A DNA stretch of 64,000 nt from an uncultured Oscillospiraceae bacterium (GCA_934466455.1 CAKSLF010000005.1:33261-97260); one strand, 5' to 3'. Counted from the first letter of the stretch, positions 1 through 64,000 are shown. Notes: a model not told the origin generated them from the letters alone. Translations and numbers: made by a program.

Positions 1-40
1 AGCTTGCAGCAGAATAAAAGAAACGGCTTTATAAAGCCGA

Positions 41-72
41 AAAATGCGGCGTCTTCCGACGCCGCATTTTAC
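41..72. terminator. GC-rich hairpin AATGCGGCGTC-TTCC-GACGCCGCATTTT, a bidirectional rho-independent terminator downstream of deoB
   Basis: Perfect inverted repeat flanked by A-run and T-run, read directly in the sequence. Confidence 0.6.
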
Positions 73-118
73 TATTATATAATGTGAATTATAATACTTT
101 TTAATATATTTTGCCGAA

Positions 119-1294
119 TTATGCCTTTATTTCGTAAAGAAAGCTTTCTCCGTCGGTTTCGGAATCCGTTATTCCAAACATTTCAAGGATAGTTTTTGAT
201 TCATCGGCATAGGTTTTTCTTGTGCCAAGGTCAACCCCTGCCTTTATTTCATCTCCGTAAACAAGAAGCGGAATATATTCTCTTGAATGGTCGGTGGAGG
301 GGGTAGCCGGGTCGCAGCCGTGGTCGGCGGTTATCATAAGAACATCGCCGGAACGCATTTTTTGCATAAATCCGCCAAGCCAACCGTCAAATTCCGAAAG
401 AGCACGGGCATAGCCCGGGGCGTCGTTTCTGTGACCGTAGACCATATCAAAATCCACAAGATTGATAAAACAAAGCCCGGTAAAGTCTTTGTCCTGAAGT
501 TCGCTTGTGCGCTCCATTCCTATCTTGTTCGGACCCGTGCGGTATGTTTCGGAAACACCCTTGCCCGCAAAAATATCGTATATTTTTCCGACTCCGATTG
601 TTGCAATCCCATGGGCGGAAAGAACATCAAGGGCGGTGTCCTTTGGAGGAACAAGGGAAAAATCGTGGCGGTTTCCGGTGCGGTAATAGTCCGGATAGCT
701 TCCGGCAAAGGGGCGTGCAATAACTCTGCCGACGGCGTGTTTTCCGCAAAGCACGGCTCTTGCTTTCCGGCAGATGTCATAAAGCCGGTCTATGGGAATT
801 ACATCCTCGTGGGCGGCAATCTGAAAAACGCTGTCCGCAGAGGTATAGACAATGGGCTTTCCGGTAGCTTCATGCTCTTTTCCGTAGTCGAGGATAACCT
901 TTGTTCCGCTGTAAGGTTTGTTACAGAGGACCTCAAGCCCGGTTGCGGCGGTAAAGGCGTCTATTACTTCTTTTGGAAAACCGTCGGGATAGGTGGGAAA
1001 GGCCTGCCGGCTTGTAAGCCCGGCAAGCTCCCAATGCCCGGTGGTGGTGTCCTTACCCATACTTACCTCATTAAGTCTGGCAAATGCGCCGGCGGGATGC
1101 TCTGCCTTTTTAATGCAATCTACCCCGGCAATATTGCCAAGACCGAGATTGATCATATTCGGAATATCAAGCTCGCCGGTTGCGGCGCAGGCGGCAATGG
1201 TATTGCTGCCCTCGTCGCCGAATTTATCCGCATCGGGAAGCTCGCCGACCCCAAAGGAATCGAGGACGATCCAAAAAACACGCTTTATACTCAT
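119..1294 (-). CDS. deoB: phosphopentomutase
   Basis: 391 aa. N-terminal MSIKRVFWIVLDSFGVGELPDA and metal-binding motifs typical of DeoB. GGAGG RBS 8 nt upstream of the ATG. Confidence 0.9.
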   Translation of the reverse strand: MSIKRVFWIVLDSFGVGELPDADKFGDEGSNTIAACAATGELDIPNMINLGLGNIAGVDCIKKAEHPAGAFARLNEVSMGKDTTTGHWELAGLTSRQAFPTYPDGFPKEVIDAFTAATGLEVLCNKPYSGTKVILDYGKEHEATGKPIVYTSADSVFQIAAHEDVIPIDRLYDICRKARAVLCGKHAVGRVIARPFAGSYPDYYRTGNRHDFSLVPPKDTALDVLSAHGIATIGVGKIYDIFAGKGVSETYRTGPNKIGMERTSELQDKDFTGLCFINLVDFDMVYGHRNDAPGYARALSEFDGWLGGFMQKMRSGDVLMITADHGCDPATPSTDHSREYIPLLVYGDEIKAGVDLGTRKTYADESKTILEMFGITDSETDGESFLYEIKA

Positions 1295-2529
1295 TATTTT
1301 GCCTCCGTTTCAATATCGGCTTTATCTTTTACGCCCTTAATGACTTTGTATGCGCAGGTGCCTTCGGGCATATTTTTCTTTTTGAGCATATTTTCAAAAA
1401 TTTCTTTGGAAAAACGGTAGATTACCGCAAACAGCGGTACGCCGACAAACATTCCGACAACGCCCCAAAGTGCGCCGCCGACGAGAATTGCAAACATGAC
1501 CCAAAGCGCAGGAAGACCGGTGCTGTCGCCGAGAATTTTCGGACCGATGACATTGCCGTCAAGCTGTTGGAGAGCAAAGACAAATACCGCAAACCAAATT
1601 GCGTGCCAGGGGTCTATCATAAGAAGCAGCAATACGGAGGGAACCGCACCGAAGATGGGTCCGAAGAACGGAATGATGTTGGTAACGCCGACGATAAAGC
1701 TTATAAGCAAAGCGTATTCAAATTTCAGGATGCTCATACCGATAAAGCAGAGGATTCCGATTATAAGGGAATCCAAAAGCTTTCCGTTGATAAATCCGCT
1801 GAAGGTGCGGTGGACTTCTCTTGCAACCCGAACGGAGGTATCCGAAAAGCGGCGGCTGAAAATCGCATAGATGACCTTTTTAAGCTGAGCGATAAGAGTT
1901 TCCTTGCTGAAAAGGAGATATACCGAAATAATTATTGCAATAACAATATCGGCTATAAGGCTGCCTATCTGTACGGAGATGTTTGCAATGTTTTGAAGCT
2001 GAGGGATAAGTGCGTCGCTGTACTTTTTTGCGATCTCCATAATACCGTCTACGGTAATCTGAAAGTTCATCAAAGAATCAAGATAATTTATATCAAGGCT
2101 GTATTTTTCCGCAAGGGAGGAAATAAGATTTTTCAGCCCGTCGAAATACCCCGGAAGATTGTTAACAAGGGTAACTACACTTATCTTTATGTCCGGGAAG
2201 ATAATTACAAAAAAGAGAGAGAGCACCGCAATGGCGGAAATCCATGCGGCAATTATTGCAAGAACACGCTTTAGCGTCGGGCGGGGCTTCTTTTTATCGG
2301 CAAAGGTAAAATGCCGTTCAAAAAACATCATCGGACCGTTGATAAAGTATGCAAAGATTGCGGCGATGATAAAGGGTCTTAATATGTCGCCGACATAGCT
2401 GAAAATCCCGGCGACCCTCTTCAGATTGATGAGGATAAAATAAGCCGCAAGAATACCTATTCCGGCGACAATATAAACAACGGTGCGCTTTGTCATAGCC
2501 TCTGTCCATTTTATTTTCACTTTTTTCAC
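1294..2529 (-). CDS. AI-2E family transporter (PerM/YueF-like permease)
   Basis: 411 aa polytopic membrane protein with the AI-2E family signature region. The real start is probably the second GTG near 2520, which sits 8 nt after GGGAGAG. Confidence 0.75.
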   Translation of the reverse strand: MKKVKIKWTEAMTKRTVVYIVAGIGILAAYFILINLKRVAGIFSYVGDILRPFIIAAIFAYFINGPMMFFERHFTFADKKKPRPTLKRVLAIIAAWISAIAVLSLFFVIIFPDIKISVVTLVNNLPGYFDGLKNLISSLAEKYSLDINYLDSLMNFQITVDGIMEIAKKYSDALIPQLQNIANISVQIGSLIADIVIAIIISVYLLFSKETLIAQLKKVIYAIFSRRFSDTSVRVAREVHRTFSGFINGKLLDSLIIGILCFIGMSILKFEYALLISFIVGVTNIIPFFGPIFGAVPSVLLLLMIDPWHAIWFAVFVFALQQLDGNVIGPKILGDSTGLPALWVMFAILVGGALWGVVGMFVGVPLFAVIYRFSKEIFENMLKKKNMPEGTCAYKVIKGVKDKADIETEAK

Positions 2530-2761
2530 TCTCCCGTACTTTATATTTCATACCGCAGAAAAAAACGGCGTGCTTTTTCACCCATATAATAGCATACTAT
2601 TTCCCAAAAAACCATTAAATTTTTTTTAATCTTTGGGAATTTTTTATTTACTTTGATTTTACAAAAAAATTTTTCGTTTTTTATTTTCAACGGTGCGGAT
2701 TTGTGGTATATTTATTTATATAGATTTATGAAAAGATGAATTATGCAAAAGAGGTGCTTTT

Positions 2762-3604
2762 ATGGAATTTCAGGCGGAAATAATCCGGGCTATACAGTCC
2801 GTTGCAAGCCCTGCTCTTGATGTAATTTTTCAGATAATTACAATAATGGGAGAGGAGCTTTTTTTGCTGCCTGTGGCGGTGTTCCTTTTCTGGTGCGTAA
2901 ATAAAGAGCTTGGTTACTGGATATGTTGGTGTGCCGCACAGGGGAACCTGCTGGTCAATTCGGTAAAGGGGATTTTTAAGGTCGCCCGCCCGATAGGCTA
3001 TGAGGGTATACGAACCCTGCGTGCTTCCACTGCAACGGGGTATTCGTTCCCAAGTGGACATACACAGTCCTGCGCAAACCTTTTTACCGCTCTTGCAAGG
3101 GCGGTTAACCGCAAACGCTTTTGGATTTTGGCGTTTGTAATGCCCCTTTTGGTGGGAATTTCCCGTATGTATCTCGGCTGCCATTGGCCTATGGATGTCG
3201 GCGTGTCTTATGTTATCGGAATTTGCCTGCCGCTTATTCTTTGGCTTTTTTATCGAAAGTTTGCCCATCATAAGGCGGTGCTTTTTCTCATAAGTGCGCT
3301 TATATATGCGCCCTTCTGCTTTATGCAGGGAAATATAGCCGATTTTTGGAAGAGCTTCGGCTTTGCGCTCGGAATCGCTGCGGCAACCTTTGTTGAAACA
3401 AAATTCATCAATTTCTCCGTAGAGGGCACCATAAAGCAAAAAGCCCTGCGCTTTGTAATAGGGCTTGCGCTTATTGTTTTGGTATATCTGCCGCCGAAGC
3501 TTTTGCTCCCTGCAACAAATCCGGTTGCGTTTTTGCGGTATTTTGTGATTCCGATAGTTGTCATTGATGTTTGGCCCGCACTTTTCAAAAAATTCGGACT
3601 GTAA
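2762..3604 (+). CDS. PAP2 family phosphatase (phosphatidic acid phosphatase type 2-like) membrane protein
   Basis: KxxxxxxRP, PSGH and SRxxxxxHxxxD motifs present (KVARPIGY ... PSGHTQS ... SRMYLGCHWPMDV). RBS AAAGAGGTG upstream. Confidence 0.8.
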   Translation: MEFQAEIIRAIQSVASPALDVIFQIITIMGEELFLLPVAVFLFWCVNKELGYWICWCAAQGNLLVNSVKGIFKVARPIGYEGIRTLRASTATGYSFPSGHTQSCANLFTALARAVNRKRFWILAFVMPLLVGISRMYLGCHWPMDVGVSYVIGICLPLILWLFYRKFAHHKAVLFLISALIYAPFCFMQGNIADFWKSFGFALGIAAATFVETKFINFSVEGTIKQKALRFVIGLALIVLVYLPPKLLLPATNPVAFLRYFVIPIVVIDVWPALFKKFGL

Positions 3605-3686
3605 GATAAAATTTAATGATGGCGCAGGCTTTTTGCCTGCGCTGAATTTTTGCCGAAAAAGAGGTGAGCACCGCTTGAGATACTAT

Positions 3687-4298
3687 ATGCTCAATAAACC
3701 GAGGGGAACCGTTTCCGCAACAAGCGACCCGTTTTTCAAAACGGTTATGGATTGCTTTCCGACAGAAATGAGCACGGGGCTTTATCCTGTCGGGCGGCTT
3801 GACATTGATACGGAGGGACTGCTTGTAATAACGGACGACGGCGAGCTTACCTTTAGGCTTACCCGCCCGGAATTCGGCTTTGTAAAGCGATATTTGTTTA
3901 TGGCGTTTGGGAGCCTCACCTCTGCCGGAAAAGAAAAAATCGAAATGGGCGGAGCTCTTTACGGAAACGGAAAAACCGCAAAGCCCGCCCGGATCGAGCA
4001 CCTTGAGCACGAAAGCGTAGCTGCGTGCTCAAAATACATTCCGGCGGAAAAGCTTGAGCACTGTATGAAAAATCCGGGCGGTGCGGTAAGTGTCGGAATA
4101 ATTGCCGTTACCGAGGGGCAGCGGCACGAGGTAAAGCTTTTGCTTAAAGGAGCGGGGTGCAGCGTATTTTATTTGAAAAGGCTTTCCGTGGGTGAAATAT
4201 ACCTTGATGAAAACCTTGCGCCGGGGGAATTTCGGGAATTTACCCCGGAGGAAAAGGCTCTTGCAGAGAAATACAGAAAAATTTGGATTGACCTGTAA
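3687..4298 (+). CDS. RsuA-like rRNA pseudouridine synthase, short form without the N-terminal S4 domain
   Basis: LNKPRG ... GRLDIDTEGLLVITDDGEL catalytic-Asp motif of the RsuA/RluB family. The start could be the TTG at about 3676 or the ATG at 3687. Confidence 0.75.
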   Translation: MLNKPRGTVSATSDPFFKTVMDCFPTEMSTGLYPVGRLDIDTEGLLVITDDGELTFRLTRPEFGFVKRYLFMAFGSLTSAGKEKIEMGGALYGNGKTAKPARIEHLEHESVAACSKYIPAEKLEHCMKNPGGAVSVGIIAVTEGQRHEVKLLLKGAGCSVFYLKRLSVGEIYLDENLAPGEFREFTPEEKALAEKYRKIWIDL

Positions 4299-4304
4299 AA
4301 CAAA

Positions 4305-4342
4305 AAAAAGCGGCTTTCTTCGGGGGAAAGCCGCTTTTTTGT
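4305..4342. terminator. bidirectional terminator hairpin AAAAGCGGCTTTCTTCGGGGGAAAGCCGCTTTTTT
   Basis: Perfect stem with A and T tracts on both sides, lying between convergent genes. Confidence 0.7.
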
Positions 4343-4353
4343 GTTCGGGGGCG

Positions 4354-4980
4354 TTAAAGGGTAAATTCGCTGCGGATAAGCAGAGCCTTGTCTGCGCCGT
4401 CCGCAAGATACTGATAAATAAGGCGGTATTCGCCTTTTGAAAGCTCGCCGCAGTATTTTGTCCAGTTCAGCTTTATTTCGGTGGAGCAGCCCGGCTCCAC
4501 CTTCCATGTGCTTTCGTCATTGGAATATTCATCGCCGATAAGCTTCCATTCGCCGGAAGAATCCCGCTTTTCAATTCCGTAGCCGAAAAAGCTGTATGCG
4601 GTATCTCTGTTGTTCGTAAAGGAAACCTTGCAGCCATCCGGCGTTACGGCGGAAAGGGATATGTAAAGGGAACTGTTTTCCGAGCGGAAAACCAAATCCC
4701 AGCTTTCGGCGGTTATCTGCAAGGGATAGCTTTCTCTGATTTCTCCGTCAAAGGTTACCGAAACGGTGTCGCCAACAGCTGCGCCGTTATCCGCAAGCTT
4801 TGCGGAAGAAAAGCTGACAAGAGAACCTTTTTCAATATCCCCGCCGACGGATTCCGCCAAAACAAAGCCGGAATCGTCCTTCTTTGTGATTATTCCCTCA
4901 AATTCGCTTATCTTCGGCTGTGAGGAGCACCCATAAAGAGCAAGAATAAGTGCAAGAGAAGCGGTATAAAGTTTTTTCAC
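4354..4980 (-). CDS. lipoprotein of unknown function
   Basis: Signal peptide ending in lipobox LYGCSS. GTG start 7 nt after GGAGGG. No recognisable catalytic motifs. Confidence 0.6.
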   Translation of the reverse strand: MKKLYTASLALILALYGCSSQPKISEFEGIITKKDDSGFVLAESVGGDIEKGSLVSFSSAKLADNGAAVGDTVSVTFDGEIRESYPLQITAESWDLVFRSENSSLYISLSAVTPDGCKVSFTNNRDTAYSFFGYGIEKRDSSGEWKLIGDEYSNDESTWKVEPGCSTEIKLNWTKYCGELSKGEYRLIYQYLADGADKALLIRSEFTL

Positions 4981-5162
4981 GGTTGTTCCCTCCGTTCTTT
5001 TTCTTTTCCTTTGATATAGTGCAATTATACTGCGGAATTGTTGCAAAACCTTGACGAAAAGTTTTTGGCGGTGTTAATAAAAATTTAATTGTACCTTTTT
5101 GCGCATTATGTTATAATATATAGAACTATAATGGAATATTATGCGAAAGGGGGATTTCCGCC

Positions 5163-5669
5163 CTGAGGATAATCGGAATAGATCCGGGCTATGCAATAGT
5201 CGGCGTCGGCGTTGTGGATTATGTTAAAAACAAATTCTATCCCGTAAAATACGGTGCGGTGGATACCCCGGCGGGAACGCCGTTTAATACCCGCCTTAAT
5301 ATAATTTACGATACCGTGGCGGAGGTTATTGCGCAAACAAAGCCCCAATGTATGAGCATAGAAAAGCTTTATTTCAACAGCAACCAAAAAACCGCAATCG
5401 AGGTTGCGGAGGCAAGGGGGGTCATTCTCCTTGCGGCAATTCGGGCGGGAATACCCGTTTTTGAATACACTCCGCTCCAGATAAAGCAGTCGCTTGTCGG
5501 CTATGGAAGGGCGGAAAAAAAGCAGGTGCAGATGATGGTAAAGGAAACCCTGCGCCTTGATTCCGTACCAAAGCCGGACGATACCGCCGATGCTCTTGCT
5601 GCGGCAATATGCCACGGATATTCCGGCGGCTCGCTGCTTTCAAGAGTAATTGCGGAAAGCTCAAGATGA
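5163..5669 (+). CDS. ruvC: crossover junction endodeoxyribonuclease RuvC
   Basis: N-terminus (L)RIIGIDPGYAIVGVGVV matches the conserved RuvC start. The ORF is open from 5124. AAAGGGGGA RBS at 5146-5154 is spaced for a CTG at 5163. The alternative start is GTG at 5214. Confidence 0.8.
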   Translation: MRIIGIDPGYAIVGVGVVDYVKNKFYPVKYGAVDTPAGTPFNTRLNIIYDTVAEVIAQTKPQCMSIEKLYFNSNQKTAIEVAEARGVILLAAIRAGIPVFEYTPLQIKQSLVGYGRAEKKQVQMMVKETLRLDSVPKPDDTADALAAAICHGYSGGSLLSRVIAESSR

Positions 5670-5691
5670 TTTTTTCGGGAAGTGATTTTTA

Positions 5692-6297
5692 ATGATATAC
5701 AGCCTTAACGGAAAGCTCTCTCATATGGAGGACGGAATGTTTGTGGTGGAATGTTCCGGCGTCGGCTATGCCTGCAAAGCCTCCGGAACTACCCTCTCCT
5801 GCCTTCCGCCGGAGGGAAGCGAGATTTTTGTGTTTACCACAATGACTTTTACTCAGGAGCAGGGAATCGACCTCTACGGATTTTACGACCGTGCCGAGCA
5901 GGAATGTTTTCGTATGCTTACCGGGATCTCCGGCATAGGTCCGAAAGCAGCTCTTGCGGTGCTTTCGGAGTTTACGCCGGATTCCTTTGCGCTTGCTGTT
6001 GCGTCCGGTGACGCAAAGTCCATAACAAAGGCAAAGGGAATAGGGCCGAAGGCTGCGCAGAGAATCGTTCTCGAGCTTCACGATAAAATATCCGGCGATT
6101 CTGCGGCAAAGGGCTTTTCTGCACCGGCGGTTTCGGTCGGAAATCTTCAAGGAGCCGCAGGCGAAGCCATCGCCGCAATGGTAAGCCTTGGCTATACCAA
6201 TGCGGAGGCAGCCGCCGCCATAGGAAAGCTGCCGCAGGATCTTGCGGTGGACGAAATGATAAAACGGGCATTAAAATCCCTTGCTATGGGGAGATAA
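5692..6297 (+). CDS. ruvA: Holliday junction branch migration protein RuvA
   Basis: 201 aa with OB-fold N-terminus, GISGIGPKAALAVL HhH motifs and a C-terminal RuvB-interaction domain. Confidence 0.9.
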   Translation: MIYSLNGKLSHMEDGMFVVECSGVGYACKASGTTLSCLPPEGSEIFVFTTMTFTQEQGIDLYGFYDRAEQECFRMLTGISGIGPKAALAVLSEFTPDSFALAVASGDAKSITKAKGIGPKAAQRIVLELHDKISGDSAAKGFSAPAVSVGNLQGAAGEAIAAMVSLGYTNAEAAAAIGKLPQDLAVDEMIKRALKSLAMGR

Positions 6298-6312
6298 GGG
6301 GAGGAACTACGC

Positions 6313-7371
6313 TTGCTTTCTAAAGAACACGATTTTGAAAACCGAATTGTCGCCCCGGAAATGGAGGAAACCGACAGAGAAAACGAACTCAGCCTCCGCC
6401 CCAGAACCCTTGACGAATACATAGGACAAAGCAAGGCGAAGGAAAATATGGCGATATATATCGAGGCGGCAAAGCGCAGGGGCGACGCCCTTGACCATGT
6501 GCTGCTGTACGGACCTCCCGGGCTTGGAAAAACAACTCTTTCGGAGATTATTGCAAACGAAATGGGCGTCGGCTTTCGTATAACAAGCGGACCCGCAATC
6601 GAAAGACCCGGCGACCTTGCCGCATTGCTTACCAACCTAAACGAGAACGATATTCTTTTTATCGATGAAATACACCGTATGAACAGAAGCGTGGAGGAGG
6701 TTCTTTATCCCGCAATGGAGGATTACGCCCTCGATATTATTGTGGGAAAGGGTCCCTCCGCAAGAAGCATCCGCGTTGATTTGCCCCATTTCACCCTGGT
6801 GGGAGCAACAACAAGGGCGGGTCAGCTTTCTGCGCCGCTTCGGGACCGCTTTGGCGTCGTGGCAAGGCTGGAGCTTTATACTCCGGAGGAGCTTTGCAAA
6901 ATCGCAAGGCGCAGCGCAGATATTCTCGGTATAGAAATAGAGCCGGAGGGCGCAATGGAGCTTGCAAGAAGAAGCCGCGGAACCCCGAGAATAGTAAACC
7001 GCTTTCTTAAAAGAGTTCGGGATTTTGCGCAGGTTATCGGAAACGGCATAATTACAAAAGAAATTGCTGCGGAGGCTCTTTCCCGCCTTGAGGTGGATGA
7101 GCTTGGACTGGATTCAATCGACCGCCGCCTGCTCTTTACAATGATACACCACTATAACGGCGGTCCGGTGGGGCTTGAAACCCTTGCGGCGGCAATCGGC
7201 GAAGAAGCCGTAACAATAGAAGATGTCTACGAGCCGTATCTTATGCAGATAGGATTTTTGAGCAGGACCCCGAGGGGTCGCTGCGCAACGGCTCTTGCAT
7301 ACGAGCACCTTGGAATAAATCCTCCGCCGGCGGAAGGCTCCGCCCCGGAGCAGATGAAACTGGAGGTATGA
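6313..7371 (+). CDS. ruvB: Holliday junction branch migration DNA helicase RuvB
   Basis: [11 protein letters not shown] Walker A, DEIHR Walker B, TTL start with GGGGAGG RBS. Confidence 0.95.
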
Positions 7372-7375
7372 TTTT

Positions 7376-8722
7376 TTGGGAAGAATTTTCGGAACGGACG
7401 GCGTGAGGGGAATAGCAAACGAAAAGCTTGATGTGGAGCTTGCCCTTGCAATTTCCCGTGCGGCAGGAATGATAATAAAGGCGGAGGGAATTGAACGCCC
7501 GAGAATTTTGGTGGGAAGAGATACCCGCCTTTCCGGAGAAATGCTCCAGTGCGCCGTTGCGGCGGGGCTTTCCTCCGTCGGCTGCGATGTGGAGCTTCTC
7601 GGCGTTGTGCCAACTCCCGCCGTTGCATATCTTGTACAGCGGCTTGGGGCGGACGGCGGCGTTATGATAACAGCAAGCCATAACCCGTTTATGTATAACG
7701 GAATCAAATATTTCGGCGGCGACGGCTTTAAGCTTACGGATATGCAGGAGGACAGAATAGAGCGCATTGTCCTTGATAAAAGTGAGAAAATCGAGCTTGC
7801 GGAAACGGATTGCATAGGAAAAATAAGCGTAAATTATCTTGCAATCGAAGCATACGAGGAGCATATTTATTCCGCCGTAAAGCATGACCTTTCCGGCTTG
7901 CGTATTGCGGTGGACTGCGCAAACGGTGCCTCCAGCAGAACGGCAAAGCGGATTTTCGGTGCAGTAAAGGCGCAGGCAAGCTTTATCGGCTGCGAGCCGG
8001 ACGGAACCAATGTAAACAAGGACTGCGGCTCGCTGCATACGGACGCACTGGGCGAATTTGTGCGCAAGGGGAATTTTGACCTCGGGCTTGCCTTTGACGG
8101 CGACGCCGACCGCTGCCTTGCGGTTGACGAAAACGGCGAGCTTATCGACGGCGATATGATCATGGCGATTCTTGCCCGGCGTTTTGCCGATGAGGGCAGG
8201 CTGAAGGGCAATATGTTTGTTCCTACCATAATGAGCAATATGGGGCTTTTCAAATTTGCCGAGGAGCAGGGCTTTAATTGCTACCCAACAAAGGTGGGCG
8301 ACAGGTATGTGCTTGAAACAATGCTCCGTACCGGTGCCTGCCTTGGCGGCGAGCAAAGCGGGCATACAATAATCCGCGAATATATGACCACGGGCGACGG
8401 CGAGCTTACCGGGCTTCTTCTTGCGGAAACGCTGCTTATTTCCGGAAAGAAAGCCTCGGAGCTTAAAAAGATTATGACCCTTTATCCGCAGGTGATGATA
8501 AACATTTCCGCAACGCCGGAGATGAAGGAACGACTTTCCGACCCGGAGGTAAAGAGCTATATAGATATAGAAACCCAAAGGCTTGAGGGCGACGGAAGAA
8601 TCCTTGTGCGTCCCTCCGGCACGGAGCCGATTATCCGTATTATGATAGAGGGAAGAGATAACGAAAAAATAAAGAAGCTTGCGGAGGAATGCGCCGAAAC
8701 GCTTCAGAACATACTTAAATGA
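7376..8722 (+). CDS. glmM: phosphoglucosamine mutase
   Basis: GTDGVRG N-terminus and the SHNP active-site Ser motif (ASHNPFMYNGIKYF). Confidence 0.9.
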   Translation: MGRIFGTDGVRGIANEKLDVELALAISRAAGMIIKAEGIERPRILVGRDTRLSGEMLQCAVAAGLSSVGCDVELLGVVPTPAVAYLVQRLGADGGVMITASHNPFMYNGIKYFGGDGFKLTDMQEDRIERIVLDKSEKIELAETDCIGKISVNYLAIEAYEEHIYSAVKHDLSGLRIAVDCANGASSRTAKRIFGAVKAQASFIGCEPDGTNVNKDCGSLHTDALGEFVRKGNFDLGLAFDGDADRCLAVDENGELIDGDMIMAILARRFADEGRLKGNMFVPTIMSNMGLFKFAEEQGFNCYPTKVGDRYVLETMLRTGACLGGEQSGHTIIREYMTTGDGELTGLLLAETLLISGKKASELKKIMTLYPQVMINISATPEMKERLSDPEVKSYIDIETQRLEGDGRILVRPSGTEPIIRIMIEGRDNEKIKKLAEECAETLQNILK

Positions 8723-8730
8723 GGTAGAAA

Positions 8731-9591
8731 ATGAGATACACAAAGGAGTGGCAGGATTACGAGCTTTTGGATTGCTCCGAAGGTGAACGCCTTGAACGCT
8801 GGGGAAATGTCGTGCTTATCCGTCCCGACCCTCAGGTTATATGGAATACGCCGAAGGAACATCCCCTTTGGCACAGGGCGGACGCAAGATATATCCGTTC
8901 AAAGGAGGGCGGCGGTCATTGGGAATGCCGCAAAAAGCTTCCGGAAAATTGGAACATCGGATATAGGGATTTGAAATTCAAAATAAGCCCAACCGGGTTT
9001 AAGCACACCGGGCTTTTTCCGGAGCAGGCGGTAAACTGGGATATGATGAGAGAAAAAATCGCCGGGGCGGGCAGAAGTATAAAGGTTCTCAACCTTTTTG
9101 CATATACCGGCGGAGCAACCCTTGCCGCAGCGTCGGCGGGGGCTTCCGTCTGCCATGTTGACGCAGCAAAGGGAATGGTGCATTGGGCAAGGGAAAATGC
9201 GGAGCTTTCCTCTCTTGCGGAAAAGCCCGTCCGCTGGATCGTTGACGACTGCGCAAAGTTTGTCGAAAGAGAAATTCGCCGGGGAAATACTTATGACGCA
9301 ATTATTATGGATCCCCCCTCTTATGGAAGAGGTCCCGGCGGCGAGGTTTGGAAGCTGGAGGATCAGATTTATGACCTTGTTAAGCTTTGTACGGGGGTCC
9401 TTTCCGACGATCCGCTTTTCTTTCTGCTTAATTCGTATACAACGGGGCTTTCCGCCTCTGCTATGGCGTATGTTCTCGGCGTAAATATGCAAAAATTCGG
9501 CGGAAAGGTTTCCGCCGAGGAAATCGGCTTGCCGGTAACCGCAAGCGGAATGGTGCTTCCTTGCGGAAGCAGCGCAATCTGGAGCAAATAA
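8731..9591 (+). CDS. class I SAM-dependent methyltransferase (RlmI/COG1092-like, no PUA domain)
   Basis: VLNLFAYTGGATLAAA SAM-binding motif I and the DAIIMDPPSY motif IV. Confidence 0.7.
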   Translation: MRYTKEWQDYELLDCSEGERLERWGNVVLIRPDPQVIWNTPKEHPLWHRADARYIRSKEGGGHWECRKKLPENWNIGYRDLKFKISPTGFKHTGLFPEQAVNWDMMREKIAGAGRSIKVLNLFAYTGGATLAAASAGASVCHVDAAKGMVHWARENAELSSLAEKPVRWIVDDCAKFVEREIRRGNTYDAIIMDPPSYGRGPGGEVWKLEDQIYDLVKLCTGVLSDDPLFFLLNSYTTGLSASAMAYVLGVNMQKFGGKVSAEEIGLPVTASGMVLPCGSSAIWSK

Positions 9592-9638
9592 TAAAACAAA
9601 GACAGTTTTTATAAACAAAAAAACGGGAGGCGGCAAAA

Positions 9639-10340
9639 ATGAAGGACCCGAAGGAATTTCTTGAAAAGGACAGGCTTTTGCACATTGATATGATAGACGC
9701 TCTGCTCGATAAAAAGACGGAGGTGCTCTATTCCGAGGAGGACGGAGTGCTTTTCCGCAGGGACGGCTGGCTTTATGAGCTTTCCGCCGAAACCCCGGAA
9801 GCAACGGAAAAAATCGCCGCACTTATGGAAAAAGGCAGGGACATCGTTGCTCATCAGTTTAAGTTTATTCCGAACATTTTTAATGTTACCGGGAAGATGG
9901 AAATGCTGCCCTGTATGCAGACCTCATATAACAAAGGTACTCCGGTAAAGCTTCCCGATACGGGAAAAATAACCTATCGCCGCCTTACAATGGAGGATCT
10001 CGACTTTGTATGCCGCACCTACCGCTACGGCGAAAACGATGTTAAGTATATAGGAAGCCGCATAAGTCACGGAATGATAGGCGCATTCGACGGAAAACGC
10101 TGCGTCGGCTTTATCGGCGAGCATAACGAAGGCTCCATGGGGCTTTTGGAGGTTATTCCGGAATATCGCAGAAAGGGAATTGCCACCGCTCTTGAGGGTA
10201 TGATGATAAACAAAAAGCTTAAAGAGGGCAGAATTCCGTACGACCATGTCGTCCTCGGAAACGACGCCTCCCTCGGCTTACAAAAAAGCCTCGGCATGGA
10301 TAAGGCGGAGGGCATTGTAACCTGGCTTTTTACAAAATAA
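9639..10340 (+). CDS. GNAT family N-acetyltransferase
   Basis: C-terminal acetyl-CoA binding region (GLLEVIPEYRRKGIATAL) typical of GNAT motif A. Confidence 0.6.
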   Translation: MKDPKEFLEKDRLLHIDMIDALLDKKTEVLYSEEDGVLFRRDGWLYELSAETPEATEKIAALMEKGRDIVAHQFKFIPNIFNVTGKMEMLPCMQTSYNKGTPVKLPDTGKITYRRLTMEDLDFVCRTYRYGENDVKYIGSRISHGMIGAFDGKRCVGFIGEHNEGSMGLLEVIPEYRRKGIATALEGMMINKKLKEGRIPYDHVVLGNDASLGLQKSLGMDKAEGIVTWLFTK

Positions 10341-10364
10341 CAAACGGCAAAAAAGGAAATATAA

Positions 10365-11234
10365 ATGGCAAAAGAAAAATTTATTGAGGCAAACAAAATA
10401 AGCTTCAGCTATCCGGCGTTTGACGGTTCGCTGCCTAATCTTGTGCTGGACGGGATCTCCGTTTCCGTAGACGATGGAGAATTTCTTGCAGTGCTCGGGC
10501 ATAACGGCTCCGGAAAATCAACATTGGCAAAGCACTTTAACGCAATACTTATTCCTACGGAAGGAAATGTTACCGTTGACGGCATAAATACCGCCGAGGA
10601 AAGCAGGCTCTACGAGATACGCCAGGAGGTCGGCATGGTTTTTCAAAACCCGGATAACCAGATAGTCGCAACTCTTGTTGAGGACGATGTGGCGTTCGCC
10701 TTGGAAAATCTCGGCGTTCCCCCGGAGGAAATCCGCCGCCGGGTGGATGAGGCTCTAAAAAAAGTCGGAATGTACGAATACCGCCTTCATGCGCCGGACC
10801 AGCTTTCCGGAGGGCAAAAGCAGCGTGTGGCGATAGCAGGGATAATCGCAATGCAGCCCCGCTGCGTCGTGCTCGATGAGCCTACCGCAATGCTCGACCC
10901 GAAGGGTAGGCGGGAGGTTATGAGCACAATAAAGCAGCTTAACAGAGAAATGGGAGTAACCGTGGTGCTCATAACCCACTATATGGACGAAGCGGCGCAG
11001 TGCGGTCGCATTGTTGTTGTGGATGACGGCAAAGCTCTTATGGACGGAACGCCTCGGGAGGTGTTCAAAAATGTGGAGCTGCTTAAAAAAAGAGGGCTTG
11101 ATGTGCCGCAGGTGACGGAGCTTTGCCATGAGCTGCGCAAGGCGGGCTGCAAGCTGCCGGATTGCGTGCTCACGGAGGAAGAATGCGTTGAGGCAATCGA
11201 AGAACTTTTGAAGGGCGGTGCTCAAAATGGCTGA
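10365..11234 (+). CDS. ecfA1: energy-coupling factor transporter ATPase EcfA1
   Basis: GHNGSGKST Walker A, LSGGQKQRVAIAG signature. It is the first of a tandem ATPase pair followed by ecfT. Confidence 0.9.
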   Translation: MAKEKFIEANKISFSYPAFDGSLPNLVLDGISVSVDDGEFLAVLGHNGSGKSTLAKHFNAILIPTEGNVTVDGINTAEESRLYEIRQEVGMVFQNPDNQIVATLVEDDVAFALENLGVPPEEIRRRVDEALKKVGMYEYRLHAPDQLSGGQKQRVAIAGIIAMQPRCVVLDEPTAMLDPKGRREVMSTIKQLNREMGVTVVLITHYMDEAAQCGRIVVVDDGKALMDGTPREVFKNVELLKKRGLDVPQVTELCHELRKAGCKLPDCVLTEEECVEAIEELLKGGAQNG

Positions 11235-12096
11235 CGCCGCAATAAAAACCGAAAATCTCTGCTATATTTATTCAAAGGATACCCCCTTTGAGCACCGAGC
11301 CCTCGATAACGCCTGCATCGAGATAGAAAAAGGCTCCTTCGTCGGTCTTATCGGTCATACCGGAAGCGGAAAATCCACACTGATACAGCATCTTAACGGA
11401 CTCTTGAAGCCGACCTCCGGAAAGGTTTTTGTAGACGGAGAGGATATTTGGGCAAATCCGAAGGATATCCGCCGCTTTCGCTTTAAGGTCGGGCTTGTGT
11501 TCCAATATCCCGAGCACCAGCTTTTTGAGGAAACGGTGCGCAGGGATATTGCATTCGGTCCGAAAAATATGGGGCTTTCCGATAAAGAAGTAAACGAGCG
11601 GGTGCTCGAAGCAGCCCGCCTTACCGGGCTTACCGAAGATTATCTTGAAAAATCGCCCTTTGAGCTTTCCGGCGGAGAAAAACGCAGAGTCGCAATAGCG
11701 GGCGTGCTCGCAATGCGACCGGAGGTGCTCATTCTTGATGAGCCTACCGCCGGGCTTGACCCAAAAGGCAGGGAATATATCCTTTCCGAGATAAAATCCT
11801 ACCATGAAAGATACGGCGCAACCATAATTCTTGTTTCTCACAGTATGGAGGATGTCGCTCGCTTTGCAAGTCATGTGCTCATAATGAACCACTCCGAAGT
11901 TGCCATGTACGGGGCAACAAAAGAGGTGTTTTCAAGGGTGGACGAGCTTGTGGAAATGGGTCTTGAGGTGCCGCAGATAAGCCGTGTTTTTGCAAAGCTT
12001 AAAGCAGACGGCTTTTCCGTGCCGGATTCCGTGCTCACGGTTGATGAGGCAAGAACCGCCGTGCTCGGGCTTCTCGGGAAAAAGGGGGTGCGCTGA
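11218..12096 (+). CDS. ecfA2: energy-coupling factor transporter ATPase EcfA2
   Basis: GHTGSGKST Walker A, LSGGEKRRVAIAG signature. Overlaps the ecfA1 stop. Confidence 0.9.
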   Translation: MLKMADAAIKTENLCYIYSKDTPFEHRALDNACIEIEKGSFVGLIGHTGSGKSTLIQHLNGLLKPTSGKVFVDGEDIWANPKDIRRFRFKVGLVFQYPEHQLFEETVRRDIAFGPKNMGLSDKEVNERVLEAARLTGLTEDYLEKSPFELSGGEKRRVAIAGVLAMRPEVLILDEPTAGLDPKGREYILSEIKSYHERYGATIILVSHSMEDVARFASHVLIMNHSEVAMYGATKEVFSRVDELVEMGLEVPQISRVFAKLKADGFSVPDSVLTVDEARTAVLGLLGKKGVR

Positions 12097-12914
12097 TGCT
12101 GAAGGACATTACATTCGGTCAGTACTACCCCGGCGACTCCGTAATTCATAAAATGGACCCAAGAATGAAGCTTATTCTTATTATTGTATATATAGTTATG
12201 CTTTTTTTGGCGGACGGAATAATTCCGCTTATGCTTGGGGTTTTTGTAACATTGTTTGCATACGCCCTTTCAAAGCTTTCGTTTAAGCTGGTTTGGCGTT
12301 GTGTAAAACCGATTTTGCCGATAGTGATATTCACGGCCCTGCTCAATATTTTCTTTGTTGAGGGCGAACCTGTTTTTGAGTGGAAGTTTATTTCAATTTC
12401 CGAAAGGGGTATTGTAACGGCTGTGCTTATGTGCGTGCGCATAATAAGCCTTATCGCCGGAACAAGCCTTCTTACCTATACCACGACGCCGATTGCACTT
12501 ACCGATGGGCTGGAGCGGCTGATGAAGCCTCTTACAAAAATAAAAGTTCCCGTTCACGAGCTTTCGATGATGATGACCATTGCACTGCGCTTTATCCCGA
12601 CCCTTATTGATGAAACCGGCAAGATAATCGCCGCACAAAAGGCAAGAGGAGCGGATATGGATTCCGGAAATGCGATACAAAAGGCAAAGGCACTTGTGCC
12701 GGTTTTGATTCCGCTTTTTGTTTCCGCCTTCCGCCGTGCGGACGAGCTTGCTCTTGCAATGGAGTGCCGCTGCTACCGGGGAGGCGAGGGCAGAACAAGA
12801 CTGAAGCAGCTTTCCATCTCCGCAAGGGACTGGGCTGCAGCCGTATTCATGGCGGCTGCGCTTGCGGGAGTCATTCTGCTGAATAAATTCGGACCGGCGG
12901 TGATGGTGCTTTGA
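12096..12914 (+). CDS. ecfT: energy-coupling factor transporter transmembrane component EcfT
   Basis: 272 aa polytopic membrane protein immediately after ecfA1A2. Start overlaps the ecfA2 stop. Confidence 0.85.
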   Translation: MLKDITFGQYYPGDSVIHKMDPRMKLILIIVYIVMLFLADGIIPLMLGVFVTLFAYALSKLSFKLVWRCVKPILPIVIFTALLNIFFVEGEPVFEWKFISISERGIVTAVLMCVRIISLIAGTSLLTYTTTPIALTDGLERLMKPLTKIKVPVHELSMMMTIALRFIPTLIDETGKIIAAQKARGADMDSGNAIQKAKALVPVLIPLFVSAFRRADELALAMECRCYRGGEGRTRLKQLSISARDWAAAVFMAAALAGVILLNKFGPAVMVL

Positions 12915-13660
12915 GAAACATTCTTCTTACCCTTGCATATAAAGGCACCGCATACCACGGTTTTCAGGTGCAGAAAAACGCTTCCACGGTTTGCGAAACG
13001 CTGCAAAACGCAATGGAGGTGCTCCTTAAAGAACGCCCGGATGTTAAAGGCTGCTCGAGGACGGATTCCGGCGTTCACGCAAATATGTTCTGCGTAAATT
13101 TCCATACGGAAAATCCTATGGATTGCGCCCATATGCGCCGGAGCCTTGACGCCCTTTTGCCGGATGACATTGCGGTAAAGGATTGCGCAGAGGTGCCGGA
13201 GGATTTTCATGCAAGGTACTCCTGCAAAGGAAAACGCTATGTTTATAAAATATGGAATGCGCCGTACATGAGTCCGTTCTATAACGGGCTTGCGCTGCAT
13301 TATCCAAGGGAGCTTGATGCGGATTTTCTGGACGCCGTTTGCACGGATTTTATCGGAAAGCACGATTTTTCCGCCTTTGCGGGTGCTCAGAATACGCAGG
13401 AGGATTGTACAAGGGAGATTTTTTATTGCTCCGTGGAGAGAGAGGGCGAGCTGGTCACCTTTTCCGTAACCGGCGACGGCTTTCTCTATAATATGGTAAG
13501 GATAATGGTGGGCACGCTTCTTGAAATAAACGAGGATAAGCTTGCGCCCGACGCCATACCGGAAATAATCGAATCGAGGGACAGAAAGCTTGCCGGGCGA
13601 ACCTCCCCGCCGGAGGGATTGTACCTTGATTATGTAATTTATGATGAAGAAGATGAGTAA
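12911..13660 (+). CDS. truA: tRNA pseudouridine(38-40) synthase TruA
   Basis: YKGTAYHGFQ ... RTDSGVHA catalytic-Asp motif. Conserved ecfAAT-truA gene order. Confidence 0.9.
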   Translation: MRNILLTLAYKGTAYHGFQVQKNASTVCETLQNAMEVLLKERPDVKGCSRTDSGVHANMFCVNFHTENPMDCAHMRRSLDALLPDDIAVKDCAEVPEDFHARYSCKGKRYVYKIWNAPYMSPFYNGLALHYPRELDADFLDAVCTDFIGKHDFSAFAGAQNTQEDCTREIFYCSVEREGELVTFSVTGDGFLYNMVRIMVGTLLEINEDKLAPDAIPEIIESRDRKLAGRTSPPEGLYLDYVIYDEEDE

Positions 13661-14612
13661 AATGCCGGAAGATTTTTTGACAAACGCCCTTGCAGCCCGC
13701 CCTACGGCGGTTGCTCTCGGGATTTTTGACGGAGTGCATATCGGGCACCGTGCCGTGCTGAAGGAAGCCGCAAACAGCGGCGACCTTGAGCCGTGGGTGT
13801 TTACTTTTTCAGAAGAAAGCATTTCCAAAGCCAAGAGGGGTGCGGTTCGGTTGGAACCGCCCTGCGTAAAATTCAATATTATGAAAAGCTGCGGTATAGC
13901 CCATGTATATGCTCCGGACTTTGATGAGGTAAAAGGGCTTTCCGGCGAGGAATTTGTGCGCAAAGTTCTTGTTGAGCATCTTAAATGCAGAAAAGTTGTT
14001 TGCGGAACGGACTTTCGGTTCGGAGAGCGTGCCGCCTGCGGCGCAGAGGATATGAAACGCCTTTGCGCAGAGTTCGGAATGGAATGCGCCGTAATCGAAA
14101 AGCTGTACGACGGCGGCGAGGCAATAAGCTCAACAAGGATAAGAGAAGCTGCGGCAAAAGGCGATATGCAGACCGTCGAACGGCTTTGCGGCTACCCGTT
14201 CTGCATAGAAAATACCGTTGTGGCGGGGGAACATCTCGGCAGAGAGTACGGTCTGCCCACCATAAATCAGGGCTTTGGCGGGGGCTATGTCATCCCGAAG
14301 TACGGCGTTTACGTTTCCGCCGCCTATGTGGACGGCAAATTCTATCCCGCCGTCACCAATGTGGGGGTAAAGCCCACGGTTTCCGAGGAGAACGCCCCCG
14401 GTGCGGAAACGAACCTTATCGGCTTCGCCGGAAATCTCTACGGAAAAAAAGTTTTTGTGTTCCTGCTTTCCTTTGTCCGCCCGGAAATGAAATTTGAAAG
14501 CCGCGAGGCTCTTTTCGCCCGCATAGCCTTCGACCGCGACAACGCAAAATCCGCCGCCGAAAGCTGGATTAGCTCCTCCGGTGCCAAAACCGCGGAGCTG
14601 ATGGGAATTTGA
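13641..14612 (+). CDS. ribF: bifunctional riboflavin kinase / FMN adenylyltransferase
   Basis: GIFDGVHIGH nucleotidyltransferase motif at the N-terminus and a riboflavin kinase C-terminal domain. Confidence 0.9.
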   Translation: MMKKMSKMPEDFLTNALAARPTAVALGIFDGVHIGHRAVLKEAANSGDLEPWVFTFSEESISKAKRGAVRLEPPCVKFNIMKSCGIAHVYAPDFDEVKGLSGEEFVRKVLVEHLKCRKVVCGTDFRFGERAACGAEDMKRLCAEFGMECAVIEKLYDGGEAISSTRIREAAAKGDMQTVERLCGYPFCIENTVVAGEHLGREYGLPTINQGFGGGYVIPKYGVYVSAAYVDGKFYPAVTNVGVKPTVSEENAPGAETNLIGFAGNLYGKKVFVFLLSFVRPEMKFESREALFARIAFDRDNAKSAAESWISSSGAKTAELMGI

Positions 14613-14808
14613 GCACGGCTTGAGCATGACGAAAATATTTTGAGCACAGCTTGAGCACCGAGGAAAGCGGAGCGCATATCTCGGCTTCCATGTGTAAGGG
14701 GGGCCAAGTTCCCTCACCGCAGCCGCAGTGCGTACAGCAACGCCGAGAACGCTCACCGAAAGTTCGCCTAAAGGCTTGCTTATATTCAAATGAAAGGAAT
14801 GATATTCA

Positions 14809-15573
14809 ATGAAAAAAGTCATCGCACCGATTTTGGCGGTAATTCTCATAATGGGGCTTGCGGCCTGCTCCATCGTCGATAATATCGTCGGCGAGGTACT
14901 CGGCGGTCTGAACAGCTCTCAGTCCTCCTCCGATATGGGCGGAAATATGCCCGGCGGAAACGGCTATATGCCCGGAGGCAATACCCAAGGCGAAAGCAGC
15001 GGTATGTCCGGGGGCATAGACCTTGCCGCAGTCACCGAGGAGGATGTCAAACCCATTGTGGATGTCTTTGCCGGAGTGGTGGCGGAGGATTTCGGCATTG
15101 ACGTAGACTTTGAAAACGGCAAATCCGCAATCATAAACCCCAAGGACGGGAGCAAAAAGATTCTCGATTTGTCTCCCTATTACAGAGAGGACGGCTCCAG
15201 AGATCTTTCCTCCTTCCCCGGCTACGAGCCTGACCCTGCGGAAGCCGCATACTTCGAGGTTCTGAGCTATAAATCCCTGAGCGAGCTTTGCGCCTACCTT
15301 GACGAATATATGCTTCCGGAAATTTACGAAAGCTATGTTGCGGATAATTTCAGCGAGGTTGACGGCGTGCTCTATCTTGTACGCGGCGGCAGAGGCTACG
15401 GCACCGTTACCTGCGGGAACATCACCTCCGTAACCCCCGGCTCCGATTCCCTTGAGGTTATTGCGGAAAGACAGCTCTTCGAGGAGCCGGACGGTCTTTA
15501 TATACTTACTCTTAAAGAGATCGGCGGCAGACTTAAAATAGTTTCCGCACTTGAGGAGGAGGCAAAGGGCTGA
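14809..15573 (+). CDS. lipoprotein of unknown function (Gly/Ser-rich linker after the lipobox)
   Basis: MKKVIAPILAVILIMGLAACS lipobox, low-complexity GGNMPGGNGYMPGG region, no known motifs. Confidence 0.6.
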   Translation: MKKVIAPILAVILIMGLAACSIVDNIVGEVLGGLNSSQSSSDMGGNMPGGNGYMPGGNTQGESSGMSGGIDLAAVTEEDVKPIVDVFAGVVAEDFGIDVDFENGKSAIINPKDGSKKILDLSPYYREDGSRDLSSFPGYEPDPAEAAYFEVLSYKSLSELCAYLDEYMLPEIYESYVADNFSEVDGVLYLVRGGRGYGTVTCGNITSVTPGSDSLEVIAERQLFEEPDGLYILTLKEIGGRLKIVSALEEEAKG

Positions 15574-15601
15574 AATACCTAAAAAATCTGTAAAAAAGGG
15601 C

Positions 15602-15631
15602 TTTACAAAGCAACCTGCTTTGTGCTATAAT
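15602..15631 (+). promoter_or_regulatory. sigma-A type promoter TTTACA-N18-TATAAT for rpsO, leaving a ~160-nt 5' leader
   Basis: The hexamers were read directly. The long leader before rpsO is consistent with S15 autoregulatory leaders. Confidence 0.5.
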
Positions 15632-15796
15632 TCAAAGGCTGGGCTTATGCCCCGATATTATAACTTTTTCTCGGAAAAAGGTAAGTCCGCTAAGCGGTAA
15701 TAGAATTGCCGCCGCCTGCGGTTTGCATCTCATCTGTTTTGTAAACGCCTTTTTCTGTGAAAAAGCCAAATTAAGAAAAAACGAGGTGTATTTATT

Positions 15797-16063
15797 ATGA
15801 TGCGCAAAGAAGAAAAAACTGCGGTTATCGAAGCTAACCGTATCCACGAAACCGATACCGGCTCTCCCGAGGTTCAGATTGCCGTTCTTACCAAGAGAAT
15901 AGCAGACCTTACCGAGCACCTTAAAGAGCACAAAAAAGATAACCACAGCCGCCGCGGCTTGTTCAAAATGGTCGGTCGCCGCCGCAACCTTCTTAACTAC
16001 CTTAAGAAGAACGACATCGAGCGTTATCGTGCCATTGTTGAAAAACTCGGTATCCGCAAATAA
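15797..16063 (+). CDS. rpsO: 30S ribosomal protein S15
   Basis: 88 aa. [15 protein letters not shown] ... HSRRGL ... conserved S15 sequence. Confidence 0.95.
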
Positions 16064-16071
16064 TTCTGTCA

Positions 16072-16110
16072 AAAAAAGTCAGGCGGAGCAACGCTTCGCC
16101 TGACTTTCTT
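16072..16110 (+). terminator. rho-independent terminator GTCAGGCGGAGCAACGCTTCGCCTGAC followed by a T-run
   Basis: Perfect 10-bp stem and U-tract after rpsO. Confidence 0.7.
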
Positions 16111-16279
16111 GAAATAAGCGGTAAAAAATCAGTCAATAATAAAAAGTGCAAAGCAAAACGGAAGACGCCGGAAATAAGCAGTTAATCGAGGAAGCAAGAA
16201 AATTGCTTTTTGGATTTATTGTTTATTCCCGCCTCCGCTTTCGTTTTGCTGTGCGCAAAAAAGAAACGGAGGAATTTTT

Positions 16280-18394
16280 TTGTTCGAAAATTACAGAGTG
16301 TTTGAAACCGAACTCGCCGGAAGAAAAATAACCTTTGAAACCGGCAAAATGTGCGCTCTTGCAAATGCTTCCGTATTGGTAAGATACGGCGACACCGCAG
16401 TGCTTTGCAACGCCACCGCAAGCAAAACCCCAAGAGAGGGAATCGACTATTTCCCGCTTTCCGTCGATTTTGACGAAAAGCTCTATTCCGTCGGCAAAAT
16501 TCCCGGTTCTTTCCCAAGAAGAGAAGGTCGCCCCACCGACCGTGCCATTCTTGACAGCCGTGTTGTTGACCGCCCGATGCGTCCCCTTTTCCCAAAAGAT
16601 ATGAGAAACGACTGCTCCGTCGTTATGTCCGCACTTTCCGTAGATCCGGATTATCCCTATGTAATCTGCGGTATGATAGGTGCTTCTATGGCTGTTGCAA
16701 TATCCGATATTCCGTGGAACGGACCTATTGCAGGTTGCCAGGTTGCTCTTGTTGACGGCGAAATTATTCTTAACCCAACGGCAGAGCAGGAAGCAAAATC
16801 CGATTTGCACCTTATCGTAAGCTCCACCGATAAAAAGGTAGTTATGATAGAAGCCGGCGCAAACGAGGTTGATAACGAAACCATGCTCAAGGCGATTATG
16901 ACCGCCCATGAGGAAAATGTTAAGATGGTAAACTTTATCAACTCCGTCGTTGCCGAAATCGGAAAGCCGAAGTTCGATTATCAGGTAATCGAGGTTCCGC
17001 AGGAGCTTTTCGACGCAATTAAAGACTTTGCTATCGAGGATGTAAAGAAAGCTCTCGATACCGATGACAAAAATGTCCGCGACGCAGCTCTTCAGCCCAT
17101 TATTGCGGCGATCCACGAGAAATTTGATGAAATTTATCCCGATGACATCGTAAAAATCGACGAGGCTATCTATAAGCTTCAAAAATATGTTGTCCGCCGC
17201 TGGCTTATTGATGAGGGCAAGCGTGTTGACGGAAGAGGACTTAATGAGATCAGACCGCTTGCAGCGGAAGTCGGACTTCTTCCGAGAGCGCACGGTTCCG
17301 GTATGTTCACAAGAGGACAGACCCAGGTGCTCACCGTTGCAACTCTCGGCATTATGTCCGAGGCGCAGGAGCTTGACGGTATTGACGGCGTGACCAGCAA
17401 ACGCTATATGCACCAGTACAATATGCCGTCTTACTCCGTTGGCGAAACCAGACCCTCCAGAGGTCCCGGAAGAAGAGAAATCGGTCACGGCGCACTTGCG
17501 GAAAGAGCACTGGAGCCGGTTATCCCCTCCGTTGAAGAATTCCCTTATGCAATCCGCCTTGTTTCCGAGGTCCTTTCCTCCAACGGCTCAACAAGCCAGG
17601 GCGCAATCTGCGGTTCCACCCTTGCTCTTATGGATGCGGGCGTTCCGATTAAAAAGCCCGTTGCCGGTATCTCCTGCGGCCTTATCACCGAGGGCGAACG
17701 CTGGATGACTATGGTAGATATTCAGGGACTCGAGGATTTCTTCGGCGATATGGACTTTAAGGTCGCCGGAACAAAAGACGGCATTACCGCAATCCAGATG
17801 GACCTTAAATGCGACGGTCTTACCCCCGAAATCATTAAAGAGGCTCTTGATAAAACCGAAAAAGCAAGACTCTATATCCTCAACGATATTATGGCTCCCG
17901 CCATTGCGGAGCCGAGAGCGGAGCTTTCCAAATATGCTCCAAAGATGATGAGCATGGTCATTGATACCGAGAAGATCCGTGATGTTATCGGCTCCGGCGG
18001 CAAGACCATTCAGAAAATCTGCGCAGAGTGCGATGTTAAGATTGATGTTGAAGAGGACGGTCATGTATTCGTTTCCGGTATGGATTCCGATAATGTTCGC
18101 CGTGCAATCCAGATAATCAAGACCATTACCATGGATCCCGAGGTCGGTGCAATCTATACCGGCAAAGTGACCCGCCTTATGCAGTTCGGCGCATTTGTGG
18201 AAATTGCCCCCGGCAAGGAAGGACTCTGCCATATCTCAAAGCTTGACACAAAGCGTGTTGATAAGGTTGAAGATGTTGTAAGACCCGGCGACGAAATCGT
18301 CGTTAAGGTAGTCGAAATCGACCAGCAGGGAAGAATCAACCTTTCCCGCAAGGACGCTCTTGCCGATATTGAAGCGCACCAGAAGAAAAAATAA
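16280..18394 (+). CDS. pnp: polyribonucleotide nucleotidyltransferase (PNPase)
   Basis: 704 aa with two RNase PH domains plus KH and S1. TTG start with AACGGAGGA RBS. Conserved rpsO-pnp linkage. Confidence 0.95.
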   Translation: MFENYRVFETELAGRKITFETGKMCALANASVLVRYGDTAVLCNATASKTPREGIDYFPLSVDFDEKLYSVGKIPGSFPRREGRPTDRAILDSRVVDRPMRPLFPKDMRNDCSVVMSALSVDPDYPYVICGMIGASMAVAISDIPWNGPIAGCQVALVDGEIILNPTAEQEAKSDLHLIVSSTDKKVVMIEAGANEVDNETMLKAIMTAHEENVKMVNFINSVVAEIGKPKFDYQVIEVPQELFDAIKDFAIEDVKKALDTDDKNVRDAALQPIIAAIHEKFDEIYPDDIVKIDEAIYKLQKYVVRRWLIDEGKRVDGRGLNEIRPLAAEVGLLPRAHGSGMFTRGQTQVLTVATLGIMSEAQELDGIDGVTSKRYMHQYNMPSYSVGETRPSRGPGRREIGHGALAERALEPVIPSVEEFPYAIRLVSEVLSSNGSTSQGAICGSTLALMDAGVPIKKPVAGISCGLITEGERWMTMVDIQGLEDFFGDMDFKVAGTKDGITAIQMDLKCDGLTPEIIKEALDKTEKARLYILNDIMAPAIAEPRAELSKYAPKMMSMVIDTEKIRDVIGSGGKTIQKICAECDVKIDVEEDGHVFVSGMDSDNVRRAIQIIKTITMDPEVGAIYTGKVTRLMQFGAFVEIAPGKEGLCHISKLDTKRVDKVEDVVRPGDEIVVKVVEIDQQGRINLSRKDALADIEAHQKKK

Positions 18395-18399
18395 TTGCC

Positions 18400-18438
18400 C
18401 TAAAAAAAGCCGCCCTTTATCCAAGGACGGCTTTTTGA
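18400..18438 (+). terminator. terminator hairpin after pnp
   Basis: AAAGCCGCCCTTTATCCAAGGACGGCTTTTT, an imperfect GC stem plus T-run. Confidence 0.5.
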
Positions 18439-18632
18439 TATATAATTACCCGCTTTTTTGAAATTTTGCAGAAAAAACGCATTTTTAATCTGTATATATT
18501 AAATAAAGGGCTTGAAATTCGGAAATATATATGATAAAATATGTTATAGCAGAATATTAGAGTAAGGTGAAAGAGTGGGAACAGAAAGCCCGCTCTTTTC
18601 TGTTGATTAAGCAATTTTGGGAGGTGCTGTTT

Positions 18633-19142
18633 TTGGCAGAGGGAAAAAAGAAAAACACGGCGCAGCTTTGTGCAGAGCTTGCGATGCCGGTGGCAAAAAG
18701 CCTTGGCGTAGAGCTTTGGGATGTTCGCTTTGAAAAAGAGGGTACGGAATGGTATCTGCGCTTTTTTATTGATAAAGACGGGCTGACCATTGAGGACTGC
18801 GAAAATTTCAGCCGTGCAATGGATCCCATTCTTGATGAAGCAGACCCCATAGAAAAACGCTATGTTATGGAGGTTTCCTCCCCGGGAATAGAGCGTAAGC
18901 TTATTACCGAGGAGCAAATTCGCCGCTATCTCGGCTATCTTGCAACGGTAAAATTTATCCGTGCCCCCGAAGGGTATAATCAAAGGGAATTTTTGCTCCA
19001 GCTTAATGCGATTGAAAACGGAATAATAACCGCAGAGCAGGAGGACGGCACTATTATGACCTTCCCAAAAAGCGATACGGCTTATATCAAGCTCTATTAT
19101 GACTTTGACAACGATACGATGGCGGACAATTCCGCTGAATAA
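18633..19142 (+). CDS. rimP: ribosome maturation factor RimP
   Basis: Conserved EVSSPGIERKL motif. TTG start 7 nt after GGGAGGTG. It is the first gene of the nusA-infB operon. Confidence 0.85.
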   Translation: MAEGKKKNTAQLCAELAMPVAKSLGVELWDVRFEKEGTEWYLRFFIDKDGLTIEDCENFSRAMDPILDEADPIEKRYVMEVSSPGIERKLITEEQIRRYLGYLATVKFIRAPEGYNQREFLLQLNAIENGIITAEQEDGTIMTFPKSDTAYIKLYYDFDNDTMADNSAE

Positions 19143-19160
19143 CAGGAGGAATCTTAAAAA

Positions 19161-20213
19161 ATGAACGCAGAATTTTTTGAAGCTCTTAAACTTCTTGAAG
19201 CGGAAAAGGGCATTTCGGTGGAATATCTTTGCGAAAAGATAGAAAACGCCATTGCCATCGCAATCAGAAAGGACTATGCCGGAATCGAAGATGTAAAGGT
19301 AGTTATCGACCCGGAAAGCCAAACCTTTGAGGTTGCCCTTCGCAAAACCGTTGCGGAAACGGTTGAGGATCCCGCAAACCAGATAAGCATTGAGCAGGCG
19401 GCAAAATACGATAAAAAAGCCCAAATCGGAGATGTCGTGGATATTCCTCTTGAAACAAAGCAGTTCGGACGCATCGCTGCCCAAACGGCAAAGCATGTTA
19501 TCAAACAGGGAATAAGAGAAGCGGAAAGAGGTCAGGTGCTCAAGGAGTTCCAAAGCCGTGAGCACGAGATTATTACCGCAACCGTTGTGAGCACCGACCC
19601 GGTAAGAGGAAATGTTACCCTTGAGATTGACCACAACGAAGCGTATTTGCTTAAATCCGAGCAAATCCCCGGCGAAACCTTTGAAGACGGCGAGCGCATA
19701 AAGGTTTATGTGGTCGAGGTCGCAAATTCCGAAAGAGGTCCAAAGGTTATGATTTCCCGCACCCACCCCGGTCTTGTAAAACGCCTGTTTGAGATTGAGG
19801 TTCCGGAGGTTTATGAGGGAACGGTTGAAATAAAAGCGGTTTCCAGAGAAGCAGGTTCCCGCACAAAGCTTGCCGTATGGAGCAAGGACCCGGATGTCGA
19901 CGCCGTAGGTGCCTGCATCGGCGCAAGAGGAGCCCGTGTTGCAAAAATCGTTGACGAGCTTGGCGGAGAAAAGATTGATGTTGTACAATATTCCGAGGAT
20001 CCGGTAGAATTTATTTCTGCTGCACTTTCTCCCGCAAAGGTTGTTTCCGTGGAGGTTGACCCGGAGGGCAGCCGTTCCTGCAAGGTAAAGGTTCCGGACG
20101 AACAGCTTTCCCTTGCTATCGGCAACAGAGGACAGAACGCAAGACTTGCCGCAAAGCTGACCGGTTGGAAAATTGATATTAAACCGGAAAGCGGATTTTT
20201 CGGCGAGGAATGA
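19161..20213 (+). CDS. nusA: transcription termination/antitermination factor NusA
   Basis: 350 aa with N-terminal domain, S1 and two KH domains. MNAEFFEALKLLEAEKGIS matches the NusA N-terminus. Confidence 0.95.
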   Translation: MNAEFFEALKLLEAEKGISVEYLCEKIENAIAIAIRKDYAGIEDVKVVIDPESQTFEVALRKTVAETVEDPANQISIEQAAKYDKKAQIGDVVDIPLETKQFGRIAAQTAKHVIKQGIREAERGQVLKEFQSREHEIITATVVSTDPVRGNVTLEIDHNEAYLLKSEQIPGETFEDGERIKVYVVEVANSERGPKVMISRTHPGLVKRLFEIEVPEVYEGTVEIKAVSREAGSRTKLAVWSKDPDVDAVGACIGARGARVAKIVDELGGEKIDVVQYSEDPVEFISAALSPAKVVSVEVDPEGSRSCKVKVPDEQLSLAIGNRGQNARLAAKLTGWKIDIKPESGFFGEE

Positions 20214-20248
20214 TATAAAATAGAGGCAAAAGAGTTTTTTCGGAAGGA

Positions 20249-20527
20249 GTGAGAAGCACTTTGAAAAAAATACCTATGAGAATGTGCACCGGCTGCGGCG
20301 AGATGAAGCCGAAAAAAGAGCTTGTGCGAGTGGTAAAAAGCCCGGAGGGAGAGATTTCTCTTGATAAAACCGGAAGAAGCCCCGGAAGGGGAGCTTATGT
20401 CTGCCAAAACCCGGATTGCCTTAAAAAAGCAAGAAAGTCAAGGCGGCTTGAAAAAGTATTTGCTTCTCAAATACCCGAAGAGGTCTATGACGCATTGGAA
20501 AGGGAGCTTTGTACCGATGCCGGCTGA
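20249..20527 (+). CDS. ylxR: YlxR/RnpM family RNA-binding protein (DUF448)
   Basis: RMCTGCGEMKPKKELVRVV ... GRGAYVC motif. Sits at the conserved position between nusA and the L7Ae gene. The start may be the internal ATG at 20276. Confidence 0.85.
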   Translation: MRSTLKKIPMRMCTGCGEMKPKKELVRVVKSPEGEISLDKTGRSPGRGAYVCQNPDCLKKARKSRRLEKVFASQIPEEVYDALERELCTDAG

Positions 20528-20840
20528 CAAAATATCGGGAATGCTTGGGCTTTGCAGAAGAGCGGGAAAGCTTGTTATGGGCTTTGATATAACTGCGGAA
20601 GCGATCGCAAAGAAGAACGCCGCAGCGGTTTTCTTCGCAAAAGACGCTTCCGACCGAACCGTTCGGGAAATAAGCCGAAAAGCGGACGAAGCCGGAATCC
20701 CGGCAAGGGTGCTGCCCCTTACAATGGACGAAATCAGCTATGCCGTTGCGAAACGAGCGGGCGTGCTCGCAGTTTGCGACAGCGGATTTGCCGGCAGTAT
20801 TGAAAAACTGCTTTGCCCGGGTGCCGAGGGCACAAAATAA
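20517..20840 (+). CDS. ylxQ: L7Ae/L30e family ribosomal-protein-like RNA-binding protein (YlxQ)
   Basis: GLCRRAGKLVMG ... FFAKDAS motif. Conserved position upstream of infB. Start chosen at the ATG at 20517 with an upstream GGAAAGGGAG. Confidence 0.8.
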   Translation: MPADKISGMLGLCRRAGKLVMGFDITAEAIAKKNAAAVFFAKDASDRTVREISRKADEAGIPARVLPLTMDEISYAVAKRAGVLAVCDSGFAGSIEKLLCPGAEGTK

Positions 20841-20890
20841 TTTACGCATATCGCAAACGAACAGCACGAAATTAGGAGGGAAACGCTTAT

Positions 20891-23809
20891 ATGGTAGAAA
20901 ACATTAAATATAAAGTTGCCGATGTGGCAAAGGACCTTAAACTCCCGTTAAAGGATGTTATAGACACCCTTGGCGAGAAGTTTTCGGCAAAAAAAGCGCA
21001 GACGGCTCTTACGGAAGAAGAACTGAACTATGTTTTTGAGCATTATACTAAGGCAAAGGAAGTAACAAGCTTTGCTTCCTATTTTGCTATGGCAAATCAG
21101 CCAAAAGAGGAAGCTAAAGCGGAAGAGCCCAAAAAGGAAGAAAAGAAAACTGCACCCAAGGCGGAAAAGAAGCCTGCGGAAAAGCCTGCACCCAAGTCGG
21201 AGCAGAAGCCTGCGGAGAAACCCGCACCCAAGGCGGAAAAGAAGCCTGCGGAAAAGCCCGCACCCAAGGCAGAGCAGAAGCCTGCGGAGAAGCCCGCACC
21301 CAAGTCGGAGCAGAAGCCTGCGGAAAAGCCCATACCCAAGGCAGAGCAGAAGCCTGCGGAAAAGCCCATACCCAAGTCGGAGCAGAAGCCTGCGGAACGC
21401 TCGGTCCAGAAGCAGGAGCGCAGCGACAGACCGCAGAATAATCAACAGAACGGACAGAACCGTTTTGGCGATAAACCCCAGCAGGGCGAAAGAAGAAACG
21501 ACCGTTTCGGCGACAGACAGCAGAACAATCAGCAGAACGGACAGAACCGCTTTGGCGACAGACCCCAGCAGGGCGAAAGAAGAAACGACCGTTTCGGCGA
21601 CAGACCGCAGAATAATCAGCAGGGCGGACAGAGCCGTTTTGGCGACAGACCGCAGCAGAACGGGCAAAACCGCTTTGGCGATAAGCCCCAATTCCAGAAA
21701 AACGACCGCTTTGGCGGCGGATTTGATAAAGACAGCGACAACAACGGCGGTCACCGTCACGAGCCGAAAAAACCGGTTGAGCGCAAGCCCAGACCCGGTA
21801 ATCTTCCGCCGGCGGAAAAGCTTGCGGCAGGCACAGCCCATGTTGATATGAGTGCGGCGAACATCGAGCTTGATAAATACAATGAAAAGTATGAGCAGAT
21901 TGCGCCGTCCTCCTCTATGTCCGACAGTTATACCAATAAGCAGAAGCTTACTCAGCGTTCCAAACAGCAGGGCAAGCCGAAGCAGAGCAAAAAAGAGCAG
22001 GAACAGGCAAAGCTTAAAAAGCTTGAGATGGAGCGTCAACGCCGTCAGAAGCTTGAAATTACTCTTCCCGATGAAATAACCGTCGGCGACCTTGCTCTCA
22101 AGCTAAAGGTCACCTCTGCCGAAATTATCAAACGCCTTATGATGCAGGGCATGATGGTTTCCGTAAACGAAATGATAGATTACGATACAGCCGCCCTTGT
22201 TGCAATGGATATAGGCGCAAAGGTTGAGCACGAGGTTGTTGTTACGATAGAGGACCGCCTTATCGACGACAGCGAGGACGATGCGGGAAATCTTGTTCCC
22301 CGTGACCCGGTTGTCTGTGTTATGGGTCATGTTGACCACGGCAAAACCTCAATACTTGATGTTATCCGTCAGGCAAATGTCGCTGCGGGAGAAGCGGGCG
22401 GCATTACTCAGCATATCGGTGCATACAGAGTAAAAACCGAGGGCGGAAGATACATCACCTTCCTTGATACCCCCGGACACGAAGCATTTACCGCAATGCG
22501 TGCAAGAGGCGCACTTTGCACCGATATAGCAATTCTTGTTGTTGCGGCGGACGACGGCATTATGCCCCAGACCGTTGAAGCAATCAACCATGCAAAAGCA
22601 GCGAATGTTTCCATAATCGTTGCAATCAATAAAATTGATAAACCCGGCGCAAATGTCGAGAGAGTTATGGAGGGTCTTACCGAATACGGTCTTGTTCCCG
22701 AGGAATGGGGCGGCGATGTTATCTGCGTTCCCGTTTCCGCAAAGACTCACGAAAATATTCCGACCCTTCTCGAAATGGTTACTCTTGTTGCGGATGTTAA
22801 AGAGCTTAAAGCCAACCCCGACAGAATGGCAAAGGGAACCGTTATCGAATCCCGTCTTGATAAGGGCAGAGGTCCGGTTGCCACGGTTCTTGTACAAAAC
22901 GGAACTCTTCATACCGGCGATGTTGTAATTGCGGGAACCGCCGTCGGCAAGGTAAGAATTATGACCGACGATAAAGGCAACAAAGTTGAAACGGCAGGTC
23001 CCTCAATTCCTGTTGAAATAACCGGTCTTGACAGCGTTCCCACCGGCGGCGACACCTTTAACGCCGTTAAGGACGAAAAGCTTGCAAGAGAGCTTGTTGA
23101 ACAGCGTGAATATGAGGCAAAGCAGGAACAGTTTAAGGCATACCAGAAGGTAACTCTTGATAACCTCTTCAGCCAGATTGCGGAGGGAGAAATTAAAGAA
23201 CTGCCTATAATCGTAAAAGCCGATGTCCAGGGCTCCGTTGAGGCGGTAAAACAATCCCTTGAAAAGCTCTCTAACGATGAGGTTCATGTTAAGGTAATCC
23301 ACGGTGCGGTAGGCGCAGTAAACGAGTCCGATGTCATGCTTGCACAGGTTTCCAATGCAATTATAGTAGGCTTTAATGTCCGTCCGGATTCCACCGCCCG
23401 TGACAATGCCGCAAGAGAGGGCGTGGAAATTCGCCTCTATCGTGTAATCTACGACGCAATCGAGGAAATAAAAGCCGCAATGAACGGTATGCTTGCTCCT
23501 AAGTACCGTGATGTTGACCTCGGCAGAGCCGAGGTTCGCCAGGTATATAAAATCAGCAGCGTAGGAACCGTTGCAGGCTGCTATGTGCTCGAGGGCAAAA
23601 TTACAAGAAACGCAAATATCCGTGTTGTTCGTGACGGCATTATTATTGCCGACGATAAGCTCGACAGCCTTAAACGCTTTAAGGACGATGTTAAAGAGGT
23701 TGCCCAGGGCTATGAATGCGGTATGACCCTTACTAAGTTTAACGATATTAAAGAGGGCGATGTTTTTGAAGCGTATATCGTGGAGGAATATCGTGAAAAC
23801 GCCAACTGA
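20891..23809 (+). CDS. infB: translation initiation factor IF-2
   Basis: 972 aa. [10 protein letters not shown]1 motif, DTPGHEAF G3 motif and NKIDK G4 motif. The N-terminal region is extended by repeats. Confidence 0.95.
21123..21398 (+). repeat. intragenic tandem repeat of ~36 bp, about 7 copies, encoding the [16 protein letters not shown] repeat in the IF-2 N-terminus
   Basis: Direct reading of near-identical 36-bp units (aagcctgcggaaaagcccgcacccaaggcagagcag). Confidence 0.85.
21405..21700 (+). repeat. second intragenic repeat of ~90 bp, 3-4 copies, encoding the [29 protein letters not shown]-rich repeat of IF-2
   Basis: Direct reading of the nucleotide and translated repeats. Confidence 0.8.
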
Positions 23810-23821
23810 TAAGGAGGCAAT

Positions 23822-24169
23822 ATGGCAGGATTCAAACTTGGAAGAACAAGCGAGGATATTCGGCGCGAGCTTATGGATATTCTTCGTAATATGAAGGATC
23901 CCCGGATTTCCGGCGGAATGATAAGCATTGTTCGGGTGGAGCTTACAAACGACCTTTCCCATTGCAAGGTTTATATAAGCGCACTTGAGGGCATGGAAAA
24001 GGCAAAGGAGGCGGCAAAGGTTCTCGGAAAAGCCGCCGGTTTTGTCCGCCACGAGCTTATGACGAGGCTTGAGCTTAGAAAGGTGCCGGAGTTGCACTTT
24101 ATTGCAGATGATTCCATTGAGCACAGCGCAGATATTCAGCGGATTTTAAGAGAAATCGGCGAAAACTGA
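23822..24169 (+). CDS. rbfA: ribosome-binding factor A
   Basis: 115 aa. RxxRVxExIRRELxxIL-type N-terminus and ISIVRVELTNDLSHCKVYIS core. Confidence 0.9.
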   Translation: MAGFKLGRTSEDIRRELMDILRNMKDPRISGGMISIVRVELTNDLSHCKVYISALEGMEKAKEAAKVLGKAAGFVRHELMTRLELRKVPELHFIADDSIEHSADIQRILREIGEN

Positions 24170-24193
24170 TAAGCGGAAAGGGGAAAGGTTATT

Positions 24194-25156
24194 ATGGAAA
24201 TCACCGTACAGCAATGCTGCAAAAGGCTTGAGCAAATGGACGACATTGCGGTGCTTTGCCACCGCAATCCGGATGGGGATACTCTCGGCTGCGCCTTTGC
24301 CCTTAAATATATGTTGGAGCAGCTTGGAAAGCGGGTTCGGGTAGAATCTCACGACGGTTTTCCAAAGCAGTATTCTTATATGTATCCGGAAAACCGGTCG
24401 GAATTCGAGCCTAAGTTCGTTGTTGCGGTGGATGTTGCGGACGAGGAACTTCTCGGGAGCAGCATGGATAAATATAAGGGCAGGGTCGATCTTTGTATCG
24501 ACCACCATTCCTCAAACAAGCACTATGCGAAGGAATGGTGCGTAAGAAGCGATAATGCCGCCGCAGCCGAGATTATGGAGGACATCTGCGCCGGGCTTTC
24601 CGGCGTCAAGCTTACAAAGCTTATTGCGGATTGTATTTATACAGGCGTTTCCACCGATACGGGCTGCTTCCGCTATTCCAACACAACCGCACACAGCCAT
24701 GAGGTTGCAGGAAGAATGTTTGCCGCCGGCTGCGATTTCAAAATGATAAACAGGGTGATGTTCGAGCTGAAATCTCCCTCCCGCATAGCCATCGAAAAAG
24801 AGGTGCTCTCCACTATGGAGTACCACTTTGATAAAAAATTTGCCCTTGTTTATATTACAAGGGAGATGATGGAGCGGGCGGGTGCGCTTGATTCCGAGCT
24901 TGAGGAGATTGCCTCCATGCCGCGCCAAATTGAGGGCGTGCTTGTGGGCGCAACCCTCCGCCAACGGGACGACGGCTATAAAATCTCTCTCAGAAGCGGC
25001 GAGGAGATAGATTCCGCAGAGCTTTGCGGAAGGCTTGGCGGCGGCGGGCACCGCTGCGCCTCCGGCTGTTTTGTCAAAGGCAGCCTTGAGGAAGCAAAAA
25101 AAGCGATAATCGCCGTTGTGGGAGCCGCCCTCGGCTACGGAGAAAAAGAATGTTAA
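24194..25156 (+). CDS. nrnA: DHH/DHHA1 family phosphoesterase (NrnA-like oligoribonuclease/pAp phosphatase)
   Basis: HRNPDGDTLGCAFAL DHH motif and a GGGH DHHA1 motif near the C-terminus. Confidence 0.85.
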   Translation: MEITVQQCCKRLEQMDDIAVLCHRNPDGDTLGCAFALKYMLEQLGKRVRVESHDGFPKQYSYMYPENRSEFEPKFVVAVDVADEELLGSSMDKYKGRVDLCIDHHSSNKHYAKEWCVRSDNAAAAEIMEDICAGLSGVKLTKLIADCIYTGVSTDTGCFRYSNTTAHSHEVAGRMFAAGCDFKMINRVMFELKSPSRIAIEKEVLSTMEYHFDKKFALVYITREMMERAGALDSELEEIASMPRQIEGVLVGATLRQRDDGYKISLRSGEEIDSAELCGRLGGGGHRCASGCFVKGSLEEAKKAIIAVVGAALGYGEKEC

Positions 25157-26049
25157 ACGGTATTCTGCCAATAGATAAGCCGGAGGATTTTACCTCCTTT
25201 GATGTAATCGCAAAGCTTAGGGGAGTTACCCATACAAAAAAAATCGGACATTCCGGAACCCTTGACCCAATGGCAACCGGCGTTCTTCCGCTTTTTTTCG
25301 GAGATGCCACAAAAGCCTGCTCTGTCTTACAAAATGAGGATAAACGCTATTCCGCAGAGCTGCGTTTGGGAATAACCACCGACACGGAGGACATTACGGG
25401 AAAGATTCTTTCCAAAAGCATTTCCGAAGTAACGGAGGAGCAGTTCCGAAAAGCCGCAGCCGCCTTTGTCGGAAAGCAAATGCAAACTCCGCCGATGTAT
25501 TCCGCAGTTAAGGTGGACGGAAGACCGCTTTATGACCTTGCCCGCAAGGGCAGGGAGGTTGAACGCCCGGCAAAAGAAATCACGGTGTACTCAATTGATG
25601 TAACGGAGTTTTGCGAAGCGGAGCAAACCGCAAAAATCGAGGTAGCCTGCGGAAAAGGTACATATATCCGCACCCTTATCGCAGACATCGGGCGTGTTCT
25701 CGGCTGCGGTGCGGCTATGACAAAGCTCCGCAGAACCGAAGCGGGCGGCTTTGCAATCAAAGAGTGCTATACAATTGCCGAGGTGCAGGAAATGGAGAAA
25801 AACGGCACGCTGGAGGCTGCTCTTCTGCCTGTGGAGCGGCTTTTTGACCGTTTGCCGAGGCTTGTTCTTTGTGATTTCGACGCACATCTTTATAAAAACG
25901 GAGTTCCGCTTGAGCTTAAAAAGAGAGGCTGGGACGGGATTAACGGCGATATTGCCGTATTTGATAGGTGCGAAAATTTTCTTGGAATATCCCGTATGGA
26001 CGAAGAGAAAAACGAGCTTAAATTAAGGAAGCTTTTTTATCGGGGATAA
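25150..26049 (+). CDS. truB: tRNA pseudouridine(55) synthase TruB
   Basis: GILPIDKPEDFTSFDV ... GHSGTLDPMATGVLPL catalytic-Asp motif. Confidence 0.95.
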   Translation: MLNGILPIDKPEDFTSFDVIAKLRGVTHTKKIGHSGTLDPMATGVLPLFFGDATKACSVLQNEDKRYSAELRLGITTDTEDITGKILSKSISEVTEEQFRKAAAAFVGKQMQTPPMYSAVKVDGRPLYDLARKGREVERPAKEITVYSIDVTEFCEAEQTAKIEVACGKGTYIRTLIADIGRVLGCGAAMTKLRRTEAGGFAIKECYTIAEVQEMEKNGTLEAALLPVERLFDRLPRLVLCDFDAHLYKNGVPLELKKRGWDGINGDIAVFDRCENFLGISRMDEEKNELKLRKLFYRG

Positions 26050-26050
26050 A

Positions 26051-26090
26051 AAACAAAGCACTTTTGTAACCAAAAAGTGCTTTGTTTTTT
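26051..26090 (+). terminator. rho-independent terminator AAACAAAGCACTTTTGTAACCAAAAAGTGCTTTGTTTTTT after truB
   Basis: Perfect 13-bp stem plus T-run. Confidence 0.8.
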
Positions 26091-26144
26091 CGTTTGAGCA
26101 CCGTCACAAAAAACAATGAGCATCAAAAAGCTAAGGGGATTTAT

Positions 26145-26185
26145 TTGAGCACGGAGCCGTGCTCAAATAAATCCCCTTTTCAAAA
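26145..26185. repeat. palindromic element GGGGATTTATTTGAGCACGGAGCCGTGCTCAAATAAATCCCC, a member of the GAGCAC-armed hairpin family
   Basis: 19-bp perfect inverted repeat. The same GAGCACGG/CCGTGCTC arms recur at 4003, 14611, 36006, 37010, 44490 and 63121. Confidence 0.7.
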
Positions 26186-26190
26186 AAGTA

Positions 26191-26218
26191 TTGAAAAGTT
26201 ATAAAACAACGGTATAAT
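26191..26218 (+). promoter_or_regulatory. sigma-A promoter TTGAAA-N16-TATAAT upstream of nitroreductase copy 1. A duplicated copy lies at about 27011-27038
   Basis: Hexamers read directly, followed by AAGGAGAG RBS and the ATG at 26251. Confidence 0.6.
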
Positions 26219-26250
26219 CTATTAAGAAAATTGCAAAGGAGAGTTTAATT

Positions 26251-26775
26251 ATGACAGAGCTCGTTAAAATAATGCAGCAGCGTCACAGCTGCCGCAAATT
26301 TCTTGATAAAGCAGTGGAAAACGAAAAAATCGTTGCCTGCATAAATGCGGCAAGCCTCGCACCCTCTGCGTGGAACTCGCAGCCCTATCATTTTTATGTT
26401 GCAAACACTCCGGAAACCGTTGCGACTGCCGCAGAATGCTGCAAAGACAATAAATGGATTGGCGAGGTAAGGGCTTTTGTTATTGTAACTCAAGAGCACG
26501 CAAATGTTCCCGCAACCTTCGGCGAAACGGCAAGAAAGGATTTTCGCCAATACGATATAGGTCTTGCGATTGAGAATTTTCTCCTTGAAGCAACGGAGCT
26601 TGGTCTTGGTGTAGCCACCATCGGAAGTTTTAACGAAGAAAAGCTGAAATCAAGCTTCCGTATTCCGAGCCCAAAGAAAATTGCCCTTGTTATTACAATG
26701 GGCTACTCTGCGGAGGAAGAAATCCCGGCAAAAAAACGCCGCCCTCTTGAGGAAACAATAACCTACCTTAAATGA
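26251..26775 (+). CDS. nitroreductase family protein (paralog 1)
   Basis: 174 aa. HSCRKF ... nitroreductase fold with FMN-binding N-terminal RHSxR motif. About 90% identical to the downstream paralog. Confidence 0.85.
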   Translation: MTELVKIMQQRHSCRKFLDKAVENEKIVACINAASLAPSAWNSQPYHFYVANTPETVATAAECCKDNKWIGEVRAFVIVTQEHANVPATFGETARKDFRQYDIGLAIENFLLEATELGLGVATIGSFNEEKLKSSFRIPSPKKIALVITMGYSAEEEIPAKKRRPLEETITYLK

Positions 26776-26828
26776 TTTTTCGAAAAAAGCGGAAGGAAAC
26801 TTTTTTCCGCTTTTTTAAGGAGAACCTT

Positions 26829-27023
26829 ATGTTTGAAAACGAAGAAAGACCCCGGCGAGCCATACTTGTTGCGGCGGATTGCGGCGAGTATCCGCAATCT
26901 TTGGGGGAGTTCGCCGGGCTTGATACAGCCAGCCGCATAATGTTTATTCCCGAAATGTTTGCGGTCTTTGCTCAAAGCCGTAATTCGCAAAACCTTTTTG
27001 AAAACATATTGAAAAATTCATAA
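26829..27023 (+). pseudogene. 5' fragment of hflX (first ~20 codons conserved, then out-of-context sequence) left by the tandem duplication
   Basis: MFENEERPRRAILVAADCGE matches the hflX N-terminus MFENEERPQRAILVAADCGE at 27657, then diverges. Preceded by the same terminator and RBS as the intact hflX. Confidence 0.7.
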
Positions 27024-27069
27024 AACAACGGTATAATTTATTAAGAAAATTGCGAAGGAGAGTTTAATT

Positions 27070-27603
27070 ATGACAGAGCTCGTTAAAATAATGCAGCAGC
27101 GTCACAGCTGCCGCAAATTTCTTGATAAAGCGGTGGAAAACGAAAAAATTGTTGCCTGCATAAATGCGGCAAGTCTTGCGCCCTCCGCCTGCAACACCCA
27201 ACCGTATCATTTTTATGTTGCAAACACTCCGGAAACCGTTGCGACCGCCGCAGAATACTGCAAGGGCGACCATGTCAACAGATGGGTAGGCGAGGCAAAA
27301 GCCTTCGTAATTATAACCCAGGAGCACGCAAATATGCCAACCACTCTTGGCGAAGCGGCAAGAAAGGATTTCCGCCAGTACGATATAGGTCTTGCAATTG
27401 AGAATTTTCTCCTTGAGGCGACGGAGCTTGGACTTGGTTCCTGTGTTCTCGGCTGCTTTAATGAGGAAAAGCTGAAATCAAGCTTCCGTATTCCAAGCCC
27501 AAAGAAAATTGCCCTTGTTATTGCAATGGGCTATTCTGCGGAGGAAGAAATCCCGGCAAAAAAACGCCGCCCTCTTGAGGAAACAATAACCTACCTTAAA
27601 TAA
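27070..27603 (+). CDS. nitroreductase family protein (paralog 2)
   Basis: 177 aa. Shares the first 38 residues exactly with paralog 1 and diverges in the central loop (CKGDHVNRWVGEAKA versus CKDNKWIGEVRA). Confidence 0.85.
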   Translation: MTELVKIMQQRHSCRKFLDKAVENEKIVACINAASLAPSACNTQPYHFYVANTPETVATAAEYCKGDHVNRWVGEAKAFVIITQEHANMPTTLGEAARKDFRQYDIGLAIENFLLEATELGLGSCVLGCFNEEKLKSSFRIPSPKKIALVIAMGYSAEEEIPAKKRRPLEETITYLK

Positions 27604-27656
27604 TTTGTCAAAAAAGCGGAAGGAACTTTTCTTTCCGCTTTTTTAAGGAGAACCTT

Positions 27657-28895
27657 ATGTTTGAAAACGAAGAAAGACCCCAGCGAGCCATACTTGTTGC
27701 TGCGGATTGCGGCGAATGGGACGCAGAGGTTTCGATAAACGAGCTTGAGGAGCTTGCAAAGTCCGCCGGAGCCGAGGTTGTTGCAAAGGTTATTCAGCAG
27801 CGTGCCGAATACGACCGGGCGACCCTTATCGGAAGAGGAAAGCTTGATGAGATCAAGGAGATAGCCGAGGCAGAGGATGTCGACCTGCTTATTTTTGACC
27901 ATGAGCTTACGGCGGCAAATATCCGTAACCTTGAGGAGGCGACCGGGCTTGGAGTAATCGACCGCACAATGCTCATTCTTGATATATTTGCAGCCCGTGC
28001 TCAAAGCAGGGCAGGGCGGCTTCAAGTGGAGCTTGCCCAGTACAAATATCGGCTGCCCCGCCTTGAGGGGATGGGCAAAAATCTTTCCCGCCTTGGCGGC
28101 GGAATCGGTACAAGAGGACCGGGCGAATCAAAGCTTGAGAGCGACCGCCGCCATATTCGCCGGCGAATAGAAACTCTTGAGCATAAGCTTGCCGAGCTTG
28201 CGGCAAACAGGGAGCTTATCCGCAGCAGAAGAAAAAAAGACGGCATAGTAACCGCCGCAATAGTCGGATACACAAATGCGGGAAAATCCACCCTCTTAAA
28301 CCGTCTTACCAATGCGGGCGTTCTTTCCGAGGACAAGCTTTTTGCGACCCTTGACCCAACCGCACGCAGCCTTGAGCTTCCGGACGGGCGCAGCATTATG
28401 CTTGTGGATACAGTAGGCTTTGTGCGGCGGCTGCCGCACCATCTTGTGGAGGCGTTTAAGTCCACTCTTGAAGAAACGGTGCAGGCGGATTTGCTGCTTA
28501 ATGTCTGCGATATTTCAAGCGGGGAGGCGGATTCCCAAACCGAGGTGACAAGAGAGCTTCTCGAAAGCCTCGGCGCAGATAAAATCCCCATGCTCAATGT
28601 GCTCAACAAATGCGACCTTATTGAAGGACCGCTTCCGATTTGCACCGGGGATTGTGTGATGGTTTCGGCAAAAACCGGCGAGGGCATTGACGAAATGCTT
28701 GGAAAAATATCAAAAATGCTTGCCCCTACCCAAATCCGTATGAAGCTGCTTATTCCTTATTCGGAGGGCGCATTGCTCGGCGAGGTACGAAGCCTCGGCA
28801 GAGTTTTCTCCGAGGAATATACTCCGGAAGGGACCCTTGCGGACGCGCTTGTTGATATAAAAATTCTGTCAAAAGCGGAAAAATATCAGGTATGA
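27657..28895 (+). CDS. hflX: GTPase HflX
   Basis: 412 aa. GYTNAGKSTLLNRLT G1, DTVGF G3, NKCD G4, plus an N-terminal HflX domain. Confidence 0.9.
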   Translation: MFENEERPQRAILVAADCGEWDAEVSINELEELAKSAGAEVVAKVIQQRAEYDRATLIGRGKLDEIKEIAEAEDVDLLIFDHELTAANIRNLEEATGLGVIDRTMLILDIFAARAQSRAGRLQVELAQYKYRLPRLEGMGKNLSRLGGGIGTRGPGESKLESDRRHIRRRIETLEHKLAELAANRELIRSRRKKDGIVTAAIVGYTNAGKSTLLNRLTNAGVLSEDKLFATLDPTARSLELPDGRSIMLVDTVGFVRRLPHHLVEAFKSTLEETVQADLLLNVCDISSGEADSQTEVTRELLESLGADKIPMLNVLNKCDLIEGPLPICTGDCVMVSAKTGEGIDEMLGKISKMLAPTQIRMKLLIPYSEGALLGEVRSLGRVFSEEYTPEGTLADALVDIKILSKAEKYQV

Positions 28896-28900
28896 AAAAA

Positions 28901-28930
28901 AGCCCGGTGCTATGCTCCGGGCTTTTGGCT
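28901..28930. terminator. bidirectional terminator AGCCCGGTGCTATGCTCCGGGCTTTT between hflX and the convergent deacetylase gene
   Basis: GC stem with A and T flanks. Confidence 0.6.
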
Positions 28931-29695
28931 TGCAAGGGATATTTGTCTTCCGTCATTATTCATAGTGTAGTTTTCTTTATAAATAAGCTCGGAAACGGTT
29001 ACGAAGGAGTATCCCTGTTGGGAGAGAATATCAAGTATTTTCGGAAGAGCCTCCGGGGTCGGCTCCGCACCGGAATGAAAAAGGATAATGCTTCCGCAGC
29101 CGGCGTTTTCCGTTACCTTTGTTACCATTTCCGTCGGGTCGGGCTTTTTCCAGTCACGGCTGTCAACATCCCACTGGATAGTAAAAAATCCCTCTTCGGA
29201 TGCGGTTTCTATAAGCGTATTATTATAGGAACCGCTTGGAGCACGAAAAAGAGTGGGCTTTTCCGCCCCGGCTACGGTTATTTTTTCGCAGGAGCGGGAA
29301 AGCTCCTCGATAATTTTTTCCTTTGAAATCGCCGCCATATCCGGGTGGGTGTTGCTGTGGGTGCCGATTTCGTGTCCGGCTTCGGCAATCATCTTTACTG
29401 CGTCGGGGTTTTGCTCCGCCCAGCTTCCGACAATAAAAAATGTGGCTTTTGCGTCATATCGTTTAAGAGTATCAAGCAGCGCAGGAATATCATCTGCGCT
29501 CCAGGCACAATTAAAGGTAAGGGCAATTTTCCGCTCCGTTGTTTCCACCGAATATATCGGCAGAAGTCTGCTTCCAAAGCCATATGCGACGGATTCCATA
29601 AAAAACAGCGCAGTAAGCGCAAGAACAAGAAAAGCCGCCGCCCAAATCCAGCCCCGGCGGATTTCGCCCTCGCAAAATTCTTTTGTTTTGCTCAT
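28910..29695 (-). CDS. polysaccharide deacetylase family protein (NodB/CE4 domain)
   Basis: Signal/TM N-terminus. TFDD-like ... HSNTHPDM and FHSG motifs of CE4 deacetylases. Confidence 0.8.
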   Translation of the reverse strand: MSKTKEFCEGEIRRGWIWAAAFLVLALTALFFMESVAYGFGSRLLPIYSVETTERKIALTFNCAWSADDIPALLDTLKRYDAKATFFIVGSWAEQNPDAVKMIAEAGHEIGTHSNTHPDMAAISKEKIIEELSRSCEKITVAGAEKPTLFRAPSGSYNNTLIETASEEGFFTIQWDVDSRDWKKPDPTEMVTKVTENAGCGSIILFHSGAEPTPEALPKILDILSQQGYSFVTVSELIYKENYTMNNDGRQISLASQKPGA

Positions 29696-29906
29696 AAAAA
29701 CACCTCTTTTTTAAGTGATATGCTGCGACGGAAAGAAAAATTCCGCCGTAAAAAATGAATTTTTGCAATAAAACCGTGCAAAAACATAAACTTAATGCAA
29801 AAATACAAGTAAATGAGCAGTTTTTGTATGATTTTGTATTGATTTTTGCAGGAATTATTGATATTATAGTGCATATAGAAAGGCAAAAGAAAGGACGGCT
29901 TTTTTG

Positions 29907-30779
29907 ATGAACAAAGATTTTTTACATAGAATATCCGAAAATATGCACGGATTTTCAAAAGGGCAAAAGAGAATAGGCAACTTTATTCTTGAGCATTATG
30001 ACAAGGCTGCCTTTATGACGGCGGCTCGCCTTGGCGAGGTGGTGGGCGTTTCGGAATCCACCGTTGTGCGCTTTGCCTCCGAGCTTGGATATAACGGCTA
30101 TCCCGAGTTGCAGCATGCATTGCAGGAAATGATTCGCAACAAGCTTACCACCGTCCAGAGAATAGAAATTACAAGCGACAGAATGAGCAGCTCCGATGTC
30201 CTTACAAAAGTGCTTAATATGGATATAGAAAAAATCCGCCGCACCCTGGAGGATACCTCAGTTGACGAGTTTAACAAGGTCGTTGATACCATAGTGAATG
30301 CAAAGCACATCTATATCCTCGGCGTAAGAAGCTCCGCTTCCCTCGCAAGCTTTATCAGCTTCTATTTTTACAACATCTTTGAGAATGTGCGCAATATCGC
30401 AACAAGCAGCACAAGCGAGGTTTTTGAGCAGATCATGCATATAGGCGAGGGCGATGTTTTTATTGCCATTACATTCCCAAGGTACAGCAAGCGCACTCTT
30501 AAAGCGGCAAAATATGCCCATGACCAGGGCGCAACGGTAATTGCGCTTACCGACAGCCATTCCGCCCCGATTATCGAATACAGCGACAGAATTTTGCTTG
30601 CAAGAAGCGATATGACTTCCTTTGCAGATTCCCTTGTTGCGCCGCTTTCCCTTATCAATGCGCTTATGGTGGCAATAGGAATTCGCCGCAGGGACGAGAT
30701 TTCCGCAACCTTCAGCCACCTCGAAAAGGTATGGGAAGAATACGAGGTCTACGAGAAGAGCGATGATACAGAGATTTGA
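29907..30779 (+). CDS. MurR/RpiR family transcriptional regulator (HTH_6 + SIS domain)
   Basis: N-terminal HTH (MTAARLGEVVGVSESTVVRFASELG) and a C-terminal SIS phosphosugar-binding domain. Confidence 0.85.
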   Translation: MNKDFLHRISENMHGFSKGQKRIGNFILEHYDKAAFMTAARLGEVVGVSESTVVRFASELGYNGYPELQHALQEMIRNKLTTVQRIEITSDRMSSSDVLTKVLNMDIEKIRRTLEDTSVDEFNKVVDTIVNAKHIYILGVRSSASLASFISFYFYNIFENVRNIATSSTSEVFEQIMHIGEGDVFIAITFPRYSKRTLKAAKYAHDQGATVIALTDSHSAPIIEYSDRILLARSDMTSFADSLVAPLSLINALMVAIGIRRRDEISATFSHLEKVWEEYEVYEKSDDTEI

Positions 30780-31998
30780 TTACGATATTGTGATAGTCGG
30801 CGCAGGCGCAGCCGGCTGCGTTGCGGCGGGATATGCTGCCCAAAACGGAAACAGAGTGCTCCTTTTGGAACGCAATCTTCGCCCGGCAAGAAAAATTCTC
30901 GTTACGGGAAAGGGCAGATGCAATGTCACAAATTGCTGTGAGCCGGAGGAATTTCTCCGCCATGTAAGGCGAAACCCACGCTTTCTTTATGGCGCAATAA
31001 GCCGCTTTGCTCCAAAGAACACGATGGAGCTTTTTGAAAAACTTGGTGTAGCGTTAAAGACGGAACGGGGCAGACGAGTTTTTCCGGAATCGGATAAGGC
31101 GATGGATATTGCCGACGCCTTGCAGCTTTTTATAAAAAATAAAAATATCACCCTTGAAAAGGGAAGAGCAAAAAGGCTTGTGTTTGAGGACGGCGTTCTT
31201 GTCGGAGTTACAACGGAGGAGGGCGAATTTTTTCGCAGCAAAAAGGTGCTTGTTTCAACGGGCGGAATGAGCTATCCCCTAACAGGCTCCACCGGGGACG
31301 GCTACGCCCTTGCGGAGCAGGCGGGGCACACCGTGATAAAACCTCGTCCGTCTTTGGTTGGGATAATCACAAAGGAAGATTTTTCGGAGGCTGCGGGGCT
31401 TTCGCTTAAAAATGTTGAGCTTCGCCTTTACAAAAGCGGAAAAAAGAAGCCCATTTATGCCGAGCTTGGAGAAATGCTGATAACTCACGAGGGTGTTTCC
31501 GGCCCGTTGGTGCTTACTGCAAGCACATATGTGGAGGAGCCTGTTTCCGATTTTCAAATTGAGCTTGACTTAAAGCCCGGACTCTCCGAGCAGGAGCTGG
31601 ACGCAAGAATTTTGCGTGATTTTTCCGAAAAGCTCAATCGGGATTTTGCAAATTCCCTCGATGAGCTGCTTCCGAGAAGCTTTATTCCGTTTGTTGTTGC
31701 CAAAAGCGGAATTTTGCCGGAAACAAAGGTAAATTCCGTAACAAAGGAGCAGCGGGCGGCACTTGTTAAAGCAATAAAAGCGTTTTCCGTTACGCCGAAG
31801 GCTCTTGAGCCGCTTGAGGGAGCAATTATAACCGCCGGAGGCGTTTCCGTAAAAGAGGTTGACCCAAAAACCATGGAGTCAAAGCTTGTTCCGGGGCTTT
31901 ATTTTGCCGGAGAAGTGCTTGACCTCGACGCAGAAACCGGCGGATACAATCTGCAAATTGCGTTTACTACGGGCTATGCCGCAGGAACGGCAATGTGA
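30763..31998 (+). CDS. NAD(P)/FAD-dependent oxidoreductase, HI0933/BaiN-like flavoprotein
   Basis: DIVIVGAGAAGCVAA Rossmann FAD motif. The 411 aa length and C-terminal GG(Y)N motif are typical of the HI0933 family. Confidence 0.8.
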   Translation: MIQRFDYDIVIVGAGAAGCVAAGYAAQNGNRVLLLERNLRPARKILVTGKGRCNVTNCCEPEEFLRHVRRNPRFLYGAISRFAPKNTMELFEKLGVALKTERGRRVFPESDKAMDIADALQLFIKNKNITLEKGRAKRLVFEDGVLVGVTTEEGEFFRSKKVLVSTGGMSYPLTGSTGDGYALAEQAGHTVIKPRPSLVGIITKEDFSEAAGLSLKNVELRLYKSGKKKPIYAELGEMLITHEGVSGPLVLTASTYVEEPVSDFQIELDLKPGLSEQELDARILRDFSEKLNRDFANSLDELLPRSFIPFVVAKSGILPETKVNSVTKEQRAALVKAIKAFSVTPKALEPLEGAIITAGGVSVKEVDPKTMESKLVPGLYFAGEVLDLDAETGGYNLQIAFTTGYAAGTAM

Positions 31999-32678
31999 AA
32001 GGACATAAAAAGATGAAGGTTGCCATAGACGGACCCGCCGGAGCGGGCAAAAGCGCAGTTGCAAAAGCTGTTGCAAAGAAACTCGGATTTATCTATGTGG
32101 ATACGGGCGCACTGTACCGTGGAATAGGACTTTATATGCTGCGGAAAGGGGTCGATCCCGGCGACCCGGAAGCGGTGCTTCCCCTGCTTAGCGGGGTAAA
32201 GGAGGAGCTTTGCCATATCGACGGCGAGCAGCGGGTGCTGCTGAACGGCGAGGACATAACCGGTCTTATCCGAACGGAGGAGGTTTCTGCGGCGGCTTCC
32301 GCCGTTTCGGCAATTCCGGAGGTAAGGGCGTTTCTTTATCATACCCAGCGTGATGTTGCCGAAAAAAACAGCGTGGTTATGGACGGCAGGGACATAGGCA
32401 CGGCGATTTTGCCGGACGCAGAGGTTAAAATCTTTATGACAGCCACCCCCGAGGAAAGGGCGCACAGAAGAGTTCTTCAGCTTGCGGAAAAGGAAATCGC
32501 AGCCGATTTTTCCGCCGTGCTTGCGGAAATTAACGAGCGGGATAAAAACGATTCCACAAGGACAGCCGCACCTCTCATACAGGCGGAGGACGCCGTGCTT
32601 ATTGACAATACAAAGATGACCTTTGAGGAAACCGTAAAAGCTGCGGAAAAACTTATTTTGGAGGCACAATGCAAATAA
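31995..32678 (+). CDS. cmk: (d)CMP kinase
   Basis: VAIDGPAGAGKS P-loop and VDTGALYR motif. The start may be the internal ATG at 32013. Confidence 0.9.
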   Translation: MKGHKKMKVAIDGPAGAGKSAVAKAVAKKLGFIYVDTGALYRGIGLYMLRKGVDPGDPEAVLPLLSGVKEELCHIDGEQRVLLNGEDITGLIRTEEVSAAASAVSAIPEVRAFLYHTQRDVAEKNSVVMDGRDIGTAILPDAEVKIFMTATPEERAHRRVLQLAEKEIAADFSAVLAEINERDKNDSTRTAAPLIQAEDAVLIDNTKMTFEETVKAAEKLILEAQCK

Positions 32679-34654
32679 AGGTCGCAAAATCCGCCGGATT
32701 TTGCTTTGGCGTAAAAAGAGCCGTTGGTATTGCGGAAAGCTATGCCGAACGGGGAAAGCCGGCGGTCACACTTGGTGAAATTATACATAATTCTGCGGTG
32801 GTTGAATCCTTGCGCAGCCGGGGAGTTTTTCCGGTGGAAAGCATCGACCAATGCCCGCCCGGCGCAACGGTGATAATCCGTTCCCATGGGGTACCCCTCT
32901 CCGTTATCGAAAAACTTGAAGAACGGGGCATTCCTTACGAAGATGCAACTTGTCCTTTCGTAGCGAGGATACATAAAATCGTAGCCGAAAGAACGGCTGC
33001 GGGAGATGTCGTTATTGTGGTCGGAAACCCGGACCATGCGGAGGTAAAAGGCATTGTCGGGCACGCAAAGGGCAGCGTTTTTGCGGTGAGAAATTTGAGC
33101 GAACTGGAAAAATTGGTCGAAAAAGACAAAACCCTTTGTGCAAAATGCCATACATTGGTTTCTCAAACCACGCTTTTAAGGGCAGAGTGGGAAAAATGTG
33201 AGAAATTTGCGAAAAAGGTATATACAAATTTATTGATTTTTGATACAATATGTTATGATGCTTATACTAAACAAAGGGAGGCAGAGGCACTTTCCGAAGA
33301 ATGTGACAAAATGGTCATAATCGGAGGAAAGAACAGCTCAAATACCGCAAGGCTTTTTGAGACCTGCGCCGCCGGTTGCCCGGCAGTTTTGATTGAGTAT
33401 CCATCGGAGCTAAAGCCGGAATATTGGAAACATTGCGAGGTAATTGGCATCACTGCCGGTGCGTCTACCCCAGCCGGCATAATTAAGGAGGTACTACAAA
33501 CCATGAGTGAAAACAGAGTAGAAGAAAACAACTTTGAGGAAATGCTGGAGCAGTCCTTCAGAGACGAAGAATCCAAGTATGTCAGAAACGGCGATAAGGT
33601 CGAAGCAACCGTTATGGTAGTTAAAGATACCGAGATCGTTGTAAGCGTAGGCAGCAAGCATACCGGATTTGTTTCTGCGGAAGAACTCTCCGACGACCCC
33701 AATGTAAAGCCTGCTGATATCGTCAAAGTAGGCGATGTCATTACCCTTAAAGTAATTAAGGTAAATGACGCCGAAGGCACCATGATTCTTTCTAAGAAGA
33801 AGGTCGATGCCGAAAAGAATTTCCAGCGTGTCGAGGATGCTGCCGGAACTGACGAAATCTTTGAAGGAATTGTTACCGAGGCAGTCAAGGGCGGCGTTAT
33901 TGCCGTTACCGACGGTGTACCTGTTTTCATCCCCGCTTCTCAAGCTACCGCCTCCAGAAACGAGCCCCTCGAAGGACTTCTTAAAAAGAATGTCAGATTC
34001 AAAATTCTCGAGGTTAATCCCCAGCGCAAGCGTGCAATCGGCTCTATCCGCAGCGTGCTTGCAGAAGAGAGAAAAGCAAAACAGGCTGCCTTCTGGGATT
34101 CCATCGAAGTCGGTCAGACCTATACCGGCAAGGTAAAATCCCTCACTTCCTACGGTGCATTTGTTGACCTCGGCGGCGTGGACGGAATGGTTCATGTATC
34201 CGAGCTCTCTTGGCTCCGTGTCGCACATCCTTCCGACATCGTTAAGGTCGGCGATACTCTCGAAGTATTCGTAAAGGATGTTGACAAAGAAAATAAGAAA
34301 ATCAGCCTTGGCTATAAAAAAGAAGAGGACAACCCTTGGGAAATTCTTAAGAGAGATTATCCCGTCGGCTCCACCGCAAAGGTTAAAATCGTCAGCATGA
34401 CCGCATTCGGTGCATTTGCCAACATCATCCCCGGCATCGACGGTCTTATCCACATTTCCCAGATCTCTCACGAGAGAATCGCAAAGCCCCAGGATGTTCT
34501 TTCCATAGGTCAGGAAGTTGAAGTCAAGATTACCGACATCGACTTTGACAAGCATCGTGTAAGCTTCTCCATGAAAGCTCTTGAAGAGCCGCCCGTAAAA
34601 GAAGAAGCTTCCGAAGAAGAAGCACCCGCAGAGGAAGCTCCCGTTGAAGAATAA
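32669..34654 (+). CDS. ispH: bifunctional 4-hydroxy-3-methylbut-2-enyl diphosphate reductase (IspH) / ribosomal protein S1 fusion
   Basis: 661 aa. The N-terminal ~280 aa carry IspH motifs (SAGFCFGVKRAV, conserved Cys), followed by four S1 repeats (GxV ... GxVHxSE). This fusion is common in Clostridia. Confidence 0.9.
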   Translation: MQIKVAKSAGFCFGVKRAVGIAESYAERGKPAVTLGEIIHNSAVVESLRSRGVFPVESIDQCPPGATVIIRSHGVPLSVIEKLEERGIPYEDATCPFVARIHKIVAERTAAGDVVIVVGNPDHAEVKGIVGHAKGSVFAVRNLSELEKLVEKDKTLCAKCHTLVSQTTLLRAEWEKCEKFAKKVYTNLLIFDTICYDAYTKQREAEALSEECDKMVIIGGKNSSNTARLFETCAAGCPAVLIEYPSELKPEYWKHCEVIGITAGASTPAGIIKEVLQTMSENRVEENNFEEMLEQSFRDEESKYVRNGDKVEATVMVVKDTEIVVSVGSKHTGFVSAEELSDDPNVKPADIVKVGDVITLKVIKVNDAEGTMILSKKKVDAEKNFQRVEDAAGTDEIFEGIVTEAVKGGVIAVTDGVPVFIPASQATASRNEPLEGLLKKNVRFKILEVNPQRKRAIGSIRSVLAEERKAKQAAFWDSIEVGQTYTGKVKSLTSYGAFVDLGGVDGMVHVSELSWLRVAHPSDIVKVGDTLEVFVKDVDKENKKISLGYKKEEDNPWEILKRDYPVGSTAKVKIVSMTAFGAFANIIPGIDGLIHISQISHERIAKPQDVLSIGQEVEVKITDIDFDKHRVSFSMKALEEPPVKEEASEEEAPAEEAPVEE

Positions 34655-34679
34655 TTTTTATACATAGATGAGTATAAGC

Positions 34680-34712
34680 AAAAAAGCACCCCCAAAAGGG
34701 TGCTTTTTTTGT
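34680..34712. terminator. bidirectional terminator AAAAGCACCCCCAAAAGGGTGCTTTTTTT
   Basis: Perfect stem flanked by A and T runs between convergent ispH/rpsA and the XRE gene. Confidence 0.75.
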
Positions 34713-34721
34713 TTATGGCTG

Positions 34722-34955
34722 TTATGCAAAAATATCATCGTAATCGGCATTCAAAATTTCTTTTATGAGTATAATTTCGTCCGGGTAAAGGTGACGCTGA
34801 CCAACCTCTATTTTTGCAACGGCACTTCTTGTAATGTCGCAGCCCCGCACCTGAAGTTGTGCAGCGAGTTCTTCCTGCGTAATTTTGGCTTTTTCACGAA
34901 GACGGCGGACATTGCGCCCAACCCGTCTTTCTACTTCCTGATTCATATAACGCAC
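34722..34955 (-). CDS. XRE family helix-turn-helix transcriptional regulator (77 aa, Cro/CI-like)
   Basis: VRRLREKAKITQEELAAQLQVRGCDITRSAVAKIEVGQRHL is a canonical HTH_3 motif. Transcribed divergently from a two-gene cassette. Confidence 0.85.
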   Translation of the reverse strand: MRYMNQEVERRVGRNVRRLREKAKITQEELAAQLQVRGCDITRSAVAKIEVGQRHLYPDEIILIKEILNADYDDIFA

Positions 34956-34985
34956 TCATTTTGCACTTATTTGAGAACAAATCTC

Positions 34986-35040
34986 TTGACATTATTATAG
35001 GATAATGTTAGTATTATTTTGCACCTATATAGGTGCAAAA
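34986..35040 (+). promoter_or_regulatory. promoter TTGACA-N17-TAGTAT followed immediately by the perfect 24-bp palindrome TTTTGCACCTATATAGGTGCAAAA (35017-35040), a candidate XRE operator. A half-site copy TTTTGCAC lies at 34959-34966
   Basis: Read directly. The palindrome sits at the predicted +1 of the cassette promoter and within the divergent XRE upstream region. Confidence 0.6.
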
Positions 35041-35061
35041 TAATACTTTTTGGAGGTTAGG

Positions 35062-35517
35062 ATGCTTAAATTAAATGGCAAGATGGGAACAGTCAGCCAG
35101 CCCATCACATTTGACGGGGGAATTCTAATATCCGCAAAAGAGATTGCGGATATTCTTCGTAAATGTGCTGACGAGAACAGAACGGAGGTAGAAATTTCTG
35201 ACGATACAATTCACGACGGAGGTCTTTTCACCGGCAAGGACTATCCCTGCATTGTACTTAGACACCCAAATCCTCCGCAGGAGTATTTTTATCAGGTGTG
35301 GGTGATAAATGGGAATACGATAAATTTTTATTATTTTGGACGGAGCAAGGCTAATTATAAAGTTAATACCTACAACGAAAAGAAACAAGGAGGGATTTTT
35401 GACCAAATAGCTGCTTCCGTTATGGGAAGTGCCGAAATGGAGCTTCAGGTTGAACAGGAATGGCATAGGAAAGTGTTTGGGCTTTTTGATGCCGCAGTAG
35501 AGAAAGCAAGTTTTTAA
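35062..35517 (+). CDS. hypothetical protein (151 aa), no recognisable domain
   Basis: GGAGGT RBS 6 nt before the ATG. About 42% GC over the first 140 nt, against >50% in the flanking core genes. Confidence 0.6.
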   Translation: MLKLNGKMGTVSQPITFDGGILISAKEIADILRKCADENRTEVEISDDTIHDGGLFTGKDYPCIVLRHPNPPQEYFYQVWVINGNTINFYYFGRSKANYKVNTYNEKKQGGIFDQIAASVMGSAEMELQVEQEWHRKVFGLFDAAVEKASF

Positions 35518-35536
35518 TAGACTGGAGTGATTTCAG

Positions 35537-36004
35537 ATGAGCGATTACTATTGCAAATGCAAAAGCTGTGAGTACATAGACCCCTCGGAGAGAAGCGGGT
35601 ACAAATGGTACTGCACAAGCTACGGTTCGTACGAAGACCCGGACAAAATAAGAGAATGCCGCCGCTATAAGCAAAGCGGTTCTTCCGGCGGCTGTTATTT
35701 TACCTCGGCATGTGTGGAGGCAAAGGGCTTGCCCGATGATTGCCATGAGCTTACTGCGCTTCGGAAATTCCGTGATGAATATGTAGTAAAATGCAGTCAC
35801 GGCGAGGAAGACATCGCACATTATTATGCGGCTGCACCCAAGGTTGTCGAGAGAATTAACAAAAAAGAAAACGCAAAAGCCATTTGGGAAGAAGTATATA
35901 ACTCCATGGTTTTGCCCTGCGTAAAGCTTATTGACGAAAAACGCCTTGACGAGGCGTATACGCTTTATAAAGAAAAAAGCATGGAGCTTGAAACAGCGTA
36001 TTGA
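35537..36004 (+). CDS. hypothetical Cys-rich protein (155 aa) with an N-terminal CxCxxC ... C zinc-ribbon-like cluster
   Basis: YYCKCKSCEY ... WYCTSY ... CRRY ... GGCYFTSAC. Starts 20 nt after the upstream gene, so likely co-transcribed. Confidence 0.6.
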   Translation: MSDYYCKCKSCEYIDPSERSGYKWYCTSYGSYEDPDKIRECRRYKQSGSSGGCYFTSACVEAKGLPDDCHELTALRKFRDEYVVKCSHGEEDIAHYYAAAPKVVERINKKENAKAIWEEVYNSMVLPCVKLIDEKRLDEAYTLYKEKSMELETAY

Positions 36005-36005
36005 T

Positions 36006-36032
36006 AAATGAGCACCGAAAGGTGCTCATTTA
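36006..36032 (+). terminator. terminator hairpin AAATGAGCACCGAAAGGTGCTCATTTATTTT (GAGCAC-family arms)
   Basis: Perfect stem plus T-run after the cassette. Confidence 0.7.
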
Positions 36033-36218
36033 TTTTCGAAAAAAATAATTTTGCCTATTGACTTTAGCGTAGTAATGTAGTAATATATTACCACATTAAA
36101 TCAAACGGAGGGCAAAATGCTGAAGATACGGCAAAGCTCCTCCTCCGTCGGGCGACATCGCAATGCCGGTTAGAAAAAGACAACGCAAAACGATGATAAA
36201 AAACGGAGGAAATTAAAA

Positions 36219-37001
36219 ATGAAAAAAACATTTACAATAATAATATCAATAATTTTGGTTTTGAGCATGGCTGCGTGCTCAAAATCGGAAGGAAAAAGCG
36301 ACCTCGATTATGTAATGGAAAAAGGTGTGCTCGTGGTTGGGGTAACAGAATTTGAACCCATGGATTATCTGGACAAAAACGGTGAATGGGTCGGTTTTGA
36401 TGCGGACCTTGCGGCGGCGTTTGCCGAAAGCCTCGGAATAAAAGCTGAATTTGTAAAAATCGAATGGGCTAACAAAAGCATGGAGCTTTCCGGAAAGACC
36501 GTTGACTGCATATGGAACGGAATGACCTTAAACGACGAGGTAAAAGCGACAATGGAGTGCTCAAACGCCTATTGCGGAAATGCTCAGATCGTGATTTTGC
36601 CGGCGGAAAAGGCAGAGCAATACAAAACCGCCGAGGATATGAAGGAGCTTGTTTTTGCGGTGGAAAACGGTTCCGCCGGGCAAAAGGCGGCGGAGGAAGC
36701 AGGCTTTGAGTTTACGCCGGTGCTCTCTCAGTCGGATGCGCTTATGGAGGTCGCCTCCGGAACAAGCGACGCCGCAATCATAGATTCCCTTATGGCTGCG
36801 GCGATGGTTGGAGAGGGAACCGGGTATCCAAGCCTTACATATACAATATCCCTTACAACCGAGGAATACGGAGTCGGTTTCCGAAAGGGAAGCGGTCTTG
36901 CGGAAAAGCTGAACGATTTTTTCAAAAAAGCGTATGAGGACGGAAGCCTTTTGAGCATGGCAAAAAAATACGGAATGCAGGCTGCGATTATCGAACAATA
37001 A
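36219..37001 (+). CDS. amino acid ABC transporter substrate-binding lipoprotein
   Basis: Lipobox SMAACS. SBP_bac_3-type family fold (GFDADLAAAFAESLG ... ). Confidence 0.85.
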   Translation: MKKTFTIIISIILVLSMAACSKSEGKSDLDYVMEKGVLVVGVTEFEPMDYLDKNGEWVGFDADLAAAFAESLGIKAEFVKIEWANKSMELSGKTVDCIWNGMTLNDEVKATMECSNAYCGNAQIVILPAEKAEQYKTAEDMKELVFAVENGSAGQKAAEEAGFEFTPVLSQSDALMEVASGTSDAAIIDSLMAAAMVGEGTGYPSLTYTISLTTEEYGVGFRKGSGLAEKLNDFFKKAYEDGSLLSMAKKYGMQAAIIEQ

Positions 37002-37066
37002 TTTTAAGCACAACGGGCACGGCGAAACAGAGCCGTGCTCAAAATTGCTTTTTTGGGGAGAATATA

Positions 37067-37834
37067 ATGACAAATTTTGCGGAACAGTTCCCGGTGGTAT
37101 TCGGCGTATTGAATGAGGGGTTTATAAAAACCCTTGCGCTTTTTGCGGTAACCCTTATCGGTGCGTTGCCTCTTGGGCTTTTGGTATATTTCGGAGAGGC
37201 TAATTCTTGGGCACCTTTTGCTTCGTTGGCAAAAAAAATCTTTGTAAAAGGCAGCAAAAACCGCTTTGCGGCATGGCTTGCGGGGTTTTGCCCAATCGCC
37301 GCCGCAGTAAAATTCATAATATGGGTGGTTAGGGGAACGCCGCTTATGCTCCAACTTCTTGTAATATATTATTTTCCCGGGCTTGTTTGGGATAACCCGA
37401 TTTGGGGCAGCGGTGCCGAGGGGCGTTTTCTTGCTTCCGCCGCCGCATTTGTATTCAACTATGCCTGCTATTTTGCGGAAATTTACCGCGGTGGGATACA
37501 AAGCGTGCCAAAGGGACAAACGGAGGCGGGGCAGGTGCTCGGAATGACAAAAAGTCAGATTTTTTTCAAAATCACCCTTTTGCAGACGGTAAAGCACATT
37601 CTTCCGCCAATTTCCAACGAAATAATCACTCTTGTTAAGGACACCTCGCTCTCCCGTGTTGTGGCTTTGCAGGAGATAATATGGATGGGCGAGGCGTTTC
37701 TCAAGGGCTCAAGAGGAATTGCCGGAGCCATATGGCCGCTTTTCTTTACGGGGATATATTACCTTGCGTTTTCCGGTGTGCTCACAGCAATTCTTAACCG
37801 GGCGGAACGCCGTCTTGACTTTTTCAGAGCATAA
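37067..37834 (+). CDS. amino acid ABC transporter permease
   Basis: 255 aa with multiple TM helices and an EAA-like loop (FFKITLLQTVKHILPPISNE). Confidence 0.8.
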   Translation: MTNFAEQFPVVFGVLNEGFIKTLALFAVTLIGALPLGLLVYFGEANSWAPFASLAKKIFVKGSKNRFAAWLAGFCPIAAAVKFIIWVVRGTPLMLQLLVIYYFPGLVWDNPIWGSGAEGRFLASAAAFVFNYACYFAEIYRGGIQSVPKGQTEAGQVLGMTKSQIFFKITLLQTVKHILPPISNEIITLVKDTSLSRVVALQEIIWMGEAFLKGSRGIAGAIWPLFFTGIYYLAFSGVLTAILNRAERRLDFFRA

Positions 37835-37846
37835 AGGAGATAAAAA

Positions 37847-38617
37847 ATGAGCGTGCTTGAAATAAAAAATCTTCGGAAAAGCTTTGACGGGCAGGAGGTT
37901 CTCAAAGGCATTGACATTACTCTTGAAAAAGGCGATGTTCTTGCAATTATCGGACCCTCAGGCAACGGAAAAACAACTCTTCTGCGGTGCATAAATTTCC
38001 TTGAAACGCCGGATGGCGGAAGCATCAGCGTAAACGGAGAAAAAATTTTTGACGGAGAGGGCACAGCCGGAACGGAAGCGGAAATTCGCAAAAAAAGACT
38101 GCATTTTGGAATGGTATTTCAAAATTTTAATCTTTTTCCTCAGTATACTGCGCTCGAAAATGTTGCTCTTTCAAAAGAGCTTTTAGAAAGAGAAAGGCAG
38201 GGGCGCAGAGCCGACCGCCGAAAGATAAGAGCTGCCGCCGAGGCGGAGGCAAGGGAGCTTCTTGAAAGAGTGGGGCTTTCGGACAAGGCGGGGTTTTATC
38301 CGCACCAGCTTTCCGGCGGTCAGCAGCAGCGGGTTGCCATTGCAAGGGCACTTGCCCTTCGACCGGATGTGCTTTGCTTTGACGAACCGACCTCTGCTCT
38401 TGACCCGGAGCTTACCGGCGAGGTTTTGCGGGTGATAAAGTCACTTGAGGATGCAAAAACAACAATGATAATCGTGACCCACGAGATGTCTTTTGCACGG
38501 GAAGCAGCCACGAGGGTTATGTTTATGGAGGACGGCGGCGTGCTTGAGGAGGGAACGCCGAAGGAGATTTTTGAAAATCCCAAGAACCGCCGTGTTGCAG
38601 AATTTATAAATAGATAA
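37847..38617 (+). CDS. amino acid ABC transporter ATP-binding protein
   Basis: GPSGNGKTT Walker A, LSGGQQQRVAIARAL signature, LCFDEPTSALD Walker B. Confidence 0.9.
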   Translation: MSVLEIKNLRKSFDGQEVLKGIDITLEKGDVLAIIGPSGNGKTTLLRCINFLETPDGGSISVNGEKIFDGEGTAGTEAEIRKKRLHFGMVFQNFNLFPQYTALENVALSKELLERERQGRRADRRKIRAAAEAEARELLERVGLSDKAGFYPHQLSGGQQQRVAIARALALRPDVLCFDEPTSALDPELTGEVLRVIKSLEDAKTTMIIVTHEMSFAREAATRVMFMEDGGVLEEGTPKEIFENPKNRRVAEFINR

Positions 38618-38660
38618 AGAGGCGTATATGCGGCTTTGCGCATATACGCCTCTTGTTAAA

Positions 38661-39170
38661 ACTCGTTTTCGTGCTCAAGAAAAAGCCTGCGGTAGGCAAG
38701 TACGCCGGAAAGCTCCGTCCATTTGCGCCGTGCGGGGGGGATGGAATCCAAATCGTAGATTTTTTCGGCGGCGGAACAAGCAAAAAAAGGTAGGTGTGCG
38801 CCTTGCCGTACACCTACTTTTAATATCAAAACTCGTTTTCGTGCTCAAGAAAAAGCCTGCGGTAGGCAAGTACGCCGGAAAGCTCCGTCCATTTGCGCCG
38901 TGCGGGGGGGATGGAATCCAAATCGTAGATTTTTTCGGCGGCGGAACAAGCAAAAAAAGGTAGGTGTGCGCCTTGCCGTACACCTACTTTTAATATCAAA
39001 ACTCGTTTTCGTGCTCAAGAAAAAGCCTGCGGTAGGCAAGTACGCCGGAAAGCTCCGTCCACTTGCGCCGTGCGGGCGGGATGGAATCCAAATCGTAGAT
39101 TTTTGCGCCGGGCAGTGCAAGTAAAAACGGCGAATGGGTGGAGATGATAAGCTGACAACGGAAAAAGCGC
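38661..39170. repeat. tandem direct repeat, 3 units of 170 bp (38661-38830, 38831-39000, 39001-39170). The third unit forms the true 3' end of the downstream ATPase gene
   Basis: The string actcgttttcgtgctcaagaaaaagcctgcggtaggcaag occurs at 38661, 38831 and 39001. Units 1 and 2 are near-identical. Confidence 0.9.
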
Positions 39171-39838
39171 ACAGATTCCTCAAGAAACTCGGCAAGCTTT
39201 TGCTGATTTTCCGGCGAAAGGCTGTTTTCCGGCTCGTCAAGCAGATAAAGCGCATTTTCACGCACAGCATTTGTGAAAAAGGCAAGCGCGCTTTCGCCGT
39301 TGGAATTTTCCTTTATATTGCCGCCGAGGGTTTTGCGCACAAATTGAGAAACGGTGTTGCGGCGAACGCTGTTTTGCAGCTTTAGGTGCTCATAATCCTC
39401 CATGGTTTTGAAGGAATATTTTTTAAGCTTTTCTCTACGGTATTCCTCAAAAAGCTCCTCTCTGCGGCGGTCGATTCCGTCGTTCATACACCGAAGGTCA
39501 AGCAGAAAATCAAAAACATCGTCGCTTGTAACAATGCGGCTTTCCTTTGGGATCCTTCTCCCGTCGGATGAACAAAGCTCCACATAGTCATCGAAGAACG
39601 GGCTTTTGTTGAACGGAACGCCCCGGCGGATACAAAGCTTTTCCGCAATGACATTAAGTATGGTGCTTTTACCGCTTCCGTTCCCGCCGTAGAATATTGT
39701 TATCGGCTCAAACTCAAAACAGGGAAGATTTCTGTATGTAAACACGCCAAAAGGATAATAGTCGTTATAGCAGGTCATTTTTCCGCCGTAGCACTCCTCT
39801 TGTCCGGGCGAGGGAAAGAAAAATTTTTCGAGAAACAT
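38996..39838 (-). CDS. solo ABC-type/AAA_21-like ATPase (about 280 aa)
   Basis: GGNGSGKST Walker A, SNGESALAFF signature-like, LYLLDEPENSL Walker B, STHSP H-loop. No partner gene nearby. ATG start 8 nt after AAAGAGG. Confidence 0.75.
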   Translation of the reverse strand: MFLEKFFFPSPGQEECYGGKMTCYNDYYPFGVFTYRNLPCFEFEPITIFYGGNGSGKSTILNVIAEKLCIRRGVPFNKSPFFDDYVELCSSDGRRIPKESRIVTSDDVFDFLLDLRCMNDGIDRRREELFEEYRREKLKKYSFKTMEDYEHLKLQNSVRRNTVSQFVRKTLGGNIKENSNGESALAFFTNAVRENALYLLDEPENSLSPENQQKLAEFLEESVRFFRCQLIISTHSPFLLALPGAKIYDLDSIPPARRKWTELSGVLAYRRLFLEHENEF

Positions 39839-40220
39839 ATAAAACACCTCTTTATATATTTTTTTATTTTAACATTGTAATCTGTACTTTACAATAAAAA
39901 ATATTATATACCAACGCATAGAAATGCTTATGTTAGCCGTAAAAATGAAAGAAATCCGTCAAGCTGCACAAAAATACGAAGTAATTTTTATGCACAATGA
40001 CGGTATAAATTTGCTTTCCGAAAGTTTTTTAATAGTGCCGAAATTTCGGCATATTGCACTATGCGGGGGCTTTGAGTTTATGCATTATGACGAAAAACAG
40101 AAAAAGAGCCGGGTTAGGACTTTATATTTATTTTACAAACAGCAGTCTTTGAGCATAAAAATTATCTAAAATCAACAAAAAATATTACAAGTTTTTTACA
40201 AAGCGGTAAAAGCCAAAAAA

Positions 40221-40274
40221 TTGATTTTACAAAGAAAAAATACTATAATTATAGCAATGAAGCAAAAGCTTCAT
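40221..40274 (+). promoter_or_regulatory. promoter TTGATT-N17-TATAAT (40221-40249) followed by the palindrome ATGAAGCAAAAGCTTCAT (40257-40274) upstream of the Fe-type ABC transporter
   Basis: Read directly. Four TTTTACAA(A/T) direct repeats lie in the 150 nt upstream. Confidence 0.5.
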
Positions 40275-40317
40275 ATTTTACAATGATTCTATTTTCAAGG
40301 ATCAAGGAGGAAACATT

Positions 40318-41376
40318 ATGAAAAAGCTTCTCGCTGTAATGCTTGCGGCAATTATGGTTCTCGGTCTTGCCGCCTGCGGCCCTACCCAGACCGGTATTGA
40401 CACCAAGGATCTCGAAATCCACGAAGAAGTAACCGGCAAAGTTGTTATCTATACCTCTATGTATCAGGATATCATCGAGGCTCTTCAGGTAACTCTTGAC
40501 ACCGTATTCCCGAACTGCGACATCGAGTTCTTCCAGGGCGGCACCGGCACTATCCAGTCCAAAGTCACCAGCGAACTTGAAGGCGGAAAACTCGGCTGCG
40601 ACATCCTTATGGTTGCAGAGCCTTCCTACGCTCTTGAGCTTAAAGAGATGGGCATTCTCCATGCCTATAAATCTCCCGAAGCAGCAAGCCTTGCTTTTGA
40701 CTATGACCCCGACGGCACTTGGTACCCTGTTCGTATCTCCAACATGGTTCTTGCATACAACCCCGACAAATATGCAAAAGAAGATGTTGCACAGTCCCTC
40801 AAGGATTTTGCCTATGATGAAAACCTCAAAGGCATGATCTCCATGTCCAACCCCCTTACCTCCGGCACCGCTCTTGCATCCATCGTTGCTCTCAGCAGCA
40901 CCTATGGCTATGAGTATTTCGATGCGCTTTCCGCACAGGAAGTTATGATCGAATCCGGCTCCGTTGCTCTTACCAAGCTTGAAACCGGCGAGTGCAAAGA
41001 GATTATGATTCTTGAAGAATCCGTACTTAAGAAGAGAGAAGAAGAGCAGTCCAAGATAGAGTGCATCTATCCTACCGACGGCACCATCGTATGCCCTTCT
41101 CCTATCATGACTATTAATGACGATATGAGCGCAAACGCAAACTCCGCGGCTTGCGAAGTTATCACCGACTGGTTCCTTTCCGAAGTTGGTCAGTCCGCTA
41201 TCGTAAAGGGCTGGATGCATTCCGTTCGTTCCGATTATCCGGAGCCTCCGTATGATGCAATCCCCACCAAGGACATCATTGCCAACACCATGAGCATTGA
41301 CTGGGAGTTCTGCTACAAGAACCGTTCCGAAGTTCGTACCGCTTTTGAAGAAAGAGTTAAAATGCCCGAAGGCTGA
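40318..41376 (+). CDS. ABC transporter substrate-binding lipoprotein (Fe3+/FbpA-AfuA-like)
   Basis: Lipobox LGLAACG. 352 aa periplasmic-binding fold. Followed by a fused double permease and a TOBE-domain ATPase. Confidence 0.7.
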   Translation: MKKLLAVMLAAIMVLGLAACGPTQTGIDTKDLEIHEEVTGKVVIYTSMYQDIIEALQVTLDTVFPNCDIEFFQGGTGTIQSKVTSELEGGKLGCDILMVAEPSYALELKEMGILHAYKSPEAASLAFDYDPDGTWYPVRISNMVLAYNPDKYAKEDVAQSLKDFAYDENLKGMISMSNPLTSGTALASIVALSSTYGYEYFDALSAQEVMIESGSVALTKLETGECKEIMILEESVLKKREEEQSKIECIYPTDGTIVCPSPIMTINDDMSANANSAACEVITDWFLSEVGQSAIVKGWMHSVRSDYPEPPYDAIPTKDIIANTMSIDWEFCYKNRSEVRTAFEERVKMPEG

Positions 41377-41424
41377 TAGCTTTTAATAAAAACGGATATG
41401 CTTTTATAGGCATTAAAAAAACAA

Positions 41425-41458
41425 GCGAAAGGACGCCTTTTGGCGTCCTTTCGCCCTT
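41425..41458 (+). terminator. hairpin GCGAAAGGACGCCTTTTGGCGTCCTTTCGC (possible attenuator/terminator between the SBP and permease genes)
   Basis: Perfect 13-bp stem. Only a weak T-tract follows. Confidence 0.5.
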
Positions 41459-41554
41459 GCACTTTACAGAATTAAAAAACTTTTCAGCGGAGCCGACTTT
41501 TTTCAGGGGGTGTGACGCTGGAAGCTCAATTCCCTAAAAAAGGAGCGGTGTGTC

Positions 41555-43267
41555 ATGGCAAACACCGGTACTGCTGCAGTGCCTGCGCCGAAAAAGAAAT
41601 TCTATTTTGACGCAAAGTGGATAATTATTTCCGCAATAATCCTTTTTCTTGTAGTATTCGAGGTATTCCCTCTGCTTTACCTCGTATACCGTGCATTTTT
41701 TCCGGCAGGGAGCTTTTCTCTCGAGGCTTTTGAAAGAGTATATACATATAAGCTTAACTGGACGGCTTTGCGCAACACTATTGTTACCGCAAGCGCATCC
41801 ATGGTGCTCGGCGTAATCATCGCTTTTCCGCTTGCATGGCTTATCGGGCGCACCAACCTTCATTTCAAAAAATTCTTTAGGACGCTTTTTGTTATGACCT
41901 ATATGGTGCCGCCGTATGTCGGCGCAATGGCATGGCTGCGTCTTTTGAATCCGACAGTAGGTACCCTTAACCAGTTCCTTGCGAACATATTCCACCTTTC
42001 CGAAATGCCGTTTAACATTTACAGTGTCGGCGGACTTATCTGGGTACTTACCACATTCTATTACCCCTATGCATTTATAACAATTTCCCGTGCAATGGAA
42101 AAAATGGACCCCTCACTTGAGGAAGCGTCCAAAATTTCCGGAGCGTCGCCGCTTAAAACCGTGGCGACGATTACCTTGCCTATGATGATGCCTTCAATCG
42201 TTGCGGCTGCGCTGCTCGTTTTTGTTTCGGCGGCGTCCTGCTACGGAATACCCTCCATTATCGGCGCACCGGGCAATATAGATACGGTTACAACCCGTAT
42301 TATCGACTTCGTATATCTCGGCTCCAGCGAAGGACTTTCCGATGCCACAACCCTTGCGGTTTTCCTTATGCTTGTGGCGAACATTATCCTTTATCTTTCC
42401 ACCTTTGTTGTGGGTCGTAAACAATATATCACCGTTTCGGGCAAATCCACCCGTCCGAACATCGTTGACCTTGGCAAATGGCGTATTCCCGTAACGGCCC
42501 TTGTAATTATCTTTGCAATAATCGTTGTAGGAATTCCCTTTGCAACGGTATTTGCCACCTCCTTTACCACAAATATGGGCAAGGGGCTTTTTGAAGCAGG
42601 CAACTTTACCACAAAATATTGGCAGGTCATCTTTACAAGACAGCAGATTTTCAACTCTGCGAAGAACTCCCTTATATCCGCTTCCGTTGCGGCAACGGCG
42701 GGTATAGTTATTTCCTGTGTTATGGCATATCTTCTTACCAGAACAAGAGCAAAAGGTCGCCATATTCCGGACTTCCTCATCACCCTTGGTTCCGGAACGC
42801 CGAGTATCGTTATCGCTCTTGGTCTTGTTATGACTATGAACGGAAAGTTCTTCATCAATATCTATAACACCCTGTTCATCATGATAGTTGCTTATATGAT
42901 CAAGTACCTTATGATGGGTATGCGTACCATAGTTTCTGCAATGACTCAGATTCATGAATCCCTCGAGGAGGCGGCGCAGATTTCCGGCGCAAGCTGGGTG
43001 CGCAGGTTTAAGGATGTTACCATTCCGCTTATTGCGCCTTCGGTTGTTGCAGGCTGGTTTCTCATCTTTATGCCCTGCTTCTATGAGCTTACCATGTCAA
43101 CACTGCTCTATTCGACGGATACAAAGACCATAGGCTTTGAGCTGTATCAGTACCAGACCTATCATAGCCAACAGACGGCTTCCGCAATGGCTTCCGCAAT
43201 TTTGATTTTCGTAGTTGCGGTAAACTGGCTGCTTAATAAAGTGACCAAGGGCAAGTTCTCAATTTGA
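41555..43267 (+). CDS. iron ABC transporter permease (fused two-domain FbpB-like)
   Basis: 570 aa with two repeated permease halves, each carrying an EAA-like motif (EEASKISGASPLKT / EEAAQISGASWVRR). Confidence 0.85.
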   Translation: MANTGTAAVPAPKKKFYFDAKWIIISAIILFLVVFEVFPLLYLVYRAFFPAGSFSLEAFERVYTYKLNWTALRNTIVTASASMVLGVIIAFPLAWLIGRTNLHFKKFFRTLFVMTYMVPPYVGAMAWLRLLNPTVGTLNQFLANIFHLSEMPFNIYSVGGLIWVLTTFYYPYAFITISRAMEKMDPSLEEASKISGASPLKTVATITLPMMMPSIVAAALLVFVSAASCYGIPSIIGAPGNIDTVTTRIIDFVYLGSSEGLSDATTLAVFLMLVANIILYLSTFVVGRKQYITVSGKSTRPNIVDLGKWRIPVTALVIIFAIIVVGIPFATVFATSFTTNMGKGLFEAGNFTTKYWQVIFTRQQIFNSAKNSLISASVAATAGIVISCVMAYLLTRTRAKGRHIPDFLITLGSGTPSIVIALGLVMTMNGKFFINIYNTLFIMIVAYMIKYLMMGMRTIVSAMTQIHESLEEAAQISGASWVRRFKDVTIPLIAPSVVAGWFLIFMPCFYELTMSTLLYSTDTKTIGFELYQYQTYHSQQTASAMASAILIFVVAVNWLLNKVTKGKFSI

Positions 43268-43284
43268 TGAAGGGAGAATGAAAA

Positions 43285-44358
43285 ATGGCAACGATTAAAA
43301 TAGATAAAGTAAGAAAATGCTTCGGCAATGTTGAAGTTCTTAAAGAATTTAACCAGGTTTTTGAGGACAAGGAGTTTGTAACCCTGCTTGGACCCTCCGG
43401 CTGCGGAAAGACCACAATGCTGCGTATGCTTGCGGGTTTTGAAAAACCCACAAGCGGCACAATTACCATCGACGATAAGGTCGTATCCTCCGACAAGACC
43501 TTTGTTCCGCCGGAAAAAAGAGATATCGGAATGGTGTTCCAAAGCTATGCCGTATGGCCGCATATGACGGTTTTTGAGAACATTGCATATCCGCTGAAAA
43601 TCAAAAAAATGCCTAAGGACGAGATAAAGAAAAAGGTTGACGCAATTATGGAGATCGTTCACCTCAGCCAGTACGCCGACAGAATTCCCTCCCAGCTTTC
43701 CGGCGGTCAGCAGCAGCGTGTTGCTCTCGGTCGTGCGCTTGTTGCGGAGCCGAATCTTCTTCTTCTCGACGAGCCGCTTTCCAACCTTGATGCAAAGCTC
43801 CGTGAGAGCATGAGATTTGAAATTAAGGCTATCCAGAGAAAGCTTGGCATAAGTGTTGTTTATGTAACTCACGACCAGGTTGAAGCAATGACCATGTCCG
43901 ACAGAGTTATTGTTATAAACGATGGTATTATTCAGCAGGTAGGTCCTCCTATGGAGATTTACCGCAAACCGGCAAACCAGTTTGTTGCGGCTTTCGTCGG
44001 CAAAATCGACTTTATTAAAGGCGAAGCGGCGGACGGAAAAATCAACATTACAGGTACGGATCAATACCTTGATTACGATGGCGAGCTTACCGGCAAGGTT
44101 GTTGTGGCAATTCGCCCGGAAAGCATTCATCTTTGCAAGCAGGGAGGAAAGCTCCACGGCATACTTGATAACAAAACCTTTATGGGCGATGTTAATGACT
44201 GCTATGTTCGTCTTCCTAACGGTAAGGGAGTCCGTGTAATAGCCCCGCCGGAAACTTTTGACGAGCACGAGATTGGTGAGCATATTGAAATTGATTTCGA
44301 CACCTTCCATGTTTATGAGGACGACGGAACCGACGCCGCAACCAAAATTGTGACTTGA
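43285..44358 (+). CDS. ABC transporter ATP-binding protein (PotA/FbpC-like with a C-terminal TOBE domain)
   Basis: GPSGCGKTT Walker A, LSGGQQQRVALGRAL signature, LLLDEPLSNLD Walker B, C-terminal beta-rich extension. Confidence 0.9.
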   Translation: MATIKIDKVRKCFGNVEVLKEFNQVFEDKEFVTLLGPSGCGKTTMLRMLAGFEKPTSGTITIDDKVVSSDKTFVPPEKRDIGMVFQSYAVWPHMTVFENIAYPLKIKKMPKDEIKKKVDAIMEIVHLSQYADRIPSQLSGGQQQRVALGRALVAEPNLLLLDEPLSNLDAKLRESMRFEIKAIQRKLGISVVYVTHDQVEAMTMSDRVIVINDGIIQQVGPPMEIYRKPANQFVAAFVGKIDFIKGEAADGKINITGTDQYLDYDGELTGKVVVAIRPESIHLCKQGGKLHGILDNKTFMGDVNDCYVRLPNGKGVRVIAPPETFDEHEIGEHIEIDFDTFHVYEDDGTDAATKIVT

Positions 44359-44518
44359 TTTTTGCTCCGCATTCAAACAAAATAAATTACGGCTCCCCGA
44401 TAATAGGGGAGCTGTTTTCTTTATCAAGCAAAAAACCAAAAAGGCTGCGGGAACGATTTGTGAGCACGGAGCCTCGCCCAAAAAATATGTTTTGAGCACG
44501 GTGTCCGTGCTCAAAACA

Positions 44519-44570
44519 AAAACAAAGCAAAACGGCATTTCTGTTACAGAAATGCCGTTTTGCTTTGTTT
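44519..44570. terminator. long perfect hairpin (21-bp stem) AAACAAAGCAAAACGGCATTTCTG-TTAC-CAGAAATGCCGTTTTGCTTTGTTT, a bidirectional terminator
   Basis: Read directly. Sits between the convergent fbpC-like gene and the murC operon. Confidence 0.8.
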
Positions 44571-44583
44571 AATCCGAAAAAAA

Positions 44584-44973
44584 TTATTCCTTTGCCTCGT
44601 CTGTCATACTGCGCAGTACGGTAAAAAGCTCCTCATAACGGTCGAGCATTGCATCAAAACGCTTTGTGTGCTTTGTAATGCCGTCAGCCTCGTATTTATC
44701 TCGAACATCTTTCCATTCCTTTGGGTACTTTGCGGTAATCTCCGCAAGCAGGTCATAAAATCCGTCCGGGTCAAGATGGCGGCTTTTTGCCGTTTTCTCC
44801 GCAGGAAGAATATAGCTGACAATTAAATCGTCAACCTTGCGTTTGGCGGTAAGAAGCGCAGCTTCCTCCTCCTCACGGTTTTCAAGCAGGGTTTCGAGCA
44901 CCTCTGCATTCTCCATTTTTTCGTTAGCTATGTACATACGCATTTTATCCGCAAGCTTCGGAATGGGTATCAT
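44584..44973 (-). CDS. hypothetical protein (~130 aa, acidic, helical) co-transcribed downstream of murC
   Basis: AAAGGAGGAG RBS 6 nt before ATGATACCC (MIPIPK). Starts 17 nt after the murC stop. Confidence 0.6.
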   Translation of the reverse strand: MIPIPKLADKMRMYIANEKMENAEVLETLLENREEEEAALLTAKRKVDDLIVSYILPAEKTAKSRHLDPDGFYDLLAEITAKYPKEWKDVRDKYEADGITKHTKRFDAMLDRYEELFTVLRSMTDEAKE

Positions 44974-44990
44974 ATGACGCTCCTCCTTTT

Positions 44991-46358
44991 TCAATCAATG
45001 CCCGCCATGATATAGGCGCATTTATAAACATCTCCGCAGCCGAGAGTAATTACAAGATCGCCGGGCTTTGCATGGGACATGGTGTAGTCCGCCATTTCCT
45101 CAAATGTATTGAACCAAACACTGCCGGGAATTTTATCGGCAAGGTCCTTTGTATAAACATTATAAGTGTTCTTTTCACGGCTCCCCATAATTTCGCTCAT
45201 TACAACATGGTCGGCAACGGAAAGAGCGGTTACAAAGTCATCCATCAAAAGGACGGTTCTGGAATAGGTGAAGGGCTGGAACACAGCCCAAACCTCGTTA
45301 AAATCCATTTCCTTTGCAGCCCTAAGCGTTGCGGCAATCTCGGTAGGGTGGTGGGCATAATCATCGGCAATGGTAACGCCGCCAACCTCGCCGAGAATTT
45401 CAAAACGGCGTCCCGCACCGGGGAATTTGTCGATATGAAGAGCCATTTCCTCCGGGTCCATGCCGAGATAGAGGCAAACGGCGGCGCAAGCCATGGAATT
45501 GAGTATATTGTGCTTTCCGGGAATGGAAAGGCGGATTTCGCACACCTTTTCACCCTTGTGCATAAGGGTATAGCCGGATTTTGCTCCGCCAAGAAAACGA
45601 ACATCGGCGGCGTAATAATCGTTCTTGTCGCTCCAGCCAAAGGTTATGATTTCTTTATCAAGTCCCTCAACTGCTTTCATTGTATTGGCGTCGTCGCCGT
45701 TTACAATAACGGGACCGGTGCTGTTGGAGGCAAATTTGCGAAAGGACTTTATTGAATTTTCGATTGTGCCGAAATAATCAAGGTGGTCGTTGTCTATATT
45801 AAGGATTACGGAAATGTCGTTTGAAAGCTTGAGGAAAGTATCCACAAATTCACAAGCCTCCACAACAAAAATATCACTTTTTCCGGCTCTGCCGCTTCCG
45901 CCAAGGGCTTTTACCTTGCCGCCGATAAAGGCACTTGGGTCAAAGCCGCCTTCAAGCAGGGTCTGGGCTATCATTCCGCTTGTAGTGGTTTTTCCGTGTG
46001 TTCCGGCAACGCAGACCGCCTTTGAATATCTGCGGGTAAGCAAGCCGAGCATATCGCTTCGTTCAAGGCAGGGAACGCCGGAGGCTTTTGCGGCAATAAG
46101 CTCCGGGTTATCCGCCATAATCGCCGCAGTATAAACTATAAGGTCTGCGCCCTCGATGTTTTCCGCCGCCTGTCCAAAGGTGACGGGAATACCCATTTTG
46201 CGCTCGATTTTTGTGGTTTCCGTTTCGTTGTTGTCGGAGCCGGTTATATAAAATCCCTCAGAATGGAGAATTTGAACCATGGGGAACATTCCGCTTCCGC
46301 CGATACCGATAAAATGAATGTGCTTTCTGGTTTTCAAAAGGTTTTCATCAATAGTCAT
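44991..46358 (-). CDS. murC: UDP-N-acetylmuramate--L-alanine ligase
   Basis: HFIGIGGSGM ... GTHGKTTT Mur ligase motifs. ATG start at 46358 with AAAAGGAAG RBS. Confidence 0.9.
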   Translation of the reverse strand: MTIDENLLKTRKHIHFIGIGGSGMFPMVQILHSEGFYITGSDNNETETTKIERKMGIPVTFGQAAENIEGADLIVYTAAIMADNPELIAAKASGVPCLERSDMLGLLTRRYSKAVCVAGTHGKTTTSGMIAQTLLEGGFDPSAFIGGKVKALGGSGRAGKSDIFVVEACEFVDTFLKLSNDISVILNIDNDHLDYFGTIENSIKSFRKFASNSTGPVIVNGDDANTMKAVEGLDKEIITFGWSDKNDYYAADVRFLGGAKSGYTLMHKGEKVCEIRLSIPGKHNILNSMACAAVCLYLGMDPEEMALHIDKFPGAGRRFEILGEVGGVTIADDYAHHPTEIAATLRAAKEMDFNEVWAVFQPFTYSRTVLLMDDFVTALSVADHVVMSEIMGSREKNTYNVYTKDLADKIPGSVWFNTFEEMADYTMSHAKPGDLVITLGCGDVYKCAYIMAGID

Positions 46359-46513
46359 AAACAAATCGCTTCCTTTTGTATTCGGGCTTTGCCCATATAT
46401 AATTATATTATACGGCAAAACCGCAAAAAAAGGAATATCTATTTTTGCATTTGATGAATATTTCACGGAATTTTGCCAAAAATCCTTTCAGAAACATTTG
46501 GAAGGAGCAGCAT

Positions 46514-46801
46514 ATGAACATCACGGATATAAAAATCAGAAGGACATACGACAGCGAGCGTCTGCGTGCGCTTGTTTCCGTCACAGTGGACGGCGACCTT
46601 GCCGTGCACGACTTAAAGGTTATTTCCGGACCGGAGCGTCTTTTTGTTGCAATGCCAAGCCGCAAGGACGAAAGCGGGGTTTTTCGGGATATAGTACACC
46701 CCATAAGTCCTGCGGCAAGAGAGCAGCTTGAGAGTGCGGTCCTTGCCGCATATGAGGAATATCTTGCACAGCAGCAAGCCGAAAATGAATTTGAAGGCTG
46801 A
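46514..46801 (+). CDS. spoVG: septation protein SpoVG
   Basis: MNITDIKIRR ... LFVAMPSRKDESGVFRDIVHPI conserved SpoVG core. GGAAGGAG RBS. Confidence 0.9.
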   Translation: MNITDIKIRRTYDSERLRALVSVTVDGDLAVHDLKVISGPERLFVAMPSRKDESGVFRDIVHPISPAAREQLESAVLAAYEEYLAQQQAENEFEG

Positions 46802-46820
46802 ATTTTACGGGCAAAGATTA

Positions 46821-46858
46821 AAAAAGCTCCAAAGGTTTTTGACCTTTGGAGCTTTTTT
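46821..46858. terminator. bidirectional terminator AAAAAAGCTCCAAAGGTTTTTGACCTTTGGAGCTTTTTT
   Basis: Perfect 13-bp stem with A/T flanks. Confidence 0.8.
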
Positions 46859-46866
46859 CGCTTATG

Positions 46867-47787
46867 TCAGTATCTCATCATAATTGCGACCCAGCCGCCG
46901 TGCTCAAGGCGTTTTTCGGTAACAAAACCCGCCTTATGGCAGGCGTCTTCTACCTCATCGGCACGGGTATCAATAATCCCGGATATAATAAATGTGCCGC
47001 CCTTTATAAGATAATTTTTAACCGTGTTCAAAAGACGGATTATAACATCGGCAACAATATTTGCGGTTACGATTTCAAACTTTCCGTGGACCTTATCCGT
47101 AAGGTCGCCGCAGACAAACTCCGCTTTATCGGAAACACCGTTAAGCTCGGCGTTCTCGTTGGCAACCTTTACAGCAACAGGGTCAATATCCACTCCAAGG
47201 GCACCGGGAGCCCCGAGAAGCACTCCTCCGACGGAAAGAATACCGCTGCCGGTACCGACATCAAGAATGCGGCTTTGGGGCGTTACGCAGTCCTCGAGAA
47301 GCTCCAAGCAAAGACGAGTCGTATCATGGGTGCCGGTGCCGAATGCCATGCCGGGGTCAAGACTCATAACGACCTCGCCGTCCTTCGGCTCATATTCCTC
47401 CCAAGAGGGGGTAACAATAAGGCGTTTGCCTATATGTTGGGTATGATAGAACTGTTTCCAGTTATTTGCCCAGTCCTCTTCGTTTACACCGACAATGCTT
47501 GTTTCGTGCTCAATCCCCTCGGAGTCAAGCCGCTCGTCAAGAAAAGCCGCAGCCTCTGCGGCTGCCTGCTCCTGCTTGATGTAAACATGAATCAGCGAAT
47601 GAGCACGGTCACGCTCCAAAAGCTCCTGTTCAATAAGGTCAACATGGGCGATATTCCATACCTCCTGCTCTATATCGCTGTAATCCTCGATATAAATTCC
47701 CATATCCGCAGCCATTGTGCAGATTGCGGCAGCACGCTCGGTATCCTCGGTATTTACTTTTACGGTAAGCTCGTTCCAGGTTTCCAT
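46867..47787 (-). CDS. prmA: ribosomal protein L11 methyltransferase
   Basis: ILDVGTGSGILS SAM motif I. Conserved position after dnaJ. Confidence 0.9.
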   Translation of the reverse strand: METWNELTVKVNTEDTERAAAICTMAADMGIYIEDYSDIEQEVWNIAHVDLIEQELLERDRAHSLIHVYIKQEQAAAEAAAFLDERLDSEGIEHETSIVGVNEEDWANNWKQFYHTQHIGKRLIVTPSWEEYEPKDGEVVMSLDPGMAFGTGTHDTTRLCLELLEDCVTPQSRILDVGTGSGILSVGGVLLGAPGALGVDIDPVAVKVANENAELNGVSDKAEFVCGDLTDKVHGKFEIVTANIVADVIIRLLNTVKNYLIKGGTFIISGIIDTRADEVEDACHKAGFVTEKRLEHGGWVAIMMRY

Positions 47788-48956
47788 TAGTTATCTCCCT
47801 TAAAGGCGTCTTTTATTTTGTCGAAGAAGCTTTTGCGCTTTTGATAGTTTCTGTCGCCGGTGGAACGGTCGAATTCCCGCACCATTTCCTTTTGTGAGGA
47901 AGAAAGGTTTGTGGGGACCTCAACGGTCACACGCACATACTCATCTCCTCTGCCTTTTCCGTTAACATAGGGGATACCTTTGTTGCGAAGGCGGAAGGTT
48001 GTACCGGGCTGTGTGCCCTCCGGCACGGTATAGGACACCTTGCCGTCCACTGTCGGAACAACTATGTCGTCGCCAAGCACTGCCTGCGCATAGGTTATCG
48101 GAATATCGACCCAAACATCAAAGTTGTCACGGCGGAAGATGGAATCCTCCAAAACGGTAACGGTTATGTTCAAATCGCCGGCAGGACCGCCGTTTACACC
48201 GTCATCACCTTGTCCGCGAACAACAAAGGTTTGCCCGTCGTCAATTCCGGCAGGGATATTTACGGAGATTTTTTTATTGTGGCGAACTCTGCCCATGCCG
48301 TTGCAGCTCTTGCAGGGGTCGTTGATAATTTTGCCCTTTCCGCCGCAGCGGGTGCAGGGCTTTACCGTTTGAATAACGCCGAAGGGACTGCGCTGCTGAA
48401 CACGCACCTGACCGCTGCCGCCGCAATCGGGGCAGGTTTCCGGGCTTGTGCCGGGTTTTGCGCCGGTTCCGCCGCAGGCAGAGCAGCGTTCAAGCCGCTG
48501 TATGGGTATCTCTTTTTGGCAGCCCTTGACCGCTTCCATAAATGTAATCTGGATATGAACTCTTGTATCGTTGCCCCTAACGGGTCCGTTCGGGTTGCGG
48601 GTTTTTGTGGAGCCGCCAAAGCCGAATCCGCCAAAGATGTCGCCGAAAATGTCGCCAAAATCGCCGAAATCGCCGTGGTCATACTGCTGATAACGGGCAT
48701 ACCCGCCCTGACCGCCGCCATAGGACGGATCTACGCCTGCATGACCGAATTGGTCATAGCGGGCACGCTTTTCTTTATCGGAAAGGATTTCGTAGGCTTC
48801 GCCTACCTCCTTAAATTTTGCTTCCGCAGTGGCGTCACCGGGGTTAAGATCCGGGTGATACTGCTTTGCAAGCTTGCGGTAAGCTTTTTTTATTTCCTCG
48901 TCGGTTGCGGTTTTTGCAACGCCGAGCACCTCGTAATAATCACGCTTTTCCGCCAA
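47787..48956 (-). CDS. dnaJ: molecular chaperone DnaJ
   Basis: J domain with HPD (KQYHPDLN), G/F-rich linker, four CxxCxGxG zinc-finger repeats. Confidence 0.95.
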
Positions 48957-49057
48957 AATCTCACCTTATTTCTTCTTATCATATACCAATTTCTGCGCAG
49001 AGGCAGCTTGCCCCTGCGCAGAAAGCCGTTTTTTATGCTGTGCGGCAAAGCGGTTTT

Positions 49058-50959
<1,902 letters not shown>

Positions 50960-50984
50960 TTATATAAATGCTTTCGCATTTTTA

Positions 50985-51536
50985 TCAGTTTGCTACAACA
51001 ACCATTGAAAACCGAATTACCTTGTCGCCAAGGGTGTATCCCTTGCGGTAAACATCGGTGATTACATTTTCGCCGTATGCCGGGTTGTCAATATGCATTA
51101 CGGCGTTGTGGAATTTCGGGTCAAATTGCTCGCCAAGAGCGGGGATTTCTTTGATTCCGAGGGAATCAAACGCCTCTTTTACGGAAGTACCGATAAGGTC
51201 GATTCCTTTTTTGTATTGCTCGTCGGGACATTCGTAATTTGCCGCACGGTCAAAGCTGTCCAAAATCGGCAAAAGCTTTGTTACGGTATCGGAGGTTGCG
51301 TTTGCATAAACGGCATCCTTTTCTCTCTGGCTGCGCTTGCGGAAGTTATCATATTCCGCAAGGGTTCGGATATAGCGGTCATTAAGCTCTGCCATATCCT
51401 TTTTCAGCTTTTCAAGCTCTTCTTCAAGAGGATTTTCTTCGGGAAGAACTTCTTCCTTTGGTGCTTCTTTGGTTTCGGCTGCTTCTTTGACCTCTTCGGT
51501 CTGCTCCATAGGAGCCGTCTTCTTTTCTTTTTCCAT
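50985..51536 (-). CDS. grpE: nucleotide exchange factor GrpE
   Basis: 183 aa. Coiled-coil N-terminus and a conserved C-terminal GrpE motif (KGYTLGDKVIRFSMVVV). Confidence 0.9.
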   Translation of the reverse strand: MEKEKKTAPMEQTEEVKEAAETKEAPKEEVLPEENPLEEELEKLKKDMAELNDRYIRTLAEYDNFRKRSQREKDAVYANATSDTVTKLLPILDSFDRAANYECPDEQYKKGIDLIGTSVKEAFDSLGIKEIPALGEQFDPKFHNAVMHIDNPAYGENVITDVYRKGYTLGDKVIRFSMVVVAN

Positions 51537-52576
51537 TATTCATCACCCGTTTTCTGTTGATATGTCATTGAAAGCAGTGTGCCAAGCTTTTTTGCAAAGT
51601 ATTCAAGATGAGGTATTAGTTTTGAATAATCCATTCTAACCGGTCCGATAAGCCCGATTGTTCCGCAGTCGTTTTCTCCTATTGAGAAGCGTGCCACCAA
51701 AAGTGAGCTGCCCGAAAGCTGGGAAAGGCTGTTTTCCTTTCCGATAAACACCGTTACGCCGGAGGGATTTTTGCCGAGCACCGAGCTGAGTTCATCTCTT
51801 TTTGAAAGAAGCTTCATAATCTCAAGTGCCCTGTCGGAATATTCGTTGTAGATAAGCAGCTTTTCCTGCCCGCCAAGGTAATACTGACCGTCATAGACCT
51901 CTCGGCAAAGCTCATATATGCCCACAATAAGAGGGTTGAATACTTCGGAATATTCTCCGAGCTGTACGGCGACGGCCGTTACATATTCGGTGCTTATATC
52001 CCGAAGAGTGTGCCCGGAAAATCTGTCGTTTGCGAATTTTTTGAAAAAATCAGCAATTCCGGCGTTCACCCGGAACGAAAGGCGGCAAACCTTGCTTTTT
52101 ACAACTCCGTTGGAGGCAATGACCAAAAGCACAACGGTGCTTTTGTCCGCCGGAACAATGTCGATGTGCTCAACAGTAACATGGTTCGGGGTGGTTGTCA
52201 TTGCGACGGTGGCGCAGCCGGTGTATTCGGCAAGTGCCTCTGCGGAATCCTGCAAAAGCCTATCCGGGTCTGGGTCGCCGACATTGAATAAGGCGTCAAT
52301 GCCGTCCCGCTCCTCCGGTGTAAGGGGCTTTTCCTTCATAAGCCGGTCGATGTAAATTCGATAGCCGAGGTGGGAAGGAATTCTTCCGGCGGAGGTGTGG
52401 GGCTGTTCCAAAAGCCCCATGGAGAAAAGGGAAGCCATCTCGTTTCTCACAGTTGCGGGAGAAACTCCGATGCCCGGCATTTCCGAAAGGGCTTTTGAAC
52501 CAACGGGCTCGCCGGTTCGGATATAGGTTTCCACAATGGCGGAAAGAATTTTCATCTTTCGGTCGTCAAACCGCAT
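51536..52576 (-). CDS. hrcA: heat-inducible transcription repressor HrcA
   Basis: N-terminal winged HTH (ILSAIVETYIRTGEPVGSKAL). The start is placed at the ATG at 52576, downstream of the CIRCE operator. Confidence 0.9.
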   Translation of the reverse strand: MRFDDRKMKILSAIVETYIRTGEPVGSKALSEMPGIGVSPATVRNEMASLFSMGLLEQPHTSAGRIPSHLGYRIYIDRLMKEKPLTPEERDGIDALFNVGDPDPDRLLQDSAEALAEYTGCATVAMTTTPNHVTVEHIDIVPADKSTVVLLVIASNGVVKSKVCRLSFRVNAGIADFFKKFANDRFSGHTLRDISTEYVTAVAVQLGEYSEVFNPLIVGIYELCREVYDGQYYLGGQEKLLIYNEYSDRALEIMKLLSKRDELSSVLGKNPSGVTVFIGKENSLSQLSGSSLLVARFSIGENDCGTIGLIGPVRMDYSKLIPHLEYFAKKLGTLLSMTYQQKTGDE

Positions 52577-52610
52577 GGCGAACACCCCCGTTCTTTTTAT
52601 TTCGGTATTT

Positions 52611-52637
52611 AGCACTCATACCTCTCGAGTGCCAACA
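52611..52637 (-). promoter_or_regulatory. CIRCE operator TTAGCACTC-N9-GAGTGCCAA (one mismatch to the consensus TTAGCACTC-N9-GAGTGCTAA)
   Basis: Read directly, immediately upstream of hrcA-grpE-dnaK-dnaJ. CIRCE is the established HrcA operator. Confidence 0.85.
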
Positions 52638-52812
52638 TCTATATTATATCCCTTTTTTGAACCTTGTCAATAGTGTTTAAGAAAAATTCATACTTTTTTA
52701 TTTTTCCGTTCGCAAAAGGCAAAGAAAAGCATTTTTATATGTATTTATTGATAAAAAAATCCCTGTGCTTGTTTTAAGCATGGGGATTTTTTACGAATAG
52801 ACAGCACCTCGG

Positions 52813-54048
52813 TCAGGCTTTCTTGGAAAGTCTGTCCGATGCAATATACAAAGGAATTGCCGCAGCTTGGGTAAGTACGGAAACGGCAACCATTGCGGGA
52901 ATACTTATGTCATACAGTACGCCGAGAAGCCAGCTTCCGAGGAACCAGAATGCACCAAAGGAACATTCGAAAATTCCATAGCCTGTGGCTCGGCTGCTTT
53001 TCGGCACCATTTTTGTAACGGCGGCTTTAAGAATTGATTCCTGCGCACCCATTCCGATTCCCCAAAGAGCGATTCCGAAGAGCACGGCTCCGACGGAGCC
53101 GCCTCCGAAAACAAAAATCGCAAAAGGAGCGGAAAGGACGGTTGACCAAGCAAGTGCCTTAACCCCGCTTTTGTCGTACATTATTCCGAAAATAAGCGCA
53201 GCCACGGCGTCAACAAGCATCGCACCGGCATACAGCAGAGGAAGAGTTCCGCTGTTTACAATGGAGCTTGTTTCCGCAAGATGTGCGCCGATACCCGCAT
53301 AGGTTCTGGAAATGTGCATTATAATAAGCGAATAATCAATAAACCCAAATGCAAAAAGGCTTATTCCGGCGATGTAGAGAACAAATTCCTTTTTCATCTT
53401 AAAAGGAATATATTCCTTTTCCTCCGGCTCAAATTGTTCCGGGTTTGGGAACTTGCGTTTTGTAAAAAGAAGCAGAGCGACGGTTATTCCGCCGGGGATT
53501 GCCAATACGGCAAAGCATTTTGAATATATTTCAAAGGTTGTGCCGTCGGTTTTGAAGAGCATAACAAGATAAAGCAAAACAGGACCGAGGAATGCTCCTA
53601 TTTGGTCAAGGACCTCCTGTATGCCAAAGCTTTTTCCGACGCCCTCTTGGGAGGCGGCGAAGGAGAGTATCGTATCCTTAGCGGGCTTTTTTATTGCCTT
53701 ACCCATACGCTGGACTAAAAGAAGCCCGCAGGCTGCAACCCAGCCGTGCTCGCCGACCAATGCAAGAGCCGGTACTGCAAGAACATCGACAATATATCCA
53801 AAAACGGTCATTCCCCAGTAGTTTTTTGTTTTATCGGTAATTTTTCCGAAAACATAGCGCATGGAGTAGCCGATAAGCTCGCCAAGACCGGAAACAAAGC
53901 CGATTGTCCCGGCGGAGGCACCAAGCAGTGAGAGATATGCCCCTCTTATACTGGAGGCACCCTCATGAGTCATATCGGAAAAAAGGCTTACAATTCCGAA
54001 AAGGATGATAAACAGCATAGCCCGGGAGATTTTTTTCTTATTGCTCAT
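52813..54048 (-). CDS. MFS transporter
   Basis: 411 aa, about 12 TM helices, MFS motif A-like loops. Confidence 0.8.
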   Translation of the reverse strand: MSNKKKISRAMLFIILFGIVSLFSDMTHEGASSIRGAYLSLLGASAGTIGFVSGLGELIGYSMRYVFGKITDKTKNYWGMTVFGYIVDVLAVPALALVGEHGWVAACGLLLVQRMGKAIKKPAKDTILSFAASQEGVGKSFGIQEVLDQIGAFLGPVLLYLVMLFKTDGTTFEIYSKCFAVLAIPGGITVALLLFTKRKFPNPEQFEPEEKEYIPFKMKKEFVLYIAGISLFAFGFIDYSLIIMHISRTYAGIGAHLAETSSIVNSGTLPLLYAGAMLVDAVAALIFGIMYDKSGVKALAWSTVLSAPFAIFVFGGGSVGAVLFGIALWGIGMGAQESILKAAVTKMVPKSSRATGYGIFECSFGAFWFLGSWLLGVLYDISIPAMVAVSVLTQAAAIPLYIASDRLSKKA

Positions 54049-54514
54049 TATTATCGCCTTCTTTGATGATTTTGTTCATATTTGGGAACCCGGCTTTGCT
54101 TTCTTCCTTACAGCGGTGATAAAGAATGTCCAAAAGGCGGGCAAATTCCGCCTGCTCCGAAGAAGAAAGCGGTTGCAAAAGCCAATCATAAAAGCCCGAT
54201 TCTATATGAGCTTTTGAATTTTTGAGATTTTCCGCTTTCTCCGTTGCAAAAAGCAGCTTGCTGCGCCCGTCGGTGGGATTTTCCTTGCGTATAAGATAAC
54301 CCTTTGCCTCAAGGTTAGCCGTTTGCCTTGCAACTGCGCCTTTATCAAGCCCGGTTATCTCGCAAACCCTTGCCTGGGATATTCCGGGGTTTTTGCGGAT
54401 GGCATGGATTACATCAAATTCGCCGGAGCCGATTCCCTCCGCCATAAGGGTACGGACGGTAAACTTGCTTACCTCTCTTGCGATTTTTGTGATTTGTCTT
54501 TTTGTTGCGTCCAT
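54038..54514 (-). CDS. MarR family transcriptional regulator
   Basis: Winged-helix core (ISQARVCEITGLDKGAVARQTANLEAKGYLIR). Co-transcribed with the downstream MFS transporter. Confidence 0.8.
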   Translation of the reverse strand: MDATKRQITKIAREVSKFTVRTLMAEGIGSGEFDVIHAIRKNPGISQARVCEITGLDKGAVARQTANLEAKGYLIRKENPTDGRSKLLFATEKAENLKNSKAHIESGFYDWLLQPLSSSEQAEFARLLDILYHRCKEESKAGFPNMNKIIKEGDNNEQ

Positions 54515-54740
54515 TAAAAAAACGCCTCCGATAAAAAAAGTTGCGGTATCAACCAATTTCAAAACCGATGATACATCAACCCTTTTTCAAATGTCAAGCC
54601 CAATTTTCCTTATATGTGCAAAAAAATTGCGCCTTTGGCGCAATCGCCGCTATAATACTGTTGTAAATGCTATATAAATATGATAAAATAACTGTATATG
54701 CAAACCGACAAAACCCTTTTTAGGAGGAAAATATATCGCC

Positions 54741-56387
54741 ATGGATTACGAAAAACTTGCAAATCTGCTTTTCCCCGATGTTACGGAAACTCCCGATGAT
54801 ATGGAAAAACGCTACCCGCCGAGGAATCTTCCGGAGGGAGCAAAGGTTACCCGTATGGCACCAAGCCCAACCGGCTTTATGCACCTCGGCAACCTCTTCG
54901 GCGCAATTACGGACGAACGCCTTGCCCACCAAAGCGGAGGCATTTTTATGCTCCGTATTGAAGATACCGATAAGAAGAGAGAGGTCGAGGGCGGAGTTGA
55001 AACCATAATCTCCGTTTTCAAAAAATTCGGACTGAATTTTGACGAGGGCGCACTTGCCGACGGAGAAATCGGAAATTACGGCCCCTATCGCCAAAGACAA
55101 AGAGCCGACATATATCATGTGTTTGCAAAAAAGCTTGTTTCCGAAGGGAAAGCCTATCCCTGCTTCTGCACGGAGGAGGAGCTTTCCGCCATGCGTGAGC
55201 AGCAGGAGGCAAAGGGCGTAAACCCCGGCTATTACGGCGAATGGGCTGCTTGGCGCAACCGCTCAATGGAGGAAATTGAGGCTGCCATTGCCGAGGGAAA
55301 AACATGGGTCCTCCGCTTCCGCAGCGAGGGCGACCCGGAAAAATATATCCACCTCAACGACCTTGTAAAAGGCAAAATCGATATGCCGGAAAACGACCAG
55401 GATATTGTTTTGCTCAAATCCGACGGTATACCCACCTATCATTTTGCTCATGTTGTGGACGACCACCTTATGCGCACCACTCATGTTGTCCGCGGCGAGG
55501 AATGGCTTGCAACATGGCCCGTTCATGTTCAGCTTTTTGCTGCTCTTGGTTGGAAGATGCCGAAATATATCCATACAGCCCAGCTTATGAAGATGGACGG
55601 CGGCAGCAAGCGCAAGCTCTCAAAGCGCAAGGACCCGGAGCTTGCATTGGATTTCTACTTTGCCGAAGGCTATCCCGTCCCTTCCGTAATCGAATATCTG
55701 CTTACTCTGCTGAATTCCAACTTTGAGGAATGGCGTATTGCAAATCCGAAGGAGCCGTATTCAAATTTTAAGTTCACAACAAATAAAATGAGCGTTTCCG
55801 GCTCCCTTTTCGATTTGGACAAGCTGCGTGATGTTTCAAAGGATGTTGTGTCCATGCTTTCCACCGAGGAGGTTTGGAGTTATCTTACCGATTGGGCGGA
55901 AAAATATGACCGGGATTTCTATATGATTCTTGCCGCAGAGCCGGAATATGCAAAATCCATAATTTCTATCGGAAGAGGTATTCCAAAACCGAGAAAGGAT
56001 ATTGCCGTTTGGAGCGAGATGAAGGACTATATGGCTTTCTTCTATGATGAGCTTTTTGTTCCGGGAAGCGAGTATCCGCAAAACATGAGCACCGAAGATA
56101 TAAAAGCCGTGCTCAAAAAATATAAGGACATCTATAACGAAAACGACGACCAAACCGCATGGTTCGGCAAAATAAAAGACCTTTCCGTAGAGCTTGGCTA
56201 TGCTGCGTCACCAAAGGAATATAAACAAAACCCGGACGCATTTAAGGGTCATGTCGGCGATGTTTCCGCCGTTATAAGAATGGCGGTTACCGGAAGAGTA
56301 AACAGCCCGGATATGTTCGCAGTAATGAGCGTTATGGGCAAAAACAAGGTTATAAGCAGAATTGAAAAAGCCCTTGCGGCACTTTGA
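54741..56387 (+). CDS. gltX: glutamate--tRNA ligase
   Basis: HIGH-type motif PSPTGFMHLGN and KLSKR (KMSKS-class) motif. Class I aaRS catalytic domain closest to the GluRS pattern. Confidence 0.8.
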   Translation: MDYEKLANLLFPDVTETPDDMEKRYPPRNLPEGAKVTRMAPSPTGFMHLGNLFGAITDERLAHQSGGIFMLRIEDTDKKREVEGGVETIISVFKKFGLNFDEGALADGEIGNYGPYRQRQRADIYHVFAKKLVSEGKAYPCFCTEEELSAMREQQEAKGVNPGYYGEWAAWRNRSMEEIEAAIAEGKTWVLRFRSEGDPEKYIHLNDLVKGKIDMPENDQDIVLLKSDGIPTYHFAHVVDDHLMRTTHVVRGEEWLATWPVHVQLFAALGWKMPKYIHTAQLMKMDGGSKRKLSKRKDPELALDFYFAEGYPVPSVIEYLLTLLNSNFEEWRIANPKEPYSNFKFTTNKMSVSGSLFDLDKLRDVSKDVVSMLSTEEVWSYLTDWAEKYDRDFYMILAAEPEYAKSIISIGRGIPKPRKDIAVWSEMKDYMAFFYDELFVPGSEYPQNMSTEDIKAVLKKYKDIYNENDDQTAWFGKIKDLSVELGYAASPKEYKQNPDAFKGHVGDVSAVIRMAVTGRVNSPDMFAVMSVMGKNKVISRIEKALAAL

Positions 56388-56402
56388 TTTTGGAGGAACA
56401 CT

Positions 56403-58064
56403 ATGCCAGAAGAAATTTCCAACTTTATACACGACATAATTGATAAGGACCTTGCAGAGGGCGTTAATACGGAGGTTCATACCCGTTTTCCGCCCGAGCC
56501 GAACGGCTATCTTCATATAGGTTCAGCAAAAGCCATTTGGATAAACGCCTATACCGCAGAAAAATACCACGGAAAATTTAATCTTCGTTATGACGACACA
56601 AACCCCGCAAGGGAGGACGACGAATATGTTCAGAGCATTCTGCAGGATATTCGCTGGCTTGGTTTTGAGCCTAACGGCGGAATTTTCTATGGTTCCGACT
56701 ATTTTGATAAGTGCTATGAGTTTGCGGAAAAGCTGATTTTGGACGGAAAAGCATATGTTGACGACCTTTCTCGTGAGGAGATGCAGGAATATCGGGGAAA
56801 CGACGCAGGCAAGCCGAGCCGCCCCAGTCCTTACCGTGACAGAAGTGTTGAAGAAAACCTTGACCTTTTCCGCAGAATGAGAGCGGGCGAATTTGAGGAT
56901 GGCGCAAAGACCCTTCGAGCAAAAATCGACCTTGCAAGCCCCAATATGAATATGCGTGACCCCGCAATCTATCGCATAAAGCATGTTTCTCATCACCGCC
57001 AGGGCGATAAATGGTGCATTTATCCTCTTTATGACTTTGCCCACCCGATTCAGGACGCTCTTGAAGGAATAACATATTCCTGCTGCTCGATCGAATTTGC
57101 AGACCACCGCCCGCTTTATGATTGGGTAGTTGAAAATGTGGGCTTTACAAATCCCCGTCCGCATCAGTATGAGTTTGCACGCCTTAATGTGACCCATACC
57201 GTCATGAGCAAGCGTTATCTCCGTATGCTTGTGGAAACCGGCGTTGTTGACGGCTGGGACGACCCGAGAATGCCTACTCTTTCCGGTATGAGAAGAAGGG
57301 GATATACCCCCTCTTCCATAATAGAGTTTATCAAAACTGCGGGTGTTTCAAAAGCATATTCCATCGTTGATGTGGAGCTTCTTGAGCACTGCATCCGAGA
57401 TGAGCTTAACCGTACCGCCCAAAGAAGAATGGCGGTAATCGACCCGGTTAAAGTGGTCGTGCTCAATTATCCGGAGGACAAAACCGAGTATTTTGAGGTC
57501 GCAAACAATGTCAACGATCCGGAGGCCGGCACACGCAAGGTTGAGTTCAGCCGAGAGCTGTATATAGAGAGAGAGGATTTTGCCGCAGATCCGCCGCCAA
57601 AATTCTTCCGTATGAAGCCGGAGGGCGAGGTTCGCCTTATGGGCGCATATATCGTAAAATGCGTTGGGTACGAAACCGACGAAAGCGGAAAGGTAACGGA
57701 GATTGCCGTGACCGCCGACCTTGAAACAGGTAACGCAATGCCCGCCGACGGAAGAAAAATAAAAGGCACTATCCATTGGGTAAGCGCAAAAAGCGCAGTT
57801 ACCGCCGATGTTCGTATGTACGGACGCCTGTTCAGCGAAGAGAATATGGTAACTCTTCCGGAAGGAAAGGATTACAACGACTTCCTCGACCCTGATTCCG
57901 TAAAAGAATACAAGGGCGCAAAGCTGGAGGCAAGCCTTGGCGAAGCGGGCGAGGACGAGCGTTTTCAGTTTGTTCGCAGCGGATATTTTATTAAGGACAG
58001 CAAGAACCCCGGCGTTTGGAATAATATCGTAAACCTCAAGGACAGCTGGGCAAAACAGAAGTGA
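56403..58064 (+). CDS. glnS: glutamine--tRNA ligase
   Basis: TRFPPEPNGYLHIGSAKAI ... NLRYDDTNP is nearly identical in pattern to the E. coli GlnRS N-terminus. 553 aa. Confidence 0.9.
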   Translation: MPEEISNFIHDIIDKDLAEGVNTEVHTRFPPEPNGYLHIGSAKAIWINAYTAEKYHGKFNLRYDDTNPAREDDEYVQSILQDIRWLGFEPNGGIFYGSDYFDKCYEFAEKLILDGKAYVDDLSREEMQEYRGNDAGKPSRPSPYRDRSVEENLDLFRRMRAGEFEDGAKTLRAKIDLASPNMNMRDPAIYRIKHVSHHRQGDKWCIYPLYDFAHPIQDALEGITYSCCSIEFADHRPLYDWVVENVGFTNPRPHQYEFARLNVTHTVMSKRYLRMLVETGVVDGWDDPRMPTLSGMRRRGYTPSSIIEFIKTAGVSKAYSIVDVELLEHCIRDELNRTAQRRMAVIDPVKVVVLNYPEDKTEYFEVANNVNDPEAGTRKVEFSRELYIEREDFAADPPPKFFRMKPEGEVRLMGAYIVKCVGYETDESGKVTEIAVTADLETGNAMPADGRKIKGTIHWVSAKSAVTADVRMYGRLFSEENMVTLPEGKDYNDFLDPDSVKEYKGAKLEASLGEAGEDERFQFVRSGYFIKDSKNPGVWNNIVNLKDSWAKQK

Positions 58065-58091
58065 TTTTTACTTCGGTGAATATAGACGAAA

Positions 58092-58152
58092 AAAAGGCGT
58101 TCCAAAAAAGAAACGCCTTTTTGTATGTAAAGCAATGTTGCTTTACATACAG
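58092..58152. terminator. two adjacent hairpins (AAGGCGTTCCAAAAAAGAAACGCCTTTTTG and TGTATGTAAAGCAATGTTGCTTTACATACA) between convergent glnS and the esterase gene
   Basis: Read directly. Confidence 0.6.
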
Positions 58153-58808
58153 CTCATGGAAAACGCAATGCCCGCCGCAAGGCGTTTTTCCGGATTTTCA
58201 AAATGTCCGCCGGGATTAAGCTCAAATTTCACATTTGCACCTCGGCTGCGGAACAGCTCGGCGGCAGCCCTCGTGCAATCTTCTACCGTAGCCATACGGG
58301 GATTTTTTGTTTTGCTTTCTCTGTCGCCGACGGAAAAATAGAACCGCATCGGCGTGCGGCAAAAATCGGCGGATTTTGCAAAGTCGATGAAGCCGTCGTA
58401 CCAAAGCGACCCGGAAACTGAAGCACCGGAGAAAAAAGCGGCGGTTTTGTAAAAGGCATATGCAGAAAAAAGCCCGGCGAGGGAATAACCCGCAATTATT
58501 CTTTTACAATTTGTAATATTAAATTTATTTTCGACAAAAGGTATTATATTTTCAACAAGATTTTTCAAAAAATCGTTTGCGCCGCCGTAAAAATCCTCTC
58601 CGCCTCGAAAAACTTTTTTTGCCGCCCAAGGAGATAAATCTCTGTTCCAATCGGCTGCAACGCAGATAAGCGCAGGCTTTGGAGCGGACAAAAGCTCAAA
58701 AAGACGCTCTCCGTCTTCGCCGGGAAGCACCGTCCATACGGAAAATTCAGGGGGATTTTCCGGCAGAAATACTGTTGCGGAAAAACCGTGCTCTTCAATT
58801 TTTTGCAT
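58143..58808 (-). CDS. alpha/beta hydrolase (esterase family)
   Basis: GYSLAG nucleophile elbow (GxSxG). About 220 aa. Confidence 0.7.
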   Translation of the reverse strand: MQKIEEHGFSATVFLPENPPEFSVWTVLPGEDGERLFELLSAPKPALICVAADWNRDLSPWAAKKVFRGGEDFYGGANDFLKNLVENIIPFVENKFNITNCKRIIAGYSLAGLFSAYAFYKTAAFFSGASVSGSLWYDGFIDFAKSADFCRTPMRFYFSVGDRESKTKNPRMATVEDCTRAAAELFRSRGANVKFELNPGGHFENPEKRLAAGIAFSMSCM

Positions 58809-58838
58809 AATATATCTCCTTTGCGAAAAAAGCTGTGT

Positions 58839-59303
58839 TTATTTTTTCAGCAGGTTTTTTCCGATTACAACAATTCCGGCGAGTATTTCGCTAACCGAAA
58901 TCCCCATAAGAATACCGGAAATAAAGTCCTTGACATCCGTGCCTCCGAGGGTGGCGGATATAGCACTGCAGGCAATTCCAAAAACAATAAGAAGAACTCC
59001 CTTATGCAAAACATTCTGCCGTTCAAGCTCTTGAGTGCGGCGCAAAAGGTCAAGTATGTGCTCGTCGTCATAACCCCGAAGGCTGTCCTCCGCTGCGTCC
59101 TCGCCGTCCATAAGCTCCGCAAGGGTTACGGAGAGAGCGGCGCAAAGCTGCTGAACTACGCTGTAATCCGGCATACATTTTCCGTTTTCCCATTTTGAAA
59201 TTGTTTTGTTGGATACGCCGATTTGCTCCGCAAGCTGTTCCTGAGTAAGATTTTTTTCCTTGCGCTTGTGCGCAATATAGTTTCCGATAGCGGTTTGGTT
59301 CAT
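58839..59303 (-). CDS. XRE family HTH regulator with a C-terminal transmembrane segment
   Basis: N-terminal HTH_3 (LTQEQLAEQIGVSNKTISKWENG) and a C-terminal hydrophobic stretch VLLIVFGIACSAISATLGG ... ILAGIVVIG. Confidence 0.75.
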   Translation of the reverse strand: MNQTAIGNYIAHKRKEKNLTQEQLAEQIGVSNKTISKWENGKCMPDYSVVQQLCAALSVTLAELMDGEDAAEDSLRGYDDEHILDLLRRTQELERQNVLHKGVLLIVFGIACSAISATLGGTDVKDFISGILMGISVSEILAGIVVIGKNLLKK

Positions 59304-59476
59304 TTTTGTGCCTCCTGTTTTCTTTGATGGCTCGATTATACCGCATTTTTATAAGCGAATACATCCCCCGACAGTATAATTTTGGCGGAAATAAGCAGAT
59401 TTCTTTGCGAAGAAGCCGTTTTCAGCCGAGAAGCGGCGTTCCTCAAAAATGAGAGGAACGCCGCTTTTTTTATATT

Positions 59477-59977
59477 CTATTCCGCAGTAACAATATCGGA
59501 GGTTTTTGCACGGGTAAGACGGATTAAATCCTCCGGCGCAAGTTCGATTTGCCTTCCGATTTTGCCTGCGCTTACCGTAACGGTTTTGAGCACGAGCACG
59601 GATTCGTCAATAACTGTGGGAAATGCTTTTTTCATGCCGAGAGGAGAGCACCCGCCGTGTATATATCCCGTAAGGGGCAAAAGCTCGGATTGCTTTATCA
59701 TCTCTATGCTTTTTTCTCCGGCGGCTTTTGCCGCTTTTTTTAGGTCAAGGCTGCCCGTTCCCGGTACGACAAAGACAAAATAGCCGCCTTTTGCGCCACG
59801 GGTAACAAGGGTCTTAAAAACCTCCTCCGGCGATTTTCCAAGCCGCATTGCGGCGGTTTTTACATCAAGAGAATCTCCTTCGCCGACAGAAAAGGCATGA
59901 GGAATATATTCCACCTTTGCTTTATCCAAAAGACGCATTACATTTGTTTTTTCATCGGAGCTTTTCACTGTGCTCAA
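59477..59977 (-). CDS. ybaK: YbaK/EbsC family Cys-tRNA(Pro)/aminoacyl-tRNA deacylase
   Basis: 166 aa. YbaK-type fold with conserved K and GGCSP-like motif (GYIHGGCSPLG). Confidence 0.8.
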   Translation of the reverse strand: MSTVKSSDEKTNVMRLLDKAKVEYIPHAFSVGEGDSLDVKTAAMRLGKSPEEVFKTLVTRGAKGGYFVFVVPGTGSLDLKKAAKAAGEKSIEMIKQSELLPLTGYIHGGCSPLGMKKAFPTVIDESVLVLKTVTVSAGKIGRQIELAPEDLIRLTRAKTSDIVTAE

Positions 59978-60804
59978 ACCTCCGTCATATCAAAATGCTC
60001 GCCGATAAAGGTGGAATAACCGAGATTTACGGCGTGCTCAACATCGTCCATGGAGCGTACCGTCCATGCAACAAGGCGTGCGCCGTAAAAGCGGCACATG
60101 GAAAGCCCAAGGCTTTTATCCGTAAAGCGATAGGAGATAAAATCCGGCTTTGCGATAAAGTTCGACATAAGGTTTGCAAGAGCCGTGTACATAAGCCGGT
60201 TTTGTTTGCCCTTCATCTCTTTGAAGTCGCAGCTTAAAAATCCCCTGATAAGCTCGGGGTGGTTTTCTCTGAACCAGCGCAGCACAAACGGGTTAAAGCT
60301 TACAACAACGATTTGACCGTCGTAGTTTTCAATAAGGTCATAGACCTTTTTGAGAAATTCTTCGTCGATTTCCGTGGAGTCCGTTTTAACCTCGCAGTAA
60401 ATCGGAACTCCGGCGCAAGCCTCAAGAGCCTCCGTAAAGGTGGGTATGCGCTCTTCCGTACCAAGCAGGGAAAGAGCCTTCAGCTCATCAAGGGTAAGGT
60501 CACGGACATTGCGCCCGTCGCCGCAGACCCTTTGCAGAGTTTCGTCGTGAAAAACAACAACCTCGCCGTCCTTCGTCGGGCGAACATCAAGCTCGACGGC
60601 AAGCTCTTTTTCCGAACAAAGGCGGAATGCCGCAAGGCTGTTTTCCGGTACGACTTCGTTGTCGTAACAGCCGCGGTGGCAGTACACCGCAGGCAAATCA
60701 AACCAACGAAACTTGCCCGGAGTTGTCATAAAGACAAAAACGCAGGCGCAGAGCAGGAAAAGTATGATTAAAATCAGCAAAATTGCTGTAACGGCGTCGT
60801 TCAT
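59974..60804 (-). CDS. glycerophosphodiester phosphodiesterase family protein (membrane-anchored)
   Basis: HRG ... E.D ... H GDPD catalytic motifs (YCHRGCYDN ... ELDVRPTKDGEVVVFHD). N-terminal TM helix. Confidence 0.8.
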   Translation of the reverse strand: MNDAVTAILLILIILFLLCACVFVFMTTPGKFRWFDLPAVYCHRGCYDNEVVPENSLAAFRLCSEKELAVELDVRPTKDGEVVVFHDETLQRVCGDGRNVRDLTLDELKALSLLGTEERIPTFTEALEACAGVPIYCEVKTDSTEIDEEFLKKVYDLIENYDGQIVVVSFNPFVLRWFRENHPELIRGFLSCDFKEMKGKQNRLMYTALANLMSNFIAKPDFISYRFTDKSLGLSMCRFYGARLVAWTVRSMDDVEHAVNLGYSTFIGEHFDMTEV

Positions 60805-62102
60805 CAGTCGTCACCCGCCGGAGCAAGTGCCTCCAGCTTATCCTGCGGCTTTACGGGTTTGCTGTCGCCGTGCTTTACATTAAGCAGCATCAGGAAAGAA
60901 ATACCCATTGCGCAAAGTGCATAGGGGAAGAGAACGGCATAACTCTTGAATACTTTTTCAATAAGAAAGCCCGCAAGCATAGGGGTAACTATCTGCGCCG
61001 CCATGGAAGCGGTGTAATAGTAACCTGTATATTTTCCTATATCGCTGCCCTTGCTCATCTCCCAAATTATCGGGAAGGTGTTTACGATTACGCAGGCATA
61101 GCCAAAGCCGATTATTACGAAAAACGGAATCATAAACAAGCCTGCGCTGCGGATAAAGGACATAACCAGGAAGCAGAACGCCATAACGCCAAGACCGAGG
61201 GTTATTGCTTTTTTTCTGCCAAGCTTTGTGGCGATTGCGCCGGAGGGAATATATGCAATAACGGAAGCAACGGTGGCAACCATAAGATAACTTGCAAAGT
61301 CGCCGCCTTTTGTGCCGAGATAGTTTGTCATATAAAGGCTGAAGAAGGTAGTTACGGCGTTATAGCCGACAAAGAAGAATGCAACGCAAAGAAGCATAAA
61401 GATAAGGCTCTTTAGAATGTCTTTTGGCATTTTTTTGCCTTTGGAAAGCTCCTCGTTAAGCTCCTCCTCGGTGCTTTCATAGCCACCGGTAGCTTCCATC
61501 TCCGCAACAAGCTTGTTTTCACGGATCGTCAGCACAAGAATAACAACGGCTGCCACCATTATTGCGGCTACAATGGCGAAAATCGGGAAATAATCCGGCT
61601 TGCCCTCCTTTGGAACGAGAAAAGCGATAAGCCCAAGGGAGATAACTGCGCCAAGCGCACCCATAAGATTGATTACGGCGTTGCCTTTGCTGCGCAAGGG
61701 TTTCGGCGTAACATCCGGCATAAGAGAAACCGCCGGAGAACGGTAGGTGGCCATGGAGAACAGCGTTACGCCAAGGCAAAGAGCAAAGCCAAGGAGATTT
61801 TTTGTTCTGTCAAACACGGGCAAAAGCAGCATAAAGCAAACTGCGGCTACGGTCCCCAAAATTATATATGGGGTCCGCTTTCCGAGCTTTGTATGAGTAT
61901 TGTCGGAAAGATGACCGAACAGCGGAAGCATAAACAGAGCAAGAATATTATCTATCGCCATAACTCTGCCGGTGGCTGCTTCGCCGATTTCGAAGGTATT
62001 GCGCAAAATAAGCGGAATTATGCTGTCGTACATCTGCCAAAAGGCGGAGATTGAAAGAAATGCAAATCCGACAAGAAGAGTGCGCTTATAATTAAGTTTC
62101 AT
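60804..62102 (-). CDS. MFS transporter
   Basis: 432 aa, about 12 TM helices with a central cytoplasmic loop. Confidence 0.8.
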   Translation of the reverse strand: MKLNYKRTLLVGFAFLSISAFWQMYDSIIPLILRNTFEIGEAATGRVMAIDNILALFMLPLFGHLSDNTHTKLGKRTPYIILGTVAAVCFMLLLPVFDRTKNLLGFALCLGVTLFSMATYRSPAVSLMPDVTPKPLRSKGNAVINLMGALGAVISLGLIAFLVPKEGKPDYFPIFAIVAAIMVAAVVILVLTIRENKLVAEMEATGGYESTEEELNEELSKGKKMPKDILKSLIFMLLCVAFFFVGYNAVTTFFSLYMTNYLGTKGGDFASYLMVATVASVIAYIPSGAIATKLGRKKAITLGLGVMAFCFLVMSFIRSAGLFMIPFFVIIGFGYACVIVNTFPIIWEMSKGSDIGKYTGYYYTASMAAQIVTPMLAGFLIEKVFKSYAVLFPYALCAMGISFLMLLNVKHGDSKPVKPQDKLEALAPAGDD

Positions 62103-62127
62103 CGGAGTATCCCCCTCTTAAAAAATA

Positions 62128-63009
62128 TCAGTCAACATCTTCAATAATTTCTTCCGGCGGCTGGTCAAGAATATCCGGGTGGCGGAAGATATTATCAAGA
62201 TATTTGAATGCGCTTGCATAATAATGACCGTCGGTTATACGCTCGTCGGTTACAACGGTAAAATCCACATATTTGTGTTTTTCAACGCTTCCGTCCTTTT
62301 GCAGCTCAAGCTCCGTTCGCTTTGCACCAAAGGTAACAAAAACCGGGCAGGTACCGAAATTGTAGAGATGGTGGTAGATTGGCGGAATACCGAGGGAGCC
62401 GAGGTTTGATACAAATACGCTGCAATGGAAGGGCGATGCACTGTGAACCGTTTTGGGCAAAAATCCAAAGTAGTCCATAAAGGTAAGCAGCGATACGACA
62501 AAGCGGAACAGAAGACCGGGAAGATAATTCATAAATCTTGCAACACGGTCAAAATGGTTGGAATCGCCCTTCCTGCGGGCAACTTCAATAGCTTCGTCAA
62601 CTGCTTTATAGACATCGTCGGCAGTGGCATTCGGCTGAAGAGTAACCTTGATTGCGGATTCCTGAGCATTAAGGTCGAGGGATTTTTTTACCATCATGCT
62701 AAAGGTTATACCGTCGGCATGATAAATTCGCTGACCGGCAACAAAGCGGTTAAGACCGGGCTTTTGAGAAATCATTCTGACATATGCGGCAAATACTACA
62801 TGCAGAAATCCAAATCCGGAAAGCCCGTCTTCACGGCGTTTTTTGCGTATGTAGTTTTCGATGCGTCCCATTTCTACGGAGGACTTAAAAAGGTTTTGAG
62901 AATCGTTCCTTGTTTTCATAATAAAAGGAACGACATAAGACATCGGCGACAAGGAGCGGACACGATAGCCATCATAACGGTCGCCGAGGCGTTTTTTCCT
63001 CTTGTTCAT
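62128..63009 (-). CDS. 2-oxoacid dehydrogenase E2 / CAT-like acyltransferase catalytic-domain protein, stand-alone
   Basis: C-terminal region TDERITDG aligns with the E2/CAT DHRxxDG motif. About 290 aa with no lipoyl or subunit-binding domain. ATG at 63009 with AAAGGA RBS. Confidence 0.6.
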   Translation of the reverse strand: MNKRKKRLGDRYDGYRVRSLSPMSYVVPFIMKTRNDSQNLFKSSVEMGRIENYIRKKRREDGLSGFGFLHVVFAAYVRMISQKPGLNRFVAGQRIYHADGITFSMMVKKSLDLNAQESAIKVTLQPNATADDVYKAVDEAIEVARRKGDSNHFDRVARFMNYLPGLLFRFVVSLLTFMDYFGFLPKTVHSASPFHCSVFVSNLGSLGIPPIYHHLYNFGTCPVFVTFGAKRTELELQKDGSVEKHKYVDFTVVTDERITDGHYYASAFKYLDNIFRHPDILDQPPEEIIEDVD

Positions 63010-63183
63010 AAAAAATTCCTTTCTGCGTTTTCGCATATTATTGATATTATTATAACAAATAACAGGCAGCAGCGCAAGAAAAACGCCAAAATTATGAGGA
63101 AAACAAAGCAAAAACGCCCCATGCTCAAACAGACAGAATGAGCACGGAGCGTTTTTGCTTTGTTGTATAATGAAAAGGAGAGG

Positions 63184-64000
63184 TTATTTTCCGTATACGG
63201 AGGGAGATTTTTGAGTAACGGTTTTTGCGCTTGCGCCGCCGACATTAACGGAAGGACTTCCGTAATATTCAAGGCCGCCTGCGCCGTTAATATTAGCTTC
63301 AAGCTTTTCTGTGCAGGAAATTTCGGCGTTGCCCGCCCCGTTGACGGTTACAAAGGCTTCCTTGCAGATAAACTCCTTGGCGTCAAGCTCGCCTGCACCG
63401 TTAAATACGGCGGAAAGCTTGTTTGCCGTGCCGGAAATATCAAAATCAGCAGCACCGATTACCGTAATATCAAGAGTATCAATATCAATTCCGGTCATTT
63501 CGGCGTCAACGCCGCCGGTTATATCAAGAGTAAGGCTGTCTTTTGCGCAGCCCTCCACAAAAAGCTCGATTCCGCCGGTAATTCTTATGCTGTCGCAATT
63601 TGCATAAACAACAGCCTCAAAGTCGCTTGTGCGGAACTGGGTCGCCTTTTCTGCGGAAAGGCGAATTTCGCCGTCCTCGGCGGCTGCATAAAAGCCGTAA
63701 TCATCAAGGTCGCTTTGATATTTGAGCACAACGCAGTTTTTATCGGAGGGAATAATTTTGATATAGGCTTCGCCGTCATCTTTGAAAGAGAAGGACAGAC
63801 CGTCGAGCACCACAGAGGTTATTTCCTTTCCGTCGGCGGGATAAACGGTCTTTTCCGTAACTTCGCCGGAGAGGCTTACAATGCGCCCCGTAATTTTTTC
63901 GGGGTCAACATTGTCGATTATTTTATGAACGCCGTTGCGTAAGCCGTCAACAACGGCGGAGCAGCTGCTCATAGTAAGAATTATTGTCAGAGCGGCAAGT
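63184..64000 (-). CDS. DUF2807 / head GIN domain-like putative adhesin (beta-helical repeats), 5' end beyond the window
   Basis: Repeated GxxxxxxxGAG... segments (ISGTANKLSAVFNGAGELDA ... VTVNGAGNAEI ... ANINGAGGLEY). The ORF stays open to the window edge, with a signal-peptide-like LAALTIILTMSSCSA. Confidence 0.6.
   Translation of the reverse strand, partial: LAALTIILTMSSCSAVVDGLRNGVHKIIDNVDPEKITGRIVSLSGEVTEKTVYPADGKEITSVVLDGLSFSFKDDGEAYIKIIPSDKNCVVLKYQSDLDDYGFYAAAEDGEIRLSAEKATQFRTSDFEAVVYANCDSIRITGGIELFVEGCAKDSLTLDITGGVDAEMTGIDIDTLDITVIGAADFDISGTANKLSAVFNGAGELDAKEFICKEAFVTVNGAGNAEISCTEKLEANINGAGGLEYYGSPSVNVGGASAKTVTQKSPSVYGK

Follow-up and report, generated by a model that had tools for sequence, protein, structure and literature searches.

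Bacterial variable-number tandem repeats (VNTRs), or minisatellites, such as the MIRU-type loci used for MLVA typing, are built of head-to-tail units of 100-200 bp. Their copy number varies among strains, their units evolve in concert, and they leave recombinant collapse products. Tandem segmental duplications change by unequal crossing-over. A repeated gene end can also be read as a set of silent cassettes, for which pilS/pilE and the orphan C-terminal cassettes of toxins are the analogues. Polymorphic toxin genes (Rhs, CdiA) have orphan C-terminal cassettes downstream; these are promoter-less 3' fragments located directly after the full gene, and their homology to it allows recombination into the expressed copy, as described in parts of PMC3482391. 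Another comparison is offered by anti-phage defence ATPases. PARIS AriA, Septu/retron Ec78 PtuA, Gabija GajA and OLD are AAA_21/AAA_15 proteins of roughly 460-580 aa with a Rad50/SMC-like ABC fold and a helical insertion between Walker A and the signature motif. Our literature search returned general work on defence and on polymorphic toxins only. Here we describe a locus that resembles each of these systems in part, namely a gene for an ATPase with the same fold and the same helical insertion, whose 3' end is repeated in tandem.

The locus is located in a window of 64,000 nucleotides (64 kb) from an uncultured Oscillospiraceae bacterium. Named IspH-S1 homologues, the nearest of them with 81-82% identity, likewise point to a probable gut Oscillospiraceae. 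The original prediction described a solo ATPase of about 280 aa on the minus strand with Walker A GGNGSGKST, Walker B LLDEPE and an STHSP motif, and all of these were found. The gene (Table 1) lies between two unrelated ABC-transporter operons, each with its own ATPase gene, and the promoter predicted for it corresponds to a promoter-like site recognised by consensus match only. The mechanical ORF (38996-39847, minus strand) begins at GTG 39847, but ATG 39838 is preferred as the start because an RBS, GAGGTG (39846-39851), is located 7 nt upstream and database gene calls give 280 aa. The protein scores 62.3 bits against Pfam AAA_21 (cut-off 27) and 54.9 bits against AAA_15 (cut-off 32.1). Five motifs, GGNGSGKS (residues 51-58), the signature-like SNGES (179-183), LLDEPE (199-204), the D-loop NSL (205-207) and THSP (234-237), are invariant or nearly so in a family alignment of 22 sequences, which contains about 80 invariant columns. 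The AlphaFold model (pLDDT 77) gives generic matches to the ATPase heads of ABC, Rad50, SMC and OLD proteins with TM-scores of 0.35-0.44. The C-terminal 37 residues, which are the repeated part, are confidently folded in the model and conserved in the family (KIYDLD...WTEL...AY..FF..H..EF).

The family comprises 249 clusters (50% identity) at E <= 1e-30, and its members are mostly ~285 aa long and found across Bacillota, with 51-58% identity across Bacillota families among the matches listed. A family of only this size speaks against a ubiquitous housekeeping ABC-F or transport ATPase, the alternative that the original prediction had set against its own reading. ABC-F identity was rejected (ribo_prot_ABC_F 45 bits against a cut-off of 380; a single ABC domain), and so was a transporter nucleotide-binding subunit, since all NCBIfam transporter models were far below cut-off and the flanking operons have their own ATPases. 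The protein is a soluble, chromosomal ABC/Rad50/OLD-type ATPase without a partner gene, and its stand-alone AAA_21 family of ~285 aa is conserved in Bacillota and uncharacterised. Within the species the gene is often broken. In one sub-lineage (L102-L111, on 11 contigs from different samples) codon E194 is a stop (GAA to TAA, window ~39257-39259), and this allele has lost, in addition, 1 nt from the CCCGCCC tract of the gene tail (window ~39074-39080); other members of the cluster are frameshifted at residues ~134-140 and ~253. This indicates that the gene is dispensable in the species. On one short contig (L091/P0003; OQVL01068600.1, 1112 nt) an SMC-like N-terminus (MYLKSIEVQGFKSF...) is fused at Walker A to the ATPase; this is probably a chimeric contig joined via the common P-loop sequence.

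Tandem Repeats Finder reported a single array at 38658-39111 with a period of 170, 2.7 copies, 98% matches and a score of 880. The units at 38658-38827 and 38828-38997 are 100% identical, and the partial third unit (38998-39111) is the true 3' end of the ATPase gene and matches the other units over their first ~114 nt only. We call the repeated coding part C, the spacer S and the closing terminator T. C is the final ~115 nt of the ATPase coding sequence, and S is a 56-nt spacer with an intrinsic-terminator hairpin, in which a stem of 8-12 bp is followed by seven U in gene sense. T serves both the ATPase gene and a convergent ABC gene. In the direction of the gene the order is gene-C1-TGA-S-C2-TGA-S-C3-TAA-T, so that the gene copy and the first orphan stop with TGA and the last orphan with TAA. 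C1 differs from C2/C3 at two synonymous sites and at two bases of the upstream boundary. The predicted triplication of the 3' end, 3 x 170 bp, thus holds in that the repeat is real, its period is 170 and there are three coding tails, two of them orphan C-terminal segments downstream of the gene as had been stated. However, there are only two spacers, and the array therefore amounts to 2.67 units rather than to a clean triplication. Scanning the window for Rfam families and tRNAs gave no hits.

Table 1. Features of the ATPase locus and its array (positions counted from the first nucleotide of the window)
Feature	Position	Strand	Remarks
CDS, stand-alone ABC-type (AAA_21/AAA_15) ATPase, 280 aa	38996..39838	-	stop TGA 38996-38998
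Promoter-like site of the ATPase gene	39866..39894	-	TTGTAA, 17-nt spacer, TAAAAT, TG before the second hexamer; consensus match only
C1, the gene's own repeat copy	38998..39112	-	encodes ...GAKIYDLDSIPPARRKWTELSGVLAYRRLFLEHENEF
S proximal, putative native intrinsic terminator of the ATPase gene	38943..38995	-	hairpin GTAGGTGT...ACACCTAC 38950-38991, then seven U; matches the gene-proximal terminator of L009
C2, orphan copy of the gene 3' end, stop TGA	38826..38942	-	without the gene 5' part and without RBS; downstream of terminator
S distal	38773..38825	-	100% identical to proximal S; hairpin 38780-38821
C3, terminal orphan, stop TAA	38656..38772	-	abuts T directly; the C-TAA-T junction closes the array in every allele of the species
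T, bidirectional terminator with 16-bp perfect stem	38617..38654	.	common to the convergent amino-acid ABC-transporter ATPase gene 37847-38617 (+)

The repeat also contains an over-represented motif, as predicted. The word GTGCTCAAG has 9 sites in the window against 0.32 expected, three of the nine being the repeat itself. It belongs to a wider word, CGTGCTCAA, found at 20 places, and 7 occurrences of CGTGCTCAAAA compare with 0.02 expected. The sites are spread over the window (e.g., 4003-4032, 14609, 26145-26166, 36274, 37034, 44492-44514, 56108, 59586) and are sometimes clustered. At three sites the word forms a hairpin, TTGAGCACGG..CCGTGCTCAA, and a similar hairpin is located downstream of the ATPase gene in the sister species L007. 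A common terminator stem, an uptake sequence and a Chi-like signal are all possibilities for this word. At 21152-21658 there are two more tandem arrays with 88-91% matches, one of 6.8 copies of 36 bp and one of 2.7 copies of 87 bp, which may encode repeats within a low-complexity stretch of a protein. A hypothetical gene of ~151-155 aa located about 3 kb from the ATPase array (window 35050-36004) shows presence/absence polymorphism: L001 has one such gene (9496-9963), and L002 (9665-10607) and the window have two. The two ORFs of the window are not paralogues.

The copy number differs among strains. Same-species loci, defined by a protein 97-100% identical to that of the window, came from several projects and assemblers, and the related contigs are from human (Hadza) and other gut metagenomes. 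By exact-protein look-up, the window's 280-aa protein is also present on other metagenome contigs, including L001, which has no extra unit and joins C1 straight to TAA-T, and L002, which has one extra unit. Among complete arrays, one C copy is present in L001, L097 and L101, two copies in L002, L005, L093, L098, L099, L100 and L102, and three in the window and L092; L003 has at least three, as its contig stops inside the third copy. The same protein occurs with different copy numbers (the window protein with 1, 2 and 3 copies, P0141 with 1 and 2). The count for the window is a lower bound, three or more: its two orphan units do not differ, and short-read assembly cannot tell how many identical units of 170 bp there are. 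A scan of JGI metagenomes with a conserved 26-mer of C gave one short contig only. The original prediction had raised slipped-strand instability and C-terminal variation; copy numbers of 1, 2, 3 or at least 3 within one species and the existence of recombinant C-termini agree with it. Comparison of the assembled alleles thus confirms the observation and shows instability at the population level. The locus has head-to-tail units, strain-to-strain differences in copy number and, by comparison of alleles, recombination or slippage between units, as VNTRs do.

The pattern of SNPs tells how the array changes. The two-copy alleles L099/L100 and the one-copy allele L101 encode one and the same protein, and the single tail of L101 has the gene-copy SNPs at positions 13 and 41, then the terminal-orphan SNP at position 109, and then TAA-T. 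With gene-copy SNPs at its 5' side and the orphan SNP with TAA-T at its 3' side, L101 is the exact crossover product expected from a two-copy L099/L100 allele. R269C is present both in the gene copy and in the neighbouring orphan of L092 and L094-L096 and is absent elsewhere, and I252T and R256G are borne by the orphan in some strains and by the expressed copy in others. Exchange at the upstream boundary was also observed in both directions: the gene copy of L010 (P0143) has the orphan-type boundary, G243A/A244E in the numbering of the SNP table, and an orphan of L098 has the gene-type boundary. In the numbering of the family alignment these boundary residues are G244, nearly invariant, and A245, invariant. 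Together, a collapse product, a spread mutation and two-way exchange show that unequal homologous recombination or slippage makes the array grow, shrink and become homogenised. As judged from the alleles, SNPs move both ways between the orphans and the expressed gene and occasionally change its C-terminus (I252T, R256G, R269C, G243A/A244E). Because the array starts inside the coding sequence, recombination can rewrite the last 37 residues, the stop codon and the terminator, and the same alleles indicate that it occasionally does so for the stop (TGA to TAA) and the terminator (S to T).

Comparison with sister species points to the origin of the array. In L006, L007/L008 and L009 the ATPase proteins are 72-76% identical to that of the window and the gene order is kept, namely an iron-type ABC substrate-binding gene, the ATPase gene and amino-acid ABC genes. 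All three sister species have a single tail with the stop TGA. The 62 nt after the L009 stop align with S over their full length, with a global score of 20 against 3.4 +/- 1.8 for shuffled sequences, and none of 2000 shuffles reached 20. Since S matches the L009 terminator and all three sister species stop with TGA, TGA-S is taken as the ancestral gene end and C-TAA-T as derived. No duplicated tail was found in 80 distant GTDB loci (48-58% identity, among the matches listed) or in the four sister loci, and therefore the duplication is lineage-specific. The ancestral order would have been gene-C-TGA-S-spacer-T, and the founding duplication would have put a second C between S and the shared T, giving C-S-C. 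Had C+S simply been duplicated in tandem, an S would follow the last C copy, and no allele has one there; the founding event could have been a direct insertion, or a tandem duplication of C+S followed by deletion of the last S. As the alleles show, unequal homologous recombination or replication slippage between the direct repeats of ~115 nt has since expanded the array to three or more C, as in the window, and has in other cases reduced it to one C with the stop TAA and with T as terminator.

The orphans are 95-100% identical to the gene copy, and those of the window encode the same amino acids over the common tail. Their mechanical ORFs of 57 aa begin at a TTG within the hairpin and have no Pfam match. 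Private changes are non-synonymous to synonymous in the ratio 4:2 in orphans and 1:5 in the gene, which is a trend only (one-sided p = 0.12, few SNPs) and as such agrees with orphans that decay neutrally and a gene under constraint. Transcription probably terminates at S and the orphans are presumably silent. Being downstream of the terminator, without start signals and with mainly non-synonymous changes, they appear to be inert pseudogene fragments. Multi-copy arrays are kept in most strains although collapse is irreversible; drift can account for this persistence, and selection in favour of the orphans may also play a part. Overall, we regard it as highly probable that the locus is a lineage-specific, VNTR-like array of the ATPase-gene tail C and its native terminator S, with inert orphans and recombination-driven change of copy number.

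Several other explanations of the array were considered. It is very improbable that a mis-traversed loop in the assembly graph inflated a single-copy locus. The two orphan units of the window are indeed 100% identical over 170 bp, and many related contigs end within the array (L003, L004, L010, L091 and L094-L096). However, C-S-C junctions occur in independent assemblies from several projects and assemblers, and copies that have mutually diverged at several positions give an unambiguous path, with three distinct copies in L092, three distinct copies and a 168-nt unit in L003, and two copies in L005. Moreover, single-copy alleles do not have S, and thus S cannot be produced by looping through single-copy sequence. 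A single true copy in the reads, which the original prediction had named as its refutation, therefore fails as an explanation. The absence of S from single-copy alleles could also recall a scar of a mobile element or of site-specific integration, in which the repeated tail would be a duplicated att site that flanks an element remnant, and the C-S-C topology does resemble attL-element-attR with a restored gene end. We give this little credence as well. The native terminator of the ATPase gene in L009 matches S and is equally far from the TGA stop, S has no match in the 64-kb window beyond its two array sites, the "element" would be only 56 nt long, and no integrase or recombinase is present among the genes called around the locus. 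In addition, single-copy alleles have the recombinant SNP patterns of homologous crossover and not precise site-specific junctions. A reading of programmed C-terminal variation, in which the orphans are silent cassettes that swap variant C-termini or a slippage-prone C7 tract into the dispensable ATPase, has more in its favour and is still quite unlikely. The orphan variants I252T, R256G and G243A/A244E (L010/P0143) are found in expressed copies of other strains, variation is concentrated in the DLDSIPPARRKW linker, a part that varies across the family too, the orphans of the window carry the C7 homopolymer, alleles frameshifted at this tract exist (P0148, P0130, L102), and at least one orphan is kept in most strains. 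On the other hand, identity of 95-100% leaves almost no stored diversity, and orphan-private changes look neutral. The orphan-type boundary looks damaging rather than adaptive, because it replaces the nearly invariant G244 and the invariant A245. Direct repeats collapse irreversibly, no recombinase is called within 6 kb on either side in L001/L002, and the arrangement was observed in one species only among more than 84 loci examined. A diversity-generating retroelement was rejected: the differences are C>T, T>C, G>C, C>G and G>A, occur in both directions and are not confined to adenine. Among Pfam annotations of the genes within 6 kb in L001/L002 there is no reverse transcriptase. Slightly less probable again than programmed variation is a selected contingency locus, in which silent 3' cassettes are retained for the recombination by which they tune or switch off a dispensable, possibly conflict-related ATPase. 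If this were true, the cassettes could supply variant C-termini or the slippage-prone C7 tract, and the retention of at least one orphan in most strains despite irreversible collapse would be accounted for.

The original prediction also framed the ATPase as a defence or abortive-infection protein whose partner gene might have been lost here. On such a reading the ATPase would be the core of an anti-phage system, alone or with its partner lost, and the repeat would be arms-race variation; we consider this unlikely. The Pfam AAA_21/AAA_15 matches are accompanied by matches to the PADLOC models of AriA, PtuA and MAD3 at E 1e-17 to 1e-10, the best fold matches include the ATPase domains of OLD nuclease, retron Eco8/Ec78 PtuA and GajA, pseudogenised alleles are common within the species, which is typical of accessory genes, and the genomic context of the gene differs across genera. 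However, the PADLOC matches are confined, within longer profiles, to the P-loop and to the segment from Walker B to the H-loop; the best of them (AriA) aligns residues 182-244 with profile positions 239-304 of 304, and its coordinates are those of the Pfam AAA_21 match. NCBIfam PtuA (NF041760) gives 32.4 bits against a cut-off of 500 and MAD3 34 against 420, and none of the NCBIfam models approaches its threshold; matches to PDB sequences are weak. PADLOC, NCBIfam, PDB sequence and fold searches gave no defence-specific match, but only generic ABC-ATPase similarity. PARIS AriA was rejected because there is no full-length match (about 460-550 aa against 280 aa) and the PDB match to AriA covers residues 37-66 only (E = 1.5e-4); no AriB (TOPRIM nuclease) adjoins the gene, whose neighbours are ABC-transporter genes and a small unannotated ORF. 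Septu/retron Ec78 PtuA was rejected by its score below cut-off and by the lack of a PtuB HNH neighbour at the locus and in 65 family loci. When the six nearest ORFs, within three positions of the gene, were clustered in the 65 analysable family loci from GTDB, no conserved partner was found, and the best neighbour cluster, of HTH proteins, was present in 8 of the 65 loci at mixed positions. The position between two transporter operons is kept in sister species, and sequence conservation (51-58% identity, about 80 invariant columns) is unusually high for a defence gene. Phage records hardly ever contain the family either (2 of 50,697), and it is rare on plasmids. Divergent from the ATPase gene there is an ORF of 81 aa (39924-40169, plus strand), which is 96-100% conserved in the species. 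It matches the sister species only in two different frames and has no Pfam or Rfam match. Without a Pfam match and frame-broken in sister species, it is probably not a partner, and instead of a gene the region may represent a non-coding leader that precedes the iron-type ABC-transporter operon (40318 onward).

The VNTR-like array has several practical consequences. Strains of this uncultured Oscillospiraceae species could be typed by the locus. The array is a frequent break point of contigs, and orphan fragments may be called as small genes. It is a clear natural case in which a partial gene duplication has become a recombination-driven repeat, and all intermediate states are present in public metagenomes: the ancestral single end in sister species, two, three and more copies, and collapsed recombinants in which both stop codon and terminator are new.

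Compared with the systems introduced at the outset, the ATPase differs from PARIS AriA, PtuA, GajA and OLD in its length of 280 aa, in having neither a nuclease domain nor an adjoining nuclease, in profile matches that are partial and below family cut-offs, and in a position kept among housekeeping transporter genes. The array is like the Rhs/CdiA cassettes in its promoter-less 3' fragments directly downstream of the full gene and in the homology that allows recombination into the expressed copy. It differs from them, as far as parts of PMC3482391 describe them, in that the orphans are near-identical, there are no immunity genes and the parent is an ATPase and not a toxin. The 170-bp units also have no further ORF with a match to a protein family, which sets them apart from orphan cassettes. 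No new mechanism and no new defence system is revealed; the array comes closest to a VNTR or minisatellite subject to unequal crossing-over, with which it has all the traits named above in common, and it is an ordinary repeat polymorphism. In contrast to the anonymous intergenic repeats of such loci, its unit is the 3' end of a functional gene together with its terminator, and this is the unusual aspect of the locus.
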